From: Haliangiales bacterium | GTDB lineage: Bacteria > Myxococcota_A > Polyangia > Haliangiales > Haliangiaceae | Direction of reading: 5' to 3' | DNA length: 64,000 nucleotides | Assembly (NCBI GenBank): GCA_041916575.1 | Contig: JAYRZI010000002.1 | Coordinates: forward strand, 21,117-85,116 | Shown: positions 1-64,000 of the stretch, in pieces | Position numbering within the stretch: the first letter of the stretch is position 1 | How the letters are laid out: each line of letters begins with the position of its first letter | The notes under the pieces: generated by a model | Database searches by the model: none | The model's input: only the letters and a program-made list of their open reading frames with translations | What the model was told of the DNA's origin: nothing | Position numbers and translations under genes: made by a program

Positions 1-4
1 CGCG

Positions 5-1117
5 ATGCTGCTGTTTCTCACCAACCTGGTGGCCATCGTCGTCATCGGCACGGTGTCCTTCGTGGCCGCCGGCTTTGGCCAGGTGGAGGTGGTCGCGCTC
101 GAGCGCGAGGAGCTCAAGAAGGAGGTCAGCGAGGCCAAGTTCGCGCGCGCGCTGGCTCGCCGCTTGTCGCGGCTGTTCGAGTCGCGCTGGGGCCCGGTGC
201 TGCGCTTCCTCATGCCGTTCGCTCTCTTGGCCGCGGTGTACGTGCCGCTGCGCAGCGCGCTCGACGAGGTCGCCTGGCAGGTGCGGGTGCGCGCCGCGGT
301 CCGCGAAACCATCGCCCGCGAGCCGATGCGCGTGGTGCAGAGCCGCGTGCGCGTGGAGCGCCACGAGGTCGATGTGGTGGTGGTCGTGCTCGGCAAGGCT
401 GCCGACGCCGAGCGGATCCGCGCCACGCTAGATGGCGAGCTCAGGAAGGCCGCCGGGGTAACCCCGCGCATCGAGGTGTTCGCCGTCGCCGATGCCAACG
501 CCATCGCCGGTCTGGAATCTTCGCTGTTGTCGACGCATCGCGTGGAGGCCCCGACCGTGCCGCAGCCGTCGCCCGAGGAGCAGCTCGATGACGTCGCGGC
601 CAGGATGCGCGAGATCGTAACCGGCGTGTGGCCCAAGCAAGTCGCCGGCACGCCGCTGGCGATCGAGCTGGGCACCGAGCCGTCCGGACCGCTTGGGCTT
701 CGCATCACCCACCTAGGCGCTCCGCTCTCTGCCGAGGCACAGGAGACCTTGCGGCTGGCGATCGGCAAGGAGCTTGCGCGAGAGGTCGAGATCTCGGCGG
801 TTGCGCTGCCGTCGACCCAGCTCACGCGCGATGGCGGAGATCTGGCGCTGGTGGCACAAGTGTCCTCGGCGCTACGCGTCGCCGCTGGCCTGGGCGCCGG
901 TCGCGACGTTCGGGTCTGCGTGACCCGGCCCGCCGATCGCCGGCGGCCGCCGCCAGCCGATCTCGCGCTGGCGGCGGCGCTCGACGCCGCGCTGTCCTCG
1001 TTCCCGAAAGTCACCACTGTCGCCGGCGCCTCGTGGGCGGTGCAGTTCGTGGTGGGCGACTGCCCGCCGCCGCAGGTGGCCCCCGGGCCGCCGCCGGGCC
1101 CGCTGGCCCCGCGTTAG
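5..1117 (+). CDS. Hypothetical protein, C-terminal portion. The ORF opens at position 5 and the gene probably starts upstream of the window. It has a hydrophobic N-terminal segment followed by an Ala/Arg/Pro-rich tail.
   Basis: Long ORF with protein-like, diverse composition on the + strand. The overlapping - strand ORFs look like antisense artefacts. No family recognised. Confidence 0.45.
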   Translation: MLLFLTNLVAIVVIGTVSFVAAGFGQVEVVALEREELKKEVSEAKFARALARRLSRLFESRWGPVLRFLMPFALLAAVYVPLRSALDEVAWQVRVRAAVRETIAREPMRVVQSRVRVERHEVDVVVVVLGKAADAERIRATLDGELRKAAGVTPRIEVFAVADANAIAGLESSLLSTHRVEAPTVPQPSPEEQLDDVAARMREIVTGVWPKQVAGTPLAIELGTEPSGPLGLRITHLGAPLSAEAQETLRLAIGKELAREVEISAVALPSTQLTRDGGDLALVAQVSSALRVAAGLGAGRDVRVCVTRPADRRRPPPADLALAAALDAALSSFPKVTTVAGASWAVQFVVGDCPPPQVAPGPPPGPLAPR

Positions 1118-1162
1118 CTCGCTGGCCTCGCGGCTGCCGCGTGCCGGCTTTCTCAGGTGGCC

Positions 1163-2143
1163 TCACGCTCGCGCCAGCGGCGTCACGGCGCGCGGCCTGG
1201 CGCCGCTGAGCGGGGTGACCAGCACCGAGCGCTTGGCGCGGTTGACCACCTGCGCCGCCACGCTGCCGCAGATCATCCGATCGAACCAGCTACGCCGGCG
1301 CGTGCCCACGACCACCAAGTCGGCGTCGCGCTCGCGGGCCTCGCCAAGGATGGCATCCACCGGGTTCATCTCCTGGCGCACCACCGCTTCTGCATCGCCG
1401 GGCAGCTTGGCGGCCAGCTCGGCCATGCGCGCACCCCGCGCGCCATGGAGCGAATCGCCCGGCAGCACCGTCACCGGCCACGACAACTCGAGTCCGACCG
1501 CCACCGCCAGCGGATTGACATTGTGCACGGCGACCAGCGGCGCGTCGAGCCGGCGCCCGAGCTCCGCGGCCTTGCGCAACACGGGGTAGCCCACTGCTTC
1601 GAGGTCGGTGGCCGCCACGATGCTCTCGCCGTGGGTGGCATCGCGCGCGACCAGCACCGGGGTATTGGTGGCGCGCACCAGCGACGTGACCAACGCCCCG
1701 GCGCGCTGACCCCTCGCCGGCATCACGATGAGCTGCGGCGAGAGCTCGGCGGAGCGGACGGCGACCTGCTCGACGTACTCTCCGTGTGCGATGATGAAGG
1801 TCTCCACGTAGGTCGCCTCATCGGCGAGCACGCTCTCGAGCCAGGTGCGCGTGGAGCGCCCGGCGCGCAGCGTGTGCTCGATGGCCCGCATCGCGTCGAG
1901 TAAGTTTTGCTGCGGGAAGATGGTGTTGACGTACATCGGCCCCGGCAGCACCCGCAGCACGTGTAGCTCGGCATCGAGCACGCGGGCCAGCGCGTGGGCT
2001 CGCAGCAGGCTCGCGGTGGGGAGCTCGTCATCGGCCAGCGCTAGCAGGACCGTGGCGCGCTCGGCGCCGGTGCGTGGTCGCAGGTTTCGGTCTTCGGTCG
2101 CTTCTTCGCGCTGGGGGAGCTCGGTGGTGGTGGCAAGGTTCAT
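1163..2143 (-). CDS. Universal stress protein with two tandem UspA domains
   Basis: 326-aa ORF with two repeats of the Usp fold. C-terminal motif ...DLVVVGTRRRSWFDRMICGSVAAQVVNRAKRSVLVTP is typical of UspA-family ATP-binding proteins. Confidence 0.75.
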   Translation of the reverse strand: MNLATTTELPQREEATEDRNLRPRTGAERATVLLALADDELPTASLLRAHALARVLDAELHVLRVLPGPMYVNTIFPQQNLLDAMRAIEHTLRAGRSTRTWLESVLADEATYVETFIIAHGEYVEQVAVRSAELSPQLIVMPARGQRAGALVTSLVRATNTPVLVARDATHGESIVAATDLEAVGYPVLRKAAELGRRLDAPLVAVHNVNPLAVAVGLELSWPVTVLPGDSLHGARGARMAELAAKLPGDAEAVVRQEMNPVDAILGEARERDADLVVVGTRRRSWFDRMICGSVAAQVVNRAKRSVLVTPLSGARPRAVTPLARA

Positions 2144-2575
2144 GCGTACTCCTTTCGGGAGGTGAGGTGGGTTCGCGGGGCGCGCGCGCGGTGGCGACGA
2201 GCGCGCATGGCTCGCCTGTGCCTTCGCAGAGGCCGCTCGAGCAGCTCGGTGCCCCCGGGGATGGCCCCGGACGCCGAGTCGGCGTTCTCATCGCTGGTCA
2301 CGACGGGGCCGTAGCCACGCCAGAGGTGGACGCGGAACGCAGCGCTGTTGGGCGCGCGGGCGGTCAGCCGGACCCGGACCCGAAGAGGTCGGCTCTCGAA
2401 GCGACGCGGCGCACTCCCAACGGCGCGCCTCGCGACGCACGCGTCTTCGTGGCCCTGACTTGCTTCGATTCGAGGTTCGGTCGGCATGGGGTTCCTTTCG
2501 TGCAATCCATCTTCTGCGATCTGGGGATTGTGCGGAAGAACGAAAAAGAAGCACGCCTTGTCGGAATAAGCGACA

Positions 2576-3538
2576 ATGAAGCCCATGCAGTGGCTGAACT
2601 ATCACCACCTCTATTACTTCTCCATGATCGTGCAGGAGGGCGGGGTGGCTGCGGCGGCGCGCAAGCTGCGGCTCACTCACTCGACGCTCAGCGCGCAGCT
2701 GCGCGCGCTCGAAGCGCACCTCGGCGCGCCGCTTTTCGAGCGCCGCGGCAAGCGCCTGGTGCTCACCGCCTTCGGAGAAGAGGCCGCGGGCTACGCCGCA
2801 GACATCTTCCGACTCGGACGTGAACTCGGCGACGTCGCGCGCGGACGCAGCGGCTCCACTCGCCAGGCTCTGCGCGTGGGGGTGGCGCCTGGGATCCCAA
2901 AGGCCCTGGCAGCCCGCCTGCTGGGGCCCGCGCTGGACGAGCCCGGATTCGCGCTCGAGGTCCGCCACGCCGAGATCGTGCGACTGCTCGAGACGCTGGC
3001 GGCAGGAAGGCTGCACGTAGTGCTCACCAACGACGTCCCCACGCTCGCCCATGGAACGAAGCTGCACACCCACGCGCTCGGCGAGAACGAGGTACTGCTA
3101 TTCGCGAGCCGCCCCCTCGCACGGAGAGCCAAAGCGGAATACCCGCGCAGCCTGGAGAAGGTGCCGCTGCTACTGCCACCAGTCGGCGCGCCCCTACGTC
3201 GCCGGCTCGATGCCTGGCTCGCCAAGCACAAAGTGGCCGCCCGCGCCCTGGTGGAAGTCGACGACGCCGGCCTCCTGCGCGCCCTGGGCGCCGCCGGCCG
3301 CGGCGTGTTCCCCGTCCGCTCCGCGCTCCGCACCGAGATGGAAGAACTCCACGGCCTGACATTGGTCGGCCACTGCGAAGACGTACAAGAACCAACCTTC
3401 GCCGTCACCACCGAACGCCGCCTCCGACACCCCGGCGTGGCCGCCATCATCGAAGGCGCCCGAACCGCACTCGCCCCCCAAAAACACGGACCTCGCTCTC
3501 CGCCGAAAAACAAACACTCGATCTCCAAAACTAAATAG
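2576..3538 (+). CDS. LysR-family transcriptional regulator
   Basis: N-terminal HTH MKPMQWLNYHHLYYFSMIVQEGGVAAAARKLRLTHSTLSAQLRALE, followed by a LysR substrate-binding domain of typical length. Divergent from the usp gene, the usual LysR arrangement. Confidence 0.85.
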   Translation: MKPMQWLNYHHLYYFSMIVQEGGVAAAARKLRLTHSTLSAQLRALEAHLGAPLFERRGKRLVLTAFGEEAAGYAADIFRLGRELGDVARGRSGSTRQALRVGVAPGIPKALAARLLGPALDEPGFALEVRHAEIVRLLETLAAGRLHVVLTNDVPTLAHGTKLHTHALGENEVLLFASRPLARRAKAEYPRSLEKVPLLLPPVGAPLRRRLDAWLAKHKVAARALVEVDDAGLLRALGAAGRGVFPVRSALRTEMEELHGLTLVGHCEDVQEPTFAVTTERRLRHPGVAAIIEGARTALAPQKHGPRSPPKNKHSISKTK

Positions 3539-3646
3539 AAACTCAGGATCTCCGAAACCCGCAGAGGCTGCGGGCGGTCTGGAGAAGCCCGCCGCCCCAC
3601 AAGACACGCCCTGGCCCGCCACCGTCCGCCAGCCCCGCCCCCGAGC

Positions 3647-3677
<31 letters not shown>

Positions 3678-3949
3678 CTGGGCGCCCCGCGATCTCCGCC
3701 GAAATTCAAACTCACGATCTCCGAAACCAAAACAAAAAAGATCAGAGTCTCCGAAACCCGCAGGGGCTGTGGGCGGTGTGGAGAAGCGCGCCGCCCCCCA
3801 TCAGGCACGCCCCGGCCCCATGAGCCCTCGCGCGCTTCTCCAAGGGCTGTGGAGTGCGCCGCGCTATCCCTCTATCGAAGGCACGCCCCCGCCGCCCGCG
3901 GCGCGGCCACTCCACCAGCCCGCCACCGTCCACCAGCCCCGCCCCCGAG

Positions 3950-3976
3950 CCTCTCTCTCTCTCTCTCTCTCTCTCC
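3950..3976. repeat. (CT)n dinucleotide microsatellite, about 13 units, inside a REP-like unit
   Basis: Uninterrupted ctctct... run visible in the sequence. Confidence 0.9.
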
Positions 3977-4322
3977 TGGGCGCCCCGCGATCTCCGCCAA
4001 AAATCAACAATCGATCTCCGAAGACCAAAAACAAAAAAACTCAGGGCCTCCGATACCCGCAGGGCTGTGGGCGGTGTGGAGAAGCGCGCCGTCCCCCAAG
4101 GCACGCCCTGGCCCCATGAGCCCTCGTGCGCTTCTCCAAGGGCTGTGGAGTGCGCCGCGCTATCCCTCTATCGAAGGCACGCCCCCGCCACCCCTAGCGC
4201 GGCCACTCCACCAGCCCGCCACCGTCCACCAGCCCCGCCCCCGAGTCCCAAACAAAGCCCATCGAGAATCATTGTTTTAGATATTAATATTCGCACCTCA
4301 CAGACTGTGAGTCTGTTAGTCA

Positions 4323-5144
4323 TTGCCACTTCCCTTCGTTCACTCGCCAGTCCAAAGTGAGACCATGAGCAGGGGAGGGACCCATACTCCATCGCGCCGC
4401 GCCAGCCGCGCTACCCAGCCAGCGCAGCTCACCCTGGACAGCGCGCGCAAACCCAGCGGACGCGGCGGCTGGCGTCCGGGCGCCGGACGCCCCCGCGGCC
4501 GCCGAAACGCACAGACTTGCAGCCACACCGCTCGCGCCCGCTTTTCCTCGCGCGCCCCCGCCCATATCACCCTGCGCATCGCTGCAGATGTGCCCTCGCT
4601 ACGCCAGAGCGCCGCCGTGGCCCTGGTGCGCACCACCCTAGCCGCCAGCCACACCGAGACCTTCCTCATCCTCGAGTTCAACGTGCTCTCGAACCACATC
4701 CACCTTCTCATCGAGGCGGATGACCAGACCGCGCTGACCCAGGGCATGCGCGCCCTGAACGTGCGCCTGGCCCGGCGCCTCAACCGCCACTTCACCCGCC
4801 GCGGACCCGTGCTCGCCGAGCGCTACCACGCCCGCCGCCTGGCCACCCCGCGCGAAGTCCGCAACGTCCTGCGCTACGTGCTGCTAAACGCCCGCCACCA
4901 CGCCGCCCAGCGCGGCCAGCGCCTGGCCCGCGGCTGGCTCGACCCCGCATCCAGCGCCGCCTGGTTCGACGGCTGGAGCCACCCAGAACACGCAGATCGC
5001 AGCGCCTACTGGATCGTGCAGCTCCAGCGCATCCCGCGCCCAACGCGCGCGCCCCGCACCTGGCTCTGCGCCATCGGCTGGCGCCGCCACGGCCTGCTCG
5101 CGATCGATGACATCCCCGGCGACGTCCCCAGCAACCCTCCGTGA
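4323..5144 (+). CDS. REP-associated tyrosine transposase (RAYT; IS200/IS605-like TnpA_REP, HUH endonuclease superfamily). The real start is possibly the Met at 4365.
   Basis: HUH motif NHIHLLIEADD and Tyr-containing motif RYHARRLATPREVRNVLRYVLLNARHH parallel the E. coli TnpA_REP motifs HMHCIW and RFWEHAIRNTKDYRHHVDYIYINPVKH. The gene is flanked on both sides by REP-like repeats in inverted orientation. An AT-rich putative promoter with a small palindrome CAGACTGTGAGTCTG lies just upstream. Confidence 0.75.
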   Translation: MPLPFVHSPVQSETMSRGGTHTPSRRASRATQPAQLTLDSARKPSGRGGWRPGAGRPRGRRNAQTCSHTARARFSSRAPAHITLRIAADVPSLRQSAAVALVRTTLAASHTETFLILEFNVLSNHIHLLIEADDQTALTQGMRALNVRLARRLNRHFTRRGPVLAERYHARRLATPREVRNVLRYVLLNARHHAAQRGQRLARGWLDPASSAAWFDGWSHPEHADRSAYWIVQLQRIPRPTRAPRTWLCAIGWRRHGLLAIDDIPGDVPSNPP

Positions 5145-5149
5145 AGGGC

Positions 5150-5670
5150 TCATGGTCGGGGCTATGGACGGTGGCGGGGCTGGTGGAGTGTCCGCGTAGG
5201 CAGTAACGCAATCGTACCTGTCATCGAGGAGGTGCGCGGAGCACTCCACAGCCCCTTGGAGAAGCGCCTGGCGAGCGTGGGCCAGGGCATGCCTTCATAT
5301 CCGGCGCGCTTCTCCACACCGCCCACAGCCCCTGCGGGTACCAGAGCCCTGAGTTTGATGTTTTTTGGCGAAGAAGAAGATCGGCAGTGTGGAGGTGGAG
5401 AGATCGCGCGCAGCGGTGGATGGCGCGCGGGGCGGAGGACTCTTGCGCGAGGTGCCGGCATGGTCGGGGCTATGGACGGTGGCGGGGCTGGTGGAGTGTC
5501 CGCGTAGGCAGTAACGCAATCGTACCTGTCATCGAGGAGGTGCGCGGAGCACTCCACAGCCCCTTGGAGAAGCGCGCGAGGGCACATGGGGCCAGGGCGT
5601 GCCTGGTGGGGGCGGCGCGCTTCTCCACACCGCCCACAGCCCCTGCGGGTACCAGAGCCCTGAGATCCTT
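5150..5670 (-). repeat. Two REP/BIME-like units in reverse orientation downstream of RAYT. Their first ~100 bp are identical (5153-5250 and 5465-5560).
   Basis: GGTCGGGGCTATGGACGGTGGCGGGGCTGGTGGAGTGTCCGCGTAGGCAGTAACGCAATCGTACCTGTCATCGAGGAGGTGCGCGGAGCACTCCACAGCCCCTTGGAGAAGCGC occurs twice verbatim. It is the reverse complement of the upstream unit motif ...CTTCTCCAAGGGCTGTGGAGTGCGC... Confidence 0.6.
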
Positions 5671-5856
5671 CGCTACGACGGCTGCGCGACGAGACACGGC
5701 TGACGCGGGCGCACGCGCTGCTAGCCGACCCGGCGTGGTCCATCCTCGAGATCTCGCTCGAGCTGGGGTTTGCAGATGCCAGCACCTTCGCTCGTGCGTT
5801 TCGCCGATGGACCAGGGGTTCGCCGAGCGAGCTGCGCAGCCGAGGCGCGCGCTGAG
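5664..5856 (+). pseudogene. C-terminal fragment (~64 codons) of an AraC-family transcriptional regulator, truncated at its 5' side by the REP insertion zone
   Basis: In-frame translation DPSLRRLRDETRLTRAHALLADPAWSILEISLELGFADASTFARAFRRWTRGSPSELRSRGAR* is the second helix-turn-helix of the AraC/XylS family (GFxDxSxFxRxFRRxxGxSPSExR). There is no upstream N-terminal domain; REP repeats sit there instead. Confidence 0.45.
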
Positions 5857-5880
5857 ACGTCCGGCCTTCGGACTCGATCG

Positions 5881-6438
5881 CTACAGCAACGCGAGCATCT
5901 CCTCGCTCGTCACCACCGTCGCGAACTCTCCATGTAGCTCGGCCATGCCGGCCTCGTGCATCAGCTCGGCGGGCAGCATGCGCCCTGTCGGCGAGCGCAT
6001 GGCGAATGCCACGGTGCAGTCGCTGATCACATAGGCGCGAAAGCCAAGGTTGCCGGCCATGCGCGTCGTCGTAGACACGCAATGGTTGGCGGTGAAGCCG
6101 CACAGGACCACGGTGTCGCAGCCGGCGGCGCGCAGCCGCGTTTCTAGATCCGTGCCGATGAAGGCGGAGTTGACGTTCTTGCCGATCACCGGCTCGCCGG
6201 GCAGCGGCTGTGCCTCGTCCTTGATCGCGTTGCCCGGCGCGTCTGGGCGCAGCGCCGATTGCGGCTCGGTGGAGTCGTGGCGCACGTGCACCACCGGCCG
6301 GCCGCTGGCGCGCCACGCCGCCAGGAGCCGCGCGATGGTGGCTTCCGCCTCGGGGTGGCTGCGCACGCCCCAGTACGGCTCATCGAACCCCTTCTGCACG
6401 TCGATCAACACCAAGGTAGCGCTCGTGGGTAGCGACAT
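5881..6438 (-). CDS. Isochorismatase-family (cysteine) hydrolase
   Basis: 185 aa. Motifs VLIDVQKGF, DTVVLCGFTANHCVSTTTR (catalytic Cys) and a nearby Lys, typical of the isochorismatase/YcaC fold. It is the last gene of the minus-strand export operon. Confidence 0.85.
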   Translation of the reverse strand: MSLPTSATLVLIDVQKGFDEPYWGVRSHPEAEATIARLLAAWRASGRPVVHVRHDSTEPQSALRPDAPGNAIKDEAQPLPGEPVIGKNVNSAFIGTDLETRLRAAGCDTVVLCGFTANHCVSTTTRMAGNLGFRAYVISDCTVAFAMRSPTGRMLPAELMHEAGMAELHGEFATVVTSEEMLALL

Positions 6439-6453
6439 GCCCCTGGTATCCCG

Positions 6454-7467
6454 CTAGAAGCTCGTGAAGTCCAGCTCGAGCACGGGGATGTCCCCTTCGA
6501 TGTCGCGACGGAAGCGGCCCCAGCGATCCATCGTGTCTTCATCGAGCAGGGCCGGATCGCGGTACTGGTGAAACAGCGCGTAGTTCATGGAGCGCTGTAG
6601 CGCCAGCATGTCCGGCACCGCGGCCAGCCACTCCTTTTCGCACTTGCGCAGCTCGCGATAGCCATCCATGAAGGGCGCGAAGAACTCCGACACCGCCTCT
6701 TCGCGCGAGCCGCGCTCGGCGCCGCGCGCCACGTAGAACACGATCACGGCGAGGTCCTTGACGAACCACGCGTACTCGCAGTTGTCGAAATCGAAGGCGG
6801 TGATCTGGCCATCGGCGAAGCAGAAGTTGTGCGGGTGCAGATCGGCGTGGATGACCCCGTAGTGCTCGGGCGCGCGCGATAGCTCCTTGAGCCGCTCGAT
6901 GATCTTGGCGGTGCGTTCGCGGACCAAGGTCTCATCTTTCGGCGCGAACCGATCGATGTCGACCACGTCGTACTCGTACCACTCCTGGCGCTTGTAGCGC
7001 GGGTTCGAGAGCTTGTAGGTCTGCGCGCGATTGTGCAGGCGCGCGAACAGCCGGCCCAGATCGCGGAACAGGGGCGGCTTCCAGTACACGTCGCGCAGCG
7101 GCGGCACGTCATCGAACACCACGCCAGGCGCGCGCTCGAAGGCGGTGGCCACGAAGTACTGGCCGGGCTCGCTGTCCTCGATCTTCTCGAGGAAGTGGCC
7201 GCGATCGGAGAGCATGGGCTGCGCCACCGGGATGCCGGCGGCGCCCAGGTAGCGCACGAACTCGATCTCGCCCTGGGTGTAATCCATGGTGCGGCGCGCG
7301 CTGTGCGAGATGCGCAGGATCAGCGGATCGCCGTCGGCGTTCTCGGCCTCGTACACGAAGTTCTCGAAGGCGTTGAGCTCGGTGAGCTCCGCCGGGGCCA
7401 GCCCATAGCGACGGGCGGCCTCGTCGCGGAAGCGTTCTTGGAAGCGGCGGACGAGCTCGGGATGCAT
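6454..7467 (-). CDS. Phosphotransferase-family kinase (aminoglycoside phosphotransferase / CotS / homoserine-kinase-II fold)
   Basis: 337 aa. Brenner-type catalytic motif VIHADLHPHNF followed by FDFDNCEYAWFVKDLA, characteristic of the APH fold. Lies 16 bp from the hydrolase gene. Confidence 0.75.
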   Translation of the reverse strand: MHPELVRRFQERFRDEAARRYGLAPAELTELNAFENFVYEAENADGDPLILRISHSARRTMDYTQGEIEFVRYLGAAGIPVAQPMLSDRGHFLEKIEDSEPGQYFVATAFERAPGVVFDDVPPLRDVYWKPPLFRDLGRLFARLHNRAQTYKLSNPRYKRQEWYEYDVVDIDRFAPKDETLVRERTAKIIERLKELSRAPEHYGVIHADLHPHNFCFADGQITAFDFDNCEYAWFVKDLAVIVFYVARGAERGSREEAVSEFFAPFMDGYRELRKCEKEWLAAVPDMLALQRSMNYALFHQYRDPALLDEDTMDRWGRFRRDIEGDIPVLELDFTSF

Positions 7468-7629
7468 CTTGTTACCTTACTCCAGCGCTTCTCTACGTTG
7501 CTCCGCTGGGTTCTGCCTTGGTGGGCGATCTCTTCGTTCGCGCTCGCCGGATACGCATGGTGCCAGGCTCCGCAACGCCTCGAGCTTGCGCGCCATGTCG
7601 TGCGCCCCTGGCTCAACGCGAGGGCCGGG

Positions 7630-9390
7630 TTAGTCGGTCAGGGTCAGGCTGTGGTCTCCGCTGCGCAGCACAGTCGCGCCGGCGTCGGTGGCGATGGTGA
7701 GCCCCAGGCCCGCGGCCAGGGTCTCGTGCATCGGCGGGCCAAAGCGCGGTCGACTGTACATGGCCAGATCTTCGCCGGTCAGCGCTGGGCCCGGCGCGCG
7801 GCGCAGACGCTCGTTGAGCTTGGTCTGCTCGCGGCCGACCAGGCGCAGCGCGCGCCGCTCGAGCGCAAAGGCCTCGGCGGCGACGGCGGCGAGCTCGGCG
7901 ACCAGCGGTGCGGCCGGCAGCCTGTCAGGCACGGCGCGCGCCAGCCATTCGGCCAAGCGGCGCGCGCCCTCTGCTTGCCCCGCGGGATCGAGGCGGAGCG
8001 CCTCGTCGAGCTCGGCCACCTCGATCTTGCCGGCCAGCCCTTCCGCGGCGCGGCCGAACAACCAGCGGCTGGAGCCCTGCTCGACCGCATAGGCCTCGAG
8101 CAGCGGGTGGGTCTCGCGCAGGAGCGGATAGTGCTGGCCGTCGATGGGCGCCTCGAGCCGCTCGCGCAGCGCGCCGGTGACGCCGGCGCCGACGAAGGCG
8201 CGCTCCAGCCGCAGGTGCAAGAGCCCCTGCGAGGCGCCGAGGAAGCGCACCGCAGCCTCGATGCGCTGGCCCAAGAGGCCGTAGTCGATGGCGGCCTCCA
8301 CATCGCCCAGGCGCTGGCTCACCGATGGCTCCACCTGGATCGGCGCGGCCACCTCCCCGGTGAGCACGCGCAAGTACTCATCGATGAGCGCCGGCGGGCC
8401 GGCGCATACGCCGTGGTTGCCGTGATACACGGAGTAGTGGTCGGCGTAGTCGGCGACGATCTGCGCGCTGACCGGGGTGTGGCAGCCGACGCCCTCGGCA
8501 GCGGCGTGCAGCATGTCGGTGGTGACCAGCCGCACGCCATCGACCAGGCGGAACATGGCGGATAGGCCATTGTCGAGCTGGCCGTTGGGCGAGGGATTCT
8601 CGCCGCGCACCATCACGTAACCCACCGAGGCCAGCATGCACACCGCCAGGAAGTGCAGCTCGCCGGAGCGCAGCGCGGCCGGGTCGCGCGGTGGCAGGCG
8701 CTCGAACAGCGCCACCCGGAACTGCTCGGTCAAGGACAGCAGCTCGGGCCAGGCCTTGGCCATGAGCTTGAGCGCGGTGACGTTCATCGGCAGCTCGTCT
8801 TGGAAGCGGCTGCCGGGGTAGTTGCACACCCGGCGCTGGGTGGGCAGATCCAAGAACAGGGTGCGTGGGATGACGTTGTTCTCGCCGACCTGCCGGCCAT
8901 CGGTGTCCATCGCCGGGTGCGCGACCCTGTAGATGGGCACCAGCACCTCGAGGTTGGCCAGGTCGAACGGGCGGCCGAACGCCTCCTCGGTGATGGCCGG
9001 ACAGCGGTTGTCGTGCGCGCTGAAGGTGCGCGGCTCGCGGTCCACGGGCGCCAGCCCCAGCCGTAGCGGGAAGCTCGCGTTCACATCGGCCGGCTCCTCG
9101 GAGTAGCGCTTGAGCACGCGCTGATCGAGGAGCGCCTGAAGCAGCTCGCGGATCTTCTCCCACTCGTGCGGTGCCGCGTTCGACCAGGACCGGGCCTCAT
9201 CGGCGCGGAAGCGCTCGAGCTCGAGCAGCTTCTCTCCCACGGGCGCCAGATCAGGCTCGTCGAAGATGAGCTCGACCTCGCCGTAGAAGAGGTGGAGGAC
9301 GTCCTGGCCCTCTTCATTCTTGAAGCGAGTGTGGGTCAGGCGTCGCCGCTTGGGGATGCAAAGGACCTCGCTCGGTTGTAGTTCCTCCAT
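7630..9390 (-). CDS. Hypothetical protein, 586 aa, with no recognisable family. Contains a His/Cys-rich patch GVGCHTPVSAQIVADYADHYSVYHGNHGVCAG.
   Basis: Protein-like diverse composition, whereas the overlapping + strand ORF 7033..8565 is antisense-like. Sits between the outer-membrane factor gene (38-bp gap) and the kinase gene. Confidence 0.6.
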   Translation of the reverse strand: MEELQPSEVLCIPKRRRLTHTRFKNEEGQDVLHLFYGEVELIFDEPDLAPVGEKLLELERFRADEARSWSNAAPHEWEKIRELLQALLDQRVLKRYSEEPADVNASFPLRLGLAPVDREPRTFSAHDNRCPAITEEAFGRPFDLANLEVLVPIYRVAHPAMDTDGRQVGENNVIPRTLFLDLPTQRRVCNYPGSRFQDELPMNVTALKLMAKAWPELLSLTEQFRVALFERLPPRDPAALRSGELHFLAVCMLASVGYVMVRGENPSPNGQLDNGLSAMFRLVDGVRLVTTDMLHAAAEGVGCHTPVSAQIVADYADHYSVYHGNHGVCAGPPALIDEYLRVLTGEVAAPIQVEPSVSQRLGDVEAAIDYGLLGQRIEAAVRFLGASQGLLHLRLERAFVGAGVTGALRERLEAPIDGQHYPLLRETHPLLEAYAVEQGSSRWLFGRAAEGLAGKIEVAELDEALRLDPAGQAEGARRLAEWLARAVPDRLPAAPLVAELAAVAAEAFALERRALRLVGREQTKLNERLRRAPGPALTGEDLAMYSRPRFGPPMHETLAAGLGLTIATDAGATVLRSGDHSLTLTD

Positions 9391-9427
9391 GGGATGTCCT
9401 CCTTCTCGGTTCTCGATCAGTTCTCGA

Positions 9428-10900
9428 TCAGTTCTCGATCAACGTGACGTCGTAGGACCAGGTGCCGCCGAGGGCCCTGTATAGCTGCGCCCGGTGGCCC
9501 AGCAGTAGCCGCTGCGCCCGAAGGCCGTTGCGCTCCAGCGAGGCGAGGCTGGAGAGCGCGGTCAGCACCGGCAGGTAATCCGTGCGGCCCTGCTCGAACT
9601 GGTGGCGCGCCTCCTCGAGCAGGCGTCGGCCGAGCTCGACCTGGCCGCGCAGGCTCTTGAGGCTCTCGGCCTGGGCCCGCTCTTGAAGTAGCGCGTCTTG
9701 TACGCGGCCGATCGCGGTCTTGAGCGCGAGCTCGTATTGCCACTTGCGGCGCTTGAGGGTGAGGTCTAGCACCTTGGCCTCCGAGAGGCGGCGGCCGCCG
9801 TCGAACAGCGGCCAGGTCAGCCGGATGCCCAAGAAGGACTCGCGCAGCGGCTCGCCGAACCCAAAGGAGATGAGGCCGGCGCTGCCGACCAGATCGATGG
9901 TGGGCAGCCAGCTCGAGAGGTTCTGGTTCACCCGGTGCTCGATCTCGGTCACGCGCAGGCGTGCGAACCGCATCTCCGGGGTGGTCTCGGTGAGCTCGTG
10001 CGGCGTGCCCAGGCTCGGCTCCGGCGGCAGATCGGGCAGGCGATGGCCGGCTGGCACCAGCACATCATCGGGGCTCGGCACCCGGCCCAGGAGCGCGGTG
10101 AGCTGCGAGTTGAGCAGCGAGAGCTGCGCCGTGATGAGCGGTACCTGAGCGCGCAGGCTCAGGAGTTGCTGCTCTTGCTGGAGCACCGCGAGGCGCGGCA
10201 CCAGATGCTGCTCGAAGCGAGCCTGCACCAGCTCGAACAACTTCTGGTTGTACTCGACCTCGCCTTCGGCGAGCTCCTTGAGCGAGCGGGTGACCAGGAT
10301 ATCGAACCAGAGCTCGGCGACCTGCTCGGCGAGGTTTTGGGCCGCGATCTCGGAGGATTGTCGTTGTTGCTCGGCGAAGTCGTGGCCGACCCGCTTGCGC
10401 GCATCGAGGTTGCCCCACACGTCGAGCTGGTAGGTGGCGACCAGGCCGAGGTTGGCCGAGGTGTACTTGAGCTGCGAGGGGTCGCCGCCGGCCGCCGGCG
10501 CGGCGCCGAGGGCGACGTTCTGGATGCCGGCGGGCGCGACGGCCGGGATGCCGACCTGCAGCGGCCACCACCAGCCTTGGGGCACCGTGGGATCGAGGTG
10601 ATTCTCACGGACCAGCGTGCGCACGTCGCGCAAGAAGTAGTTGTTGCGCAGCGCCTCTTGGATGGCGCCATCGAGCGCCGGATCGGCGAAGGCGCTCCAC
10701 CACACCGTGCCGTTGGTGGCGCGCTGGCTAGGCGCGGACGCCGTGGAGGAGGCGGAGGAGGAGGCCTGCTCCGTGCCGGGCTCGGCGGCGACGCGCGGAG
10801 TAGCGAAGGCCGCGGGCGCCGGCGGCGGCGCCACCTTGACCGGGCGCACGAGCGAGCAGGCGGCCAGCGGGGCCAGGAGGAAGAGGGATCGAATCATAGT
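9428..10900 (-). CDS. Outer membrane efflux protein (TolC/NodT-family outer-membrane factor) lipoprotein. Start trimmed to MIRSLFLLAPLAACS.
   Basis: Signal peptide plus lipobox (LAAC), then two-repeat OEP architecture with coiled-coil segments. The ORF N-terminal extension is discarded because it overlaps the upstream ABC gene in another frame. Confidence 0.75.
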   Translation of the reverse strand, partial: TMIRSLFLLAPLAACSLVRPVKVAPPPAPAAFATPRVAAEPGTEQASSSASSTASAPSQRATNGTVWWSAFADPALDGAIQEALRNNYFLRDVRTLVRENHLDPTVPQGWWWPLQVGIPAVAPAGIQNVALGAAPAAGGDPSQLKYTSANLGLVATYQLDVWGNLDARKRVGHDFAEQQRQSSEIAAQNLAEQVAELWFDILVTRSLKELAEGEVEYNQKLFELVQARFEQHLVPRLAVLQQEQQLLSLRAQVPLITAQLSLLNSQLTALLGRVPSPDDVLVPAGHRLPDLPPEPSLGTPHELTETTPEMRFARLRVTEIEHRVNQNLSSWLPTIDLVGSAGLISFGFGEPLRESFLGIRLTWPLFDGGRRLSEAKVLDLTLKRRKWQYELALKTAIGRVQDALLQERAQAESLKSLRGQVELGRRLLEEARHQFEQGRTDYLPVLTALSSLASLERNGLRAQRLLLGHRAQLYRALGGTWSYDVTLIEN

Positions 10901-10916
10901 CGGCTCACGAGTCGGC

Positions 10917-13049
10917 TCACGGGTGGCTGACGACCACGATGGAGGGCGCGTGCTCGAGCACGCAGCGCACGGCCACGCGCATGGTCTCGGGGTCGAGCGA
11001 GGCAAAGCTCTCATCGAGGATGACCAGCTCCACGCCCTGCAGCAGCGTGCGCGCGATGTAGAGCCGGCTCTTCTCGCCATGCGAGAGCTGCCAGCCGCTC
11101 TCGCCGACCAGCTCGTCGAGTCCAGCCGGCATCTTCTTGACCAGCTCGCCGAGGCCTAGCTCGTTGCACAAGACGCGCGCCTTCTCGCGCTGGGCCAGCG
11201 AGGTTGGCCACTCGCGCCCGAGCAGCAGGTTGTAGGCAAAGCTGCCGGCCAAGACGTGGTTCTCGTGGAACTGCGGCGCGGCGGTGACTCGCCGCCGCCA
11301 GCCCGACGAGCCAAAGGTGGCCCTATCGAGCCCGCGCAAGAGCAGCACGCCGGCCTCCGGGGTGCGCAGCCCGGTCAGCAGCGAGACCAAGGTAGACTTG
11401 CCGCCGCCCGAGGGGCCCTCGAGCAGGATGCGATCACCGGCGCCGATCTGGAACGTGCAGTTCTCGAGCACCGGCCGGGTCCGCGCCTGGTGCCGGAAGG
11501 TCAGGCCGCGCGCTTCGATCAACGTGCCCGCGGTGGTGGCGCCATCGCTCGCGGGCTGCGCCGGCAGGCCGGCCTCCATCTCGAGCGGCACCTTGGATTC
11601 GAGCTCGGGCCGCACCACCGCCCGCAAGAGGTCGCGGATCTGCTCGAACGAGGTGGCGGCCAGCGAGATCTGCTGGAAGAAGACCGAGATCTCGTCGAAG
11701 GCGCGCAGCGCCAGCAGGATGCCACCGACGGAGACCGCCAGCGCACTGGCCGGCGCCGCGCCGCTGGCGAAGGCCGGCAGCAGGGTCAAGAGCGCGAGCA
11801 CCAGCCAGCCGCCAGGCAGCACCGAGGCCAAGTACATGGTGCGCAGGTCCATGGCGCGCGAGGTCTCGCTGTAGGAGGCCAGGCGGCGATCTTCGCCATC
11901 GTGCCAGCGCTCGAGCGGGAGCTGCGCCAGCCGGGTGCGATGGCCGAGCATGCGCTCGAGCAGGTCGTGGGTGATGTCGATGCGGGCGCCCGACCAGCGC
12001 CGCTGCATCGAGTAATGGCGCCGGGTGAGCACCACGGCAACGACCATCCACATGGCGAGCGCGCCGACGTGCAGCCAGCCACCAGCGCCCAGCGACAGGA
12101 TGACGGCGGCCAGCCCGAGATCGACGACGGAGAGCACCGCCAAGAGCGCGCCGCCGAGGGCGAGCTGCTCGACCACCTCCGACTCGGCGACTCGGCCGAA
12201 GTGGCGGCCGATGCCGTCGAGGCGGATCTCGTCGGGGGTGAGCTTGAGGATGCCGGCGAGGAGCTGCTGCTTGAGCAGGGTGCCGATGCGGATGGCGAAC
12301 ACCCCCTGCCACCACACCTCGAGCAGCCGCAGCGGGATGGCGCAGGCGATCACCGCGAGCCAGCCCATGAACCAGCCGCTGTCCAGGTGCGCCTCGAGCG
12401 CGGCCCGGCCCAAGAGCCAGAACGAGGCCGCGAGCACCAGGGAGAGCAAGAGGTGGTTGACCAGGATGCCGCCGACGAGCGCGGGCATGCCGCCGAGCAA
12501 GGTGGTGGCGCGCGCGGTGCGCTGCGGCCGCAGGATCCAGCAGGTGCGAAGCTCGTCTTGGCCCAGCCGCTGCAGCAGGAGCTTGCCGCGCGCCTTGGCG
12601 CGGGCGCGCTCGGACATGGCCACGCTCGACAGGAGCTGATCCAGCTCGGCGGCGACGCCGGCCTGGCGCTCCTGGCGCACCAGCGCGAGCACGCGCGCCT
12701 CTTGCATCCACACGGTCTTGGAGTCGCGCGTCAGCAGGCGGACCTTGCCACCGCGAGCGCCGAGCAGCACCAGGTAGTACGGCCGGCCGTTGTGGCGGAG
12801 CTGGAGCAGCGCCGGCGCCGAGCGCGCGACGAAGTCGGGCAGCTCGCGATACAGCGGCGTCACCGGCTCGAGCTCCACGCCGAGCCGGCCGGCGAGCGCG
12901 AACATCCACACCCGGCTGGGCTCGATCTCCGGATCGTGGCTGCCGAGCTCATCGGGATGGGCGCCGTAGCCGGCGCGCTGAGCGAGCTGCTCGAGCGCAT
13001 CCGCCAGGCGATCGACCGGCCACAGCAAGGGCGCGAAGTCGTGGGTCAT
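10917..13049 (-). CDS. ABC transporter (TMD plus ATPase) with an N-terminal C39-like domain lacking the catalytic Cys. This is the peptidase-dead partner of NHLM-type bacteriocin exporters.
   Basis: Walker A LLEGPSGGGKST, ABC signature LSHGEKSRL, Walker B LVILDESFASLD. The N-terminal ~150 aa are C39-like but have no Cys-containing motif. Start trimmed to MTHDF, which makes an ATGA overlap with the upstream gene stop. Confidence 0.75.
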   Translation of the reverse strand: MTHDFAPLLWPVDRLADALEQLAQRAGYGAHPDELGSHDPEIEPSRVWMFALAGRLGVELEPVTPLYRELPDFVARSAPALLQLRHNGRPYYLVLLGARGGKVRLLTRDSKTVWMQEARVLALVRQERQAGVAAELDQLLSSVAMSERARAKARGKLLLQRLGQDELRTCWILRPQRTARATTLLGGMPALVGGILVNHLLLSLVLAASFWLLGRAALEAHLDSGWFMGWLAVIACAIPLRLLEVWWQGVFAIRIGTLLKQQLLAGILKLTPDEIRLDGIGRHFGRVAESEVVEQLALGGALLAVLSVVDLGLAAVILSLGAGGWLHVGALAMWMVVAVVLTRRHYSMQRRWSGARIDITHDLLERMLGHRTRLAQLPLERWHDGEDRRLASYSETSRAMDLRTMYLASVLPGGWLVLALLTLLPAFASGAAPASALAVSVGGILLALRAFDEISVFFQQISLAATSFEQIRDLLRAVVRPELESKVPLEMEAGLPAQPASDGATTAGTLIEARGLTFRHQARTRPVLENCTFQIGAGDRILLEGPSGGGKSTLVSLLTGLRTPEAGVLLLRGLDRATFGSSGWRRRVTAAPQFHENHVLAGSFAYNLLLGREWPTSLAQREKARVLCNELGLGELVKKMPAGLDELVGESGWQLSHGEKSRLYIARTLLQGVELVILDESFASLDPETMRVAVRCVLEHAPSIVVVSHP

Positions 13050-15772
13050 GGCCGCACCTTCTCCTCGAGGTGCCCGTTGGCCAGCCACCAATGCCGCCAC
13101 TTGCCGCTGCTCCACAGCAGGCGGTGGTTGTCCTCATCGGCGCGCAGCAGCTCGGCGTAGCGCGACTTGTCGTTGGCCAAGAGCTCCTTGGGCGGGCCGT
13201 TCTCCACGATCCGCCCACCCTCGATCACCAGCACCCGGTCGAACTCCTTGGTGTGCGAGACATCGTGGGTCACGCACAAGAGCGTGATGTCTGCCCACAG
13301 GCGCCGCGACTCGGCCAAGAGGCGGGCGCGCCGCTCGCGATCGAGCCCGCGAAACGGCTCGTCGAGCAGCGCCAGGCGCACGCGCGAGCGCAGCATGGCG
13401 CGCGCCAGGCGCACGCGCTGGCCCTGGCCGCCGGAGACCAGTCCGCCGCCTTCGCCGAGCGGGGTCTGCAAGCCGGCGGGCAGCGCCTCGAGGATATCGA
13501 GCATCTCGGCGCCCTTGAGCGTGGCATCGAGCGCCCAGCCGCCGCTGGCGTCGTTGCCGTAGCGCAGGTTGTCGAGCAGGCTCTGGTTCCAGATGCTCAC
13601 CTCTGGATCCACCCACGCGGTGGTGCGGCGCAGGCGCTCGATGGCCGGCTGATCCAGCAGCTCCCCATCGACGCGGATCTCGCCGCGCGCCGGGCGCAGC
13701 CAGCCCAGCAGCAGCCCGACCAGCGTGGACTTGCCGGCGCCAGAGACCCCGACGATGGCCACATGCTCGCCGGCGGCGAGGTTGAGCGAGACCTTGTCGA
13801 GGATGGTGTGGCCGCCGCCCTTGACGCGCACGCGCTCCATCGAGATCGCGACGCCGGCCGTGGCCACAGCCGGCCCTGGCGCGGGCTTGCTCGGCTCGTC
13901 GGGGGGCTCGGCGGCAGGGCTGGACTTGAGCGCCAGCGCTTGCGCCAACTTGGGCGCTGGCTCGATCTCTCCGACGATATCGAGCAGGCGGCGCACCCGG
14001 TTCATCGCGCTGGGGAAGGTGCGGGTCAAGACCAGGAGGCGCTGGCCCAGGATGGGGAAGCGCAGCGCCCAGAACACCACCAGCAAGATCAGCGAGGCGC
14101 GCTCGCTCGACTGGAGGTACGAGTACACGAGGTACATGACCAGGCCGTAGCTCACGGTCATGAGCACGCCTTCGAAGCCGATGGTGAGCCGCTGTAGCCA
14201 CAGCCGGGCCTTGGTCCACTCGACGAGCAGCGCCTCCTGGCCGCGGCGCAGCGAGCGCTCGGCGCCGTGGATGCGGATCGGCGTGAGCCCCAAGAGCGCG
14301 CTCAAGATGAACGCGGACAGCGCGCCGCCGTGGGTCTGCACGCGCATGTCGGGCTCGAAGAACAGGCCCTGCGCGAACAGCGGCAAGAGCAGGGTGGCGG
14401 CGGTGAGCGCCAGCACGATGCCCCAGGCCGAGGGCGCGGCCCACAAGAGCGCGGCGGCGGTGGAGAGCACCTCCAGCGACAGCGTGATGCCCTGCGCCAC
14501 CAGGATGGGCAGCGTGCGCATGGCCTGGATGTTGTGGCAGCGCGAGGCCATGTCGGAGGCCAGGCGGCTCTGGAAGTAGCGGTCTTCCGTCTTGGGGAGC
14601 TTCTCGAAATAGGCTTTCCGGAGGCGCACCTCCAGGCGACGACCGATACCGAGCAGGCCCAAGGAGATCGGGATCTGGATGAGCAACAAGGTCAACGCCA
14701 GGCCGGCCAGGACCAGCATGCCGACGCCGCGTTGCTCGACCGTGCCCAGATCGCGGCCGAGATCGAGCACGGCGCGCAGCATCAGCGCCTGCAAGAGCCG
14801 CCCGAAGGTGGTGAGCACGAGCCCGGCCACGATCAAGAGCGGCAACATGCGGGGATCCTCGGCGAGCAGGCGCAAGAGGGTGCGCGCCGTGCTGGGCTGC
14901 GCTGCCACCAGCGCTTGCGCCAGATCGGTGGCCATCGGCGGCGGCGCAGCCTCCCCGGCGGGCGCCTTCTTCCAGTCGCGGAACCGCAGCAGCACCGCGC
15001 CGGTGAGCAGCAGCTCGCCTTCTTCGTCGGGGTTGGGGCGCACCGACCAGTAGGAGGCCGGGATCGGCACGGTCCCGGCGCGATCCTTCTCCACCATCGA
15101 CTGCGCCAGCTCGACCGCTGCGCGGCCGCGGCCGATCGCGCCCGCGCGCACCATCGCCTCCACTGCGCGCGTCGCTGCGTCGAGCGCGGCGATCGATCGA
15201 TAGCTTGGATCTTCGAGAGCACCCGCCACCAGCGCGGCGGCGTCACCAGCGCCGAGGTTGGCGAGGCGCTTCTGGAACGCCCGCACGGCTTCGTCGGAGC
15301 CCGCCCATTCTCGCCAGGCGTCGGCCGGCGCCGAGGTGGTGTGCTGGTAGAACGTGCTCATCACCGTGTCGATGCGGGTCCAGTGCCGGCCGGCGGCCGG
15401 ATCCATGACCTGCACGAACGGGCCCAGTCGCCGCCACAGCACCACGAAGTGCGGTCGTCCACCGGCGGTCAACGTGACGATGATGGCCGGCAGCGCGTGC
15501 GCCTCGGAGAGGAACACGTGGTCCATCGGCAGCATGACCTGCTCGGCATCGAGCCCGAGCTGGTTGGCCACTTCCTCGAGCGTGACGATCGAGGTGCCGT
15601 CGACATCGGTCTGGCAGGCCTCGCGCAGCACGCGGTAGTTGAGCTCGAGGCCCATGCCCGCGAACACGCTCTTGATCGCGGCCGGGCCGCAATCGGTGGC
15701 CGAGATCTGGATCACCTCGGGGATGATCGTGCGGCGGGTGTGCCGGGCAGGCCGGGAGGCAGAGTCGCTCAT
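13046..15772 (-). CDS. Peptidase-containing ABC transporter (PCAT) with an N-terminal C39 double-glycine peptidase domain, a long linker, a 6-TM domain and an ABC ATPase
   Basis: C39 catalytic Cys motif VIQISATDCGPAAIKSVFAGMG and His motif RPHFVVLW. ABC motifs GVSGAGKSTL, LSGGQGQRVRLARA and LALLDEPFRGLD. Start trimmed to MSDSASRP; the ORF upstream extension overlaps hlyD. Confidence 0.85.
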   Translation of the reverse strand: MSDSASRPARHTRRTIIPEVIQISATDCGPAAIKSVFAGMGLELNYRVLREACQTDVDGTSIVTLEEVANQLGLDAEQVMLPMDHVFLSEAHALPAIIVTLTAGGRPHFVVLWRRLGPFVQVMDPAAGRHWTRIDTVMSTFYQHTTSAPADAWREWAGSDEAVRAFQKRLANLGAGDAAALVAGALEDPSYRSIAALDAATRAVEAMVRAGAIGRGRAAVELAQSMVEKDRAGTVPIPASYWSVRPNPDEEGELLLTGAVLLRFRDWKKAPAGEAAPPPMATDLAQALVAAQPSTARTLLRLLAEDPRMLPLLIVAGLVLTTFGRLLQALMLRAVLDLGRDLGTVEQRGVGMLVLAGLALTLLLIQIPISLGLLGIGRRLEVRLRKAYFEKLPKTEDRYFQSRLASDMASRCHNIQAMRTLPILVAQGITLSLEVLSTAAALLWAAPSAWGIVLALTAATLLLPLFAQGLFFEPDMRVQTHGGALSAFILSALLGLTPIRIHGAERSLRRGQEALLVEWTKARLWLQRLTIGFEGVLMTVSYGLVMYLVYSYLQSSERASLILLVVFWALRFPILGQRLLVLTRTFPSAMNRVRRLLDIVGEIEPAPKLAQALALKSSPAAEPPDEPSKPAPGPAVATAGVAISMERVRVKGGGHTILDKVSLNLAAGEHVAIVGVSGAGKSTLVGLLLGWLRPARGEIRVDGELLDQPAIERLRRTTAWVDPEVSIWNQSLLDNLRYGNDASGGWALDATLKGAEMLDILEALPAGLQTPLGEGGGLVSGGQGQRVRLARAMLRSRVRLALLDEPFRGLDRERRARLLAESRRLWADITLLCVTHDVSHTKEFDRVLVIEGGRIVENGPPKELLANDKSRYAELLRADEDNHRLLWSSGKWRHWWLANGHLEEKVRP

Positions 15773-15780
15773 GGCACGGC

Positions 15781-17004
15781 TCAGCGGGCTTCGGCCTGGG
15801 GCTGGAACACGCGCTGCCCCGGTGGTGGCTCGGTGGACTCGTCCCATTCGCCGATCGCGCGCATCAACAGCGCGACAGGCGACGCGCGCGCCACCTCCAC
15901 CTCCACGGTGGCGGTGAGCCCATGCCGGAGCTGAATTCGCGGATCGGAGGGAGGCAATAGCTCCAGCTCGACTCGCACGGTACCGGGAATGGCCTCTGGG
16001 GTTGCGGTGATGCCTGGCTCGGTGCCGACGCGGGTCACGGTGGCTGGTACCGTGCCGTAGAGGGTCCAGGGGTAGCCATCGAGCTTGAGCTGCGCGGGCT
16101 GGCCAGGCTGGATGAGGCCCACCATCTCCTTGGGGAAACGAGCGCGCACGCGAACCTTGGCATCCGCCGCCAGGATGGTGCCCAGCCGCTGGCCCTCGGC
16201 GATGAAGGCGCCCGCGCCAAGCTCGGCGACGTCGACGAGCCGACCGGAGGCTGGTGCGCGATAGTGCTTGCGCTCGATGGCGTACTCGAGCCGCTCGATC
16301 GCCACCCGCAGCTCGCGCGCCTGGCCTTCGATCCGGAGCTCCTCACGCTTGAGCGCCAGGAGCTGTGCGCCCAGCGCCTGCCGCCGAACGGCTTGCTCGC
16401 GCTGGAGCCGCACCGTGGCCAAGCTCTGTGCTCGGCTCGCGGAATCCAGGGTGTCGGCTTCAGTGAGCCGCTCGAGCTTCTCCAGCTCGGAGATCGAGCC
16501 GGTTGGGCTCTTCTGCGCCAGCTCGGCACGCTCCTTGGCGAGCCGCTGGCGAGGAGCCAGCTCTTCCTGCCGCTCGACGGACTCGCGCAGCGCGATCGCG
16601 TCCGCCTGGCTGCTGGCTGCCAGCTCTGCCTTCTTGTTGGCGATCTGATCCATCACCACCGTTAGCTCTTGCTCGAGCCCGGCGAGCGTGGCGTTGCTCT
16701 GCTCGAGCTCGAGTCGCTCACTCTTCGTGTCGAACTCGATGAGGAGATCACCCTTCTTTACGTCCTCATCGAGCTTGAGCATGGAGCGCACCACGCGGCC
16801 CGCTCCTGGCGGCTCCAGCCGATGGATGGCGTTATGCGGCTCGATGCGGCCTTGTGAGCTAACCTTCATCACCGGGACTTGTGCGCCGAAGGCCCATACG
16901 GTGAGCCCGCCCAGCGCCAGGACGACGAGCGCCACCAGCAGGACCTGGGTTCGTGACTCGTATCCGTTCAAGGACCGAAGCGTTCGCTCGAATGGATATG
17001 CCAT
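15781..17004 (-). CDS. HlyD-family secretion (membrane fusion) protein
   Basis: 407 aa. N-terminal TM helix, long coiled coil, and beta/lipoyl-like C-terminal part. Architecture of type-I-secretion membrane-fusion proteins. First gene of the operon. Confidence 0.85.
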   Translation of the reverse strand: MAYPFERTLRSLNGYESRTQVLLVALVVLALGGLTVWAFGAQVPVMKVSSQGRIEPHNAIHRLEPPGAGRVVRSMLKLDEDVKKGDLLIEFDTKSERLELEQSNATLAGLEQELTVVMDQIANKKAELAASSQADAIALRESVERQEELAPRQRLAKERAELAQKSPTGSISELEKLERLTEADTLDSASRAQSLATVRLQREQAVRRQALGAQLLALKREELRIEGQARELRVAIERLEYAIERKHYRAPASGRLVDVAELGAGAFIAEGQRLGTILAADAKVRVRARFPKEMVGLIQPGQPAQLKLDGYPWTLYGTVPATVTRVGTEPGITATPEAIPGTVRVELELLPPSDPRIQLRHGLTATVEVEVARASPVALLMRAIGEWDESTEPPPGQRVFQPQAEAR

Positions 17005-17026
17005 TGGTACACGAATAATAGACGGC

Positions 17027-17044
17027 GGGAGGGCAAGCCCTCCC
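17027..17044 (-). other. Perfect hairpin GGGAGGGC-AA-GCCCTCCC located 22 bp upstream of the hlyD start codon. A second similar hairpin GGGGAGGGTCAGGCCCTCCC lies at 17428-17447.
   Basis: Inverted repeat seen directly in the sequence. Confidence 0.4.
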
Positions 17045-17052
17045 GTCAGCGT

Positions 17053-17101
17053 CCGAGAAAATGGTGTGGCTAGAGCCGAATCTTGCGAGCCGGCTCTAGC
17101 C
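17053..17101 (-). terminator. Rho-independent-terminator-like element after micro-ORF 1. An 11-bp perfect stem GGCTAGAGCCG/CGGCTCTAGCC with a 12-nt loop, followed on the transcribed (minus) strand by ACACCAUUUUCUCGG.
   Basis: Inverted repeat and downstream U-rich tract read from the sequence. Its orientation is correct only for a minus-strand transcript. Confidence 0.5.
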
Positions 17102-17112
17102 AGGTCGCTGAG

Positions 17113-17160
17113 TTAGCGAGCCTTCGCAGCGCCAGCGCGAACGTGCACTTTGATCTTCAT
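17113..17160 (-). CDS. Micro-ORF 1, 15 aa: MKIKVHVRAGAAKAR. Candidate leader or precursor peptide.
   Basis: ATG preceded by a textbook Shine-Dalgarno, AAGGGAGGTGAGTAG-ATG, with a TAA stop. Followed immediately by the terminator hairpin. The whole module is duplicated about 400 bp upstream. Confidence 0.4.
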   Translation of the reverse strand: MKIKVHVRAGAAKAR

Positions 17161-17456
17161 CTACTCACCTCCCTTCGTTCGCAATCCTAGGCAGAGACAA
17201 TGTGCGTAGTAAACAGAAATGTGTCTCATGTCAGGATGCCAGTAGAGAATCACAGGCGTTAGAGAAGTGTGTTGGAACACAAAACTCGTCGCAGGCAGAT
17301 GCTTCGCATCTTCGTCGATGGTTCACGACGAGGGGAAGCTCGAGGAGCACTGAGGCCGGAGTAAACGGTTGCTCAGGCAGTGTCTATCCCTCAAGCCAGC
17401 ACTCATGGGTGCATGAGAGAGTGGACGGGGGAGGGTCAGGCCCTCCCAACATTCGT

Positions 17457-17505
17457 CCGAGAAAATGGTGTGGCTAGAGCTGAACCTTGCGATTCAGCTC
17501 TAGCC
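17457..17505 (-). terminator. Second copy of the terminator-like hairpin (GGCTAGAGCTGAA...TTCAGCTCTAGCC plus U-tract) after micro-ORF 2
   Basis: Same architecture as 17053..17101, with compensatory base changes in the stem (GCCG/CGGC becomes GCTGAA/TTCAGC). The changes keep pairing, which argues for selection on structure. Confidence 0.5.
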
Positions 17506-17516
17506 AGGTCGCTAAA

Positions 17517-17561
17517 TTAGCGAGCCTTCGCGCCAGCGCGAACGTGCACTTTGATCTTCAT
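17517..17561 (-). CDS. Micro-ORF 2, 14 aa: MKIKVHVRAGAKAR
   Basis: Same SD context GAAAGGAGGTGAGTAG-ATG. Differs from copy 1 by one codon (loss of one Ala). Confidence 0.4.
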   Translation of the reverse strand: MKIKVHVRAGAKAR

Positions 17562-18108
17562 CTACTCACCTCCTTTCACCTTCACTCTAATCGGAGACGA
17601 TGTGAGTAGTAAATAGAAAATGTGTCTCATGAGATGGCAATAGTTCTCGGTGTCGCATGCGTTAGAGAGGTGTGATGGAATACAGAACTCGCATCAGGGG
17701 GAAGCTTCGCTTCTTCGTCGGTGTTTCTCGACGAGAGCAGCCACACCAGCGGGGAATTGCGGTGCGATGCATGCCGTTCGAGTCATTGGTCATAAGTGCA
17801 CGAGATCGTGTGATTGACTCGTAATCCGGAGTCGAGGGGGGATCTCCTTCTGTGCATTTTTTTGGCAGGGCGAGTTCGCCTCCACGTTGCTCACGAGCAG
17901 CTCCAAGTCGATGGAAGCCAGGCGTGCGTGATGCGTTCGGTGCCATCGAGGCCACGTCCGTCTCGCCGGGGCAGGGGCGTGCAGGGCGGAAAGCTCGAGG
18001 CCGCCGGTTGACCCTGCGCTTTGGTCCTGCGTACGTTCGGCGCGCGCCGCTTGCAGTGGCGACGGTCTGAGCCCGCGTTCGTTGCGGGGAAGTGGAGGAA
18101 TCGAAGTC

Positions 18109-20202
18109 ATGAAGAAGGATGTCATCGCCAACGTGGTGTTCGTGCCGCTCTTGCTGGTCGCTGCCTGCGGAGGCGCCGCGCGCGAGCCGGTGAGCACGCC
18201 GACGGCTGCTCCCGTGGTGCCCCAGCCCGCGGCGATCGTCGCGAGCGCTCCGTCGCAGCGAGGCATCGAGGCAGGAGATCTCAATCGCGCCATCGATCCG
18301 TGCGTGGACTTCTACGAGTACGCCACCGGTGCCTGGCGGGCGCAGAACCCGATCCCCGAGGGCAAGCCGCGGTGGGGGCGCCGCGCGGTGCAGCGCGTGG
18401 CCATCGCCAAGAAGGTCACCGCGCTCATCCAAGAGGTAGCAGCGCGCGCAGACTGGCCCACCGGCAGCGCCGAGCAGCTCGTCGGCGATCATTACGCCGC
18501 GTGCATGGACGAGGCTGCGGCGGAGGCGGCGGGGCTGGCGCCGCTGGCGCCGCTCTTGGCCGAGCTCGATGCGGCCAAGACGAGCGGCGACGTGCAACGC
18601 TCGATCCGTCAGCTCCACGCACTGGGCATCTCTGCGGCCTTCGGCGTGACCGCCGCCTTCGATCAGCGCGAGCCGATGCTGTTTCAGCTAAACATCGCGG
18701 CTGCCGGGCTCGGGCTGCCGGAGCCCTCGATGTACTCCAAGCCGGACGCGGCCGAGCTGCGCGGCAAGTACAAGCAGCACCTCGCCCGGTTGCTGGTGCT
18801 GGCGGGGACCGCCGAGAAGGCCGCGCTGGCCGCCGCCGACGGCGTGATCGCTCTCGAGAAGAAGCTGGCCGAAGCGTCGCTCGACCCAGCGGTGGCGCAA
18901 GATCCCGCGGCCACCATCAACCGCAAGAGCTTCGCCGAGCTGGCGGCGCTCTCTCCTCGCTTCGATTGGGACAAGTACTTCGCGGAGGCCAAGCTGCCGC
19001 GGCACGCGGTGAACGTGGCCGAGGCCAAGCTCTTGCAGCAGGTGAACAAGGAGCTGCAGTCGACGCCGATCTCGGTATGGAAGGCGTACCTCAAGGTGCA
19101 GCTCTTGTCGGTGGCCGCGCCTTGGCTGTCCAAGGCGTTCGCCGATGAGTCGTTCGCGTTCCAGGGCAAGGTCCTAGGCGGCGCTAGTGAGCCGACGCCG
19201 CGCGCCGCGCGCTGTGCGCAGTCCACCGAGGCGCTCTATGGTGAACCGCTCGGCAAGCTGTTCGTGGAGCGGACCTTTCCCGATTCGGCCAAGGCCAAGG
19301 CGCGCGCGATCTCCGACAGCCTGCTCGCGGTGCTGCGCGAGAACGTCGCCAGCCTGCCGTGGATGGCGGCTGCCACCAAGCAGAAGGCGATCGAGAAGAT
19401 CGCCACCATGAGCGTGCAGCTCGGCTATCCGGACACCTGGAAGGATACCTCCGGGCTCCTCATCCGGCGCGATGCGCCGTGGGCCAACTTCGCGCAGGCG
19501 CGCAAGCATGGCGTCGATGATCTCCGGCGACAGATGGGGCGGCCGACCGATCGCGCGCAGTGGGGCCTGCCGCCGTTCTCCTCGGCGGCGTACCTCGAGG
19601 CGCAGCTCAATGAGCTGGTGCTTCCGGCGGGCTTCCTGCAGCTACCGTACTTCGATGCGGGCGCCACCGACGCCATGAACTACGGCGCGCTCGGTGCCGG
19701 GCTCGCCCACGACATGACCCACGCCTACGACGCGACCGGTGCAGTGCTCGATGCTCAGGGCCGGGCGCAGACCTGGTGGACCGAGGCCGATCGCAAGGCC
19801 TTCGATGAGCGCACGCAGTGCATCATCGAGCAATATGATGGCTACGCGATCGAGCCCGGGGTGTTTCATCAGGGCAAGCAGGTGCTGGCCGAGGCGCTCG
19901 CCGACCAGGCCGGTCTGACCTTCGCGCTGGCGGCGCTCGATCGCTCGATGGCCACCAGCCCGGTGCCCACCGTCGACGGCTTCACGCCCCACCAGCAGTT
20001 CTTCCTGGCCTGGGCCCAGTTCCGCGGCGAGGAGGTGCGCCTCGAGGCACAGCGGCAGCTCGTCAAGGCAGGGCCGCATCCGATGCCGAAGTTTCGGGTG
20101 AACGGCCCCTTGGCGAATATCCCGCAGTTCGCCGAGGCGTTCTCGTGCAAGGCCGGCGCGCCGATGGTGCGCCCGCCCGAGAAGCGCTGCGCCGTCTGGT
20201 GA
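18109..20202 (+). CDS. M13-family metallopeptidase (neprilysin / PepO / endothelin-converting-enzyme-like) lipoprotein
   Basis: Lipoprotein signal MKKDVIANVVFVPLLLVAACGG. M13 motifs NAMNYGALGAGLAHDMTHAYD and GEALADQAG (the GENIADxGG equivalent). The zinc motif reads HDMTH, not the canonical HExxH. Confidence 0.85.
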   Translation: MKKDVIANVVFVPLLLVAACGGAAREPVSTPTAAPVVPQPAAIVASAPSQRGIEAGDLNRAIDPCVDFYEYATGAWRAQNPIPEGKPRWGRRAVQRVAIAKKVTALIQEVAARADWPTGSAEQLVGDHYAACMDEAAAEAAGLAPLAPLLAELDAAKTSGDVQRSIRQLHALGISAAFGVTAAFDQREPMLFQLNIAAAGLGLPEPSMYSKPDAAELRGKYKQHLARLLVLAGTAEKAALAAADGVIALEKKLAEASLDPAVAQDPAATINRKSFAELAALSPRFDWDKYFAEAKLPRHAVNVAEAKLLQQVNKELQSTPISVWKAYLKVQLLSVAAPWLSKAFADESFAFQGKVLGGASEPTPRAARCAQSTEALYGEPLGKLFVERTFPDSAKAKARAISDSLLAVLRENVASLPWMAAATKQKAIEKIATMSVQLGYPDTWKDTSGLLIRRDAPWANFAQARKHGVDDLRRQMGRPTDRAQWGLPPFSSAAYLEAQLNELVLPAGFLQLPYFDAGATDAMNYGALGAGLAHDMTHAYDATGAVLDAQGRAQTWWTEADRKAFDERTQCIIEQYDGYAIEPGVFHQGKQVLAEALADQAGLTFALAALDRSMATSPVPTVDGFTPHQQFFLAWAQFRGEEVRLEAQRQLVKAGPHPMPKFRVNGPLANIPQFAEAFSCKAGAPMVRPPEKRCAVW

Positions 20203-20380
20203 GAGGCGCTCGCGCCGGCTCGGGCATCTCTCCACCGAGGTTCTAGCCGGTTCAGGCTGCCGATCCATCGCGGAGCGCTGCGTGGCCGTTCCTCGCGGTA
20301 CGCGGTGGCGCCGCGGCGCGATGCCTCGCGCGCGTCGCGCCTCGGCACCGTCACCCAATCCTCTCCACTCTCGAGCGGTG

Positions 20381-21796
<1,416 letters not shown>

Positions 21797-21920
21797 GGCG
21801 CGATAGTAGAGCACAATCCCCTCGGACCAGGGGGCTTCCGCGGATCACCGAAATGTCGCGAGCTGGGTTACCGAAAGCCCTTGCGCAATCAGCGCCCGGC
21901 TCGGTATACGGACCTCGACG

Positions 21921-23855
21921 ATGCCAAAGTCGCACACGACCGAGTCCCCCCGGGCGTTGCAACCTCCTGTTGATCCGGGCGCCGGTTCAGGCCGCGGCAG
22001 GTGGCCGGTAGGCCTCGGTACGGCGGCGGTGGTGCTGGTGTTCGGGGCCGCTTGCACGGTGAGCCGCGAGCAGCCAAACCTCGTCGGCCAGGACATCCGG
22101 CTGACGTTCATCCACACCTCGGACATCCACTCTCGGTTGTTTCCGTACCAGTTCATCCCCAACCGCTTCGATCAGGATGATGGCCTGCTACCCTCCAACG
22201 GTCCGTTCGGCGGCATCGCGCGGATGGCGACCATCGCCAAGAAGATCCGCAGCAGCACTAGCCGCTCGCTATGGCTCGACTCCGGCGACTGCTTCCAGGG
22301 CGCGCCGGTCTTCAACATGTTCAAGGGCGAGGCGGAGATGCGCTCGCTCTCGCTCGCCGGCATGGATGGCGCGGTGGTCGGCAATCACGAGTTCGATCTG
22401 GGCTCGCAGAACCTCTTCGAGCAGATCGACTCCTGGGCGCAGTTTCCGCTGCTGGCGGCCAACTATCTGTTCGAGGATCCGCCCAACCCCGATCAGCGCA
22501 GCCTGAGGGACGTGGTTCGCCCGTATCACATCTATGACGTCAAGGGCGTCAAGATCGGTGTGATCGGGATGGCGAACTGGGGCTCGATGACCGGCATCTT
22601 CGAGGGCGGCAACTCGCTCGGCATCCGCCCGATCGACGATCGGGTGGCGCTCGATCAATATGTGCGCCTGCTGCGCCCGGTGGTGGACGTGGTGGTGGTG
22701 GTGAGCCACCTGGGCCTCGATGAAGACGAGAACCTGACCTCGCGTGAGGTCGACGATCCCAACGCGGCGCTGCCGCTGCAGGGGGTGGATCTCATCCTCG
22801 GCGGTCACCTGCACATCGTCACCGATCCGCCCAAGATCATCCCCAACGACGACAAGGGCAACAGCACCATCGTCGTGCACTCCGGGGCCTTCGCCAAGTA
22901 CGTGGGCCGGCTCGACGTGACGGTGCGAATCGGCGAGGACAACAGCGATCCGGAGCGGCGCAGCCGCATCACCGCCTACGGCTACGACAACATCCCGGTG
23001 GACAGCAAGGTGCCAGACGATCCCGAGGTGGCGGATCTGCTGTGGCCGTACTCGGTGGCGATCAATCGCGACATCAACCTCGGCGGCGTGTTCGCGTACG
23101 TCAACCCGCCCGGCGATGCCAAGATCGTCCGCGCCGACACCAGCGGCGGCGATTCGCAGCTCGGCAACCTGGTGGCGCGCGCCATGCAAACTCGCTCTGG
23201 CGTCGAGGCCGAGATGGCGCTGACCAACTCGCTGGGCATTCGCGCCGACTTCGAACGCGGGCCGCTCACGGTCGAGCAGATGTTCAACGTCTTCCCGTTC
23301 GAGAACTCGATCACCATCATCTATCTGTCGGGCTCGGAGATCCAGGAGACCTTGGACTTCGTGGCGCGACGCTCCGCTGACCGCGGCTGCCGTGCGCAAG
23401 CGCAGGTCGCAGGCGTGTGGTTCGACATGGTGTGCCGCGGCCAGTGCCCGGATCCCGATCCGAGCGACGGCTTCGTCCCCACGGCGTGCGCCAAGAACAT
23501 CTATCTCGGCGAGGATTGCCGTAACGGGATGGCGTCTGGCCCCATCGATCCGGCCAAGTGCCGGCCGGTGGTGCCGACGGGGCTCTATCGCGTGGCGGTG
23601 AACGACTACATCGCCCGTGGCGGCTCCGGCTTCACCGTGCTCAAGCGCAACACCTCCAAGCAGGACACCGGAGTGTCGTTGCGCGACGCGCTGCAGGTGT
23701 ACCTGCGCCAGCAGCCGGCGTGCGCGTCCACGATCATCGACGAGACTGACAAGGCCTCGCCCAAGCGCTCGGTGCGCGACCGCTGGGGGGACGTGGCGTG
23801 CCTGGGCAACACCATCGAGCCTCACGATGGCCGTATCCGCCCGGTGTTCGAGTGA
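21921..23855 (+). CDS. Bifunctional metallophosphatase / 5'-nucleotidase family protein (UshA-like)
   Basis: Calcineurin-like phosphoesterase motifs IHTSDIHSRL, DSGDCFQG and GNHEFD, plus a C-terminal 5'-nucleotidase domain. Confidence 0.8.
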   Translation: MPKSHTTESPRALQPPVDPGAGSGRGRWPVGLGTAAVVLVFGAACTVSREQPNLVGQDIRLTFIHTSDIHSRLFPYQFIPNRFDQDDGLLPSNGPFGGIARMATIAKKIRSSTSRSLWLDSGDCFQGAPVFNMFKGEAEMRSLSLAGMDGAVVGNHEFDLGSQNLFEQIDSWAQFPLLAANYLFEDPPNPDQRSLRDVVRPYHIYDVKGVKIGVIGMANWGSMTGIFEGGNSLGIRPIDDRVALDQYVRLLRPVVDVVVVVSHLGLDEDENLTSREVDDPNAALPLQGVDLILGGHLHIVTDPPKIIPNDDKGNSTIVVHSGAFAKYVGRLDVTVRIGEDNSDPERRSRITAYGYDNIPVDSKVPDDPEVADLLWPYSVAINRDINLGGVFAYVNPPGDAKIVRADTSGGDSQLGNLVARAMQTRSGVEAEMALTNSLGIRADFERGPLTVEQMFNVFPFENSITIIYLSGSEIQETLDFVARRSADRGCRAQAQVAGVWFDMVCRGQCPDPDPSDGFVPTACAKNIYLGEDCRNGMASGPIDPAKCRPVVPTGLYRVAVNDYIARGGSGFTVLKRNTSKQDTGVSLRDALQVYLRQQPACASTIIDETDKASPKRSVRDRWGDVACLGNTIEPHDGRIRPVFE

Positions 23856-23908
23856 GCCCTCGCCTGTTCGATGCGCCTTCGGCTCGTGGCTCTGGCAAGG
23901 ATGGCCTC

Positions 23909-25087
23909 ATGATCCGCTTCCCGTTGCTTCCCTCCACCGCACTCGTCGCGGCGCTGCTCTCGGCGCTGCCGAGCGCGTGTACCGACGATCGTGGAGCCGT
24001 GGTCACCGGCACCCAGTCTCTGCGCGTCGACCTGATGGCGCCCGCCATGACCGGTTCACAGACCGAGCGGCTACCGGACGCCTCGCGCACGGTGCCGGTG
24101 CTGGTCACTGCGCTCGACGCGGAGGGCAAGCTCGATCCTTCGCTGAGCGGCGATCTGCGGGTGTTCGTGCAGTACCTCGGCAGCATGACCCCCCCGCTCG
24201 ATTCGGGCGCGCCGCTGACCACGCTGCGCATGGCGGCGGGGCAGGCCAGCGGCACCGTGAGCTTGCCGCCGGTGTTCGGTCCGACCGTGCTCTGGGTGGA
24301 GCACTCGACTGGGCCGAGCCCGACCTACGCCACCGGCACGTCACCACGCCTGTGGTACCGCGAGCCGACGATCTCCGATATCTCGACTCCCTCGGATGAG
24401 GCCAGCCTGGCCGCGCTGGCGACCTCGCCGCTCGAGCTCAAGCAGGCGCGCGTGGAGACCAGCCGATACGGGGCGCGCGGCCGGCTGGTGGTGACCTCGG
24501 TGTACTCGCAGGGCTACACCGTCTCCGATGTGCAGTGCGCGGACGAGGCCGGCACGCCGCCTTGCACCACTGGCAACTACGACCACGTGACCATCTTCAC
24601 CTTCAGCGCGCCCCGCGATGAGCGCGGCCGCGAGCTGGTCGTGGGCCAGGTGATCCGCGGCTTCGCTGGCGGCGTGGTGGAGTTCAATGGCCTGACCGAG
24701 CTGTCGTTCCCGCAGACCTTCGCCTTCGAAGGCGATCCCGACGTGAACCTGGCTCGCTTGCCCGAGCCCCGGGTGCTCCAGCAGTCGTGGTTCGGGCAGA
24801 AGATCGAGTTCGAGCGCGTCGAGTCGAGCCCGATCGCGGTGCTCGGCGGCACGGTGTGCCCACTCGATGATGACTACGAGGAATTCAAGCAGTGGAAGCT
24901 CGATGTGGGCAATGGCTGCAACGGCGACGTCATCAACCTGGTGACCAACGGGGTGCTGGACTTCGACCCCGCCGCCAACGTCGGCCGCGTGTTGCCGCGG
25001 GTCGTCGGCGCGCTGCGCCCCATCAACATCGGCTCCTTCAATGTGTGGATCATCTTCCCGCGCTTCGCGCAGGACATCACGTTCTAG
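23909..25087 (+). CDS. Hypothetical lipoprotein
   Basis: MIRFPLLPSTALVAALLSALPSAC signal with lipobox, then beta-rich protein. The ORF upstream extension overlaps the nucleotidase gene and is trimmed. Confidence 0.55.
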   Translation: MIRFPLLPSTALVAALLSALPSACTDDRGAVVTGTQSLRVDLMAPAMTGSQTERLPDASRTVPVLVTALDAEGKLDPSLSGDLRVFVQYLGSMTPPLDSGAPLTTLRMAAGQASGTVSLPPVFGPTVLWVEHSTGPSPTYATGTSPRLWYREPTISDISTPSDEASLAALATSPLELKQARVETSRYGARGRLVVTSVYSQGYTVSDVQCADEAGTPPCTTGNYDHVTIFTFSAPRDERGRELVVGQVIRGFAGGVVEFNGLTELSFPQTFAFEGDPDVNLARLPEPRVLQQSWFGQKIEFERVESSPIAVLGGTVCPLDDDYEEFKQWKLDVGNGCNGDVINLVTNGVLDFDPAANVGRVLPRVVGALRPINIGSFNVWIIFPRFAQDITF

Positions 25088-25156
25088 GCCTGCGCCTCGT
25101 TCCCAGACCTTCACACTCCGCCCTCGTTCGGCGTCACCGGCATCCCGGAGGATCTC

Positions 25157-26914
25157 TTGCTTCGCCACCTGACTCGTTCGCTCTCGCTGCTGCTCCTGGT
25201 CACTAGCGTTGCTGCGGCGCAGCCGACGCCGCCCGCCGCCGGCGCGGCCGGGCAACCGGCTCCCGCGCCGGCGCCCGCACCGGCTCCTGCCCCGGCGCCG
25301 GTGGCCGAGGTGCCTGCGGCGCCCCCGCTCGATGAGGCGCGGGTCCGTGAGCTCGTGGATCGCGAGGTGGCCCGGATCCTCGCCGAGCGCGCGGTGAAAG
25401 AAGAGGCCGAGAAGGCGGCCCGGGAGGCCGCGGCCGCCCCCGCCGCGGCGCCCCCACAGGGCAACATGCGCGGCGCCAGCGGCTTCATGGATGCGCGCCT
25501 GGCGTTCACCCTGACCAACGAGAACATCCTGGCCGAGCCGGGCGAGACCATCCCCAGCGTCCCCGGCTGGCGGTTCGGTCGCCCCAACTCGCTGGGCACG
25601 CTGTTCTTCGACAACTACGACACCCGCTTCTCCGGCTACGAGACGCTGTCGCACGCGGTCCTGTATCGCAACTACCGCAAGGGCAACCTCGAGGTAGAGG
25701 GCGCGCTGGTGTTCCGCATCAACGAGATCACCGAGCGCCAGATCGACCTGTCGGATGCCGGTAGCTACATCCTCACGAGCTGGTGGAAGGATCCCAAGCA
25801 CGAGGATCCGACGCGAGTGTCGTTGACCGTGTTCCCGGTGTCCGCCGACCGGTTCCGGCTCGGCTATAGCTACCGTCTTTCGTGGGGCGGTAACGAAGAG
25901 TACCGCCGCAGCCGCCGCGCCATCCCCGGCCTCAAGCTCCAGGTGGACACCGGCAAGCAGTACGCCTTCATCGGCGCCAAGAGCACGGTGGTGCTCAACC
26001 CCAAGACCGCGGAGGAAGAGTCGGTGTTCGCGCTGCTCGGCGGCGCGGGCGTGGACGTGACCCCGAAGGTGCGGGTGGAGGTCAACGGCGGCTTCTTCGA
26101 CCGCGGCAACAACGAGCTCGAGGACGTCAACGACCAGACCGTGCAGCTCTATGGCGTCTCGGCGCAGGTCGCGGTGCACGACGGCATGCCGGTGCAGTCG
26201 TCCATCGACTACAAGCTGTACAAGAACGATGGCGAGCGCATCGGCCAGCTCTTCAAGAAGCAGACCTACTCTGGCGGCCTCTCCTGGCTCGCCATGGCCG
26301 AGGGCACCGTGCTCGGCCAGACGCTCAAGGACCCCGAGAAGAGCGGCTCCACCAAGGCGCAGCTCGGGTTCGCCGCCGACCTCAACGTGCGCTTGCTCTA
26401 CGATCGCTATCGGGTCCGGTTCGATGGCCAAGTGCGCGATCTCGCGTACATCCTGCATTCGACGCCGAGCTTGCCCACGTACTCGGACTTCCCTTCGGCC
26501 TACGAGAAGGCGGCCAACTTCTTCGTGGCGGCCGGCGTGGATCGCAACTGGGGGGACCGCCTGACCGTTGGCGCGGTGGTCGGCCTCGAGCTGCCGGCCA
26601 CGCTGACCACGCCATCGGGCATCCCTGGCGACACCACGGCCAGCGGCAAGTCGACCGCGGTCATCCGCAACAACGGCCAGCAGACGATCATCACGGTGCT
26701 GCCGGCCGGCGAGACCGCGGTGCCGCAGGTGGCCTTCAAGCTGTCGGGGCAGCTCGACTTCGGCGACATCTATGCAGCGCTGGTCGATGTCTACTACAGC
26801 TACGATGGCAATCAGACCCGGCTGCGCCGCAACGGCCCCGAGGGGCTGTTCGAGTACGAGTTCGGCGAGTTCAACCAGCTCGGCATGAACCTCACGCTGC
26901 AGGCCAAGTTCTGA
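25157..26914 (+). CDS. Hypothetical secreted protein, probably an outer-membrane beta-barrel, with an N-terminal (PA)n low-complexity linker
   Basis: Signal peptide MLRHLTRSLSLLLLVTSVAAAQP, a PAPAPAPAPAPAP tract, alternating hydrophobic beta-strand pattern and a C-terminal ...LTLQAKF (terminal aromatic). The 937-aa minus-strand ORF 24341..27154 is antisense to it. Confidence 0.6.
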   Translation: MLRHLTRSLSLLLLVTSVAAAQPTPPAAGAAGQPAPAPAPAPAPAPAPVAEVPAAPPLDEARVRELVDREVARILAERAVKEEAEKAAREAAAAPAAAPPQGNMRGASGFMDARLAFTLTNENILAEPGETIPSVPGWRFGRPNSLGTLFFDNYDTRFSGYETLSHAVLYRNYRKGNLEVEGALVFRINEITERQIDLSDAGSYILTSWWKDPKHEDPTRVSLTVFPVSADRFRLGYSYRLSWGGNEEYRRSRRAIPGLKLQVDTGKQYAFIGAKSTVVLNPKTAEEESVFALLGGAGVDVTPKVRVEVNGGFFDRGNNELEDVNDQTVQLYGVSAQVAVHDGMPVQSSIDYKLYKNDGERIGQLFKKQTYSGGLSWLAMAEGTVLGQTLKDPEKSGSTKAQLGFAADLNVRLLYDRYRVRFDGQVRDLAYILHSTPSLPTYSDFPSAYEKAANFFVAAGVDRNWGDRLTVGAVVGLELPATLTTPSGIPGDTTASGKSTAVIRNNGQQTIITVLPAGETAVPQVAFKLSGQLDFGDIYAALVDVYYSYDGNQTRLRRNGPEGLFEYEFGEFNQLGMNLTLQAKF

Positions 26915-27433
26915 AAAATTCCGGTAGGATGCCTGCGTCTGCTGCTTGCGGCGCCAGCCCATAGCAGCGGTTGCGCGGCCCGAGCTTGAGAGTTCTGTGG
27001 GCTTTCGGCCCGCGATCGCAGCGTCGGCCGAAGGGCGGCCTGCGCGGGGAAGCGGGCACATGTGCCGGCAACAGGCGCGCGACATTGGAAGGCATGGTCC
27101 GATCCTGTGATCCTTGGGGATGACGAGGAGGGCGTCAGCCGGGGACTCGATCACCGATGCCAGGAGCGCAGCATCAACCGATCCGAGTGCCCTCGCAGCC
27201 GACGTTGTTCCGATCCTAGAGGGGAGGGAAGGATTACTGTCACGATGACAATAATGTGTACAGGGCGGCCCGTCCGCCTTTCGGACAACCGGCGCTGCCG
27301 CCCATCACCGGCGTGGGGCAGGCCACCAAACCCTTGGGTTTGGTGGCAACCGGCGAAACTTGCCTACCTATACGCTTGAGGTGTGCAGATTTCAGGGATC
27401 TGCTTAGTGTCGAAGCTAATAATGTAGTTTTAC

Positions 27434-28393
27434 ATGCATTATTTGCGTCGATTTGGCCCTCATTCGGTGGCGGCGGGCGGAGCAGGCGGCCCAGGGGGAG
27501 GCTATGCTTTCCCTCTCATGCCGGTCTACGCAATGAATGTTCAGCTCAGCTCTCGCCTTCGCTGGCGGTGGCTGTGCGATCTGCTGGGGAGCTGGGTTCG
27601 GCGGCTGGGCCTGGTGGCGCCGGGGTTCATCATCGCTTGTCAGGATGGACAGGCGCGGCAATCGGTCCACGATCCTTCGCGGGTGAGCCACGCATCCATG
27701 CTGCCGGATGCTCGCGTGTCGCCAGATGGGCCGCGGAGCCTTGGCACCTTTCAGATCACGTTCTATCACGTGGCCACAGAGGAGGAGGTCGATGCACCGC
27801 GGCGCGCCGACCCTTCTATAGATGAAGCCGGATCCGATCTGCCGGTGTTCGCGGCTGCCGCGCCGGACACGGTGACGCTGTATCACGGCAAGACCTGTGC
27901 GCCGATAGCCGAGGTATCTCGGGCTTTTGCGGCAGCCGCGGAGATGCAAGGCACGGGCAAGCTGCGAGACGGCCGCGTGATCAACATCTGGGGCGCGTGC
28001 TCCTGTGACCGGTCGCCTTGTTTTCACTTCACCACGCAGAAGTGGGGCAACGCCGGCACCGGCCGTGGTCTGACTCCCTTCCGCACCGTGGCGGTGGATC
28101 CCAAGGTCGTGAAGCTTGGATCCCTGCTGTATGTGCCGATCTTGGAAGGCCGGCAGATGCCCGGGCGCTCGCCATGGGGCGGGTTCGTGCATGACGGCTG
28201 CGTGGTGGCGGATGACACGGGCGGTGCCATCAACGACAACCAGCTCGACCTGTTCGTGGGGCGGCGGGCCTACTACCGGGCCCTGGCCAACCGCGGCAGT
28301 CACGCCTGGGCCAAGACGGCCGAGGTGTTCGACGGCAGCGGGATCTGTGAGCGGGCGGGGCGGGTAGTGCAGCGGCGAACCGGCTCGATCTAG
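27434..28393 (+). CDS. 3D-domain (MltA/RlpA-like double-psi beta-barrel) protein, a putative cell-wall lytic transglycosylase-like protein
   Basis: C-terminal motif TVAVDPKVVKLGSLLYVP...GCVVADDTGGAINDNQLDLFVG is the 3D domain with its three conserved Asp. An AT-rich promoter-like region lies upstream. Confidence 0.65.
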   Translation: MHYLRRFGPHSVAAGGAGGPGGGYAFPLMPVYAMNVQLSSRLRWRWLCDLLGSWVRRLGLVAPGFIIACQDGQARQSVHDPSRVSHASMLPDARVSPDGPRSLGTFQITFYHVATEEEVDAPRRADPSIDEAGSDLPVFAAAAPDTVTLYHGKTCAPIAEVSRAFAAAAEMQGTGKLRDGRVINIWGACSCDRSPCFHFTTQKWGNAGTGRGLTPFRTVAVDPKVVKLGSLLYVPILEGRQMPGRSPWGGFVHDGCVVADDTGGAINDNQLDLFVGRRAYYRALANRGSHAWAKTAEVFDGSGICERAGRVVQRRTGSI

Positions 28394-28532
28394 CCAGGTG
28401 GTGGCGCGTGCGACGGCTCGAGCCAGGGGGGGCCGCCGGCCCTCGAATGGACAGCGCCGCCGCCGTTCGGCGTGAGCCGATGTTCGACAGTCGATCGGTA
28501 CAGTTGACCCTTTCCCTGCGGAAACCGTACCT

Positions 28533-28817
28533 TTGCTGGCGATGTACCTGGGCATCGTCTCCGGCACTGTGGTCGCTTCGCGCAAGGCCGAAGGGCTCTC
28601 CGGCGCCAAGCTCTTGCTCGTACAGCCGGTAGATGAGGCGCGGGTGGCGACCGGCGATCTTCAGGTCGCGGTGGACACCGTGCAGGCCGGCGAAGGCGAC
28701 CTCGTGTACCTCGTTGGCTCGCGCGAGGCGGCGTTGGCGCTCGATCCTTTCTTCGTACCGGTAGATGCGGCGATCGTCGGCATCGTGGACGGCGTGCCGA
28801 GCAAGGGGACGCCATGA
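28533..28817 (+). CDS. Bacterial microcompartment vertex protein (BMC-P; EutN/CcmL/PduN family)
   Basis: [29 protein letters not shown]...[27 protein letters not shown]...[13 protein letters not shown] matches the EutN/CcmL consensus (AVD..GAG.G..V.LV.GS.AR...PVDA.I.GIVD.V). Confidence 0.85.
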
Positions 28818-29115
28818 GGCTGTGCCGCGTGGTCGGGCCCATGTGGGCGACCGTCAAACACCCCGCGTTCGTCGCGCGGACCCTGCTGGTGGTGCAGCCG
28901 ATCGATGAGCAAGGTCGCGAAGCAGGCGCCTCGTTCGTCGCGGTCGACCACGCGCAAGCGGGCGCCGGCGATAGGGTCTTGGTGCTCGTCGAGGGCAACG
29001 GCGCGCGTCAGATCTTGCGCGGCGAGCAGCTCCCCATCCGCTCGGTCATCGTGGGGGTGGTCGACGCGGTCGACGTGGTCGACCAGCCTCGGGGTGAGCC
29101 TCAGCAGGGGGCGTC

Positions 29116-29119
<4 letters not shown>
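28814..29119 (+). CDS. Second BMC vertex protein (BMC-P; EutN/CcmL/PduN family)
   Basis: [29 protein letters not shown]...[25 protein letters not shown]...[12 protein letters not shown]. Its start makes a 4-bp overlap with the preceding gene. Confidence 0.8.
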
Positions 29120-29954
<835 letters not shown>

Positions 29955-29958
<4 letters not shown>

Positions 29959-31643
29959 AGGGGCGGGTCGCAGGGGCCGGCGCTGCGTGGGTGGCTGCGT
30001 GCGCTACCGCGTGGGCGGCCGCGTGCTCGGGAGCTCCCGCCACACGAACGGCCCCCGCAGCGCGGCCGGCGCCCAAGCTGGTGGTGCTGGTGGTGATCGA
30101 TCAGCTCCCGACCTGGTCGTTCGCCAAACTCGCGCCCACGCTTCGCGGCGGTCTGCGGCGGTTGCTCGATCGCGGCGTGTACGTGCCGGCGATGCACATT
30201 CCGTACGGCATCCCGCTCACCGCGCCGGGCCACGCCACGCTCGCCACCGGGGCGCCGCCGGCGGTGCACGGGGTGATCGGCAACGGCTGGTATCGCCGCG
30301 AGCGCGGTCGCGTCGAGGACGCCGACTCCGATGAGGCGTCTCCGGTCTATCGGCTGGCGCCTGGGCCGGGGGAGCCGACCACGCTCGAGTTCGGGAGCTC
30401 CAGCGCTGCGCTGCGTGTGCCAGGCTTGGCCGAGGCGCTGCGCGTCGGCACCAACGGACGTGGCCAGTCGGTGGCCATCGGCCTCAAGGCGCGAGCGGCG
30501 TGCTTCGTCGCCGGGCAGCGGCCCGACGAGGTCCTGTTCTTCGAGCCGGAGGCCGGAGGCATGACCACGAGCAGCTTCTATGCGCGTCAGGTGCCGCCTC
30601 ACCTGACGGCCGCGGCGGCGCGGACTCCGCTCGCTGGCTACCTGACCGCGCGCTGGGAGCCGCTCGACGGAGGTGCGTTACGCGAGGTCACTGGCATCGA
30701 GGACGCCGCGCCAGGCGAGGGCGGCGAGTATGAGCTGGGCGAGGCGTTCCCGCATCTGCTCGAGCGCGCCAAGCCACCGGGCAAGGCCCTGGTCCTCACC
30801 CCGTTCGGCGATGAGCTGGTGCTCGGCGCGGCGCGCGAAGCGGTGATCCGCCGCTCGCTCGGCGCCGATGCCTATCCGGACTTGCTGGCGCTGAGCCTCA
30901 ATAGCCACGACTACACCGGGCACTCCTTCGGGCAGCTCTCGTGGGAGCAGGTCGATCTGCTGTGGCGGCTCGACCGCTCGCTTGCAGAGCTGTGGCGATT
31001 CTTGGATGAGCAAGTGGGAGCCGACGGCTACGCGGTGGTCTTGACCAGTGATCATGGCTCGACCCCGCTGGTCGAGCGCAGCTCGACGCCGGGGGCCCGC
31101 CGCATCCCGCCGAAGGAGATCGTCGACGCGGCCGAGCGCGGCATCGATGGGGTAGCGGGGGCCGGCGACTGGGTGGCGAACTTGTCCTCGAGCAACCTGT
31201 ACCTGACCCAGGCTGGCCGCGCGTTGCCCGACGAGCTTCGCGCGCGCGCGTTGGCCGCGGCGGCACGCGAGCTGGCTCGGGTGCCGGGCATCGCCGCCGC
31301 CGGAGTGACGGCGGAGATCCTCGGGGCGGCGCCCGGGCAATGCGGGGGCGCGCCCGTCGAGCGCGCGATGTGCTTGTCGGCGGCGCCGGGGCAGCACGGT
31401 GAGCTGTACATCGCGGTAGCGCCGGGCTCGCTCGTCACCACGTACGCGACCGGCACCCACCACGATGCGCTGTCGGACGACAACCGCCAGGTGCCGCTCT
31501 TGGTGATGGCGCCCGGCGTGGCGCCGCGGGTGGTTGGCGAGAGGGTGGAGAGCTTGCAGGTGGCACCGACGGTCGCGGCGCTCTTGGGCGTGGCACCGCC
31601 GGCGGCGGCGCGGGCGAGCGCGCTATCGCTGGCCGCGCCCTAG
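29955..31643 (+). CDS. Alkaline-phosphatase-superfamily enzyme (type I phosphodiesterase / nucleotide pyrophosphatase-like) lipoprotein. GTG start overlaps the aldolase stop (GTGA).
   Basis: Signal plus lipobox VAACATAWAAACSG, then LVVLVVIDQLPTWSF (the metal-binding D...T/S nucleophile region of AlkP-like phosphodiesterases), ...LTSDHGS (the DHG metal site). The ORF N-terminal 130 aa overlapping the aldolase are discarded. Confidence 0.7.
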
Positions 31644-32509
31644 GCGCGCGCTTCATCGGCGAGCGCGCGCGCGAAGAACGGGCTGTGCTCGGCGAGCGTG
31701 GTCACGTAGTCGCGGACGTCGTCGCGTGCGCCCGGTGCCAGGGCCGAGAACGGCACGATGTCGACCGGCGGCACGTAGCGCAGGGTGAGGTTGATGCGAC
31801 GGGTGCGGAAATCCCGGATCGGCGGGCCCAGCGACAGGCCGAGGCGATCGTCGACCCGCTGCACCCGGTGCAAGAGCTCATCCTTCCAGCGCCGGCCGCC
31901 GAAGATCTGCAGCGAGCTGTCCTCGAGCCATTGCTGCTGCACCGGCGCCGCCTCGCGCTGGCCGCGGCGCACGAACTGAAACAGCGCTCGCTCGCCTAGC
32001 GACAGGGAGGCCACGGGGCCGGGCTCGAGATCTCGGTGGTCGCCGACGCGCGCCACGTCGATCCACTTGTCGCCGGTGCGGCGCTCGCCGTAAAAGTTGA
32101 TGAGGCAGGTGTTGAGGTGCCAGCCAGCGGGCACGTCGCGGCGCGGGAACTGCGCGCGCACCTTGCGCTCGATCTCGGCGACCAGGCTGGCCAGGACCGG
32201 CGGGAAGGGCTCGGCGCGCACCGCGCAGTCGGCGGTGCGGCGGGGCGGCTCGTAGTAGCCCAGGCACGCGAACTGCCAGTTGCCGAGCCAGTACACGGGG
32301 CGCAGCAGCGAGCGTTGCTCCTTGCCGGGAGGCGGCGGGCGCCGGGTGGAGTAGCGCTGCTCCCACAACGGGTGCAGCGTACCGAGGAAGGCGAGCAGCT
32401 CGTGACGCTGTGCTTCTCGAATGAAGCCGGGCTGGTACACGCAGGTCGGGTCGGGCGCGCGCGTGCGCGCCCATCGAACGGCGGCGGGCAGCGCCTGGCG
32501 ACGGACCAT
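31640..32509 (-). CDS. AlkB-family 2OG-Fe(II) dioxygenase (alkylated DNA/RNA repair)-like protein. Start trimmed to MVRRQALP.
   Basis: LINFYGERRTGDKWIDVARVGDHRDLEPGPVASLSLGERALFQF parallels the AlkB motif LINRY..G..L..HQDKDE......SVSLG..A.FQF. The N-terminal 150 aa of the listed ORF are low-complexity and overlap the divergent comF start. Confidence 0.6.
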   Translation of the reverse strand: MVRRQALPAAVRWARTRAPDPTCVYQPGFIREAQRHELLAFLGTLHPLWEQRYSTRRPPPPGKEQRSLLRPVYWLGNWQFACLGYYEPPRRTADCAVRAEPFPPVLASLVAEIERKVRAQFPRRDVPAGWHLNTCLINFYGERRTGDKWIDVARVGDHRDLEPGPVASLSLGERALFQFVRRGQREAAPVQQQWLEDSSLQIFGGRRWKDELLHRVQRVDDRLGLSLGPPIRDFRTRRINLTLRYVPPVDIVPFSALAPGARDDVRDYVTTLAEHSPFFARALADEARA

Positions 32510-33320
32510 GGCGCATTGTAGCGGCGCGGTCGGGCAGGGCGGCGCCGCGCGCGGTGACAAACCGCCGCAGCACGCGAAACTCTTTCTGGCAGCGGTCGAA
32601 GGGCTCCGGGTGAGCGCGCTGTCCTCCGGTCTTGCATGGCTGTTCCAGCCGCAGTGTGCGGCGTGCGGCGCTGGCGTGGTCGCGGGGCTTCCGTTCTGCG
32701 CCTCCTGTGCGCCAGCGTTGCTCGAGAACAGCGTGGCGTGTCCGCGCTGCGCCGAGGCGTTGCCTGGGCCCAGGCCCGAGGTGTGCCTGCGCTGTCGGCG
32801 CCGGCCGCTGCCGCTCGAGCAGATCGTTGCGCCTTGGCAGTATGGCGGCGCGCTCGCCGAGGCCATCGTGCGCCTGAAGTTCCAGCGGCGCACCGAGCTG
32901 GCGCGGACCTTGGCGCCGCTCATCGCGCCGGTCCTGTCCGCGACGGCGCGTGCCGCGGAGGCGTCGCTCATCGTGCCGGTGCCGCTGCACTGGTCGCGCC
33001 GGTTGCGCCGCGGCTTCGATCAGAGCCAGCTCTTGCTCGCGCACTCGGCGGCGCTGGCTCCGCTGCCTTGTGCAGTAGGCTGCGCGTTGCGCCGGCATCG
33101 GCGCACCCCGTACCAGAGCCGTGCCGTGCTGGCGGAGCGCATGCGCAACCTGGCGGCCGCGATCTCGGTGCACCCGCGCTGGGGCGCCCGCGTCGTGGGG
33201 GCTCGCGTGGTGCTGTTCGACGACGTGGTCACCACCGGTGCCACGCTCTCGGCGTGTGCCCGCGCGTTGCGCGCCGCGGGGGCCGCCTCGGTGTCGGCGG
33301 TCGCGCTGGCACGTGGGTGA
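32508..33320 (+). CDS. ComF-family protein (double zinc-ribbon plus phosphoribosyltransferase domain). Start trimmed to MAHCSG.
   Basis: CAACG...CASC...CPRC...CLRC zinc-ribbon cysteines, then PRT-type motif VVLFDDVVTTGATL. Its ATG and the alkB-like ATG share a CCATGG palindrome. Confidence 0.6.
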   Translation: MAHCSGAVGQGGAARGDKPPQHAKLFLAAVEGLRVSALSSGLAWLFQPQCAACGAGVVAGLPFCASCAPALLENSVACPRCAEALPGPRPEVCLRCRRRPLPLEQIVAPWQYGGALAEAIVRLKFQRRTELARTLAPLIAPVLSATARAAEASLIVPVPLHWSRRLRRGFDQSQLLLAHSAALAPLPCAVGCALRRHRRTPYQSRAVLAERMRNLAAAISVHPRWGARVVGARVVLFDDVVTTGATLSACARALRAAGAASVSAVALARG

Positions 33321-33435
33321 TCTGGCAAGATGGTGCCGCGGCTCGCGGAGCGCGCATGACAGGCGCGCTTGCAGAAAGGGCCTTCGCCGACGAGCGCGCC
33401 GAGGGCTCTGCGAGGGGGCGCCTGCTGGTGGCGCG

Positions 33436-36400
33436 CTACTTGCGCTCCATGATGGTGAACTCGACGCGGTCGTTGATCTGCGCCGCGTTCTTGCGCTGCA
33501 CGCTCATGATGGGCTTCTCCGAGCCGAAGCCGCGCGCGTCGAGCCGGCTGGCCGCGATGCCCCACTGCACCAGGAAGTCGCGCACCGCCGCGGCGCGGCG
33601 GTCGGTCAGCTCCGAATCCTTGCGACCACGCGGGTGCACGTGCACGCCGATACGGATGCGCGCGATGCCGGGGTTGGCGCGCAAGGTCGCCGCCACCTGC
33701 TCGAGCACCGGCAGCGACGACGGCGCGAGCTTGGCAGTCTGGCCGACGAAGGACACCGGCATCATCAACTCGATGCGCTCGGCCGCCACCAGCACCGCAG
33801 CGAACCCGTTGTCGGGGCAGCCATCCTGGTTGTCGACATCGTTGATGGTCTCGGGTTGGCGCGGGCACTTGTCGTCGGCGTCGAGGATGCCGTCCTGATC
33901 GTCATCGGGATCGGGGCAGCCGTCTCCATCTTCGAACCCGTCGAGATCTTCGGCTTCCTTGGGGCACTTGTCGGCCGCGCCGATCACTCGATCGCCGTCG
34001 TCATCGAGATCCGGGCAGCCATCGCCGTCGTCGACGCCGTCCTTGTCTTCGCGCTCCATCGGGCACTTGTCCGTGGCATCGGGCACCGAGTCGAAGTCGT
34101 TGTCGGGGTCGGGACAGCCATCGCGATCGACAAAGCCGTCCTTGTCCTCGGGCTCGTTCGGGCACTGGTCCTCGGCGTCTGGGATCTGGTCGCCATCCGC
34201 ATCGGGCGGCGGGACATAGGGCGCCGGAGGGCGCAGCGGTGCGACCTCGTTCGCCTGCGGCATCAGCTCGAAGGCGACCACGCCGTGCATGGAAGGGGCG
34301 CCGACGCCGCGCAAGACGCCGCGTCCTAGGCCAAACGAGACGCCGACGGTGCGCGCCAGTCGATAGCGGAGGCCCAGCAGGGCCTCGACGGGCGTCGCCG
34401 CCGCGGCGTCGCGCTGGCCGATGCCGACCGCACCAAACAGCTCGCCCGAGACGCGCAGCTTGTCGGTGGCTCGCCACGACGCGCCCGCGCCCAGCAGGGC
34501 TCGATTGCCTTGGGTCATGCTGCCGAGCAGCACCTTGTCCTGGTAGCCAAAGCCGAGGTTGGCGCCGGCGAACAAGCGCCGGGACGAGTGCGCCACCAGG
34601 AGCTGGCCGTTGGCAGTGACGCTGCCGGGGCCGGCGTACGAGCCATCGGTGGCGGTGGGCAAGGTGACTGCCGCCGCAAGGCCCACGCTGGCGCCCTGGG
34701 CGCCGCCGAGCAGGCGAACCTTGGCGTGCAGCAGCGAATCGCCGAACGCCGCGGCCTCGCCGCCACCGAGCCCGGCCACCTCGCTCTCGTCGGCGAGCTG
34801 GCGCATCATGGCGACGCGACCTCCCAGCTCGAAGCGGCCGCCGAACGCGGCAGCTGCGCCCAGCTCGAACACGGTCCGCTGCGCGACGGGGCTCGAGGTC
34901 TCGCCCATGTTGTCGCTGATCTCGAGTGGACGCACCAGGTGCGAGATGGACAGGCCCAGCACCCACTCGCCGGTCGCTCCGGCGGTGGGCGCTTGCACGT
35001 GCAGCAGCTCTCCGGTAGTCGAGGCCTGCGGGCGAAACAGCGACAGATCGAGTTCGCGGCTGATCTGTGCTTGCGCCGTGCTCGAGATCGCCACCGTGGC
35101 GCACAGCGCTCCTAGCGCCGCGGTGCGCCGGCGCACGAGCAGCCCGCAGGCCACGAGCAGCGCCAAGAGCCAGGTGCCGCCGCCAGCGCTCTGGCAACCG
35201 CCGCCGCCGGACACCTCGACCTCGACCGCGGTGCCCATGAGCTGCACGATGGTGGCCGGGGTGGTGTCCTCATCCACGAAGATCTGGAGCTGGGCCTGGA
35301 ACTCGCCGACCTTGCTGGCCGCGAACACGATGTCGAAGCGGCGAGTCTCACCGGGAGCCAAGGTGGCGCCGGCCAGCTCGTCGGACAGCGAGAACTCCGA
35401 TTCGTCCTCGGTGCTCACCAGCTTGAGTTCTCGGATCTGGAAGGCCTTCTGATCGTTGTTCTGCACGGTGAGCTGCGCCGGATAGGTGTCCGAGAGCCGG
35501 ACAGGGAAGCCGACCGCGGTGGTGCCCAGCGACAGCACCTCGGCGGGCGCCACGCTCAGCATCGGGTTCTTGCCGAAGCCGTTGAGCTCGATGGTGGCGA
35601 GTCCGCCGCGGTCGTTGTCATCGTGCGTGAGGATGAGCTGGCCGGTCGGCGCCTTGCCGCCGCTCTGCGGTGCGAAGCGCACCTGGAAGGCGTGGGTCTG
35701 GCCGGCGGCCACGGTCACGGGATCGGGGTTGATCAGCGCCCAGATCGGTTCACCGGTCACCATCGTGGCGGTGATGCGCAGCGGCGCCTCGCCGTTGTTG
35801 CGTACGACGACATCTTGTACCGGCGCCTCGCTGCCCGGGTTGCGATAGGTTTCGGGGAACAGGGCGGGCGGGGTCACGGCGAAGACGCGATCGATGCCGC
35901 GCCCGGTGAGCGCAAAGCTCGAGGTCATGGTGCCGCCGAAGATGCCGCCGACTCCGACCACCAGCGTGCCGGTATCGGTGGCCACGGCGGTGGGATCGTA
36001 GCGCACGGTGGCGGTGAAGGTCGCGCCCGGCGCGATGGTCGCGGGCGTGGTCGCCACCACCGAGTAGCGCGAGGCGGCGCCGCTGATCGTGGCGCTGGTG
36101 ATCTGCAGGTCGGCCTGGCCCGAGTTGGTCAGGGTGAGGTTCTTCTCGACCATACCGGCGTCGACGTCGGCGGGGCCGAAATCGTACATCTGGGTCGGCG
36201 GATCGGCGGTGATGGCCGGGGTCGTGGAGTTGGCCATCACCTGCAGCGCGCGGGTTGGCATCTGCGAGACGCCGAGGTTGCTGTTGACCGTGAAGGTGGC
36301 CGACATCGCGCCCAAGCGGTTGTTGGGATCGGCCCGGAAGTACACGGTGGTGGACTGCCCAGGCATCAGGTCGATGTTGGAGAACGCCGGCGCTGGCGTG

Positions 36401-38397
36401 TTGCCGGCGGCGTCGGTGCGCACCAGCTCGCTGGTGGCCGTGCCCGTGTTCACGGCCAGGGTCGCGCTGGTCAGCCGCACCGGGGCCTCGTAGATGTTGC
36501 GGATCAGCACGCTGCCGACCCGGGTCTGATCCCAGCGCACGCCGCCGATATCGAGCGGGGACGGATCGAAGATGTAGCCCACCGACAGTCCATCGCCCAA
36601 GAGCGTCATGTTGCGGGTGCGAGTGATGGTGCCGCCCGAGTGCGTGCCCTCGATGCGGAAGGTGTGGGTCTCGCCAGCCTGGGTGCCCGAGGTGGTGTCG
36701 GTGGGCGAGAACCGCACGGTGACGGTATCGGTGGCGCCGGCGGCGAGGCTGGTCGGCAAGCCCTCGACGGTATACGCGGCGTCGGCCGGTGCGTTGAACA
36801 CGGCCACGAAGTTGCTGATGGTCGCGGTGCCGGTGTTGCGCAGCGTGAAGTTCAGGGTGCTGGAGTCGCCGGCGCGCACGGCGCCGAAGTCGAACGTGGT
36901 CTGGTTGGAGGTGAGTCGACCACCGATGCAGGCCAGCGGCACGTTGAGGGTGGGGCTGTTGACCGCGTTGCTCACGATGCTGAAGGCGGTGCCGGTGATC
37001 GTGCCCTCGACATTGGGGGCGCAGGTGATCGTCCAGTTCGTCATCATGCCGGGCATGAGCGTCTGGGCCCCGCTCTGGCCGGTGGTGACCATGAACTGGT
37101 TGGCCATGGGGCCAGTCAAGGTGGCCGAGGTGATGGAGAGGGTCTCGGTGCCGGTGTTGGTTACGATGAGGCCTTGCGGCGTGGCCATGGCGCCGAGCTC
37201 GACGTTGCCGAACGAAAGCGAGGTCGGCGCCGCCGAGATGTCGGGGCGGCCGGCGGTACACGTCAAGGTGACCAGGTTGTCACCGCCCGTGCTGTCGCTG
37301 GTGAACGTCAAGACGCGGGTCTGCATGCCGATGGCGCCGGCGGGTGGCATGCAGCGGATGCTCACCGTCTGCGGGGTCGCGCCGATGGTCAGGTCGGGTG
37401 TGAAGTCGCAGCTCGTCAGGCCATCGCAGGCTGGATCTGGCGTGTTGTAGAACGTGAACCAGCTCCCGGTAGACATCGAGATCGCCGCGCTCTGCACGGT
37501 CAGGGTGCCGGTGCCGGAGTTCGCGACCATCACGTCGACGTACTCGGCGGTGCCCACGGTGACGATGCCGACGTCGTAGTCGTTGGGGGTAGCGATGATC
37601 GGGGTGACGCCGGTGCCGGTCAGCGTGATGACCTCGGTGGCCTCGATGGGATCGTTGCTCTCGACGGTGATATCCGCGGCACGCGCGCCGACCGCCGACG
37701 GGTCGAAGGTCACGGTCACGGTGCGGCTGGCGCCAGCGCCGAGGCTGTAGGGGGTTGCCGGCGCGGTGGCGTAGTCGCCGGGGAAGGCGCCACCGCGGGT
37801 GAGCGCCGACACGTCGAGCGTGGTGCCGGCGTCGCCGCCGTTGGTGATCACGAAGGTGCGGGTGGCGGTAGCGCCGGTGACCTTGACCTCACCGAAGGTC
37901 AGCGCGTTGGTATCCACCATGAGCACTGGCGCGATGCCCTGGCCGGTGACCTGGAACATCCCGAGGTTGCTGTTGTCCCCAGCGCGTAGCACGACGGTGC
38001 AGCTATACGCAGCGCGCGCGGCGGGCGTCAGGTTCACGGTGAACCCGAGCGTGGCGTTCTCCGTGGTGAAGGTCTTGGGCAACGCCTCGTCCGGCGTGAT
38101 GGTGACGCCGGTGCACGCGCTGGTGTCGAACATGGCCAGCGTCTCATCGTCGGTTTGGCGGTTGACGGTGCCAGTGCTGCTGCCTGTGGAGGCCACTAGT
38201 ACGTTGCCCAGGGCCACCGGGTTGGAAGACAGCGCGAGGGCCGAGCCGGGCAGGGCCAGGCCAGCGGCGAGGATCGCAAGACGAAGGAAGCGAAGGGCTA
38301 GTTCCATAAGGGCATCAAGCTCCTGACTCGAGAATACTCTGGCTGACGCTATCTCACCCCTCGAGAAGTGCATCCATCGCAAGGAATCTCTGCTCAT
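33436..38397 (-). CDS. Giant cell-surface protein (1653 aa). Signal peptide, about ten Ig-like/beta-sandwich repeats, thrombospondin-type-3 (Asp-rich calcium-binding) repeats, and a C-terminal OmpA-family peptidoglycan-binding domain.
   Basis: T/S/N/V-rich repeated ~100-aa modules. DADGDQIPDAEDQCPNEPEDKDGFVDRDGCPDPDND... TSP3 repeats. C-terminal OmpA motif region ending ...NDRVEFTIMERK. Confidence 0.8.
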   Translation of the reverse strand: MSRDSLRWMHFSRGEIASARVFSSQELDALMELALRFLRLAILAAGLALPGSALALSSNPVALGNVLVASTGSSTGTVNRQTDDETLAMFDTSACTGVTITPDEALPKTFTTENATLGFTVNLTPAARAAYSCTVVLRAGDNSNLGMFQVTGQGIAPVLMVDTNALTFGEVKVTGATATRTFVITNGGDAGTTLDVSALTRGGAFPGDYATAPATPYSLGAGASRTVTVTFDPSAVGARAADITVESNDPIEATEVITLTGTGVTPIIATPNDYDVGIVTVGTAEYVDVMVANSGTGTLTVQSAAISMSTGSWFTFYNTPDPACDGLTSCDFTPDLTIGATPQTVSIRCMPPAGAIGMQTRVLTFTSDSTGGDNLVTLTCTAGRPDISAAPTSLSFGNVELGAMATPQGLIVTNTGTETLSITSATLTGPMANQFMVTTGQSGAQTLMPGMMTNWTITCAPNVEGTITGTAFSIVSNAVNSPTLNVPLACIGGRLTSNQTTFDFGAVRAGDSSTLNFTLRNTGTATISNFVAVFNAPADAAYTVEGLPTSLAAGATDTVTVRFSPTDTTSGTQAGETHTFRIEGTHSGGTITRTRNMTLLGDGLSVGYIFDPSPLDIGGVRWDQTRVGSVLIRNIYEAPVRLTSATLAVNTGTATSELVRTDAAGNTPAPAFSNIDLMPGQSTTVYFRADPNNRLGAMSATFTVNSNLGVSQMPTRALQVMANSTTPAITADPPTQMYDFGPADVDAGMVEKNLTLTNSGQADLQITSATISGAASRYSVVATTPATIAPGATFTATVRYDPTAVATDTGTLVVGVGGIFGGTMTSSFALTGRGIDRVFAVTPPALFPETYRNPGSEAPVQDVVVRNNGEAPLRITATMVTGEPIWALINPDPVTVAAGQTHAFQVRFAPQSGGKAPTGQLILTHDDNDRGGLATIELNGFGKNPMLSVAPAEVLSLGTTAVGFPVRLSDTYPAQLTVQNNDQKAFQIRELKLVSTEDESEFSLSDELAGATLAPGETRRFDIVFAASKVGEFQAQLQIFVDEDTTPATIVQLMGTAVEVEVSGGGGCQSAGGGTWLLALLVACGLLVRRRTAALGALCATVAISSTAQAQISRELDLSLFRPQASTTGELLHVQAPTAGATGEWVLGLSISHLVRPLEISDNMGETSSPVAQRTVFELGAAAAFGGRFELGGRVAMMRQLADESEVAGLGGGEAAAFGDSLLHAKVRLLGGAQGASVGLAAAVTLPTATDGSYAGPGSVTANGQLLVAHSSRRLFAGANLGFGYQDKVLLGSMTQGNRALLGAGASWRATDKLRVSGELFGAVGIGQRDAAAATPVEALLGLRYRLARTVGVSFGLGRGVLRGVGAPSMHGVVAFELMPQANEVAPLRPPAPYVPPPDADGDQIPDAEDQCPNEPEDKDGFVDRDGCPDPDNDFDSVPDATDKCPMEREDKDGVDDGDGCPDLDDDGDRVIGAADKCPKEAEDLDGFEDGDGCPDPDDDQDGILDADDKCPRQPETINDVDNQDGCPDNGFAAVLVAAERIELMMPVSFVGQTAKLAPSSLPVLEQVAATLRANPGIARIRIGVHVHPRGRKDSELTDRRAAAVRDFLVQWGIAASRLDARGFGSEKPIMSVQRKNAAQINDRVEFTIMERK

Positions 38398-38618
38398 GCT
38401 GCGGTGCGGCCGGGCCCGGCCGGACCACGGCAGCTCGGCGTAGGCACGGGAGAACCATGGGTTCTGTGGCTTGAGCTACGGCGGTCGGGGGATCGCGGTG
38501 AAGCTCACGTGAGCGCTCGACGTCGGGCGAACCGTGCCGATCCATGGGGGCATGTGCAGGTTGCCAACGCGCGGATCCCGGTTCGTAGTCCCGGCTCGGT
38601 CAGCCGAGGCGAATCCTC

Positions 38619-41036
38619 TTGCCGATCTCGCCTGTCGCCGAGGGCGAGGCGTACGATAACGCCGTGGTTCGACTAGCTCAGCTCCTGGGGTACCTGGGTC
38701 GCGATGGGATCAGCGAGCTGGTGTTGGGGTCGGGGCGACCGGTCACGGTGAAGAAGGGGAGCTCGTATCAGCCTCTTCTGGCGGCGCCGCTGTCGCTGCC
38801 GCAGCTCGAGGAGTTGATCAAGGGCACGGCGCTGGCCGCCCTGGTGCCGCAACGCGACACCAACGGAACGCCGACCAAGGTAGTGCTTGGCGGCAAGAGC
38901 TACGTGGTACAGGCCGCGCGGCGGCAAGACGCGGTGCTGCTCAAGATCGAGCTGGAGGCCGGGGTGGAGGAGGCCTCTGTTGCGGAGCGGCCGGGGCGCA
39001 GCGCGCAGCCCGGCGCGGGGCAGCCCGAGCCTGGAGCCGCACGTCCAGCCAAGTCCGACGGCGCGATCGCCCACGCCTCGACGGTGACCTTCCGCCAACC
39101 GTCCCCATCTCTCGCTCCGACCTCCTCGCCCTCTCCGAGTTCCTACTCGAACTCGGGCTCGGGTTCGGGCGCGGGTTCGGGTTCGGGCTCGGTCGCGGGT
39201 TCGGGCGCGGGTTTGGGTTCGGGTTCGGGTTCGGGTTCGGGTTCGGGTTCGGGTTCGGGTTCGGGTTCGGGCTCGGGTTCGGGTTCGGGCTCGGGTTTGG
39301 TCGCGGGTTCGGGTTCGTATTCGGTCTCCTCCCCGGTCTCTCGTTCTTCCACGCCTCCTCCCGCGGCCACCCCCTCACCGTCCGCCGGCGTCGCCTCCTT
39401 CGCGCGCCCCGAACCCGCGGCGCGCGCGCCAGCGCCATCGCACCCTGCGCTGACCCCGCCACCTGTCGGTGCTCTCGAGCTGCAAGACGACGTCGATTTC
39501 TCGCTGTCCGGCTCGCCGGCCGCCAGCGAGGAAGAGGAGTCCTTCGAGCTCGAGCTGGATCTCTCGGGCGAAGACGTGTCGGCGCCCGCGAGCGCTGCTC
39601 CGCGAGCGCCGATGCCGGCATCGTCTTCGGCTCCGTCTTGGGCCGTGGCGTCCATCCCCGCGTCCGCCGCGGCGGGCGCCGCTCTGGTGACCGCTGCTTC
39701 TCCTGCGCTTGCTTCTCCCGCGGTCGGCGCAGCCGTGGCCGCTCCGGCTACCGCTCCGGCCACCGCCCCGGCTACCGCCCCGGCCACCGCTCCGGCCACC
39801 GCTCCGGCCACCGCTCCGGCCGCCGCGCGGCGGCTGATGACTGCCGCCACCAGAACGATCCCCGAGGCCTTCACGTCGCTCATCCGGGAGGCGCGCAAGC
39901 ACGGCGCTACCGATCTGCACCTGAGCCCGGGGCAGCCGGCACTATGGCGAGCGCGCGGCGCGCTGCACCGCGCCGGCGAGCCGTTGGCTGCGTCCGCCGT
40001 GACCGCGCTCATCGAGCCCTGGCTCGGCCCTGCAGATCTCGCCAGCCTCGACGAGCGCGGCTACGCCGATCTGGCGCTGGAGGTGCAAAGCGCGCGCGGC
40101 GGCGCCGGTCGGGTACGCGCCAACGTGTCGCGCGTGCGTGGCGGACTCAAGGGCTCGTTCCGCCTGGTGTGGGAGGGCGTTCCCTCGCTCGAAGCGCTGG
40201 GCTTGCCGCGCGAGCTGACGCGGGTGACCTCGTATCACCAGGGGCTGGTGGTGATCGCTGGGCCGAGCGGCCACGGCAAGACCACCACGCTCGGCGCGCT
40301 GGTGGATCTCATCAACAGCTCGCGCCCTCACCACATCCTGTGCATCGAAGATCCGGTGGAGATCGTTCACCCGCGCAAGCAATCGGTGGTGTCGCAGCGC
40401 GAGGTCGGCGTGCACACGCTGTCGTTTGCCAGCGCCCTGCGCGCCTCGCTGCGCGAAGATCCCGATGTGATCGTCATCGGCGAGGTGCGCGATCGAGAGA
40501 CCGTGGAGATCGCGCTCACCGCCGCCGAGACCGGCCACCTGGTGATCGCCACCATGAGCACACCCTCGGCGGCCAAGACCATCGATCGCTTGATCGACAT
40601 GTTTCCCCCCGACGATCAACAACAGGTGCGCGTGTCGCTGGCAGCGGCGCTGCGCTTCATCGTGGCGCAGCGGCTGGTGCCGCGCCGCGATGGCCAGGGC
40701 GTGGTGCCCGCCATCGAGCTGTTGACCGGCGTGCTGCCAGTGGCCGCGCTCATCCGCGACAACAAGCTGTTTCAGCTCCCCAATCTGCAGCAGCGCGGTC
40801 GCGCCTTCGGCATGATCCGCTTCGATGATTCGCTGCTCGAGCTGGTGCGCGGCGGCGTGGTGGAAGAGGAGCTGGCGCTGGCCGCCGCCGAGAACCGGCG
40901 CGAGATGCAAGCGGCGCTGCACCCTGTGGAGCCAGCACCTGCGACCGCTGCGCAAGCGCGCCCGTGGGACGACGCGAAGCAACGGCTGGGCGGCCTATTC
41001 CGTCGCGACAAGGGCGGCCCACAGGGGACCGAATGA
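38619..41036 (+). CDS. PilT/PilU-family type IV pilus retraction ATPase paralog with a ~450-aa N-terminal extension. The extension has a structured N-domain, a (GS)n tract, a Pro/Ala-rich region and (ATAP)n.
   Basis: C-terminal 350 aa: Walker [13 protein letters not shown], Asp box ILCIEDPVE, His box and the PilT-type motif AxTHxxS-like [14 protein letters not shown]. The N-terminal half has no family assignment. Confidence 0.75.
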
Positions 41037-42142
41037 CGCTCACGATCTTCACGCTGTTCGACAAGCTCTTGGCCCAGGGCGGCTCCGATCTTCATCTCGC
41101 GCCTGGCTACCCGCCGATGATGCGGGTGCGCGGCGATCTGGTGCCGGCGGCGGGCCTGCCCGAGCTCGACGCGCGCGCGGTGCAAGAGCTGCTCTACTCC
41201 GTCACCACCGCCGAGCAGCGCGCCCACTTCGAGAGCACCGGCGATCTCGATTTCGCCTACGCCTATGGTGACAAGGCGCGCTTCCGCGGCAACTTGCTGC
41301 GCAAGCTGGCCGGCGTAGGCGGAGTGTTTCGCACCATCCCCAGCAAGATCCTCACCCTCGATCAGCTCTCGGTGCCGGCCGGCATCCGGCGGCTGGCCGA
41401 GCTTCGCGCCGGGCTGGTGCTGGTGACGGGACCCACCGGCAGCGGTAAGTCCACCACGCTGGCGGCGATGATCGATCACCTCAACAGCACGCGCCGCGGC
41501 CACATCTTGACCATCGAGGATCCGGTGGAGTTCGTGCACGTCGCCAAGAGCTGCCTGGTCTCGCACAAGGAGGTTGGCGAGCACGTGCCGAGCTTCCTCG
41601 AGGCCATCCGCAGCGCGGGGCGCGAGAACGCGGATGTCATCCTGGTCGGCGAGCTGCGCGGCGCCGAGACCATGAAGCTGGCGCTGCAGCTCGCCAGCTT
41701 CGGCATCCTCATCTTCGCCACCGTGCACACCAACTCGGCAGCCGCCACCATCGATCGCTTCGTCAACGCGTTCCCCGCCGACCAGCAGCCGCAGATCCGC
41801 GGCCTCTTGGCCGATTCGCTGGCCGGGGTGGTGGCGCAGCAGCTCCTCAAGCGCGCCGACGGCTCCGGCCGCGTCGCGGTGCATGAGATCCTCGTCGGTA
41901 ACCTGGCGCTGTCGTCGCTCATCCGCGAGGGCAAGACCTCGCAGATCGCCAGCTTCATCCAGGCCGGCGCCGCCGAGGGCATGCAGACCATGGACTCCGC
42001 GCTCGATCGCCTGGTGCGGGACGGCGCGGTGCGCGCGGCCGACGCGCTGGAGAAGGCCATCGACAAGGAGTCGTTCTCCAGGCTGCCGCACATCGCGCGC
42101 GAGCTGACGCCAGAGAGCGCCACGCTCGGCGCGCCAGTGTAG
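41033..42142 (+). CDS. pilT: Twitching motility ATPase PilT
   Basis: Canonical PilT: LVTGPTGSGKSTT, ILTIEDPVEF, VILVGELRGAET, ATVHTNSAAATIDR. ATGA overlap with the upstream paralog. Confidence 0.85.
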   Translation: MTLTIFTLFDKLLAQGGSDLHLAPGYPPMMRVRGDLVPAAGLPELDARAVQELLYSVTTAEQRAHFESTGDLDFAYAYGDKARFRGNLLRKLAGVGGVFRTIPSKILTLDQLSVPAGIRRLAELRAGLVLVTGPTGSGKSTTLAAMIDHLNSTRRGHILTIEDPVEFVHVAKSCLVSHKEVGEHVPSFLEAIRSAGRENADVILVGELRGAETMKLALQLASFGILIFATVHTNSAAATIDRFVNAFPADQQPQIRGLLADSLAGVVAQQLLKRADGSGRVAVHEILVGNLALSSLIREGKTSQIASFIQAGAAEGMQTMDSALDRLVRDGAVRAADALEKAIDKESFSRLPHIARELTPESATLGAPV

Positions 42143-43339
42143 CTACTGCAGCAGGGCGCTGAGGTCTTGCTCGGCGCGCTCGGCCACCGAGCGATTGACC
42201 TGCGCCATCACCCGCGTCTTGGCGGTGTGCAGGAAGTACTCCACGATCGGCGGCGGCGGGTTGGCCGGATCGCCGGTACCATCGGTCGGCATCTCGGCCG
42301 CGCGGGTGCGCTTGAACACCTTGACCTCACCGAGCGCGTTGCCCTTGCCGTCGCGGTAGGCCAGCGTAAGGACCGGGGTGAGGTCCGACATCTTGACCGC
42401 TGGATCGAAGCTGGTGGGCTGGAGGTTCAGCGTGTTGTCGACGAAGTTGGCCAGCGTCTGATCGACCTTCTTGGTGGCCGCATCGCCCCACTTCTCCGAG
42501 GCCTGACCATCGGCCGAGGTGCTGGCCACACGGACCGCGGTGCGGGTCTTGCCGCCGGCGGTGATGGTCACTTGCTTGGCCTCGGCGAGCTCGAAGCCGC
42601 GCGGATCGGCCAGCCGCAGCATGGTGAAGCCGCCCTCGAGCGAGGACAGAAGCTCGCGCGAGAACACGTAACCCTTGCCGGTGGCGCTCTCGAGCACGTA
42701 GCGGTCGCTGCCGCCGTAGACCTGGCCACCGATCACGAACGTGCGGTCGCCATCGGCGAAGGACACGGTCATCGTGGTCTTCTGATCCTCGAGCTTGTAG
42801 GTCTTCTTGTCGGCCTCGGAGACCGTGCCGAGGCTGCGCATCACCCGCGCCGAAGCCATCAGCTTGACCAGCTTGTCCACCGCGTCGCCGGTGGGGAACT
42901 CGGTGACGTTGCGGACCTCCTCCATCTCCGGCTCGGCGGGCTTGGCCGGCTCGGCGGGCTTGGTGGGGTCCGCGGGCTTGGTGGCATCGGCGGGCTTGGT
43001 GGGGTCCGCGGGCTTGGAGTCTGCTGGCTTGGTGGCGTCGGCGGGCTTGGTGGGGTCCGCGGGCTTGGTGGCATCCGCGGGGGCCGGCGCCGGCTTGGGC
43101 CGCTTGCTGATGGTGGTCTCGAGGCCCCACCAGTACTCGCCGCCGCCATCGGTGCGCTTCTCCAGGCGCACGATGCGGCCCTCGGCCTTGTACTCGACGG
43201 ACTTGAGGTCGCTGGCCGACTTCTGCCACAGCGAGATCGAGCCCACGTCGGGCGACACCGAGGTGTCGCGCGTCCACGTCCGGTATCCGTACACCAGCAT
43301 GACCAGGAGCAGAGCTCCGTGAATGAGCGCGGCCTTCAT
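42143..43339 (-). CDS. DUF4340-like protein (auxiliary component of GldG-type ABC systems) with an internal (KPADxTKPADx) tandem repeat
   Basis: TM anchor MKAALIHGALLLVMLVYGY, a repeat tract PAPADATKPADPTKPADATKPADSKPADPTKPADATKPADPTKPAEPAKPAEP, then a beta-rich domain. Translationally coupled (ATGA) to the gldG-like gene. Confidence 0.65.
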   Translation of the reverse strand: MKAALIHGALLLVMLVYGYRTWTRDTSVSPDVGSISLWQKSASDLKSVEYKAEGRIVRLEKRTDGGGEYWWGLETTISKRPKPAPAPADATKPADPTKPADATKPADSKPADPTKPADATKPADPTKPAEPAKPAEPEMEEVRNVTEFPTGDAVDKLVKLMASARVMRSLGTVSEADKKTYKLEDQKTTMTVSFADGDRTFVIGGQVYGGSDRYVLESATGKGYVFSRELLSSLEGGFTMLRLADPRGFELAEAKQVTITAGGKTRTAVRVASTSADGQASEKWGDAATKKVDQTLANFVDNTLNLQPTSFDPAVKMSDLTPVLTLAYRDGKGNALGEVKVFKRTRAAEMPTDGTGDPANPPPPIVEYFLHTAKTRVMAQVNRSVAERAEQDLSALLQ

Positions 43340-45336
43340 GGCTTGACCTCCCGAGCCGGCGCGGCCTTCTTGCGGCGCCGGCGAGCCATCGTTGCAGTGA
43401 GCCCCAGCCCGAGCACGGCGAGCGGCAGGCCCACGATGATGAGCAGAAACCACCTCTTCTCCTGATCCTTGCTGTGCTGGATCGGCTTGTCCTCCTCGGT
43501 GACTACCTCGCCGGCGAAGAACTCCTCGCCGCCGAGCCAGCGCACCGCATCCTCGAGGACCGGCCCGCCGATCATCACCAGCGCGCGCCGGCCGAAGCCG
43601 TCATCGACCACCGCGTCGGCGAACAGGTCGGCATCGGCGTAGAGCATGGTGCGGAAGCCATCCTGCTCCTTGCCATCGGCGCCCTTGCGCTTGGGGCCCT
43701 CGATGGCGGCGGCGACGTTGTAGCGATCGCGCTTCTCGGCGGCCTGGCCGGCCGCCGGCTTGTCATCGAGCTCGTAGTTGCTCACGCGGTCGAGCCAGGA
43801 GGTCTCGGCCGAGCGGATGACCACCGTCTTCTTGGGCTTGTCGGCACCCAGCTCGGGAGCGAACTCGACCTCGAACAGCGCGCCCGAATCGACCAAGGGC
43901 AGGCCGGCCTCGCTCATGCGCGACAGCGCGGTGGTCGAGGCGTGCGAGGAGAACTGGGTGGTGATGACGACCCGGCGATCGGCATCGGTGCCGCGCAGCC
44001 GCAGGTAGCGATCCTTGTCGGTGAGCGAGGCTGCGTCGAAACGGAAGCCCAGCCGACCCTCGAGCTTGCCCATGGTGGCCAGGCTCTTGGGGTCCATCGC
44101 CATGAGCAAGCGTCCGCCCTTGGCCAGGTAGCGATCGAGCGCTTCGAGCTCGGCGGCCTGAAGCGGCTGCACCGGGCCCAGCACGATGACCACCGTGGCA
44201 TCTTCGGGAACGTCGCGCGCCAGATCGATGAGCCCGAGGTTCTTGACCTCGTAGCCCAGATCCGCCAGGCGACGGCGGAACACCTGCACCTGGCGCGGCG
44301 GCACCTCGAAGGGCACCGAGCGATCGATGGTGCTCGGGTCGTTGATCTCGCCGTGGCCCACCGTCAGGTAGGCCTTGCGGCGCTCGCGCACCAGCTTGAG
44401 CAGGCGCGTGTTGACCTCGCGGTCCAGGTTGCGCAGCGTGGTGTTGGTGCGGAACGCGGCCCGCGCTCGCTTGAAATCGACGTCGAGCTCGAGGGTCTCG
44501 CTCTTGTCGCCGCGGATGAGCACCACGACGCCATCTTTGTTGACGCGGTACTTGGTGGCCAGGTCGGCGGAGACCATGCGATCGTGCTCTTCGATCTGGA
44601 CCTTGCCGGTGGCGCCGGCCAGCGTCGAGAAGTAGGTGCGCACCTCGTCTTTGACCTCGTTCACCGAGGGGAAGAACAGCAGCACCTTGAGCGGCTCGGG
44701 CAGCGACTTGGTGATGTTGATGCTCGACACGCCGGGCGCCGAGGTCCGAAAGTAGCTCACGTCCTTGCTGACGTTGCGCTCCTCGGCGACCCGGCAGGTG
44801 ACCATGGCGAAGGCGATGGCGAAGGCCACGGTGAGCCCGGACCAGCCGATCTCTCGCACCCGCAGGTACTCGACTGCCTCGTCGCCATCGCGCGCCGGGG
44901 CCAGCGACAGCGACTCGCGCCGCGCGGTTCCGAGCGAGAGCTCGATCATCGCCAGCGGCACGATGGAGGCCAGCATCACCACCAGGTACAGCACCGTCAT
45001 GGCGCCCTGGTAGCGCAGCTCGCCCTTGCCGGTGAGCGAGCTCATGCCGATCAGGCCCTGACCGGTGGGGGTGGTGAGCGCGTAGAGCAAGAGCGCGACC
45101 AGCGCGCCGAGCTGGCACAAGAGCAGGGTGCGCTCGACGCGGCGGCGGGCGTCGCGCGAGGCCAGCATGGCGTAGGCGCGCAGGCCGGTGGTGCCGAGCA
45201 CCAGCACCGTGCCGATGCCCGTGAAAAGGAGTCTCGAGCTACCGTCGTCGAGCGTGCGCTCGCCGACCAGCAGCAGAAAGAGCCCCACCCCAAAGAGGAG
45301 GGAGGCCCACCAGGGGGTGGCAGTTCTCATTGCCAT
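43336..45336 (-). CDS. GldG-like ABC-transporter auxiliary protein (uncharacterised ABC system of the gliding-motility type)
   Basis: 666 aa. N-terminal multi-TM region, large periplasmic domain, and a C-terminal TM followed by a basic tail (RRRRKKAAPAREVKP). Its order after the ABC-2 permease and ATPase matches gldA-gldF-gldG. Confidence 0.7.
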   Translation of the reverse strand: MAMRTATPWWASLLFGVGLFLLLVGERTLDDGSSRLLFTGIGTVLVLGTTGLRAYAMLASRDARRRVERTLLLCQLGALVALLLYALTTPTGQGLIGMSSLTGKGELRYQGAMTVLYLVVMLASIVPLAMIELSLGTARRESLSLAPARDGDEAVEYLRVREIGWSGLTVAFAIAFAMVTCRVAEERNVSKDVSYFRTSAPGVSSINITKSLPEPLKVLLFFPSVNEVKDEVRTYFSTLAGATGKVQIEEHDRMVSADLATKYRVNKDGVVVLIRGDKSETLELDVDFKRARAAFRTNTTLRNLDREVNTRLLKLVRERRKAYLTVGHGEINDPSTIDRSVPFEVPPRQVQVFRRRLADLGYEVKNLGLIDLARDVPEDATVVIVLGPVQPLQAAELEALDRYLAKGGRLLMAMDPKSLATMGKLEGRLGFRFDAASLTDKDRYLRLRGTDADRRVVITTQFSSHASTTALSRMSEAGLPLVDSGALFEVEFAPELGADKPKKTVVIRSAETSWLDRVSNYELDDKPAAGQAAEKRDRYNVAAAIEGPKRKGADGKEQDGFRTMLYADADLFADAVVDDGFGRRALVMIGGPVLEDAVRWLGGEEFFAGEVVTEEDKPIQHSKDQEKRWFLLIIVGLPLAVLGLGLTATMARRRRKKAAPAREVKP

Positions 45337-46052
45337 CGCTTCGCCTCCAGCGTCTTGACCGCGAGCAAGAGGAACACGTACGTCACCAGCAGGTAGTAGA
45401 TGACGTCACGTACGTTCACGATGCCCTTCATGAACCCGTTCTGAAAATGGATCCACCACAGATCGAGCTGAGACAGCGCGGTGCGCACCGGCTCCTCGAC
45501 GCGAGTGGAGAGCTGATACAGCATCAGCAGCGCGGTGGTGATGGCCGCTGCCACCACGTAGGCCACGAGCTGCTGGCGGGTGAGCGCGCTAGCGAACACG
45601 CCGATCGCGATCACCGCCGAGCCCAGCAGGAACAAGCCCAGGTAGCCGACGAAGATCTGCGACGCGGTGACCTTGCCGTTGACCTTGATGAGCAGCGGCA
45701 TGTAGATGGACAAGAGCAGCATCACCGCCAGGAAGGTGAGCGCAGAGAGGAACTTGCCGATGACGATCTCGCTGTCGCGCACCGGCGAGGTGTTGAGCAG
45801 CACCATCGCGTGGTTCTGCCGATCCTCCGAGATGAGGCGGCCGGAGAGCACCACCGCCATGAACATGGTGACGCCGCTGGTGCCCCAGAAGTACTTCTCG
45901 AGCACGGTGGCCGAGAGCAGCTCGCCGGTCATGGCCTGCGACTGAAACAGGATGCCATCGATGAGCAAGAGGGCGGAGGCGACGATCCAGCCCAGGGGGG
46001 AGCGCAGGTAGGCCCCCAGCTCGCGACGGTAGATGATGCTAATGGCTCGCAT
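45327..46052 (-). CDS. ABC-2 family transporter permease (GldF-like)
   Basis: 241 aa with six predicted TM helices. Overlaps the neighbouring genes at both ends. Confidence 0.75.
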   Translation of the reverse strand: MRAISIIYRRELGAYLRSPLGWIVASALLLIDGILFQSQAMTGELLSATVLEKYFWGTSGVTMFMAVVLSGRLISEDRQNHAMVLLNTSPVRDSEIVIGKFLSALTFLAVMLLLSIYMPLLIKVNGKVTASQIFVGYLGLFLLGSAVIAIGVFASALTRQQLVAYVVAAAITTALLMLYQLSTRVEEPVRTALSQLDLWWIHFQNGFMKGIVNVRDVIYYLLVTYVFLLLAVKTLEAKRWQ

Positions 46053-46989
46053 CGTTGCCTCCCACCAGACGGATGAACGTGGTCTCGAGCTCGCTCTTGG
46101 CGTGATCGAGCTTGAGCAGATCGAGCTTGCCCTCCACCACCGCGCGCGACACCTCGGCGCGGCAGTCGCGGCTGGTGGAGAGCGTGAAGGTCAGCCCGCC
46201 GCTCTGCTCGTAGGGCTCGGCGACCTTGGTCACCCCATCCACCGCGGCCAGCAGGGACTTCACGGAGGCGGCATCGAGATCCTTGGGCAGGCGCACCGTC
46301 GCGGTGACCTCGCGGATCTCGCTCTCCTTGCCGACCAGCTCGGCCTCGCTGCCCGAGCCCAGGAGCTGGCCCTTGCCGAGCACCAGGAGGCGGTCGCAGG
46401 TCTGGCTGATCTCGGTGAGGATGTGGCTCGAGATGAGCACGGTGTGGTGCTGCTTGAGGTCGTGGATGAGGTTTCTCATCTCGACGATCTGCACGGGATC
46501 GAGGCCGCGAGTGGGCTCATCGAGGATGAGGAACTTGGGGTTGTGCACGATGGCCTGGCCCACCCCGACGCGCTGGCGAAAGCCATGGGACAGCGTGCTG
46601 ATGACCTCGCCGGCGACCTCCGTTAGGTCGGTCGCGTCGAGCACCTCGGGCAGGCGTCGGGTGAGCTCGGCCTTGCTCATGCCGCGCAGCTCGCCGGCAA
46701 AGCGCAGGTAGTCGGCGACGGTCATGTCGGCATAGAGCGGCGGGTTCTCAGGCAGAAACCCGATGCGCTTGCGGACCTCGTGCGGGTCGGCGACGGCGTC
46801 GACGCCGCCGACCTCGATCGAGCCGGAGGATGGCCGCAGGTCGCATGCGAGGATGCGCAGGGCGGTGGTCTTTCCGGCGCCGTTGAGGCCGAGAAAGCCC
46901 ACGGTCTCGCCATCGGCGATCTCGAACGAGACCGGACCGAGCGCGCGTTTTCCGCCGTAGTACTTGGAGAGATTGCTGGCGCGGATCAT
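46039..46989 (-). CDS. ABC transporter ATP-binding protein (GldA-like)
   Basis: Walker A GFLGLNGAGKTT, signature LSHGFRQRV, Walker B LILDEPTRGLD. Confidence 0.85.
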   Translation of the reverse strand: MIRASNLSKYYGGKRALGPVSFEIADGETVGFLGLNGAGKTTALRILACDLRPSSGSIEVGGVDAVADPHEVRKRIGFLPENPPLYADMTVADYLRFAGELRGMSKAELTRRLPEVLDATDLTEVAGEVISTLSHGFRQRVGVGQAIVHNPKFLILDEPTRGLDPVQIVEMRNLIHDLKQHHTVLISSHILTEISQTCDRLLVLGKGQLLGSGSEAELVGKESEIREVTATVRLPKDLDAASVKSLLAAVDGVTKVAEPYEQSGGLTFTLSTSRDCRAEVSRAVVEGKLDLLKLDHAKSELETTFIRLVGGNDASH

Positions 46990-47317
46990 GTACCTACCTC
47001 GGGTGGAGTCTCCCAGGGGGGCAAAACGAATGGGGTTTCCAACATCTTTGAGGCTTCGTCAAGGGACTTGGGCGTTGGGTGCGAGGCAGCCTCGCTGGCG
47101 AGGCCCGTCAGACACCGCGCCCATGCCGGCCAGCCGTACCGAAGTGGCGCCCAAGTTTGTTCCCAGAAGGCGCGTCCTGGCCTGGGGTCAGCCGACCGCG
47201 CCGGATATAGCACATTGAAAGGAATCGGTTTTTTGCGCATCGCTTGGTGGCGCTGTGGTCACCGTTGGTGAGCGGCCGCAAGCGGTGATCGGCCCTCGTT
47301 TGCGGTACAACGGCCTG

Positions 47318-48460
47318 ATGCGACGGAAGCTGTTTTCCAATCTCGCTCTCGCGGTTTCGATCGTGGCTGCGGCCGGCTGTGGGTTCTCGGGGCAAGGACA
47401 AGAAGAGGCAAAGGAGGAGCCGCCGATAGTAGACAGCGATGGCGACGGGCACTTCGACTCGGTCGACAACTGCCCGACGGTGGCCAACCCCGACCAGAAG
47501 AACAGCGACACCGATGGGCGCGGCGATGCGTGCGACAACTGCTTGCTGGCCGCCAACGACGACCAGAAGAACAGCGACACCGACGCGCTGGGCGATGCCT
47601 GCGACAACTGCTTGCTGGTGGCCAACCCGCCGCAGGACACGATGACGTCGACCGGGATGGCGCTGGTGCAGCGCGATCACGATGGCGACGGGCGCGGCGA
47701 TGTCTGCGACCTCTGTCCGCACCTGGCCTCGGCGGCGCAGGACGAGGACACCGATGGCGATGGCATCGGCGCGCCGTGCGATCCGGACCCCGCGGTGAAA
47801 AACCCGCCGGCGGAGTTCTGGGGGTTCTACGAGATGCCGGCCATCACGGACTGGAACGTGCCGACGGCGGCGGCAGGGGCGCGCGCCGATTGGGAGATCG
47901 CAGCGACCGACGGCACGCGGCTGTGGCTCAAGCAGAAGAACGCGGCGCTGGGCTGGTACCAGCTTCACCGGCTCAAAGAGGTTCAGCGGCCGTGGGTGGA
48001 CGCGGTGGTGCGGGTAGAGGCGGTGGCGCCGGCCAACGGCAGCGATGACCTGCGCTCTTCGGGGGTCATCGTGTCGTACAACCAGAACGGCGGGACTCAC
48101 AACTACGGCGGCTGCGCGGTGCGGCGGGATGTCAACAACATCAACAACGACGTGTTGCTGGCTGCCATGTATGACGATGAGAACCTCCGCAACGGAGAGA
48201 GCCGGGGCACTGCCTGGGCCGGCGGCCTCCTGGCGCGGGATACCCATCTGCTCGGCAACGCGGTGCTGGTCGGCGCCAACGACTCGAACCAGATCTGCCG
48301 CGGCACGGCGGCGGGCACCGCGATGACCACCACCAACATCGGCAGCGTGCTGCGTCCCAGCGGACAGGTCGGGGTGCGCACCTACGGCTCGGTGGCGCTG
48401 TTCGACTACGTCTTCCTCGTCGACAACGTGGCCGCGCCGGCGGCCACTGAGGCGCCGTGA
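47318..48460 (+). CDS. Lipoprotein with thrombospondin-type-3 calcium-binding repeats and a C-terminal beta-rich domain (paralog A)
   Basis: Lipobox IVAAAGCG. Repeats DSDGDGHFDSVDNCPTVANPDQKNSDTDGRGDACDNC. Start trimmed to MRRKLF. Confidence 0.7.
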   Translation: MRRKLFSNLALAVSIVAAAGCGFSGQGQEEAKEEPPIVDSDGDGHFDSVDNCPTVANPDQKNSDTDGRGDACDNCLLAANDDQKNSDTDALGDACDNCLLVANPPQDTMTSTGMALVQRDHDGDGRGDVCDLCPHLASAAQDEDTDGDGIGAPCDPDPAVKNPPAEFWGFYEMPAITDWNVPTAAAGARADWEIAATDGTRLWLKQKNAALGWYQLHRLKEVQRPWVDAVVRVEAVAPANGSDDLRSSGVIVSYNQNGGTHNYGGCAVRRDVNNINNDVLLAAMYDDENLRNGESRGTAWAGGLLARDTHLLGNAVLVGANDSNQICRGTAAGTAMTTTNIGSVLRPSGQVGVRTYGSVALFDYVFLVDNVAAPAATEAP

Positions 48461-49326
48461 GCCGCAGGCTGGCTTGCTGGGGGCTTTGGGCGGTGCTCGG
48501 CTGCGGTGGCGCGGGCCAGGCATCGACCGTGGCCCCGGCGGCTCCGGCTGCCTCTCAGGAGACCCCGGCGCTGCGTGCCAGCAGCGCCGCCGAGCTCTCG
48601 CCAGCGCTGGCGCCGCTGTCCTGGCTGCTCGGCGACTGGCGCGGCGAGCACGGCAGCGAACACTGGATCGCCGCTGGCGGCGCGATCTACGGCGTGGCCT
48701 TCGATAGCGGCGGCGGCTTCGAGGTGCTCATCATCGACGATGCAGCCGGGGCGGGGCCGGCCGATGGCAAGCTACGCCTCTTGGCCATGCCCGGCGGCGC
48801 GCCAGCGGTCACCTTCGAGGCGATCGAGCAGTCGAACGAGCGTGTGGTGTTCGCCAACTCGGCCAACGACTTCCCCAAGCGGATCGAGTATCGGCGGTCC
48901 GGCACAGGCCTGGCCGCCGAGATCTCCGACGGAGCGCGCCGGGTGCCGTTTGCGTTCGAGGCGGTGCCGCCAGCGCTCGGCCCCGAGCTCGCGCGCGCAG
49001 ACCTGGCCTTCGCCGCCGACACCGCCGCGCGCGGCATCGACGGCTGGCTGGCCGCCTTCGAACCTGGCGGCTGGCAGCTCCTTGGCGGCAAGCAGGTCAG
49101 CGGCGAGGGCATTCGCGCCGCGATGGGGCCGTTCCTCGCGCAGACCCGCCTGACCTGGGCGCCCGCCGCCGACGGCGTGGCCGGCGCGCTCGGCTTCACC
49201 ATCGGCCACGCCACCTTCGAGAGCGCCAGCGCCTCGTGGCGCGGCACCTACGTCACCCTGTGGCACCGCCAAGCCGACGGCACCTGGAAGGTGCGCTTCG
49301 ACACCGGCCGCACCGTCAACGAGTAG
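48457..49326 (+). CDS. Hypothetical secreted/lipoprotein with two NTF2-like (DUF4440/SnoaL-like) halves
   Basis: Signal WAVLGCGG. Internal duplication of a ~120-aa module (…WLLGDWRGEHGSEHW… / …LAFAADTAARGIDGW…). Overlaps the upstream stop by 4 bp. Confidence 0.5.
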   Translation: MSRRLACWGLWAVLGCGGAGQASTVAPAAPAASQETPALRASSAAELSPALAPLSWLLGDWRGEHGSEHWIAAGGAIYGVAFDSGGGFEVLIIDDAAGAGPADGKLRLLAMPGGAPAVTFEAIEQSNERVVFANSANDFPKRIEYRRSGTGLAAEISDGARRVPFAFEAVPPALGPELARADLAFAADTAARGIDGWLAAFEPGGWQLLGGKQVSGEGIRAAMGPFLAQTRLTWAPAADGVAGALGFTIGHATFESASASWRGTYVTLWHRQADGTWKVRFDTGRTVNE

Positions 49327-49446
49327 CGCAGCCGACGATCGGACGGGGGTCCCCCCCACCGCACGCATGCCCGCTGCTCTGTATCGTGTGCCGAGCGCCG
49401 CGAGGAGGAAGGGAGTGCAGCGGGAAGGCTCTCTTCGGGGATTGCT

Positions 49447-50583
49447 TTGACCGAAGGGCTCGGCGAACGTAGGGCCATGGTGCGTGGTCGTCGTCTTTTG
49501 GAGCGCCACATCTTCCCGAGACAGGGGCTGGTCTCTCTTCTCATGCTAGGTGCGGCGATTCTGGCAGGGTGTAACTTTCCGCTGCCGATGGGGGAAGAGG
49601 GAGAGGAGGTGCCGTCGAAGGTGGACAGCGATGGGGACGGGCACGTCGACTCGGTCGACAACTGCCCCGGTGTGGCCAACCCCGACCAGAAGAACAGCGA
49701 CTCCGATGGGCGCGGCGATGCTTGCGACAACTGCTTGCTGGTGGCCAACCCGCCGCAGGAGACGATGACGTCGACCGGGATGGCGCTGGTGCAGCGCGAT
49801 CACGATGGCGACGGGCGCGGCGATGTCTGCGACCTCTGTCCGCACCTGGCCTCGGCAGCGCAGGACGTGGACGCCGATGGCGATGGCATCGGCGCGCCCT
49901 GCGATCCGGACCCCGCGGTGAAAAACCCGCCAGCGGAGTTCTGGGGGTTCTACGACATGCCGGCCATCACGGACTGGAACGTGCCGACGGCGGCGGCGGG
50001 GGCGCGCGCCGATTGGGAGATCGCGGTGACCGACGGCACGCGGCTATGGCTCAAACAGAAGAACCCGGTGCTGGGCTGGTACCAGCTTCACCGGCTCAAA
50101 GAATATCAGCGGCCATGGGTGGACGCGGTGATGCGGGTGGAGGCGGTGGCGCCGGCCAGCGGCGGCGATCTCCTGCGCTCTTCGGGAGTCATCCTGTCGT
50201 ACAACCAGAACGGCGGCACTCACAACTACGGCGGCTGCTCGGTGCGGCGGGATGTCAACAACCTCAGCAACGACATGCTGCTGGCGGCCACGTACGATGA
50301 TGAGATCCTCCGCAACGGAGAGAGCCGAGGCGTTGCCTGGGCGGGTGGCCTCCTGGCGCGCGACATTCACCTGGTTGGCAACGCGCTGCTGGTTGGTGCC
50401 AACGACTCGAACCAGATCTGCCGCGGCACGGCGGCGGGCACCGCGCTGACCACCACCAACATCGGCAGCGCGCTGCGCCCCGGCGGCCAGGTCGGGGTGC
50501 GCACCTACGGCTCGGTGGCGCTGTTCGACTACGTCTTCCTCGTCGACAACGTGGCCGCGCCAGCGCTTGCTGGAGCACGCTGA
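49447..50583 (+). CDS. Lipoprotein with thrombospondin-type-3 repeats (paralog B, one TSP3 unit shorter than paralog A)
   Basis: Lipobox ILAGCNF. Over 90% nucleotide identity to 47440..48460 across most of its length. Confidence 0.7.
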   Translation: MTEGLGERRAMVRGRRLLERHIFPRQGLVSLLMLGAAILAGCNFPLPMGEEGEEVPSKVDSDGDGHVDSVDNCPGVANPDQKNSDSDGRGDACDNCLLVANPPQETMTSTGMALVQRDHDGDGRGDVCDLCPHLASAAQDVDADGDGIGAPCDPDPAVKNPPAEFWGFYDMPAITDWNVPTAAAGARADWEIAVTDGTRLWLKQKNPVLGWYQLHRLKEYQRPWVDAVMRVEAVAPASGGDLLRSSGVILSYNQNGGTHNYGGCSVRRDVNNLSNDMLLAATYDDEILRNGESRGVAWAGGLLARDIHLVGNALLVGANDSNQICRGTAAGTALTTTNIGSALRPGGQVGVRTYGSVALFDYVFLVDNVAAPALAGAR

Positions 50584-50809
50584 GCCTCGGCTTGAGTGAA
50601 TCGGGGAGCGGCTCGTACCTCTCTACGCAGAAGATGATTGGTTAAGGGTGCCGAGGCGCGCCGAGCGCAAGTCGTCGCGACGAAGCGCTACCGGGCGTAC
50701 CGGGAGGAGCGGCAACGCGGAGATCTGCCATAGATCGGCAGCCTGGACCTCTGTGGAGAGATCCTAGCGGTTGGCGACGGCGAGGGGCATCCGCTGGTCA
50801 GCGGCGGCG

Positions 50810-51430
50810 CTACGTGTTGCTCGCGAGCTCCTTGCGTAGCCAGGCCTCGGCGAAGCGCAGATCGCGGGCCACCGTGTTGACGTGTAGCTCACAGACCGCG
50901 GCGATCTCTTCCTGGGTCAGGCCGCCGAAGTAGTGCAGCTCGACGACGCGTGCCTTGCGCTCGTCGTGCTCGGCGAGCGCGCGCAGGGCCAGGTCTAGCT
51001 CGACGAGCTCCCACGGGCGATCGACGGCGACCCGTTGCTCATCGAGCAGCTCGTTGGCGCGGCCGTCGCCGCGCTTGCCGGCGCAGCGACGACGCGCGTG
51101 ATCTACCAGCACCTGGCGCATGACCTTGGAGGCGGTGGCCAAGAGGTGTGCGCGATCGCGGATCTCGAGGTGCTCGGCGTTGCTTAGCCGCAAGTAGGCC
51201 TCGTGGAGCAGCGCCGTGGGTCCGAAGGTGTGGCCGCTGCGCTCGCGCGCGAGGTGAATGGCGGCGAGCTGGCGTAGCTCTCGGTAGAACGGCTCGTCGA
51301 GGCTCGCGCTCCCAGCTCGACTCCAGGGGCTCGAGGCGGGGCCGAGCTCTTCAGGGGCGGGGTCCATCCCTCCGAGGGTTCCATGCGCCCTGCTCGCTGT
51401 CGAGCAACACGTGATCGCCAGGGTGTTCAT
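50810..51430 (-). CDS. ECF-type sigma-70 family RNA polymerase sigma factor
   Basis: Region 2 (FYRELRQLAAIHLARERSGHTFGPTALLHEAYLRL) and region 4 (ELHYFGGLTQEEIAAVCELHVNTVARDLRFAEAWLRKEL). ATGA overlap with the upstream kinase gene. Confidence 0.8.
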   Translation of the reverse strand: MNTLAITCCSTASRAHGTLGGMDPAPEELGPASSPWSRAGSASLDEPFYRELRQLAAIHLARERSGHTFGPTALLHEAYLRLSNAEHLEIRDRAHLLATASKVMRQVLVDHARRRCAGKRGDGRANELLDEQRVAVDRPWELVELDLALRALAEHDERKARVVELHYFGGLTQEEIAAVCELHVNTVARDLRFAEAWLRKELASNT

Positions 51431-52935
51431 CGCGCGCCTCGCTGCCTGTCGCCGGACAGCGGCTGCGACGCTGCGTCGATGAGTTCACGCAGCACCGCGT
51501 GGGCACGTGACAGCTCGACTTGCAGCAGCAGGCTGCGCGTACGCAGGCCGAGCGCGCGCAGTCGCGCATCGAGCTCCTCGACGGTGGTGGGCTCGTCCAG
51601 ACCGGCGGCTCTGAGCGGCGCCGCCGCGAGCATGCTGCGCAGCGCCTGCTGATGGGCGCGAGCGGCTGTGATCATCGCGTCCGCTCGCGCTTGCTCGTTG
51701 ATCGCGGCGATGCACACCGCGTGTTGCGCGCGCTGCGCCGCAACCCCGACTACGACGCTGAAGGCGGTGAGGACCATCACGCCCAGCACCGCCACTCGCC
51801 GGTGGCGCGCCAGCAGCTTGCGCAGACGGTACCCCGGTGAGCTGGGGTGCGCTGCGACCGGACGCTGGAGCAGGTAGTGAGCCAGATCATCCGAGAGCTG
51901 GGTGACGGTGGCGTACCGACGAGTCAGATCTTTGTGCAGGCACTTTTGCAGGATGTGATCCAGATCGCCTCGCAAGGCGCGGCGCTGGGCGGCAGGCGCG
52001 ACCTCGCTGGCGAGCCGTGGCGCGACCTCGCAGGTCATGCGCATCAGCTCGCCGAGCGGGGCCTCGGCGGGCAGCGGCGGTTGGCCGGTGCACAGCTCGT
52101 AGAGCACGGCGCCAACCGAGTAGACATCGCTGGCCGCGCTCGCTGCTTCGCCTCGCACCTGCTCGGGGCTGGCGTAGGGCGGGGTGAAGGCGCGGGCGCT
52201 GGCCACGCTCGAGCCGAGCGCCGGGTGCTCGGCGAGCAGCGCGGCGATGCCGAAATCGAGCACCTTGGCGGCGCCGGTCTCATCCACGAGGATGTTGCTG
52301 GGCTTGATGTCGCGATGGGCGATGAAGCGCTGGTGGGCATGGTCGAGCGCGGCGCAGACCTGGCGCACCAGCGCGATGCGCTCGCGCAGCGGCAGGCGGT
52401 GTGCGTAGCGAGTGATGGACTCGCCGCGCACATACTCCATGACCTGGTAGGGGACGCCATCCTCGGTGGTGCCGCCATCGAGCAGGCGGACGATGTGCGG
52501 GTGCTCCAGCGAGGCCAAGATCTGCCTCTCGCTGCGCAGCCGGGCAGCGAGCTGCTCGGTGTGAAGGAGCCCGGGCAAGAGCTTGATGGCGACCCGGCGC
52601 TGGAACTCGTCGTCGTCGCGCTCGGCCAGGTAGACGGCGCCCATGCCACCGTGACCGAGCAGCTCGATGAGGCGGTACGAGCCGATGCGACGGCCGACCT
52701 GGGACGCGGCCTCGCCGGCGAGCAGTTGCCGCAAGGCCTGGCCGACGGCCGCTCCGGCGCGTGGCCCTTCGGCCGGCGCGAGCAGCGCCGCGACCTCTTG
52801 CTCCAGGCTCGGCTGGTCGGCGCACTCGGCGCGCAGAAATGCGGCGCGCTCATCGCGCGGCAGCTCCAGGCCGCGGTGAAACAAGGTCTCGAGGCGGCGC
52901 CAGCGGTGAGAGCTCATGCCTGGAAACCATCGCAA
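51427..52935 (-). CDS. Ser/Thr protein kinase (Hanks-type) with a C-terminal TM segment and an extracytoplasmic tail
   Basis: GHGGMGAVYLA, AIK, HRDIKPSNILV, DFGIA and APE-like motifs. A hydrophobic stretch VAVLGVMVLTAFSVVVGVAA lies near the C-terminal third. Confidence 0.85.
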   Translation of the reverse strand: MRWFPGMSSHRWRRLETLFHRGLELPRDERAAFLRAECADQPSLEQEVAALLAPAEGPRAGAAVGQALRQLLAGEAASQVGRRIGSYRLIELLGHGGMGAVYLAERDDDEFQRRVAIKLLPGLLHTEQLAARLRSERQILASLEHPHIVRLLDGGTTEDGVPYQVMEYVRGESITRYAHRLPLRERIALVRQVCAALDHAHQRFIAHRDIKPSNILVDETGAAKVLDFGIAALLAEHPALGSSVASARAFTPPYASPEQVRGEAASAASDVYSVGAVLYELCTGQPPLPAEAPLGELMRMTCEVAPRLASEVAPAAQRRALRGDLDHILQKCLHKDLTRRYATVTQLSDDLAHYLLQRPVAAHPSSPGYRLRKLLARHRRVAVLGVMVLTAFSVVVGVAAQRAQHAVCIAAINEQARADAMITAARAHQQALRSMLAAAPLRAAGLDEPTTVEELDARLRALGLRTRSLLLQVELSRAHAVLRELIDAASQPLSGDRQRGAR

Positions 52936-53065
52936 GACTGGAGCCAGAGGCGCATGCCCCTAGAGCGCACAAACGCACGGGGCGATCACCGCTGCGTGGC
53001 GTACGGCACATGGGCGGCCCATGGGCCAGCGACAGCCGACGTGCGGCGCGTCACTCGAGCGCTAC

Positions 53066-53863
53066 CTAGCGGACGGGCGCGCGCAGCGTGGCGAGCAGCT
53101 CGCGCAGGGCCTCCCGGCGCGCGTCGTCGCCGAGGGCGGCGGCGGCCGGGGTGCGCTCGCGCTCGGTGAGCTCAGGGGGCAAAGCGTGCGGTTCGCTCTG
53201 GGCCACCAGCGCCTCGGCGGATGCGATCTGGGTCCAGGCCTCGGCCTTGGCTGCCGCGGCGGCCTGGTCGTCGCGGGCCACCTCGATGGCGCGGCGCAGC
53301 TCGGCGGGATCGGGCAGCGCGCTCCAGCGCACCACGAACCGGCTGGCGCCGCGCGGCGACACGTTGAGCGTCAAGGGTCGATCGCGGTGCAGGCGCAGGG
53401 CGCCATCGGGCTCGACGAGATCGGGATCGAGCGCGTCGATGGTGCTGGTGAACTGGTTGCCGGTCTCGAGCTCGGTGCCGCGCACCAAGATCTCGATGGG
53501 CCAGAGGCGCAGCGGCCGGTAGTCAGCGGCGGCGGCATAGGCGTCGGGCCACTTGATGGACACCTGGAGATCGTGGTCTGCGACCAGCGCGCTCGAGAGG
53601 TACAAGGTGCCCTGGGCTCCGGCCTCGGGCAGCCGCTCGGGCGTAGCGTCGAGCGTGCTGGGGCAGCGCGCGAGCACGTGGTCTTCGGTCCACTCGCATT
53701 TTACCTCGACGCGTCGGCCCTCGCCGGGGGCCCAGAACCGCACGGTTCGCGAGGCCTGATCTGACTCGATCACCTCGACCCACGCTGGGCCGAAGCGCCG
53801 ACCTTTGCCGGCGAAGAGCTTGGCGCTCTCCTGTTTCTCTTCCTGGCTGCACTGCCTGACCAT
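53066..53863 (-). CDS. Hypothetical protein (265 aa)
   Basis: Protein-like composition and co-directional with the neighbouring regulator. No family recognised. Confidence 0.45.
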   Translation of the reverse strand: MVRQCSQEEKQESAKLFAGKGRRFGPAWVEVIESDQASRTVRFWAPGEGRRVEVKCEWTEDHVLARCPSTLDATPERLPEAGAQGTLYLSSALVADHDLQVSIKWPDAYAAAADYRPLRLWPIEILVRGTELETGNQFTSTIDALDPDLVEPDGALRLHRDRPLTLNVSPRGASRFVVRWSALPDPAELRRAIEVARDDQAAAAAKAEAWTQIASAEALVAQSEPHALPPELTERERTPAAAALGDDARREALRELLATLRAPVR

Positions 53864-53872
53864 CGGTGACTC

Positions 53873-55252
53873 CTATTTCGAGCTGCTCCGGTACTGATCA
53901 AGATCGATGCCAAGCCGCTCGCACAGGCGATAGAGCTGGCGCCGGTCGATGCCGAGGGCCGCCGCCGCGGCGCGCACGCTGCCGCCGGCCTCGGCCAGCG
54001 CGCTCTCGAGCTGCGCTGCAGTAGGCAGCGTGGCTGGCGCGCGCGTGGGCGGCGCCTCTACCGGGCCGCCGATGGCGACCTCACGCAGGGCGCGACGGTG
54101 CTCGCGCAGCGCCAGCGGCAGCGCCTCGCTGGTCTGCGCTGCGCCGAGATGGCCGAGCTCGCGCATCACGCCGGCGAGCTCGCGCAGGTTGCCTGGCCAG
54201 GGATAGAGGAGCAGGCACTCGGCGGTGCCGACCGCGAAAGAGGTCGCGGGCTCGGCGGCGCGCTCGTTGTAGAAGTGCACCGCCCACCGCAGCAGATCTT
54301 CGCGGCGGTCGCGTAGCGCCGGTAGCTCGAGCGGCTGGTGCACGGCGCGCAGGCGCATGAGCAGATCGCGGCGGAACTTGCCGGCGCGCACGGCGGCTTC
54401 GAGATCGACGTGGGTGGCCGCGACCACGCGAGCGCGGCTGTGGCGCAGCTCGGTGGCTCCCACCGGCCGGTACGCGCCGTCTTCGAGGAAGCGCAACAGC
54501 TCGGCTTGTAGCTCGAGCGCCAGCTCGCCGATCTCGTCGAGAAATAGCACACCGCGATCGGCGAGCTCGACGAGGCCGGCCCGCGAGGCGATGGCCCCGC
54601 TGTAGGCCCCGCGCAGGTGCCCGAACAGCTCGGAGCGCGCCAGCTCGCGCCCCAGCTCTGCGCAGTTCTGCGGCACCAGTGGCTGTTCGGGGCCAGCCAG
54701 CGCGCGGGCCACTCGCTCCTTGCCGGTGCCGGTCTCGCCGAGCACCAGCAGGTGGCCGTCGGCGCCAGCGAGCCGCTCCAGCGTGCGGCGCACGGCGACC
54801 GCGAGCGCCGAGGTGCCGGGGAAGCCGGGGCCGCCTGGCTCGGCGAGCTCGGGCACCGCGTTCGGCGGCGGCGGGGGGCCGGCGCGGAACACCAGCAGCG
54901 TGTCGCCCAGGCGCAGCAGCGCGCCATCGGCCAGGACTACGCTGCCATCCTTCTCCAGCGGGTGTCCATCGACGAAGGCGCGGTTGCGTCCGCCCAGATC
55001 GGTGAGCCGCCAGGCGCCGCCTTCGACGTGCAACCTGGCGTGGCGGCGCGAGATGAGCGGATCGTCGAACCCGAGCCGGGGATCGCTCGACGGCGCCGCC
55101 CCGGCGCGGCCGAGCACCAACCCGTTGGCTTTGGCGCCATGCACGGCGCCAGCGGCGCTGCCGCACAGCACGGTGACATGCGCCTCGGCGGGCAGCGAGC
55201 GGCCCTCGAGTGCCGAGTCTTGCTGCTGCATGGTGTCGTCGGGGCGTCGCAC
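53873..55252 (-). CDS. Sigma-54-dependent transcriptional activator with an N-terminal FHA domain (no receiver domain) and a C-terminal Fis-type HTH
   Basis: FHA: GRAGAAPSSDPRLGFDDPLISRRHARL. AAA+ sigma-54 interaction domain: LVLGETGTGKERVA, GAYSGA-type ESELFGH motif (RSELFGHLRGAYSGA). C-terminal HTH ALGIDRRQLYRLCERLGI. Confidence 0.85.
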   Translation of the reverse strand: MRRPDDTMQQQDSALEGRSLPAEAHVTVLCGSAAGAVHGAKANGLVLGRAGAAPSSDPRLGFDDPLISRRHARLHVEGGAWRLTDLGGRNRAFVDGHPLEKDGSVVLADGALLRLGDTLLVFRAGPPPPPNAVPELAEPGGPGFPGTSALAVAVRRTLERLAGADGHLLVLGETGTGKERVARALAGPEQPLVPQNCAELGRELARSELFGHLRGAYSGAIASRAGLVELADRGVLFLDEIGELALELQAELLRFLEDGAYRPVGATELRHSRARVVAATHVDLEAAVRAGKFRRDLLMRLRAVHQPLELPALRDRREDLLRWAVHFYNERAAEPATSFAVGTAECLLLYPWPGNLRELAGVMRELGHLGAAQTSEALPLALREHRRALREVAIGGPVEAPPTRAPATLPTAAQLESALAEAGGSVRAAAAALGIDRRQLYRLCERLGIDLDQYRSSSK

Positions 55253-55308
55253 GGAGAGCTACGATAGCGGAGGTGGCGGGTTCGAGGGCCAGTCGATCGG
55301 GAACATCG

Positions 55309-56262
55309 TCACCGGGGCCTGGAGCCGTCGTCGTCGCGCAGGTAGGCCTCGCGCAGAGAGGCGAACCAGCTCTCTTTCGGCGCGCGCCCGACCTGGTAGG
55401 TGTAGTAGCGGGGGTGGCCATCGGAGTGCATGCGCAGGAACTCGCCGCCGCAGATCACCTCGGCCACGCCGCGATCGGTGGCCAGCTCGAGCTCGGTCAT
55501 GGCGAGCAGCGAGCCAGGCGGCGGCCACACCGGCAGCGCTTGCAGGTTGCCGGGTGGGCGCGGCGGCGCGGCGTGCCCAAAGCCTAGCGCCGGCGCAGCC
55601 CGCACGCTCTCGACGACGAGCTCGAGCGGCTCCGCGTGCTCCGGCGGTGGCTCCTGAGGTTCGCGGTGGCTGGCGCGAGCGCGCTCGATCACGCTGCCGG
55701 CCGGGTTGGCCGGTTTGCCGGTGCTGGTGACCAGCGAGCCGCTGTAGAGAAAGCCGTCGCGGAAGCTATCCGGGGTCACCAGCGAATCGGCGGCGTAGGC
55801 GTGTCCATGGGTCAGGTCTTCGAGATCGAACAGCAGCGCGCGTCCGCTCGCCACGTAGCCCGGCGGCGAGGCGCCACCGACGCCGCAGCCCAGGAGCATC
55901 ACCAAGGTTTCGGGCCCGAGCCAGTCCTGCAGCAGCCCGTACGACTCTGGCGAGCTATCGAGTACGTCACATTCATGCGGCCGATCCGGCGATGGCCCCC
56001 AGTAGCCGCCGAGCTGCAGCCGGCCGGGCGAGCCGTGTCCGACGATCTGCACGAGGTCCGGCGGCGCCGGTAGCTGGGCCAGCGCGCGCGCGATGTCGCC
56101 GACGTAGGCCACGCGTACGAGCTGGGCCTGGTAGCCGAGCGAGTTGCCGGCGATGGCGGTCTCCATCATCGAGGCGGTGAGTGCGATGGCGGCGTTGCCA
56201 TCGCTGGCGCCCTCGCCGAGGCCAGCCGGCGGCTTGGCGAGGAAGGTGATGACGGTGGTCAT
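55309..56262 (-). CDS. DUF4347-like domain protein (317 aa). Only the 3' third of the 913-aa ORF is real.
   Basis: Starts MTTVITFLAKPP with an ATGA overlap on the upstream kinase gene. Motif LVQIVGHGSPGRLQLGG resembles the DUF4347 signature (HIVSHGSPGSLQLG). Confidence 0.5.
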   Translation of the reverse strand: MTTVITFLAKPPAGLGEGASDGNAAIALTASMMETAIAGNSLGYQAQLVRVAYVGDIARALAQLPAPPDLVQIVGHGSPGRLQLGGYWGPSPDRPHECDVLDSSPESYGLLQDWLGPETLVMLLGCGVGGASPPGYVASGRALLFDLEDLTHGHAYAADSLVTPDSFRDGFLYSGSLVTSTGKPANPAGSVIERARASHREPQEPPPEHAEPLELVVESVRAAPALGFGHAAPPRPPGNLQALPVWPPPGSLLAMTELELATDRGVAEVICGGEFLRMHSDGHPRYYTYQVGRAPKESWFASLREAYLRDDDGSRPR

Positions 56263-59200
56263 GGCAATGCTCCTCTGGCGCAGCGCGCGCCGATGGCGTA
56301 GCTGAAGTGGCGGGCCTCGCGCTCGTTGCGAAAGACGGTGGTGGCATGTTCTAGCGCGGTCGGCGAGTCGACCTGGCCGCCGCGGACGATGCGCAGCGGG
56401 TTGCGCTCGCGATCGGTCTGGCCCTCGCGCGAGATCCACTCCGAGACGTTGCCGGCCAGGTGCAGCACGCCGTAGGGGCTCCCGCCGCAAGGCAGAGAGT
56501 CCACGGGCGCCACCCATCGGTAGCCATCGGCGAGGCCCTCCTGGTTGGCGCACGGCGCTGGCTCTGGGCCCCATGGATAGAGCCGGCGCGGCGCCGGATT
56601 CGGCGCGCCGGCGAGCGACAGGCCACCGCGCGCTGCCTTGACCCATTCGTGCTCGCTGGGCAGGCGCTTGCCCAGGAAGCGGCAGAACGCCTCGGCGGTG
56701 TGCGAATCGATGGCGGTGACGGGGAAGCGCGGCGCGCCGGCGTCCTTGTGCACCGCGGTGCGCGGATAGTCGGGGACCGGGTAACCGGTGAGGCGGTGCA
56801 TGCGTGCGAACGGCGCGAACTGACCGTTGGAGATCTCGGTGCGATCGATGGCGAAGGCGGGCAGCACGACGACTTGCTCTGGTTGCTCGTACTCGGCATG
56901 CGCGGTCGGCGGCTGGCCGCGGCCGCCGTAGAGGAAGGGCCCGGCCTCGATCGTCACTTCGCCCCAGGCCGAGGCGGCGCAGGTCGGCACCGCCAGCTCG
57001 AGGCGTCGCGGTGCGCCTCGGGACGCGTAGCCGGGGAGGTCGCGTAGGCGGATCCACGAGGGTTCGCAGCGCTCGCCACGTCGACCGCGGCCGTCGAGGC
57101 GCAGAAAGGCGCTGCCGCCGGGGAGCTCGACGGGTTCGGTGCGCGTGCGCCCTCGGGTGGTGGTGGCGCCGCGCTTGACCAGCGAGGGGGGCATCTCGTC
57201 GCCGGGGCGGTGCTCGTCGTCGGGGTGCGGGGCAAACACTCGCCAGGACAGCTCGGGCAACAGCGCCGGGTCCACTGCCACCTCGTCGCCGTTTTGCGCC
57301 CACTCGAACGGCGCCAGCGCCAGCTCGACGGCGCCGAGGTTGGTGCCGGCGCGGCGCAGCTCTCGCGACTGGGCCTCGGCGGCGAGCTGCTGGCGCCGAA
57401 AGGCGGCGGCCAAGAGCACCGAGGCGGTGGTGATCGCGGCCGCCAGCGCCGCGGTCAGCGCAAGCCGGGTGCGCGCGCGACGGCGGATGGCGCGCTGGCG
57501 AGCCTCGCCCGCGGCGAGAAACGTTGCCACCTCCGGAGAGGGAGCCAGGCCCAACGCGGTGAGGCGCCGCCGCGCCGCGACCAGCTCGTCGGCGGGCCAG
57601 GTGTCCTCGGAGCGCTGGCCGCGCCGTTGCCAGCGCGCGGTGGCCTCCTCGAGCTCGTGCAAGAGCCGGCGCTCTTGCAGGCTGTCGGCGAGCCAACCGG
57701 CGAGTCGATCCCAGCGCACCAGCAAGGCCTCGTGGATGATCTCGATGCCGGCGTCGACCTCGATGGTGGTGCGCTGCACGAGCAGGCGAGCGGCGATCAG
57801 GCGGTCCAGCACGTCGCCGGCGCTCGGCACCTCGGTCTCGAGCTGGGCGCGCGGCGCGAAGCGGCGGCTGTGGCCGATCACCAAGCGCGAGAAGAGCTGC
57901 CGCGCCACGGCCTGCTGCGCGCCGGTGAGGCTGGCGAGCACGCCATCGGCGTGGCGAGCCAGCGCGCCGGCTACGCCGCCCATCTGTGCGTAGGTGGAGC
58001 GCAAGAGCAGGCGGCGCTCGACATCGCGAGCGTCCCATAGCGCGCGGCACGCGAACTGGAGCAGCGGTAGCTCGGTGGTCTGGCCGCTGCCCAGCTCGGC
58101 CAGCATGTCCTCGACGATGCTCGGCTCCTCGAAGCGGTGGCCGGTGCGGGAGAGCGGCGCGGTGATGGCCTGGCGCAGCGCCTCTTGGCCGAGCGGCTGC
58201 AGGATGTGCAGCTCGCGCACGCCGGCGAGCCTGCCGATGAAGTCATCGCGCACGGTCACCACCACACGCACGGGCTCGCTGGGATCGTCCGCGGCGCCGA
58301 GCAGCATGGCCAAGGTGGCGCGTACGTCGCTGGTCGAGGCGCCGTGCGTGAAGAGCTCTTCGAGTTGATCGACGGCCAGGAGCACCGGGCGCGAGCCGTC
58401 GGCCAGCGCGGCCAGCTTGACGGCGAGCAGCGAGGGCGCGGCGCGGAGCTGGGCGGCCAGCTCGCGCACCTGGCCCTCATCGCCGGTGCCTTGACGCTCG
58501 GCGCTGGCCGCGATCAAGCGGCGGGCCAGCGCTTCGATGGGGGCCGCGCCGGGGCGAAGCGCGATCACGCGGGTGTTGCGGGCGCGCAGCCGCGGGATCA
58601 CGCCGGCGTGCAGAAACGAGCTCTTGCCCACACCCGAGGGGCCGACGATGGGAAGCAGCGTGACCGCGCGCAGGCGCGCGCAGAACGCATCGATCTCGGC
58701 CTGCCGCCCGAAGAAGTCCAAGGCGTGGGCCTCATCGAAGGGGGCCAGGCCGCGGTACGGGCCGTCGGCCGATAGCGGTGCGTCGCGGCCATGCAGCGCA
58801 TCGTCGAGCGCCGCGCGCCAGGTCTCGGCGCTGGGGCGTCGCGCGGGGTCGCGCGCGAGCGAGGCGGAGAGCAGCTCGGCCACCCGCGCCGGCAACACGC
58901 CGGGCTCGGGCAACCGTGGCGCGTCGTCGGCGACGTGCACGCCTTCGGCGCCGAAGGGATGTGGCGCGCCGAAGAGACCGAGCAAGATGATGGCGAAGGC
59001 CCACAAGTCGGTACGGTCGGTGAGCGGCTGGCCGAGCCACTGCTCGGGCGCCATCCACGCCGGAGTGCCAGCGCGCGCCAGGCGCGCCGCAGAAAGCCGC
59101 TGCGCCAGGCCAAAATCGACGACGCGCAGCCGGCCATCGTGGCCCCAGAGCAGGTTGCTCGGCTTGAGGTCGCAGTGCAGCACGCCGGCGCGGTGCGCGT

Positions 59201-59801
59201 GCGCCAGCGCATCGGCGAGGTCGCGGCCCAGGCGCAGCGCCTCATCACGGCTCTGGGGCTGGCCGCGCTCTGCCAGCGCCGCGCCATCTACATACTCGAG
59301 CGCCAGGTAGGGCGCTCCGCGGTGCATGCCGGCATCGTAGACCTGCACGATGTTGGGGTGGTTGAGCGCGGCGAGCAGCCTGGCCTCTTCGACGATGCGC
59401 TCGCCGCCGCCGCGCTCGAGCTGATCGGGACGCACCACCTTGAGCGCGACCGAGCGACCGAGCAGCAGATCGCGCGCCAGGTAGACCTGGCCCATGCCGC
59501 CCTGGCCCAGCGAGCGCCGGATCTGGTAGCGACCCACCAGCTCGCCCACCACCAGGGCCGGCGCCGAGCCAGTAGCGCCGCCGCCCGGCGCCGAGGTCTG
59601 CGCTAGCGGCGTGACATCCGAGGGCAGCGGGGCGTCTGGAGCGGCGCTCGAGCTTTCATTCCATCGACGCTCGGTCATTCGTCGCTCGCATCCGCAACCG
59701 TACTCCACTGGAGGATCTCGCCGCAACGGATGCGCAGGGCGGCTGCCCATGGGCAGCCCAGTGTGCGCTCGGCCACGCGGCGGAGTTGCGGCTCGCGTCA
59801 C
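56259..59801 (-). CDS. Multidomain signalling protein. N-terminal Hanks Ser/Thr kinase, central P-loop NTPase (STAND-like), predicted TM helix, and C-terminal formylglycine-generating-enzyme (FGE/SUMF1)-like domain.
   Basis: Kinase: GQGGMGQVYLA, ALK, HCDLKPSNLL, DFGLA. NTPase: LPIVGPSGVGKSSFL (Walker A) with a downstream hhhhD Walker B (VLLAVDQLEELF). TM candidate LALTAALAAAITTASVLLAAAF. FGE-like: YPWGP...HLAGNVSEWISREG...RIVRGG. Confidence 0.8.
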   Translation of the reverse strand: MTRAATPPRGRAHTGLPMGSRPAHPLRRDPPVEYGCGCERRMTERRWNESSSAAPDAPLPSDVTPLAQTSAPGGGATGSAPALVVGELVGRYQIRRSLGQGGMGQVYLARDLLLGRSVALKVVRPDQLERGGGERIVEEARLLAALNHPNIVQVYDAGMHRGAPYLALEYVDGAALAERGQPQSRDEALRLGRDLADALAHAHRAGVLHCDLKPSNLLWGHDGRLRVVDFGLAQRLSAARLARAGTPAWMAPEQWLGQPLTDRTDLWAFAIILLGLFGAPHPFGAEGVHVADDAPRLPEPGVLPARVAELLSASLARDPARRPSAETWRAALDDALHGRDAPLSADGPYRGLAPFDEAHALDFFGRQAEIDAFCARLRAVTLLPIVGPSGVGKSSFLHAGVIPRLRARNTRVIALRPGAAPIEALARRLIAASAERQGTGDEGQVRELAAQLRAAPSLLAVKLAALADGSRPVLLAVDQLEELFTHGASTSDVRATLAMLLGAADDPSEPVRVVVTVRDDFIGRLAGVRELHILQPLGQEALRQAITAPLSRTGHRFEEPSIVEDMLAELGSGQTTELPLLQFACRALWDARDVERRLLLRSTYAQMGGVAGALARHADGVLASLTGAQQAVARQLFSRLVIGHSRRFAPRAQLETEVPSAGDVLDRLIAARLLVQRTTIEVDAGIEIIHEALLVRWDRLAGWLADSLQERRLLHELEEATARWQRRGQRSEDTWPADELVAARRRLTALGLAPSPEVATFLAAGEARQRAIRRRARTRLALTAALAAAITTASVLLAAAFRRQQLAAEAQSRELRRAGTNLGAVELALAPFEWAQNGDEVAVDPALLPELSWRVFAPHPDDEHRPGDEMPPSLVKRGATTTRGRTRTEPVELPGGSAFLRLDGRGRRGERCEPSWIRLRDLPGYASRGAPRRLELAVPTCAASAWGEVTIEAGPFLYGGRGQPPTAHAEYEQPEQVVVLPAFAIDRTEISNGQFAPFARMHRLTGYPVPDYPRTAVHKDAGAPRFPVTAIDSHTAEAFCRFLGKRLPSEHEWVKAARGGLSLAGAPNPAPRRLYPWGPEPAPCANQEGLADGYRWVAPVDSLPCGGSPYGVLHLAGNVSEWISREGQTDRERNPLRIVRGGQVDSPTALEHATTVFRNEREARHFSYAIGARCARGALP

Positions 59802-59876
59802 AGTCGCTCGGGCGCCGGCACGTGCATTGCTAGTGGGCAGAGGCGGCGAGCACCCCGCTCACTTCAAGGACGACCC

Positions 59877-60272
59877 ATGCCGCTTTCGCTGTCCTCTTCG
59901 GGCGCTGCGCCGCGCGCTGCGGAGACTCGCCTCGACCGCTTGCTCAAGATGGTGCCCGGCGAGGTGCTGCTGGTCTATCCGACGGTGCTCGAGCTCGGTC
60001 GGCTCTGCACCTGGCGCTATCTCGAGCCGGTGCTCGCGCTGCTCGGCGCGGGTGCAGCCGCGGCCACGCTGGCCTACGAAGCGCGCTGCAATGGCGAGCG
60101 CCTGGACTGGCGCCACGCGGCGGCGCGCGGGCTGGTGTTTCTGGCGTGGGCGCTGGTGGTGGGCCAGCCGCTGGCCGAGTTGGGGGTGGCCACGGACAAC
60201 GCGCGCGCGCTGGGCGCCGCCGCGGTCGCCTTCATGCCGGTCATCGGCTACGTGCTGCTGGCGCCCGAGTAG
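59877..60272 (+). CDS. Small hypothetical membrane protein (about 131 aa, three predicted TM helices)
   Basis: Start MPLSLSSSG chosen inside the longer ORFs. Hydrophobic segments VLALLGAGAAAATLAY, LVFLAWALVVGQPL, AVAFMPVIGYVLLA. Confidence 0.4.
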   Translation: MPLSLSSSGAAPRAAETRLDRLLKMVPGEVLLVYPTVLELGRLCTWRYLEPVLALLGAGAAAATLAYEARCNGERLDWRHAAARGLVFLAWALVVGQPLAELGVATDNARALGAAAVAFMPVIGYVLLAPE

Positions 60273-60340
60273 CGCCGGCCACGGCGCGACGGCGTGGGCC
60301 CTCCCCCCGGAGCTCGCCTATCGTTGGCCCCCCACCTGAA

Positions 60341-60625
60341 CTAGTCGCCAAGCAGCTCGGCCAGCGAGGCGGCGGTGAAGACCCGCAACGACCAGGCTTC
60401 GACTTGCTCGAGCGTGGCCGCGCGCAGGCGTTGCTCGGCGTGCGGATCGAGCTGGTTGCCGAAGCGCTGCTGCGCCACGCGCAGCGGCAGGCTCCGGCTT
60501 GGCTGCAATCCTTCCTCGCGCCCTTCCTGGCGCCCTTCCATGCGCCCTTCCATGCGCCCTTCCAGGCGTCCCTCCAGACGCCCTTCCAGGCGTCCCTCCT
60601 CGCGGAGTCGCTGTGCAGCGGTCAT
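60341..60625 (-). CDS. Free-standing RpnS-like small protein (94 aa), equivalent to the C-terminal domain of the adjacent Rpn nucleases
   Basis: MTAAQRLREEGRLEGRLEGRLEGRMEGRMEGRQEGREEGLQ...AWSLRVFTAASLAELLGD aligns to the last ~90 aa of the two Rpn proteins. Own SD, CCAAGGAGACCCTC-ATG. Starts 23 bp after the stop of the upstream Rpn gene. Confidence 0.55.
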   Translation of the reverse strand: MTAAQRLREEGRLEGRLEGRLEGRMEGRMEGRQEGREEGLQPSRSLPLRVAQQRFGNQLDPHAEQRLRAATLEQVEAWSLRVFTAASLAELLGD

Positions 60626-60648
60626 GAGGGTCTCCTTGGGCGAGCTAG

Positions 60649-61677
60649 CTAGTCAGCGAACAGCTCGGCTAGCGAGGAGGCGGTGAAGACCCGCAACGAC
60701 CAGGCTTCGACTTGCTCGAGCGAGGCCGCGCGCAGGCGCTGCTCGGCGAGGGGATCGAGCTGGTCGCCGAAGCGCTGCTGTACCACGCGCAGCAGCAGAC
60801 TACGGCTTGGCTGCAATCCTTCCTCGCGCCCTTCTTGGCGCCCTTCCTGACGCCCTTCCAGACGCCCTTCCAGGCGTCCCTCCTCGCGGAGTCGCTGTGC
60901 AGCGGTCATGATGGTCTCCTTGGTGCCGGGCCCAAGCTCGCGTTCGAGTAGCGTCTGCAGCTCATCGGGGGTGGTTCGCTCGTTGACCTCGAGAATATAC
61001 CGCAGGAGCTGGGCCAAGGCATCCAGTCCGTTGGGCGCGGCAGCCACCTCGCGCAGCACATTCATCCAGCGGCCGAGCAGTGCGATCATGTCGGAGTCGG
61101 AGCGCGCCTTCTGGAACAGCACGGCGGTCAGCTTGGCCACCGCCGTCCAGACCTTCTCGCGCAGCTCGTCCTCCGAGGCGTGCGACAGGTCGTGCAACAA
61201 GTAGGCGCACCGCACCAGATACGGTTCGAGCACCGACCGGAGCTCGTGCGGCACCTCGAGCAGGTCCTCGAACGAGCGCGCCTCCTGCCACTGTGCCGCG
61301 CCGTGGTACAGCACCATCGGCACGATCGTTGGCAGCTTGCGAGCCTTGGGATGATCTGCCCACCAACGCTCCCAGATCCGTAGCTGATATCGCAGCAAGC
61401 GGAACGCCATCGGCTCGCCGGTGGGCGGCGAACTCTGGTGCTCGAAGAGGAAGTACAGGAGCGCCTCCTGACCACCGCGCCACCGGGTGGCATACAGCAA
61501 GTCGCTGTGCTGGTGCGCCAGCGCCACATCGACGAAGCTGCCCGGGCACAATGCCAGCACGCGCCAGTCGATCGCTTCGCCAACCTCCGCCGGCACGATC
61601 GTGCGCAACATGCCGCGCGCATGCTCCGGCTGCCCGAATACGGCCTTGAACAGCGCATCATGCGGCGTCCCGTGCAT
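60649..61677 (-). CDS. Rpn-family (YhgA-like, PD-(D/E)XK) recombination-promoting nuclease / putative transposase, copy B
   Basis: N-terminus MHGTPHDALFKAVFGQPEHARGMLRTIVP matches the conserved start of RpnA-E/YhgA proteins. Internal in-frame AAGGAGACCATC-ATG (…KETIMTAAQRLREEG…) precedes the C-terminal domain. Confidence 0.8.
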   Translation of the reverse strand: MHGTPHDALFKAVFGQPEHARGMLRTIVPAEVGEAIDWRVLALCPGSFVDVALAHQHSDLLYATRWRGGQEALLYFLFEHQSSPPTGEPMAFRLLRYQLRIWERWWADHPKARKLPTIVPMVLYHGAAQWQEARSFEDLLEVPHELRSVLEPYLVRCAYLLHDLSHASEDELREKVWTAVAKLTAVLFQKARSDSDMIALLGRWMNVLREVAAAPNGLDALAQLLRYILEVNERTTPDELQTLLERELGPGTKETIMTAAQRLREEGRLEGRLEGRQEGRQEGREEGLQPSRSLLLRVVQQRFGDQLDPLAEQRLRAASLEQVEAWSLRVFTASSLAELFAD

Positions 61678-62049
61678 CGCGAAAACACCCTAATGAAGAG
61701 CGCGATCGCACGGCAAGAAAACGCGCGCGGATCTCGTGTTCAAAGAGCGTCCGAGTCGCGGACGAAAGTCCAGATGAGATCTGCTGGCGGCGATTCCGGA
61801 TCCATTCGTCGCCGAATGAACACGATGCTCCACGTCTTTCTTGCAATCGCTCCGGCGTGGGCATCCGCCCAACGAGAACGGTGGAGTCACCGATCAGGAT
61901 CGGACGAAGGGAAGCCTGCTGCAGGATGCCGCCCGCCATTGATCGCCACTGCCGCCGCCCACCGCGAGCCAGCAAGACGCTGGACGCGCACGGTTCGGCG
62001 CGCATCATCGAGGAGCCGCATCGCCAGGCGACTACGCGCTCGCGGACGG

Positions 62050-63051
62050 TTAGTCGGCGAATAGCTCGGCTAGCGAGGCGGCGGTGAGGATCCGCAACGA
62101 CCACGTTTCTAACTGCTCGAACGTGGCAGTGCGCAGGCGTTGCTCGGCGTGGGGCTCGAGCTGGTTGCCGAAACGCTGCTGTACCATGCGCAGCAGCAGC
62201 AATCGGCCCCGCTGCAACTCCTGTTCTCGCGCCTCCAGACGTCCCTCCTCGCGAAGTCGCTGTGCAGCGGTCATGATGGTCTCCTTGGTGCCTGGCCCAA
62301 GCTCGCGTTCGAGTAGCGTCTGCAGCTCATCGGGGGTGGTGTGCTCGTTGACCTCGAGAATATACCGCAGGAGCTGCGCCAAGGCATCCAGCCCGTTGGG
62401 CGCGGCGGCCACCTCGCGCAGCACGTTCATCCAGCGGCCGAGCAGCGCGATCATGTCGGAGTCGGAGCGCGCCTTCTGGAACAGCACTGCGGTCAGCTTG
62501 GCCACCGCCGTCCAGACTCTCTCTCTCAGCTCGTCCTCCGAGGCGTGCGACAGGTCGTGCAGCAAGTAGGCGCACCGCACCAGATACGACTCGAGCGCCG
62601 GCCGAAGCCCGTGCGGCACCTCGAGCAGGTCCTCGAACGAGCGCGCCTCCTGCCACTGCGCCGCGCCGTGATACAGCACCATCGGCACGATCGCCGGCAG
62701 CTTGCGAGCCTTGGGATGATCAGCCCACCAACGCTCCCAGATCCGGAGCTGATAGCGCAGCAAACGAAACGCCATCGGCTCGCCGGTGGGCGGCGAGCTC
62801 TGGTGCTCAAAGAGAAAGTACAGGAGCGCGTCCTGACCTTCCTGGCCCCCGCGCCACCGGGTGGCATACAGCAAGTCGCTGTGCTGGTGCGCCAGCGCCG
62901 CATCGACGAAGCTGCCCGGGCACAAGGTCAGCACGCGCCAGTCGATCGCCTCGCCAACCGCCGCCGGCACGATCGTGCGCAACATGCCGCGCGCATGCTC
63001 CGGCTGCCCGAACACCGCCTTGAACAGCGCATCATGCGGCGTCCCGTGCAT
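62050..63051 (-). CDS. Rpn-family (YhgA-like) recombination-promoting nuclease / putative transposase, copy C
   Basis: About 90% identical to copy B, with a shorter EGR-repeat linker. Same internal SD+ATG. Confidence 0.8.
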   Translation of the reverse strand: MHGTPHDALFKAVFGQPEHARGMLRTIVPAAVGEAIDWRVLTLCPGSFVDAALAHQHSDLLYATRWRGGQEGQDALLYFLFEHQSSPPTGEPMAFRLLRYQLRIWERWWADHPKARKLPAIVPMVLYHGAAQWQEARSFEDLLEVPHGLRPALESYLVRCAYLLHDLSHASEDELRERVWTAVAKLTAVLFQKARSDSDMIALLGRWMNVLREVAAAPNGLDALAQLLRYILEVNEHTTPDELQTLLERELGPGTKETIMTAAQRLREEGRLEAREQELQRGRLLLLRMVQQRFGNQLEPHAEQRLRTATFEQLETWSLRILTAASLAELFAD

Positions 63052-63347
63052 CGCGAAAACACCCTAATGAAGAGCGCGAGTGCACGGCAGGAAAACGCGC
63101 AGTCGAATTCGTGTTCGCCGCGCGTCCGAAGGGCGGACGAGATCTGCGAGATGCGAAGTCGGATTCATTCGTCGCGGAATGCGCACGATGCTCCACGGTG
63201 TTCTTGCAGGCCGCGCTGGCCGAGCTGCTGTAGCACCACCGACTCGAGCCCTGGCACTTCCTCATGCACACGTGCGAGTGAGCACACCGGCTCAGCACGG
63301 CCAGTGGCCTCGGAGCACGACGCTCTGCAAGGTATCGGCGACCCAGC

Positions 63348-63534
63348 CATGGACCTTTCGAGGCTCGCACCAGACCTGCCCCTCATCGGCTGTGCTGATC
63401 GGGACCCAGACGATCGCGTCGATGTCACGTTGAACCGCTGGATGCTATCGCTCAGCCCCGAGCAACGCCTGGACGTGCTGCAGTCGTTCCTCGACAGCAT
63501 TGCTGAGCTCACGGGTGAACAGGCCTCAGGCTAA
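63348..63534 (+). CDS. Small hypothetical protein (61 aa), possibly a partner of the downstream nucleotidyltransferase-like gene
   Basis: ORF MDLSRLAPDLPLIGCADRDPDDRVDVTLNRWMLSLSPEQRLDVLQSFLDSIAELTGEQASG ends 10 bp before the next ATG. Weak evidence; it could be non-coding. Confidence 0.25.
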
Positions 63535-63544
63535 CTTCGAGGAG

Positions 63545-64000
63545 ATGCTGACGGCCCTCGCGCAGCACGAGGTGTCGTTCATCGTCGTCGGGGGTGTGGC
63601 CGCGGTGCTCGCTGGGGCTCCGATCTCCACGTTCGACCTGGACATCGTGCACGAGAGGAGCCCCGCGAACGTGGCGCGGCTTCTGTCGGCGCTGACGCAG
63701 ATGGAAGCTCGTTACCGCGACCCAGGGGTGTCGGACCCGGAGAACCCCCAGGCCGCGCGCTCCAACGGGCGAGTCATCCCGACGCTGCAAGCACTACTCG
63801 GCGAGGGGCATCACCTGCTGATGACTCGGTTTGGCCCCCTCGATGTGCTCGGTAAGGTTGGTGTAGGTCCGGGCGCCGCTGGCCGTGGATACGAAGAGCT
63901 GGTGTCGGAGAGTTCTCTGCTGGCCGTGGGCTCGCTGCGGGTCCGGGTGCTCGGCTTGCGAGCCTTGATCCGGAGCAAGCAGGATGCTGGCCGGGACAAG
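63545..64000 (+). CDS. Nucleotidyltransferase-fold-like hypothetical protein, 5' portion (runs off the window end)
   Basis: MLTALAQHEVSFIVVGGVAAVLAGAPISTFDLDIVHERSPANVARLL... hG[GS]...D.D pattern of minimal nucleotidyltransferases. Open to the end of the window. Confidence 0.4.
   Translation, partial: MLTALAQHEVSFIVVGGVAAVLAGAPISTFDLDIVHERSPANVARLLSALTQMEARYRDPGVSDPENPQAARSNGRVIPTLQALLGEGHHLLMTRFGPLDVLGKVGVGPGAAGRGYEELVSESSLLAVGSLRVRVLGLRALIRSKQDAGRDK

Follow-up and report, generated by a model that had tools for sequence, protein, structure and literature searches.

What two very short, tandemly repeated open reading frames are doing directly upstream of a peptide-export operon is the question raised by this locus in a Haliangiales bacterium. 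The window, that is the whole stretch of DNA analysed here, is 64,000 nucleotides long. The original prediction, made from its letters, had offered two answers: the frames could be genes for tiny basic peptides, in the arrangement that bacteriocin precursors have beside their transporters, or they could be duplicated leader-peptide attenuators controlling the export operon. Its assumption of a myxobacterial source was right.

The export genes lie downstream of the modules on the minus strand and have the predicted content. The first encodes an hlyD-type membrane-fusion protein of 407 aa (15781..17004) and, in the sequence, lacks a Shine-Dalgarno (SD) site of its own. [quoted passage not shown] The C39 domain of the PCAT spans residues 45-166, contains Q47, C53, H133 and D149, and is followed by an insert of ~170 aa before the membrane domain. 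The N-terminus of ABC2 is weakly similar to the C-terminal half of C39, with Tyr replacing the catalytic His. Across loci the catalytic Q, C and H were found in 24/24 and the D in 22/23 (one Asn; one alignment was too short), which bore out the assignment as a C39-type PCAT; by its residues, the C39 domain is catalytically intact. The hydrophobic-knot residues A55/I59 of PCAT1 (PMC6959990) aligned without gaps to I87/E91 of the window PCAT. Position 91 was E or D in 22/23 loci, and position 92 was E in 21/23. No modification, immunity or receptor gene was consistently adjacent to the modules; in one sub-group of loci a divergent M13 peptidase gene adjoins.

Upstream of hlyD, at 17005-17790 on the minus strand, are two head-to-tail units of ~403 bp each (period 401-404 bp), and their alignment has a column identity of 84%. 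Unit 1 (17400..17790), distal from hlyD, contains upstream blocks, a micro-ORF and two hairpins, and unit 2 (17005..17399), proximal to hlyD, has the same layout. The duplication was thus as first described, but its given extent of 17027-17640 was too short, as the repeat reaches ~17790. The low-GC island was likewise borne out (local GC 0.49-0.58 vs 0.68-0.73 in the surroundings), as was the gap of 22 nt between the end of the last module and the hlyD ATG at 17004. Three conserved blocks of the units had 0 occurrences in dinucleotide-preserving shuffles of the window, and an upstream block, TTCCATCACACCTCTCTAACGC (17659..17680 in unit 1, 17256-17277 in unit 2), is kept in the closest relatives only. 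Decayed hlyD fragments, which are clear at L003, L015 and L019, gave only short, non-significant and roughly colinear matches inside the window units.

The units had been described as promoter, micro-ORF and terminator modules. This layout is real, but the labels promoter and terminator stay putative: a simple scan of the window gave no canonical sigma-70 promoter and no canonical intrinsic terminator on the minus strand. Read by eye, a putative promoter TTTACT-18 nt-TAGAGT (8/12 consensus matches) lies at 17584..17613 in unit 1, and TTTACT-18 nt-TAGGAT occupies the same position in unit 2 (17184-17213). Both fall below the threshold of the scan, so that the promoter is placed by position only; other loci have TTGCGG-17-TATAAA there.

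Micro-ORF 1, encoding MKIKVHVRAGAKAR in 14 codons followed by TAA, lies at 17517..17561 (nhmmer E 2e-15), and micro-ORF 2, encoding MKIKVHVRAGAAKAR in 15 codons followed by TAA, at 17113..17160 (nhmmer E 4e-15), both on the minus strand. As predicted, each is preceded by an SD site, GGAGGTGAGTAG-ATG, and the two ORFs are identical in sequence save for one GCT codon. The SD of micro-ORF 1, GGAGGTGA, is at 17566..17573 (17165-17172 in unit 2). Its core, GG(A/G)GGTGA, stands 4-7 nt 5' of the start codon in most copies (it is degenerate in ~5/29) and is the sole conserved upstream element across the family. The 41 ORFs found in the family encode 37 distinct peptides, which are 13-19 aa long. Residues 1-10 are nearly invariant (MKIKx[HN][VL]R[AG]G), while the basic tail ending in K-x-R is hypervariable and differs even between array paralogues within one locus.

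The codon statistics of loci L008-L020 are partly biased by the ORF pattern with which those loci were sought, and the analysis was therefore restricted to 21 ORFs from the 16 loci found through HlyD. Within this subset, positional entropy over codons 2-10 was 3.49/2.12/7.84 at codon positions 1/2/3, and pairwise codon differences were synonymous in 537 cases vs 370 non-synonymous. Length changes in the family are all in frame and leave the terminal K-x-R intact; the ORFs end in any of the three stop codons (TAA 22, TGA 12, TAG 7), and the one copy with a TTG start has an intact SD. Judged from these patterns of codon variation, the micro-ORF is a real conserved coding gene under protein-level selection. 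An NCBIfam scan of a single 27-aa variant returned nothing at E<=10. A supposed likeness to ribosomal protein bL35 at its N-terminus was dropped because a profile of 28 peptides searched against all PDB chains gave 0 matches at E<=10. A literature search on N-terminal octamer strings of the family found no paper, and literature on PCATs, myxobacteria or Kofleriaceae/Haliangium with small peptides held no description of such a system.

Comparison with other genomes, suggested in the original prediction, found a micro-ORF upstream of the PCAT operon at 16/16 of the related HlyD-found loci, in 1-3 copies each and ~100-800 bp from the hlyD start. It was present even at a locus where HlyD identity is only 57%. 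A metagenome scan with HlyD gave only 9 loci, which made the survey smaller than planned. Searching 185,579 genomes with the ORF pattern, for which we estimate <0.1 chance matches, gave 13 matching stretches, 13/13 of them in Myxococcota and 12/13 beside hlyD-PCAT homologs. The remaining one, L015, is an orphan array of two intact micro-ORFs, whose attached hlyD 5' fragments lack the ATG and show frameshifts and truncation. Every copy of the repeat found lay beside this exporter or its remnants, contrary to what a generic scattered repeat would have given. In at least eight loci (L004/L017, L006, L007, L009, L014, L016, L018) the micro-ORF is on the opposite strand to hlyD and ends at a U-tract terminator of its own; at L004 and L007, whose gene calls were inspected, a convergent gene follows the micro-ORF. 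Across these genome sequences, the micro-ORF is strictly linked to one C39 exporter in a group of myxobacteria.

Each micro-ORF is followed by two hairpins. Hairpin 1 of unit 1 (17471..17506, minus strand) has a perfect 14-bp stem and a loop with CGCAAG, and that of unit 2 (17067..17102, minus strand) a perfect 12-bp stem; the stems are perfect, as described. The predicted compensatory changes between the two copies held for one full pair (T-A to C-G), the other change being A-U to G.U, and the strong covariation evidence came from other genomes. In the family alignment, hairpin 1 has 14 pairs with 95% of cells paired and double changes in 13 pairs, values reached by 0/500 shuffles, and slid controls paired at 24-54%; on the sense strand G.U cells outnumber A.C cells. 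From this covariation, hairpin 1 is a real RNA structure. Because it starts 10-20 nt 3' of the stop codon, it lies clear of the ORF; it dominates the folds, and a non-exhaustive search saw no conserved alternative pairing. The U-tract said to follow it exists as UUUU, but begins 7 nt past the stem, and at divergent loci a separate canonical U-tract terminator lies 3' of hairpin 1. The second GC hairpin, GGACG..GGGAGGG..CCCTCCC..CGTCC in unit 1 (17423..17458, minus strand), is also present in unit 2 (17021..17054, minus strand, ~17 nt 5' of the hlyD ATG), as predicted from sequence and seen in the fold. It is conserved in sequence at same-strand loci with little covariation (double changes in 3/6 pairs); hairpin 2 was not retained as a proven structure, the covariation energy term being not in its favor.

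Given a conserved coding gene linked to an active C39 exporter, we consider it somewhat better than even (a probability of roughly 0.55) that the modules are miniature genes and their peptides double-glycine-type cargo of the adjacent PCAT. The peptide-gene half of the original prediction is to that extent supported, as far as sequence goes, by selection, linkage, multiple copies and orphan survival, the ORFs of L015 that are intact beside a dead hlyD fragment being counted in its favor. The arrangement resembles MccV/CvaAB-TolC, Gram-positive class II bacteriocins and ComC/ComAB, where a small and often multi-copy gene lies beside an active-C39 ABC transporter and a membrane-fusion protein, and here too a C39 ABC protein with Gln/Cys/His/Asp and a membrane-fusion protein adjoin the ORFs. 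The peptides share with double-glycine peptides a conserved N-terminus, a variable C-terminus, small residues at -2/-1 and Val or Leu at -4: [AG]-G was found at residues 9-10 in 35/37 distinct peptides (in the remaining two, AAGG or SA follows 1-2 residues later), and residue 7 (-4) was Val or Leu in 37/37. LahT150 requires a Val/Leu-type hydrophobic residue at -4 (PMC6363468).

They differ from double-glycine peptides in other respects. The Leu expected at -7 and -12 was not found, -7 being the invariant Lys4 and -12 being absent because the presumed signal, which is cationic, has 10 residues only. In LahT150 the change of Leu-7 to Lys abolished cleavage, and the minimal signal motif was 13 residues (PMC6363468). 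Where a signal of ~13-24 residues and a cargo of tens would be expected, the peptides have 10 and a presumed cargo of only 3-9, so that a normal signal by itself (15-18 residues in microcins) matches the entire pre-peptide (13-19 aa) in length. The exporter itself differs too, with an additional ABC subunit and an outer-membrane protein gene of its own. The exporter could also serve double-glycine substrates whose genes lie elsewhere in the genome, which counts against these peptides being its cargo.

If the peptides are cargo, transcription from a weak sigma-70-like promoter and translation from the consensus SD of a short leader would yield a strongly basic peptide of 13-19 residues, and the covarying stem-loop past the stop codon would cap the short transcript. 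At same-strand loci, including the window, hlyD lacks both an SD and a clear promoter of its own and would probably be transcribed by read-through of the hairpins, which would leave the peptide mRNA far above the exporter mRNA, as for bacteriocin structural genes. The sequence M-K-I-K-x-[HN]-[VL]-R-[AG]-G would act as a miniature double-glycine-type export signal to which the C39 domain of the adjacent transporter would bind, in keeping with the known rules for positions -4 (Val/Leu) and -2/-1 ([AG]-G). Opposite the invariant Lys at -7 would lie Glu/Asp91, which stands in place of the hydrophobic Ile59 of PCAT1; from the alignment, Lys4 and Glu91 may form a charge pair in which the acidic residue compensates for the missing Leu at -7. 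Cleavage would fall after Gly10, and the cationic tail of 3-9 residues ending in K-x-R, or possibly the whole peptide, would leave through the PCAT/ABC2, HlyD and outer-membrane protein channel and act outside the cell as a signal or antimicrobial. More tentatively, and at less than even odds, these would be the shortest known PCAT substrates, with a 10-residue cationic signal read by a charge-swapped C39 groove and basic oligopeptides of 3-9 residues (KAR, AKAR, GPKAR) released as signals or weapons of Kofleriaceae/Haliangiales.

The alternative that survives best, although we regard it as unlikely, is that the micro-ORF encodes a trans-acting intracellular micro-protein that is not itself exported; it might regulate the exporter, join it as an accessory subunit or bind another cell component. 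This would suit an ORF that is strictly co-inherited with the exporter yet can be divergently transcribed, and the conserved, amphipathic and strand-like KIKVHVR could dock onto a protein, possible partners being the insert of the PCAT and the degenerate C39-like N-terminus of ABC2. A partner-binding cofactor, however, would be expected to be single-copy and conserved over its full length, whereas here the tail is hypervariable and the copies multiply. The conservation of an active C39 also implies that some substrate is cleaved.

Less probable still is the second answer of the original prediction, in which ribosome stalling or termination on duplicated leader ORFs steers the hairpins and hence the transcription or translation of hlyD-PCAT. 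At same-strand loci the layout is that of the trpL and ermCL attenuators, in that a strong SD, a short ORF and then hairpins precede the operon. There the last ORF stop is at a fairly constant distance from the hlyD ATG (65-140 nt, mostly 110-120), the two hairpins lie between them, an hlyD promoter or SD is not evident, and the motif GATCACCCAATG is conserved along with hairpin 2. Two resemblances, which we take to bear on this alternative only, are those of the terminal K-x-R to the +x+ macrolide arrest motif and of VRAG(G)P to the SecM sequence GIRAGP. The same-strand arrangement, true of the window, failed at the opposite-strand loci, where ORFs divergent from hlyD with their own terminator argue against action in cis, and at the orphan array, where the ORFs outlived hlyD. 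Unlike in trpL or ermCL, the modules flip orientation and exist as orphans, hairpin 1 lies outside the ORF with no conserved alternative pairing seen, and the invariant part is the N-terminus, not the end nearest the peptidyl-transferase center; nor does attenuation need arrays of 2-3 copies with differing tails. That the repeat is a small non-coding RNA or generic intergenic element with an incidental ORF is very improbable: hairpin 1 covaries as RNA and the two window units fold better than shuffles (z = -5.2 and -3.2), but no Rfam family came near its gathering score (E-value mode, 16800-18200; two chance-level matches, both on the opposite strand), the hairpin sequence itself varies freely, third-position variation dominates, indels keep frame, stops are interchangeable, start codon (ATG/TTG) and SD are conserved, and the repeat stays with the exporter or its remnants.

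Other known systems offer partial parallels. The NHLP/Nif11 cassette (TIGR03794/TIGR03796/TIGR03797) likewise has HlyD, a C39-ABC and a peptidase-less ABC protein in one operon, and NHLP-type ABC models were the two best-scoring NCBIfam models for the PCAT; for HlyD and ABC2 other models scored higher, and the scores were far below the curated cut-offs (TIGR03794 60.1/156.2 bits, TIGR03796 187.1/853.3, TIGR03797 92.5/709.4). The known NHLP/Nif11 substrates are precursors of 70-100 aa, not peptides of 14 aa. Minimal RiPP precursors, which include MccA (7 aa) and crocagin CgnA, adjoin modifying enzymes (P450, MccB), whereas here only the exporter is conserved. Such precursors, the 5-aa biarylitide one with its 18-bp gene among them, demonstrate that genes of 5-20 codons can be functional, escape automatic annotation and occur in myxobacteria (PMC13417212, PMC12951456). 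PatS (13-17 aa) and HetC of Nostoc pair a very short ribosomal peptide, in a multicellular Gram-negative organism, with a suggested but unproven dependence on a C39-type exporter; the active part of PatS is a C-terminal oligopeptide, the substrate of HetC is not yet identified, and an 'atypical cleavage signal' has been discussed (PMC10986499). PatS differs in having no sequence similarity to these peptides and patS is not beside hetC, and HetC contains a cNMP-binding domain, with no membrane-fusion protein gene beside its own.

PCAT exporters are widespread in Gram-negative bacteria and many are without a known substrate, as the HetC literature notes (PMC10986499). Genome mining for microcins and double-glycine peptides presumes signals of at least 15 residues and proteins that can be called as genes. 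If the peptides described here are exported, searches for PCAT substrates would have a blind spot and annotation pipelines would miss a class of peptide secretion. They would also provide a natural case of altered leader-peptidase recognition, electrostatic in place of the hydrophobic knot, as well as a very small secretion tag for engineering. For the soil myxobacteria that carry the modules, which are poorly cultured, they would offer a testable entry to peptide signaling or antagonism.

The 1.1-kb minus-strand gap between an M13-peptidase (neprilysin/PepO-type) lipoprotein gene (18109-20202, plus strand, divergent from the array) and hlyD (minus strand, 407 aa, ATG at 17004) contains two head-to-tail units that repeat every 401-404 bp and are 84% identical. 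Repeat alignment placed unit 1, distal from hlyD, at ~17400-17790 and unit 2 at 17005-17399, both on the minus strand. Each unit carries, in order, two upstream conserved blocks, GGAGGTGAGTAG, ATG, a micro-ORF of 14 or 15 codons, a stem-loop and a second GC hairpin, and the two are nearly identical from the SD to just beyond the first hairpin. Micro-ORF 1, MKIKVHVRAGAKAR, lies at 17561-17517 and micro-ORF 2, MKIKVHVRAGAAKAR, at 17160-17113. Hairpin 1 has a perfect stem of 14 bp in unit 1 (17471-17506) and of 12 bp in unit 2 (17067-17102), and the GC-rich hairpin 2 follows at 17423-17458 and 17021-17054 (all minus strand). The original prediction of two repeated modules upstream of an exporter was borne out by this identity, by the zero occurrences of the conserved blocks in shuffled sequence and by a dip in GC (0.49-0.58 vs ~0.70 outside); its interval of 17027-17640 was too short, as the repeat reaches ~17790. 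A profile search found only two micro-ORF copies in the 64-kb window. A weak nhmmer match at 20669-20697 (minus strand, E=8e-4, 15 bits), inside the pyruvate kinase coding region, was taken as chance similarity.

HlyD has ~280 close relatives, the best 120 of which share 70-96% identity, and every match to which a source assigns a family is labelled Kofleriaceae. Sixteen loci were fetched through HlyD alone, without using the micro-ORF sequence, and all 16 carry one to three micro-ORFs ~100-800 bp from the hlyD start. Among them is a relative at only 57% HlyD identity, which encodes MKIKTKVKAGAKIR. We found 41 micro-ORFs in total; they specify 37 different peptides, 13-19 residues long, with the consensus M-K-I-K-x-[HN]-[VL]-R-[AG]-G-x(0-6)-K-x-R-x(0-3). 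Asp, Glu, Cys, Trp and Tyr occur in none of them except a 27-residue variant, MKIKTHVRGGPKARLVSSESSIRIPNF (locus L006:4145-4228, minus strand). With TTA at the expected stop-codon position, this variant has apparently lost its stop, either as a natural extension or through an assembly error.

Coding statistics were restricted to the HlyD-derived loci. Over codons 2-10, positional entropy was 3.49, 2.12 and 7.84 for codon positions 1, 2 and 3, and pairwise comparison gave 537 synonymous and 370 non-synonymous codon differences. Length changes are always in frame and leave the terminal K-x-R intact, all three stop codons (TAA, TGA and TAG) are in use, and one copy starts with TTG behind an intact SD, whose core is the only family-wide conservation 5' of the micro-ORF. 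On this sequence evidence we consider the micro-ORFs to be real micro-genes of a conserved coding family.

A strong stem-loop lies 10-20 nt past the stop codon of every micro-ORF. Across 26 aligned same-strand copies, 95% of the cells in the 14-pair hairpin 1 helix were paired, with double (compensatory) changes at 13 pairs; none of 500 shuffles matched the observed values, and shifted registers paired at 24-54%. The excess of G.U over A.C cells favours a structure formed by sense-strand RNA. For hairpin 2, the sequence is conserved but little covariation was seen. No Rfam family matched. The hairpin had been read as a U-tract terminator, but in the window it is not a canonical one, since its U-run begins 7 nt past the stem and a scan found no canonical promoter or terminator on the minus strand.

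Downstream of hlyD follow a C39 peptidase-containing ABC transporter (PCAT), a second ABC protein and an OEP/NodT outer-membrane protein. In alignment with PCAT1 and ComA, the C39 domain keeps Gln47, Cys53, His133 and Asp149. All 24 loci retain the Gln, Cys and His, and 22 of 23 the Asp (one is Asn; one alignment was too short), so a cleavable substrate would be expected. At its N-terminus (12580-13049, minus strand), the second ABC protein weakly resembles the C-terminal half of C39 (E=0.035) and has PYYLVL for PHFVVL, Tyr replacing the catalytic His, which suggests that this domain is C39-like but degenerate and that the transporter is a heterodimer in which only one of two peptidases is active. 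With scores well short of the NCBIfam cut-offs, the exporter proteins are not members of the NHLP export cassette equivalogs. The PCAT is unusually long (908-933 aa) because of a ~170-residue insert between C39 and the first transmembrane helix (residues ~167-337; 14840-15350, minus strand), for which no Pfam or PDB sequence match was found. A 586-aa ORF with high GC3 and no Pfam match (7630-9390, minus strand) lies directly downstream of the outer-membrane protein gene, an IS200-like Y1 transposase gene (4323-5144, plus strand) lies ~4 kb beyond the operon end, and a LysR regulator gene is at 2576-3538. An M13 metallopeptidase gene is likewise divergently adjacent to the array in other same-strand loci (L003, L005, L008, L010, L013, L021, L023 and L024) and was not detected in loci of divergent layout, some of them with only short flanks. 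Exported peptides could be processed or degraded by this enzyme, or its adjacency could be mere clade synteny.

A degenerate pattern of the SD plus the first nine codons was run against 185,579 species at one genome per species, with <0.1 chance matches expected by our own estimate. The scan returned 13 stretches, every one from a Myxococcota MAG (under the label Kofleriaceae, Haliangiales, 'Polyangiales' or 'Myxococcales'), and hlyD-PCAT homologues adjoin 12 of them. The thirteenth, L015:1900-2760, from the same MAG as locus L008 (JBGQCL01), is an orphan: its array has two complete modules and no exporter downstream. Each module is followed by a decayed, truncated hlyD 5' piece, one of which shows ATG changed to GTG, a frameshifting 1-nt deletion and a 9-nt tandem expansion to five copies of GCCTGGGTC; over the first 11 codons and the SD core GGGGGTGAA, the array still matches L008 exactly. 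Remnants of the hlyD 5' end also lie within the arrays of L003 and L019, which show that the arrays grow by duplicating the module together with the hlyD start. Such remnants are faint at best in the window's own units. Small spacer hairpins were seen between the units (17700-17740 and 17300-17340, minus strand): TCGTCG..CGACGA is present in both, and GAAGC-GAA-GCTTC in one unit is GATGC-GAA-GCATC in the other, a compensatory change. These hairpins may be what is left of duplicated hlyD 5' sequence.

We propose a cleavage site after Gly10. This cut would put Gly at -1, Ala or Gly at -2 and Val or Leu at -4, all in agreement with the requirements of LahT150 and PCAT1. In contrast to the substrates of those enzymes, the peptides have an invariant Lys4 at -7 and a 10-residue leader with no -12 position. 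LahT150 did not cleave L-7K or L-12 mutants, and the shortest leader segment tested and cleaved was 13 residues (PMC6363468). In PCAT1, A55 and I59 form a 'hydrophobic knot' with Leu-7 and Leu-12 (PMC6959990); here they correspond to Ile87 and Glu91, in a segment that aligns without gaps and has TD..GT and QLG as anchors. Of 23 loci, 22 have Glu or Asp at position 91 and 21 have Glu at position 92. Co-adaptation would predict such an acidic C39 groove facing a cationic leader, a pairing inferred here from the alignment. We slightly favour (probability about 0.55) the peptides being miniature double-glycine-type cargo of the PCAT. That they instead act within the cell, as trans-acting micro-proteins, seems to us doubtful.

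A role as cis attenuators of the export operon is less likely still. The loci fall into two layouts, same-strand ('VRAG' type, including the window) and divergent. In the former, the last micro-ORF stop lies 65-140 nt from the hlyD ATG, mostly 110-120 nt, with L013 (219 nt) as the sole exception. In the latter (MKIK[ST][HN][VL]RGGP...; L004/L017, L006, L007, L009, L014, L016 and L018), the micro-ORF is on the strand opposite hlyD, and after it come hairpin 1 and a canonical U-tract terminator distinct from that hairpin. In L004 and L007, the divergent loci whose neighbouring genes were called, a convergent gene comes next. This layout and the orphan array together rule out an obligatory attenuator role. 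What may stand of the 'attenuating terminator' idea is read-through. No hlyD SD was found in any locus examined, nor a convincing promoter in the same-strand layout, where the conserved hairpin 2 and, just ahead of the start codon, the motif GATCACCCAATG (17005-17020, minus strand) lie 5' of hlyD, so same-strand hlyD is probably expressed through read-through from the micro-gene promoters. Read-through from a structural-gene promoter into export genes is common for bacteriocin structural genes. In two of three divergent loci examined (L004 and L018), a TATA-like hexamer ~13-17 nt before the hlyD ATG suggests a near-leaderless mRNA. An imperfect palindrome, CTTCTT-GTTTATAAA-GAAGAAG, lies ~20-45 nt upstream of each micro-ORF in L008, L010, L015 and L019, overlies a putative -10 element and is a possible operator; the window's own clade lacks it and has the blocks TTCCAnCACACnTCTCTAACGC and CATGAGACACATTT instead.

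That the modules are non-coding RNA or a generic repeat is highly improbable. The pattern matches stand at the exporter or with hlyD remnants and are not scattered through unrelated contexts, the outcome that the original prediction had named as its own refutation.

Four N-terminal octamer strings of the peptides had no match in a literature text search, and keyword searches found no description of such a micro-ORF/exporter system. In function, the closest parallels are class II microcins with CvaAB-TolC, the PatS/HetC relationship, itself unproven (PMC10986499), and minimal RiPP precursors such as biarylitides (PMC13417212, PMC12951456). The micro-ORF family is clade-restricted and previously undescribed, and its members have a functional tie to a type I secretion system of the PCAT type.

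Follow-up and report, generated by a model that had tools for sequence, protein, structure and literature searches.

A tandem rpn array in a myxobacterium, very likely composed of two gene-within-gene toxin-antitoxin modules and a stand-alone rpnSs gene

Introduction

In the Rpn phage-defense system described by Zhong et al. (2023, PNAS, PMC10400941), RpnL nucleases are toxic, and RpnS, a small protein produced from an internal start, neutralizes RpnL. The repeats of this system are placed in a long first alpha-helix of a small helical domain like that of Escherichia coli RpnAS (PDB 7TH0; PMC10400941), and residues K240, E241, and M244 of RpnA were mutated by Zhong et al. to abolish RpnAS (PMC10400941). 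The four-residue repeats set the specificity between RpnS and RpnL, and for E. coli RpnC a mismatch of a single unit abolished neutralization (PMC10400941); a commentary on this work points out that C-terminal repeat differences among paralogs would prevent inhibition in trans (PMC10400984). For the nuclease domain, mutants in D11, D63, E82, Q84, and R94 had the in vivo phenotypes of RpnA abolished or altered (Kingston et al. 2017, PMC5350276). The same study by Zhong et al. (PMC10400941) covers tandem rpn arrays that arise by duplication, reaching up to 26 copies per genome in Bacillus thuringiensis (SI Fig. S1B), as well as separate downstream rpnSs genes such as E. coli ypaA.

Here, we analyzed a locus in a 64-kb stretch of DNA from a myxobacterium, hereafter the window, for which a tandem pair of Rpn toxin genes with intragenic antitoxins had been predicted. 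The account of the Rpn literature in the original prediction proved accurate, and the locus agrees with it feature by feature (PMC10400941). Zhong et al. (PMC10400941) already describe all of its elements; the array is thus genuine but unexceptional, and adds one case from a Kofleriaceae-like myxobacterium to the published Rpn system.

Results

The array spans 2.7 kb on the minus strand of the window and consists of rpnL copy A (62050-63051, a 333-aa ORF), followed by rpnL copy B (60649-61677, a 342-aa ORF), and finally a stand-alone rpnSs gene (60341-60625, a 94-aa ORF) whose sequence duplicates the C-terminal module of copy B. The coordinates of the three-ORF tandem array agreed with those originally given. 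The two rpnL copies, each encoding a putative toxin, are 92% identical at the protein level, and a DNA alignment covering the ORFs and about 250 nt upstream gave a mean column identity of 91%, in keeping with the ~90% identity originally noted. Copy A carries a private 9-nt duplication (GQE-GQD) preceding the FEHQ strand that is missing from copy B, and the corresponding 3-residue insertion adjoins the catalytic strand. No further rpn homologs beyond the two full copies were found in the 64-kb window.

The upstream regions of the two copies were also predicted to be similar, and recognizable similarity between A and B does reach about 160 nt above the start codons. These common 5′ regions, located on the minus strand at 63052-63208 for copy A and 61678-61845 for copy B, share a conserved inverted repeat, GTCCG-N5-CGGAC (63124-63138 and 61749-61763, respectively). 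The upstream palindrome CATTCG-N4-CGAATG noted in the original prediction is perfect before copy B (61803-61818), but has one mismatch before copy A (63166-63181), and is not kept in four relatives with 76-78% protein identity. By a rough estimate, its 6-nt arms are unremarkable by chance. Owing to the mismatch in A and its absence from relatives, the palindrome was rejected as a conserved regulatory site. The direct tandem arrangement with a common 5′ region is what duplication predicts. In a comparison intended to define the duplication unit, the homology of the 204-nt spacer between A and B to either flank was not above that of shuffled controls, and no terminal inverted repeats or target duplications were found flanking A or B. 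The tail of the small gene also has a 20-nt match in inverted orientation at 63210-63229, which was considered as a gene remnant and rejected, as it derives from common ALAELL codons. Consensus scans found no sigma-70 promoter and placed terminator-like sites inside coding sequence only, both of which are uninformative at 69% GC, and an Rfam search of positions 59800-64000 with E-values up to 0.1 returned nothing.

Copies A and B are Rpn/YhgA-like PD-(D/E)XK nucleases (PF04754, COG5464), with their activity being predicted from sequence. The PF04754 profile (Transposase_31/YhgA-like) matched copy A with E=6.8e-48 (163.4 bits) and copy B with E=2.3e-48 (164.9 bits) against a cut-off of 21, and both matches cover profile positions 1-198 of 203. 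For TIGR01784, copy B scored 53.7 bits, just over the cut-off of 52.1, and copy A 48.5, just under it, while scores for the NCBIfam ISNCY and RpnA equivalog models were 86-97 against a cut-off of 583. In an alignment of RpnA, A, B, and four relatives, RpnA residues D11, D63, E82, Q84, and R94 all fall in invariant columns. A PDB sequence search with copy B returned a chance match only (E=0.5), and PADLOC 2023 gave no match for the Rpn proteins. Among the scanned neighbors, defense-linked domains were detected only in one kinase-nSTAND1-FGE protein, and three others had no family match. Matches of the linker to Yae1_N and FliH were taken as low-complexity artefacts of the EGRx repeat.

Both rpnL copies contain the predicted in-frame internal Shine-Dalgarno (SD) sequence and start codon, in each case reading AAGGAG-ACCATC-ATG. 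In copy A, the SD (62281-62286) is separated by a 6-nt spacer from the ATG at 62274-62272, which opens the 74-aa frame of rpnS-A (62050-62274), and in copy B the SD (60916-60921) precedes the ATG at 60909-60907, which opens the 86-aa frame of rpnS-B (60649-60909); all of these lie on the minus strand, and both frames would encode putative intragenic antitoxins. The internal methionine is accordingly 74 (A) and 86 (B) codons from the stop, and not ~90 as originally stated. Comparison of the junctions identified a third SD before the stand-alone gene (60632-60637, minus strand). AAGGAG-N6-ATG precedes MTAAQRLREEGR in A, B, and the stand-alone gene, and all three small products have MTAAQRLREEGRLE as their N-terminus and share the same terminal domain. 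The internal methionine and the K-E codons that encode the SD align with K240, E241, and M244 of RpnA, all of which are invariant columns, and the AAGGAG-N6-ATG of E. coli rpnA and ypaA is the same in motif and spacing as that of the window. Among relatives with 35-78% identity, an SD core precedes the internal methionine at 18 of the 18 internal sites examined, and at all of these except L023 it lies at positions -12 to -7. The residues encoded by the SD vary among these relatives (KE, KD, QE, GE), yet the SD core is kept. By analogy with the work in E. coli, RpnS-A and RpnS-B would be translated from these internal ATGs. Between A and B, divergence is faster in the C-terminal module (76% aa identity, dN/dS of 0.38) than in the nuclease domain (96% and 0.11).

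The linker in each C-terminal module is built of four-residue units, and their number varies among the three copies as predicted, with 3 units in rpnS-A (EGRL EARE QELQ, about 62212-62247), 6 in rpnS-B, and 8 in the stand-alone gene. Module lengths from the methionine are 74, 86, and 94 residues, so that they differ by multiples of four residues only. Tandem Repeats Finder assigned a period of 12 bp, equal to the four residues EGRx, to the minus-strand tracts of copy B (60818-60871; 4.5 copies, 88% matches) and the stand-alone gene (60510-60597; 7.2 copies, 85% matches), which corrects the 15-bp repeat reported initially. The repeats begin at residue 10 of the window RpnS (reported onset, residues 8-20 after the RpnS methionine; PMC10400941), and each unit comprises one hydrophobic residue together with charged residues or glycine, matching the published units. 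Module B of the window resembles the stand-alone gene at all 14 informative sites of the linker before becoming mixed, and the first module of the relative L001 has an A-like linker and is B-like thereafter. At the best break points, Fisher P-values for window B and the first L001 module were 5e-4 and 1e-3 uncorrected, or about 0.015 and 0.03 corrected. These mosaic patterns suggest that the modules exchange linkers by recombination.

The stand-alone ORF begins 23 nt past the stop of B and conforms to its original description as a free-standing gene of 94 codons that starts from the same methionine behind its own AAGGAG (AAGGAG-ACCCTC-ATG). The proposed alignment of the C-terminal domains showed that its product is 90% identical in amino acids to rpnS-B and 76% to rpnS-A. 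GC3 of the gene is 0.80, typical of coding frames here. AlphaFold2 modeled the 94-aa protein with a pLDDT of 81 as a long first helix (residues 3-39) that spans the repeats, followed by four short helices. For DUF4351 (PF14261), the cut-off is 25 bits; the tail of A scored 19.2, that of B 21.4, and the stand-alone protein had no match. Most database homologs of the 94-residue protein carry PF14261, and P0004 (62% identity) scores 25.7.

An rpnL gene with a downstream stand-alone copy was also found in the relatives L006, L007, and L020, and in the syntenic L001. The duplication junctions differ among these stand-alone copies, which agrees with the published finding that rpnCSs and rpnESs arose independently (PMC10400941). 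The syntenic ortholog in L001 is located at 257-481, and its frame is intact, as is that in the window. The two genes differ at 8% of nucleotides and by five units in length, with a dN/dS of 0.37 (8 synonymous versus 9 non-synonymous changes; P=0.05 in a binomial test against neutrality), and the SD of the L001 ortholog has been lost (CCCCAAAGCCCCTC-ATG). In L023, the second copy has a broken frame; in L009, only a remnant of the internal-start region, about 54 nt, follows the stop; and in L007, an R in the helix of the stand-alone copy has been replaced by P. Comparison of repeat numbers across strains, as had been proposed, gave 3 and 3 units in L001 and other numbers in L006-L009. Relative to the adjacent internal module, the stand-alone copy has two more units in the window (B), one more in L006, and fewer in L020, and E. 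coli ypaA has one more (KLEG) than the internal module of rpnE. Equal numbers were observed only in L007 and L001, out of six pairs in total.

Discussion

Compared with E. coli RpnA-E (PMC10400941, PMC5350276), the window genes have the same PF04754 domain and the residues that RpnA needs, the same internal AAGGAG-N6-ATG at the position of RpnA K240/E241/M244, and a common RpnS start, MT(A/I)A(Q/E)RLR(E/Q)EG. Both systems have four-residue repeats of variable number ~10 residues past the methionine, and in both the nuclease domain changes more slowly than the C-terminal module. The predicted window proteins are about 31% identical to E. coli RpnA, their putative RpnS products have 74-94 residues, as opposed to 49 residues in E. 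coli, and are probably of the DUF4351 type, and the host is a 69% GC Kofleriaceae-like myxobacterium. As in rpnE-ypaA (rpnESs) and rpnC-rpnCSs of E. coli, the stand-alone gene lies just downstream on the same strand, has its own AAGGAG-N6-ATG, and is derived from the tail of the upstream gene, and as in rpnE-ypaA its offset from the internal copy is a whole number of units (+1 in ypaA, +2 in the window). Unlike in these pairs, it comes after the second of two tandem genes, its homology to the internal site reaches only about 13 nt above the ATG, and its repeat tract exceeds those of both other modules in length. Direct duplication that includes upstream sequence, without target-site duplications, is shared with published tandem rpn arrays, as are paralogs that differ mainly in the C-terminal repeat region; in contrast with the Bacillus thuringiensis arrays, this window has two full copies only.

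Based on the gene structure, the family membership, the homology of the internal starts, the period and variation of the repeats, and the conservation of stand-alone copies in relatives, all of which the sequence analysis shows, the locus very likely comprises two RpnLS gene-within-gene toxin-antitoxin modules in tandem, followed by a stand-alone rpnSs gene, and homology would assign an Rpn function to it. Following the work in E. coli, translation from the first ATG would yield RpnL, a PD-(D/E)XK DNA endonuclease toxic alone, and translation from the internal AAGGAG-N6-ATG would yield RpnS, the isolated C-terminal helical domain. RpnS would neutralize RpnL by pairing with its identical domain via the long first helix, keeping the nuclease inactive until a trigger, probably phage infection, freed it for a role in defense. 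The (EGRx)n tract would lengthen the first helix, and the number of units (3, 6, or 8) would act as a register limiting each RpnS to its own RpnL, such that A and B would be insulated from each other. The array probably originated by local tandem duplication, of the C-terminal module first or separately, and subsequently of the entire gene including about 160 nt of its 5′ region, with the 12-bp repeats growing and shrinking via slippage or unequal exchange.

By the published matching rule, the stand-alone product, with 8 units compared to 6 and 3, should neutralize neither neighbor. Of the extra antitoxin-like gene in the original prediction, what stands is a stand-alone rpnSs that matches the published type; that it serves as an antitoxin for A or B is doubtful. 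It could instead be that duplication left the 94-codon gene behind as a non-functional by-product, a still-open but decaying rpn 3′ fragment, and that only the full-length genes matter. The lack of fit to either neighbor would be consistent with decay, as would the loss of the SD in the L001 ortholog, the visible birth and loss of stand-alone copies among relatives (the broken frame in L023, the remnant in L009, and the R-to-P change in L007), and the listing of E. coli ypaA as a pseudogene in RefSeq. However, the frame has stayed open in both the window and L001 despite their divergence and five-unit length change, the substitutions between the two argue against neutrality, the window gene retains a perfect AAGGAG-N6-ATG and a GC3 typical of coding frames, and YpaA/RpnESs is made in E. 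coli (PMC10400941). We consider decay unlikely.

Somewhat less probable still is that the stand-alone gene is a silent or semi-silent cassette, as opposed to its neighbors' antitoxin, whose recombination with the 3′ end of rpnL would reset the register and hence the specificity. Stand-alone rpnSs genes would then usually be out of register, as with the +1 offset in E. coli rpnE/ypaA and in a Kofleriaceae MAG, and would be donors that trade repeat linkers with the rpnL next to them through gene conversion or fusion, a generalization that we hold to be similarly improbable. The unit mismatches in the window, L006, L020, and E. coli rpnE/ypaA point in this direction, together with the mosaic modules in window B and L001 and the loss of rpnSs through fusion with the rpn N-terminal domain noted by Zhong et al. 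(PMC10400941). Against this, six pairs are a small sample, mosaicism reflects past exchange and not selected switching, a strong SD of its own would be superfluous for a silent cassette, and no recombination sites or recombinase are evident. If true, such donation would offer a simple means of switching toxin-antitoxin specificity by recombination, which the Rpn nucleases themselves might promote.

It is highly improbable that A and B are insertion-sequence transposases and that the array stems from repeated insertion, as the database names 'Transposase_31' (Pfam) and 'ISNCY family transposase' (NCBIfam) and the variation of rpn copy number between strains (PMC10400941) might suggest, given the scores far below the ISNCY and RpnA equivalog cut-off, the direct tandem with a common 5′ region expected from duplication, a spacer unlike either flank, the arguments of Zhong et al. 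against transposition (PMC10400941), and the absence of flanking target duplications and of terminal inverted repeats, on which account an insertion-sequence identity was dropped.

As a probable tandem array of two RpnLS modules with a stand-alone rpnSs gene, the locus is a clean myxobacterial example in which the published Rpn hallmarks occur together in 2.7 kb. Its three close modules with 3, 6, and 8 units provide a natural 3x3 test of the register rule outside E. coli, and allow one to ask what role a stand-alone RpnSs plays where no neighbor matches its register. Genome annotations should list both the 94-codon gene and the internal products as RpnS-like proteins, and should avoid transposase names for the rpn genes.

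A tandem rpn array, probably of the RpnL/RpnS kind

Three rpn-related ORFs, all on the minus strand, are situated at the right end of the window (69% GC): copy A (62050-63051, 333 aa), copy B (60649-61677, 342 aa), and a stand-alone gene of 94 codons (60341-60625) that starts 23 nt past the copy B stop codon. No further rpn homologs were found within the 64-kb window. As originally predicted, copies A and B are two similar tandem Rpn genes, sharing 92% protein identity and both matching Pfam PF04754 (Transposase_31, YhgA-like; E about 1e-48), and they are alike in their upstream regions as well: in a DNA alignment of the ORFs and about 250 nt upstream, mean column identity is 91% and similarity is recognisable to about 160 nt 5' of the start codons. 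The C-terminus of both has a weak DUF4351 match (19-21 bits vs a cut-off of 25). When the E. coli K-12 rpnA product was aligned with those of copy A, copy B, and four relatives, D11, D63, E82, Q84, and R94 of RpnA were invariant columns; mutations at these positions abolish or alter the in vivo phenotypes of RpnA (Kingston et al. 2017, PMC5350276). Private to copy A is a tandem duplication of 9 nt (GQE-GQD, about 62833-62841, residues 72-74), located immediately ahead of the strand with the catalytic E-x-Q; alignments revealed it neither in copy B nor in any relative.

In the system characterised by Zhong et al. 2023 (PMC10400941), RpnL is toxic and is neutralised by RpnS, a C-terminal product translated from an internal start. 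Strains differ in their number of dodecamer repeats, and neutralisation requires matching numbers; tandem direct duplication has produced rpn arrays, and separate rpnSs genes annotated DUF4351 lie 3' of rpn genes, ypaA being rpnESs. According to a commentary on that work (PMC10400984), variation in the repeats keeps paralogs from inhibiting one another in trans, and we found no later paper that alters this picture. Since each element of our finding is described by Zhong et al., the locus is, at the level of sequence, a further instance of an already known system. Homology to these experimentally characterised proteins likewise supports the predicted toxin/intragenic-antitoxin reading, and the core of the original prediction was confirmed, with corrections to the repeat length, the internal product lengths, and a palindrome.

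Putative internal start sites

Both full-length genes contain the anticipated in-frame motif for an internal start, AAGGAG-ACCATC-ATG, on the minus strand (Shine-Dalgarno [SD] sequence at 62281-62286 and ATG at 62274 in copy A; 60916-60921 and 60909 in copy B), and the stand-alone gene indeed begins behind its own AAGGAG (60632-60637, minus strand; AAGGAG-ACCCTC-ATG). The same AAGGAG-N6-ATG arrangement is used by E. coli rpnA and ypaA at the DNA level. In the RpnA alignment, K240, E241, and M244 are also invariant, and these are exactly the residues whose alteration abolishes RpnAS (Zhong et al. 2023, PMC10400941). Among relatives with 35-78% protein identity, an SD core (AAGGAG, AAGGA, AGGAG, GGAG, or GAGGA) precedes the internal Met in 18/18 sites, at -12 to -7 in all except contig L023. 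The SD core is kept although the residues encoded there vary (KE to KD, QE, or GE), which points to selection acting directly on the nucleotide motif.

Linker repeats and selection

The predicted products from this Met comprise 74 (copy A), 86 (copy B), and 94 (stand-alone) residues, rather than starting about 90 codons before the stop in both copies, and contain 3, 6, and 8 EGRx units, respectively, so that the linker does differ among the three as proposed. The repeat, taken to be 15 bp, has a period of 12 bp (Tandem Repeats Finder; 7.2 copies in the stand-alone gene, 4.5 in copy B), corresponding to a four-residue unit. As in reported RpnS (Zhong et al. 2023, PMC10400941), where repeats start 8-20 residues after the Met, the repeats here start at residue 10, and each unit combines a single hydrophobic residue with charged residues or glycine. 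An AlphaFold2 model (pLDDT 81) places them inside one long predicted helix, residues 3-39, a possible further resemblance to RpnS.

When copies A and B are compared, amino acid identity and dN/dS are 96% and 0.11 in the nuclease domain vs 76% and 0.38 in the C-terminal module, and nucleotide identity drops from about 95% to about 82% directly past the repeat tract. For the stand-alone gene and its ortholog in the Logan contig L001, dN/dS is 0.37 (dS 0.153, dN 0.057), based on 8 synonymous and 9 non-synonymous changes (binomial P = 0.05).

Stand-alone copies in relatives

The closest sequences derive from Kofleriaceae (Myxococcota) MAGs and metagenomes. Synteny with the window was seen in Logan contigs L001-L005, which have in common with it a kinase-nSTAND1-FGE-sulfatase gene and a small membrane protein, and their orthologous stand-alone gene encodes 74 residues with 3 units and has lost its SD. 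The five contigs shown come from five separate sequencing runs and all share one starting base, CAAGGAGACCATCATG, within the internal-start region of rpn; this suggests assembly breaks caused by repetition of the upstream nuclease-coding rpn sequence in that genome.

Elsewhere, the stand-alone copy 3' of rpnL has one unit more than rpnL (L006), an equal number with one R-to-P change (L007), or fewer units and its own GAGGAG (L020). Duplication junctions differ between lineages, indicating that stand-alone copies arose independently, as reported for E. coli rpnCSs and rpnESs (Zhong et al. 2023, PMC10400941). Remnants of such modules were also observed: a second module copy split over two frames (L023, 3466-3616), and a short repeated stretch of the ELLERELGSSAKETLMT region that lies past the stop of rpnL and gives way to unrelated sequence (L009, about 3451-3505).

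Repeat mismatch and possible linker exchange

Under the published matching rule, the stand-alone protein, with its 8 units, would not be expected to pair with RpnL-A (3 units) or RpnL-B (6 units). Unit numbers of stand-alone and internal modules are mismatched in four of the six pairs that could be examined (the window, E. coli rpnE-ypaA, L006, and L020). In E. coli K-12 (L011, 3905-5002), YpaA exceeds the internal RpnES of the adjoining rpnE by exactly one unit, KLEG; ypaA is annotated as a pseudogene in RefSeq.

The copy B module equals the stand-alone gene at 14/14 informative linker sites and is mixed beyond, and the first L001 module has an A-like linker followed by a B-like later part. 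The best break points gave uncorrected Fisher P values of 5e-4 and 1e-3, or roughly 0.015 and 0.03 when corrected for the break points tried. These mosaics suggest that modules exchange linkers with each other, leaving room for a cassette-like role of the stand-alone gene, which we consider improbable.

Upstream elements and neighbouring genes

The predicted palindrome CATTCG-N4-CGAATG is perfect 5' of copy B (61803-61818), but only there, and is not conserved. Conserved in 6/6 upstream regions (A, B, and four Kofleriaceae relatives) are a TAGGGTG motif about 10-17 nt 5' of the ATG and, 72-87 nt before the start codons, an inverted repeat, GTCCG-N5-CGGAC, preceded by CAGATCTC (63124-63138 for copy A and 61749-61763 for copy B, both minus-strand genes). 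A search of 59800-64000 at E up to 0.1 returned no Rfam match for this repeat, which might act as an operator or form a hairpin in the 5' UTR.

The syntenic neighbour shared with L001 encodes an 1180-aa protein (56259-59801, minus strand) in which a domain search identified Ser/Thr kinase, nSTAND1 NTPase, and FGE-sulfatase domains; its kinase domain matches the PADLOC PD-T4-6 and mad6 models, which may be generic kinase similarity. Upstream of copy A, two plus-strand ORFs, one of 61 aa (63349-63531) and the next of at least 152 aa, preceded by GAGGAG and running off the window (63545-64000), gave no hits in Pfam, NCBIfam, or PADLOC. The stand-alone gene's 3' end (60351-60370) and a site upstream of copy A (63210-63229) match in inverted orientation over 20 nt (95%). 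This might be read as a gene remnant, but probably reflects codon usage, as each segment encodes ALAELL on its own strand.
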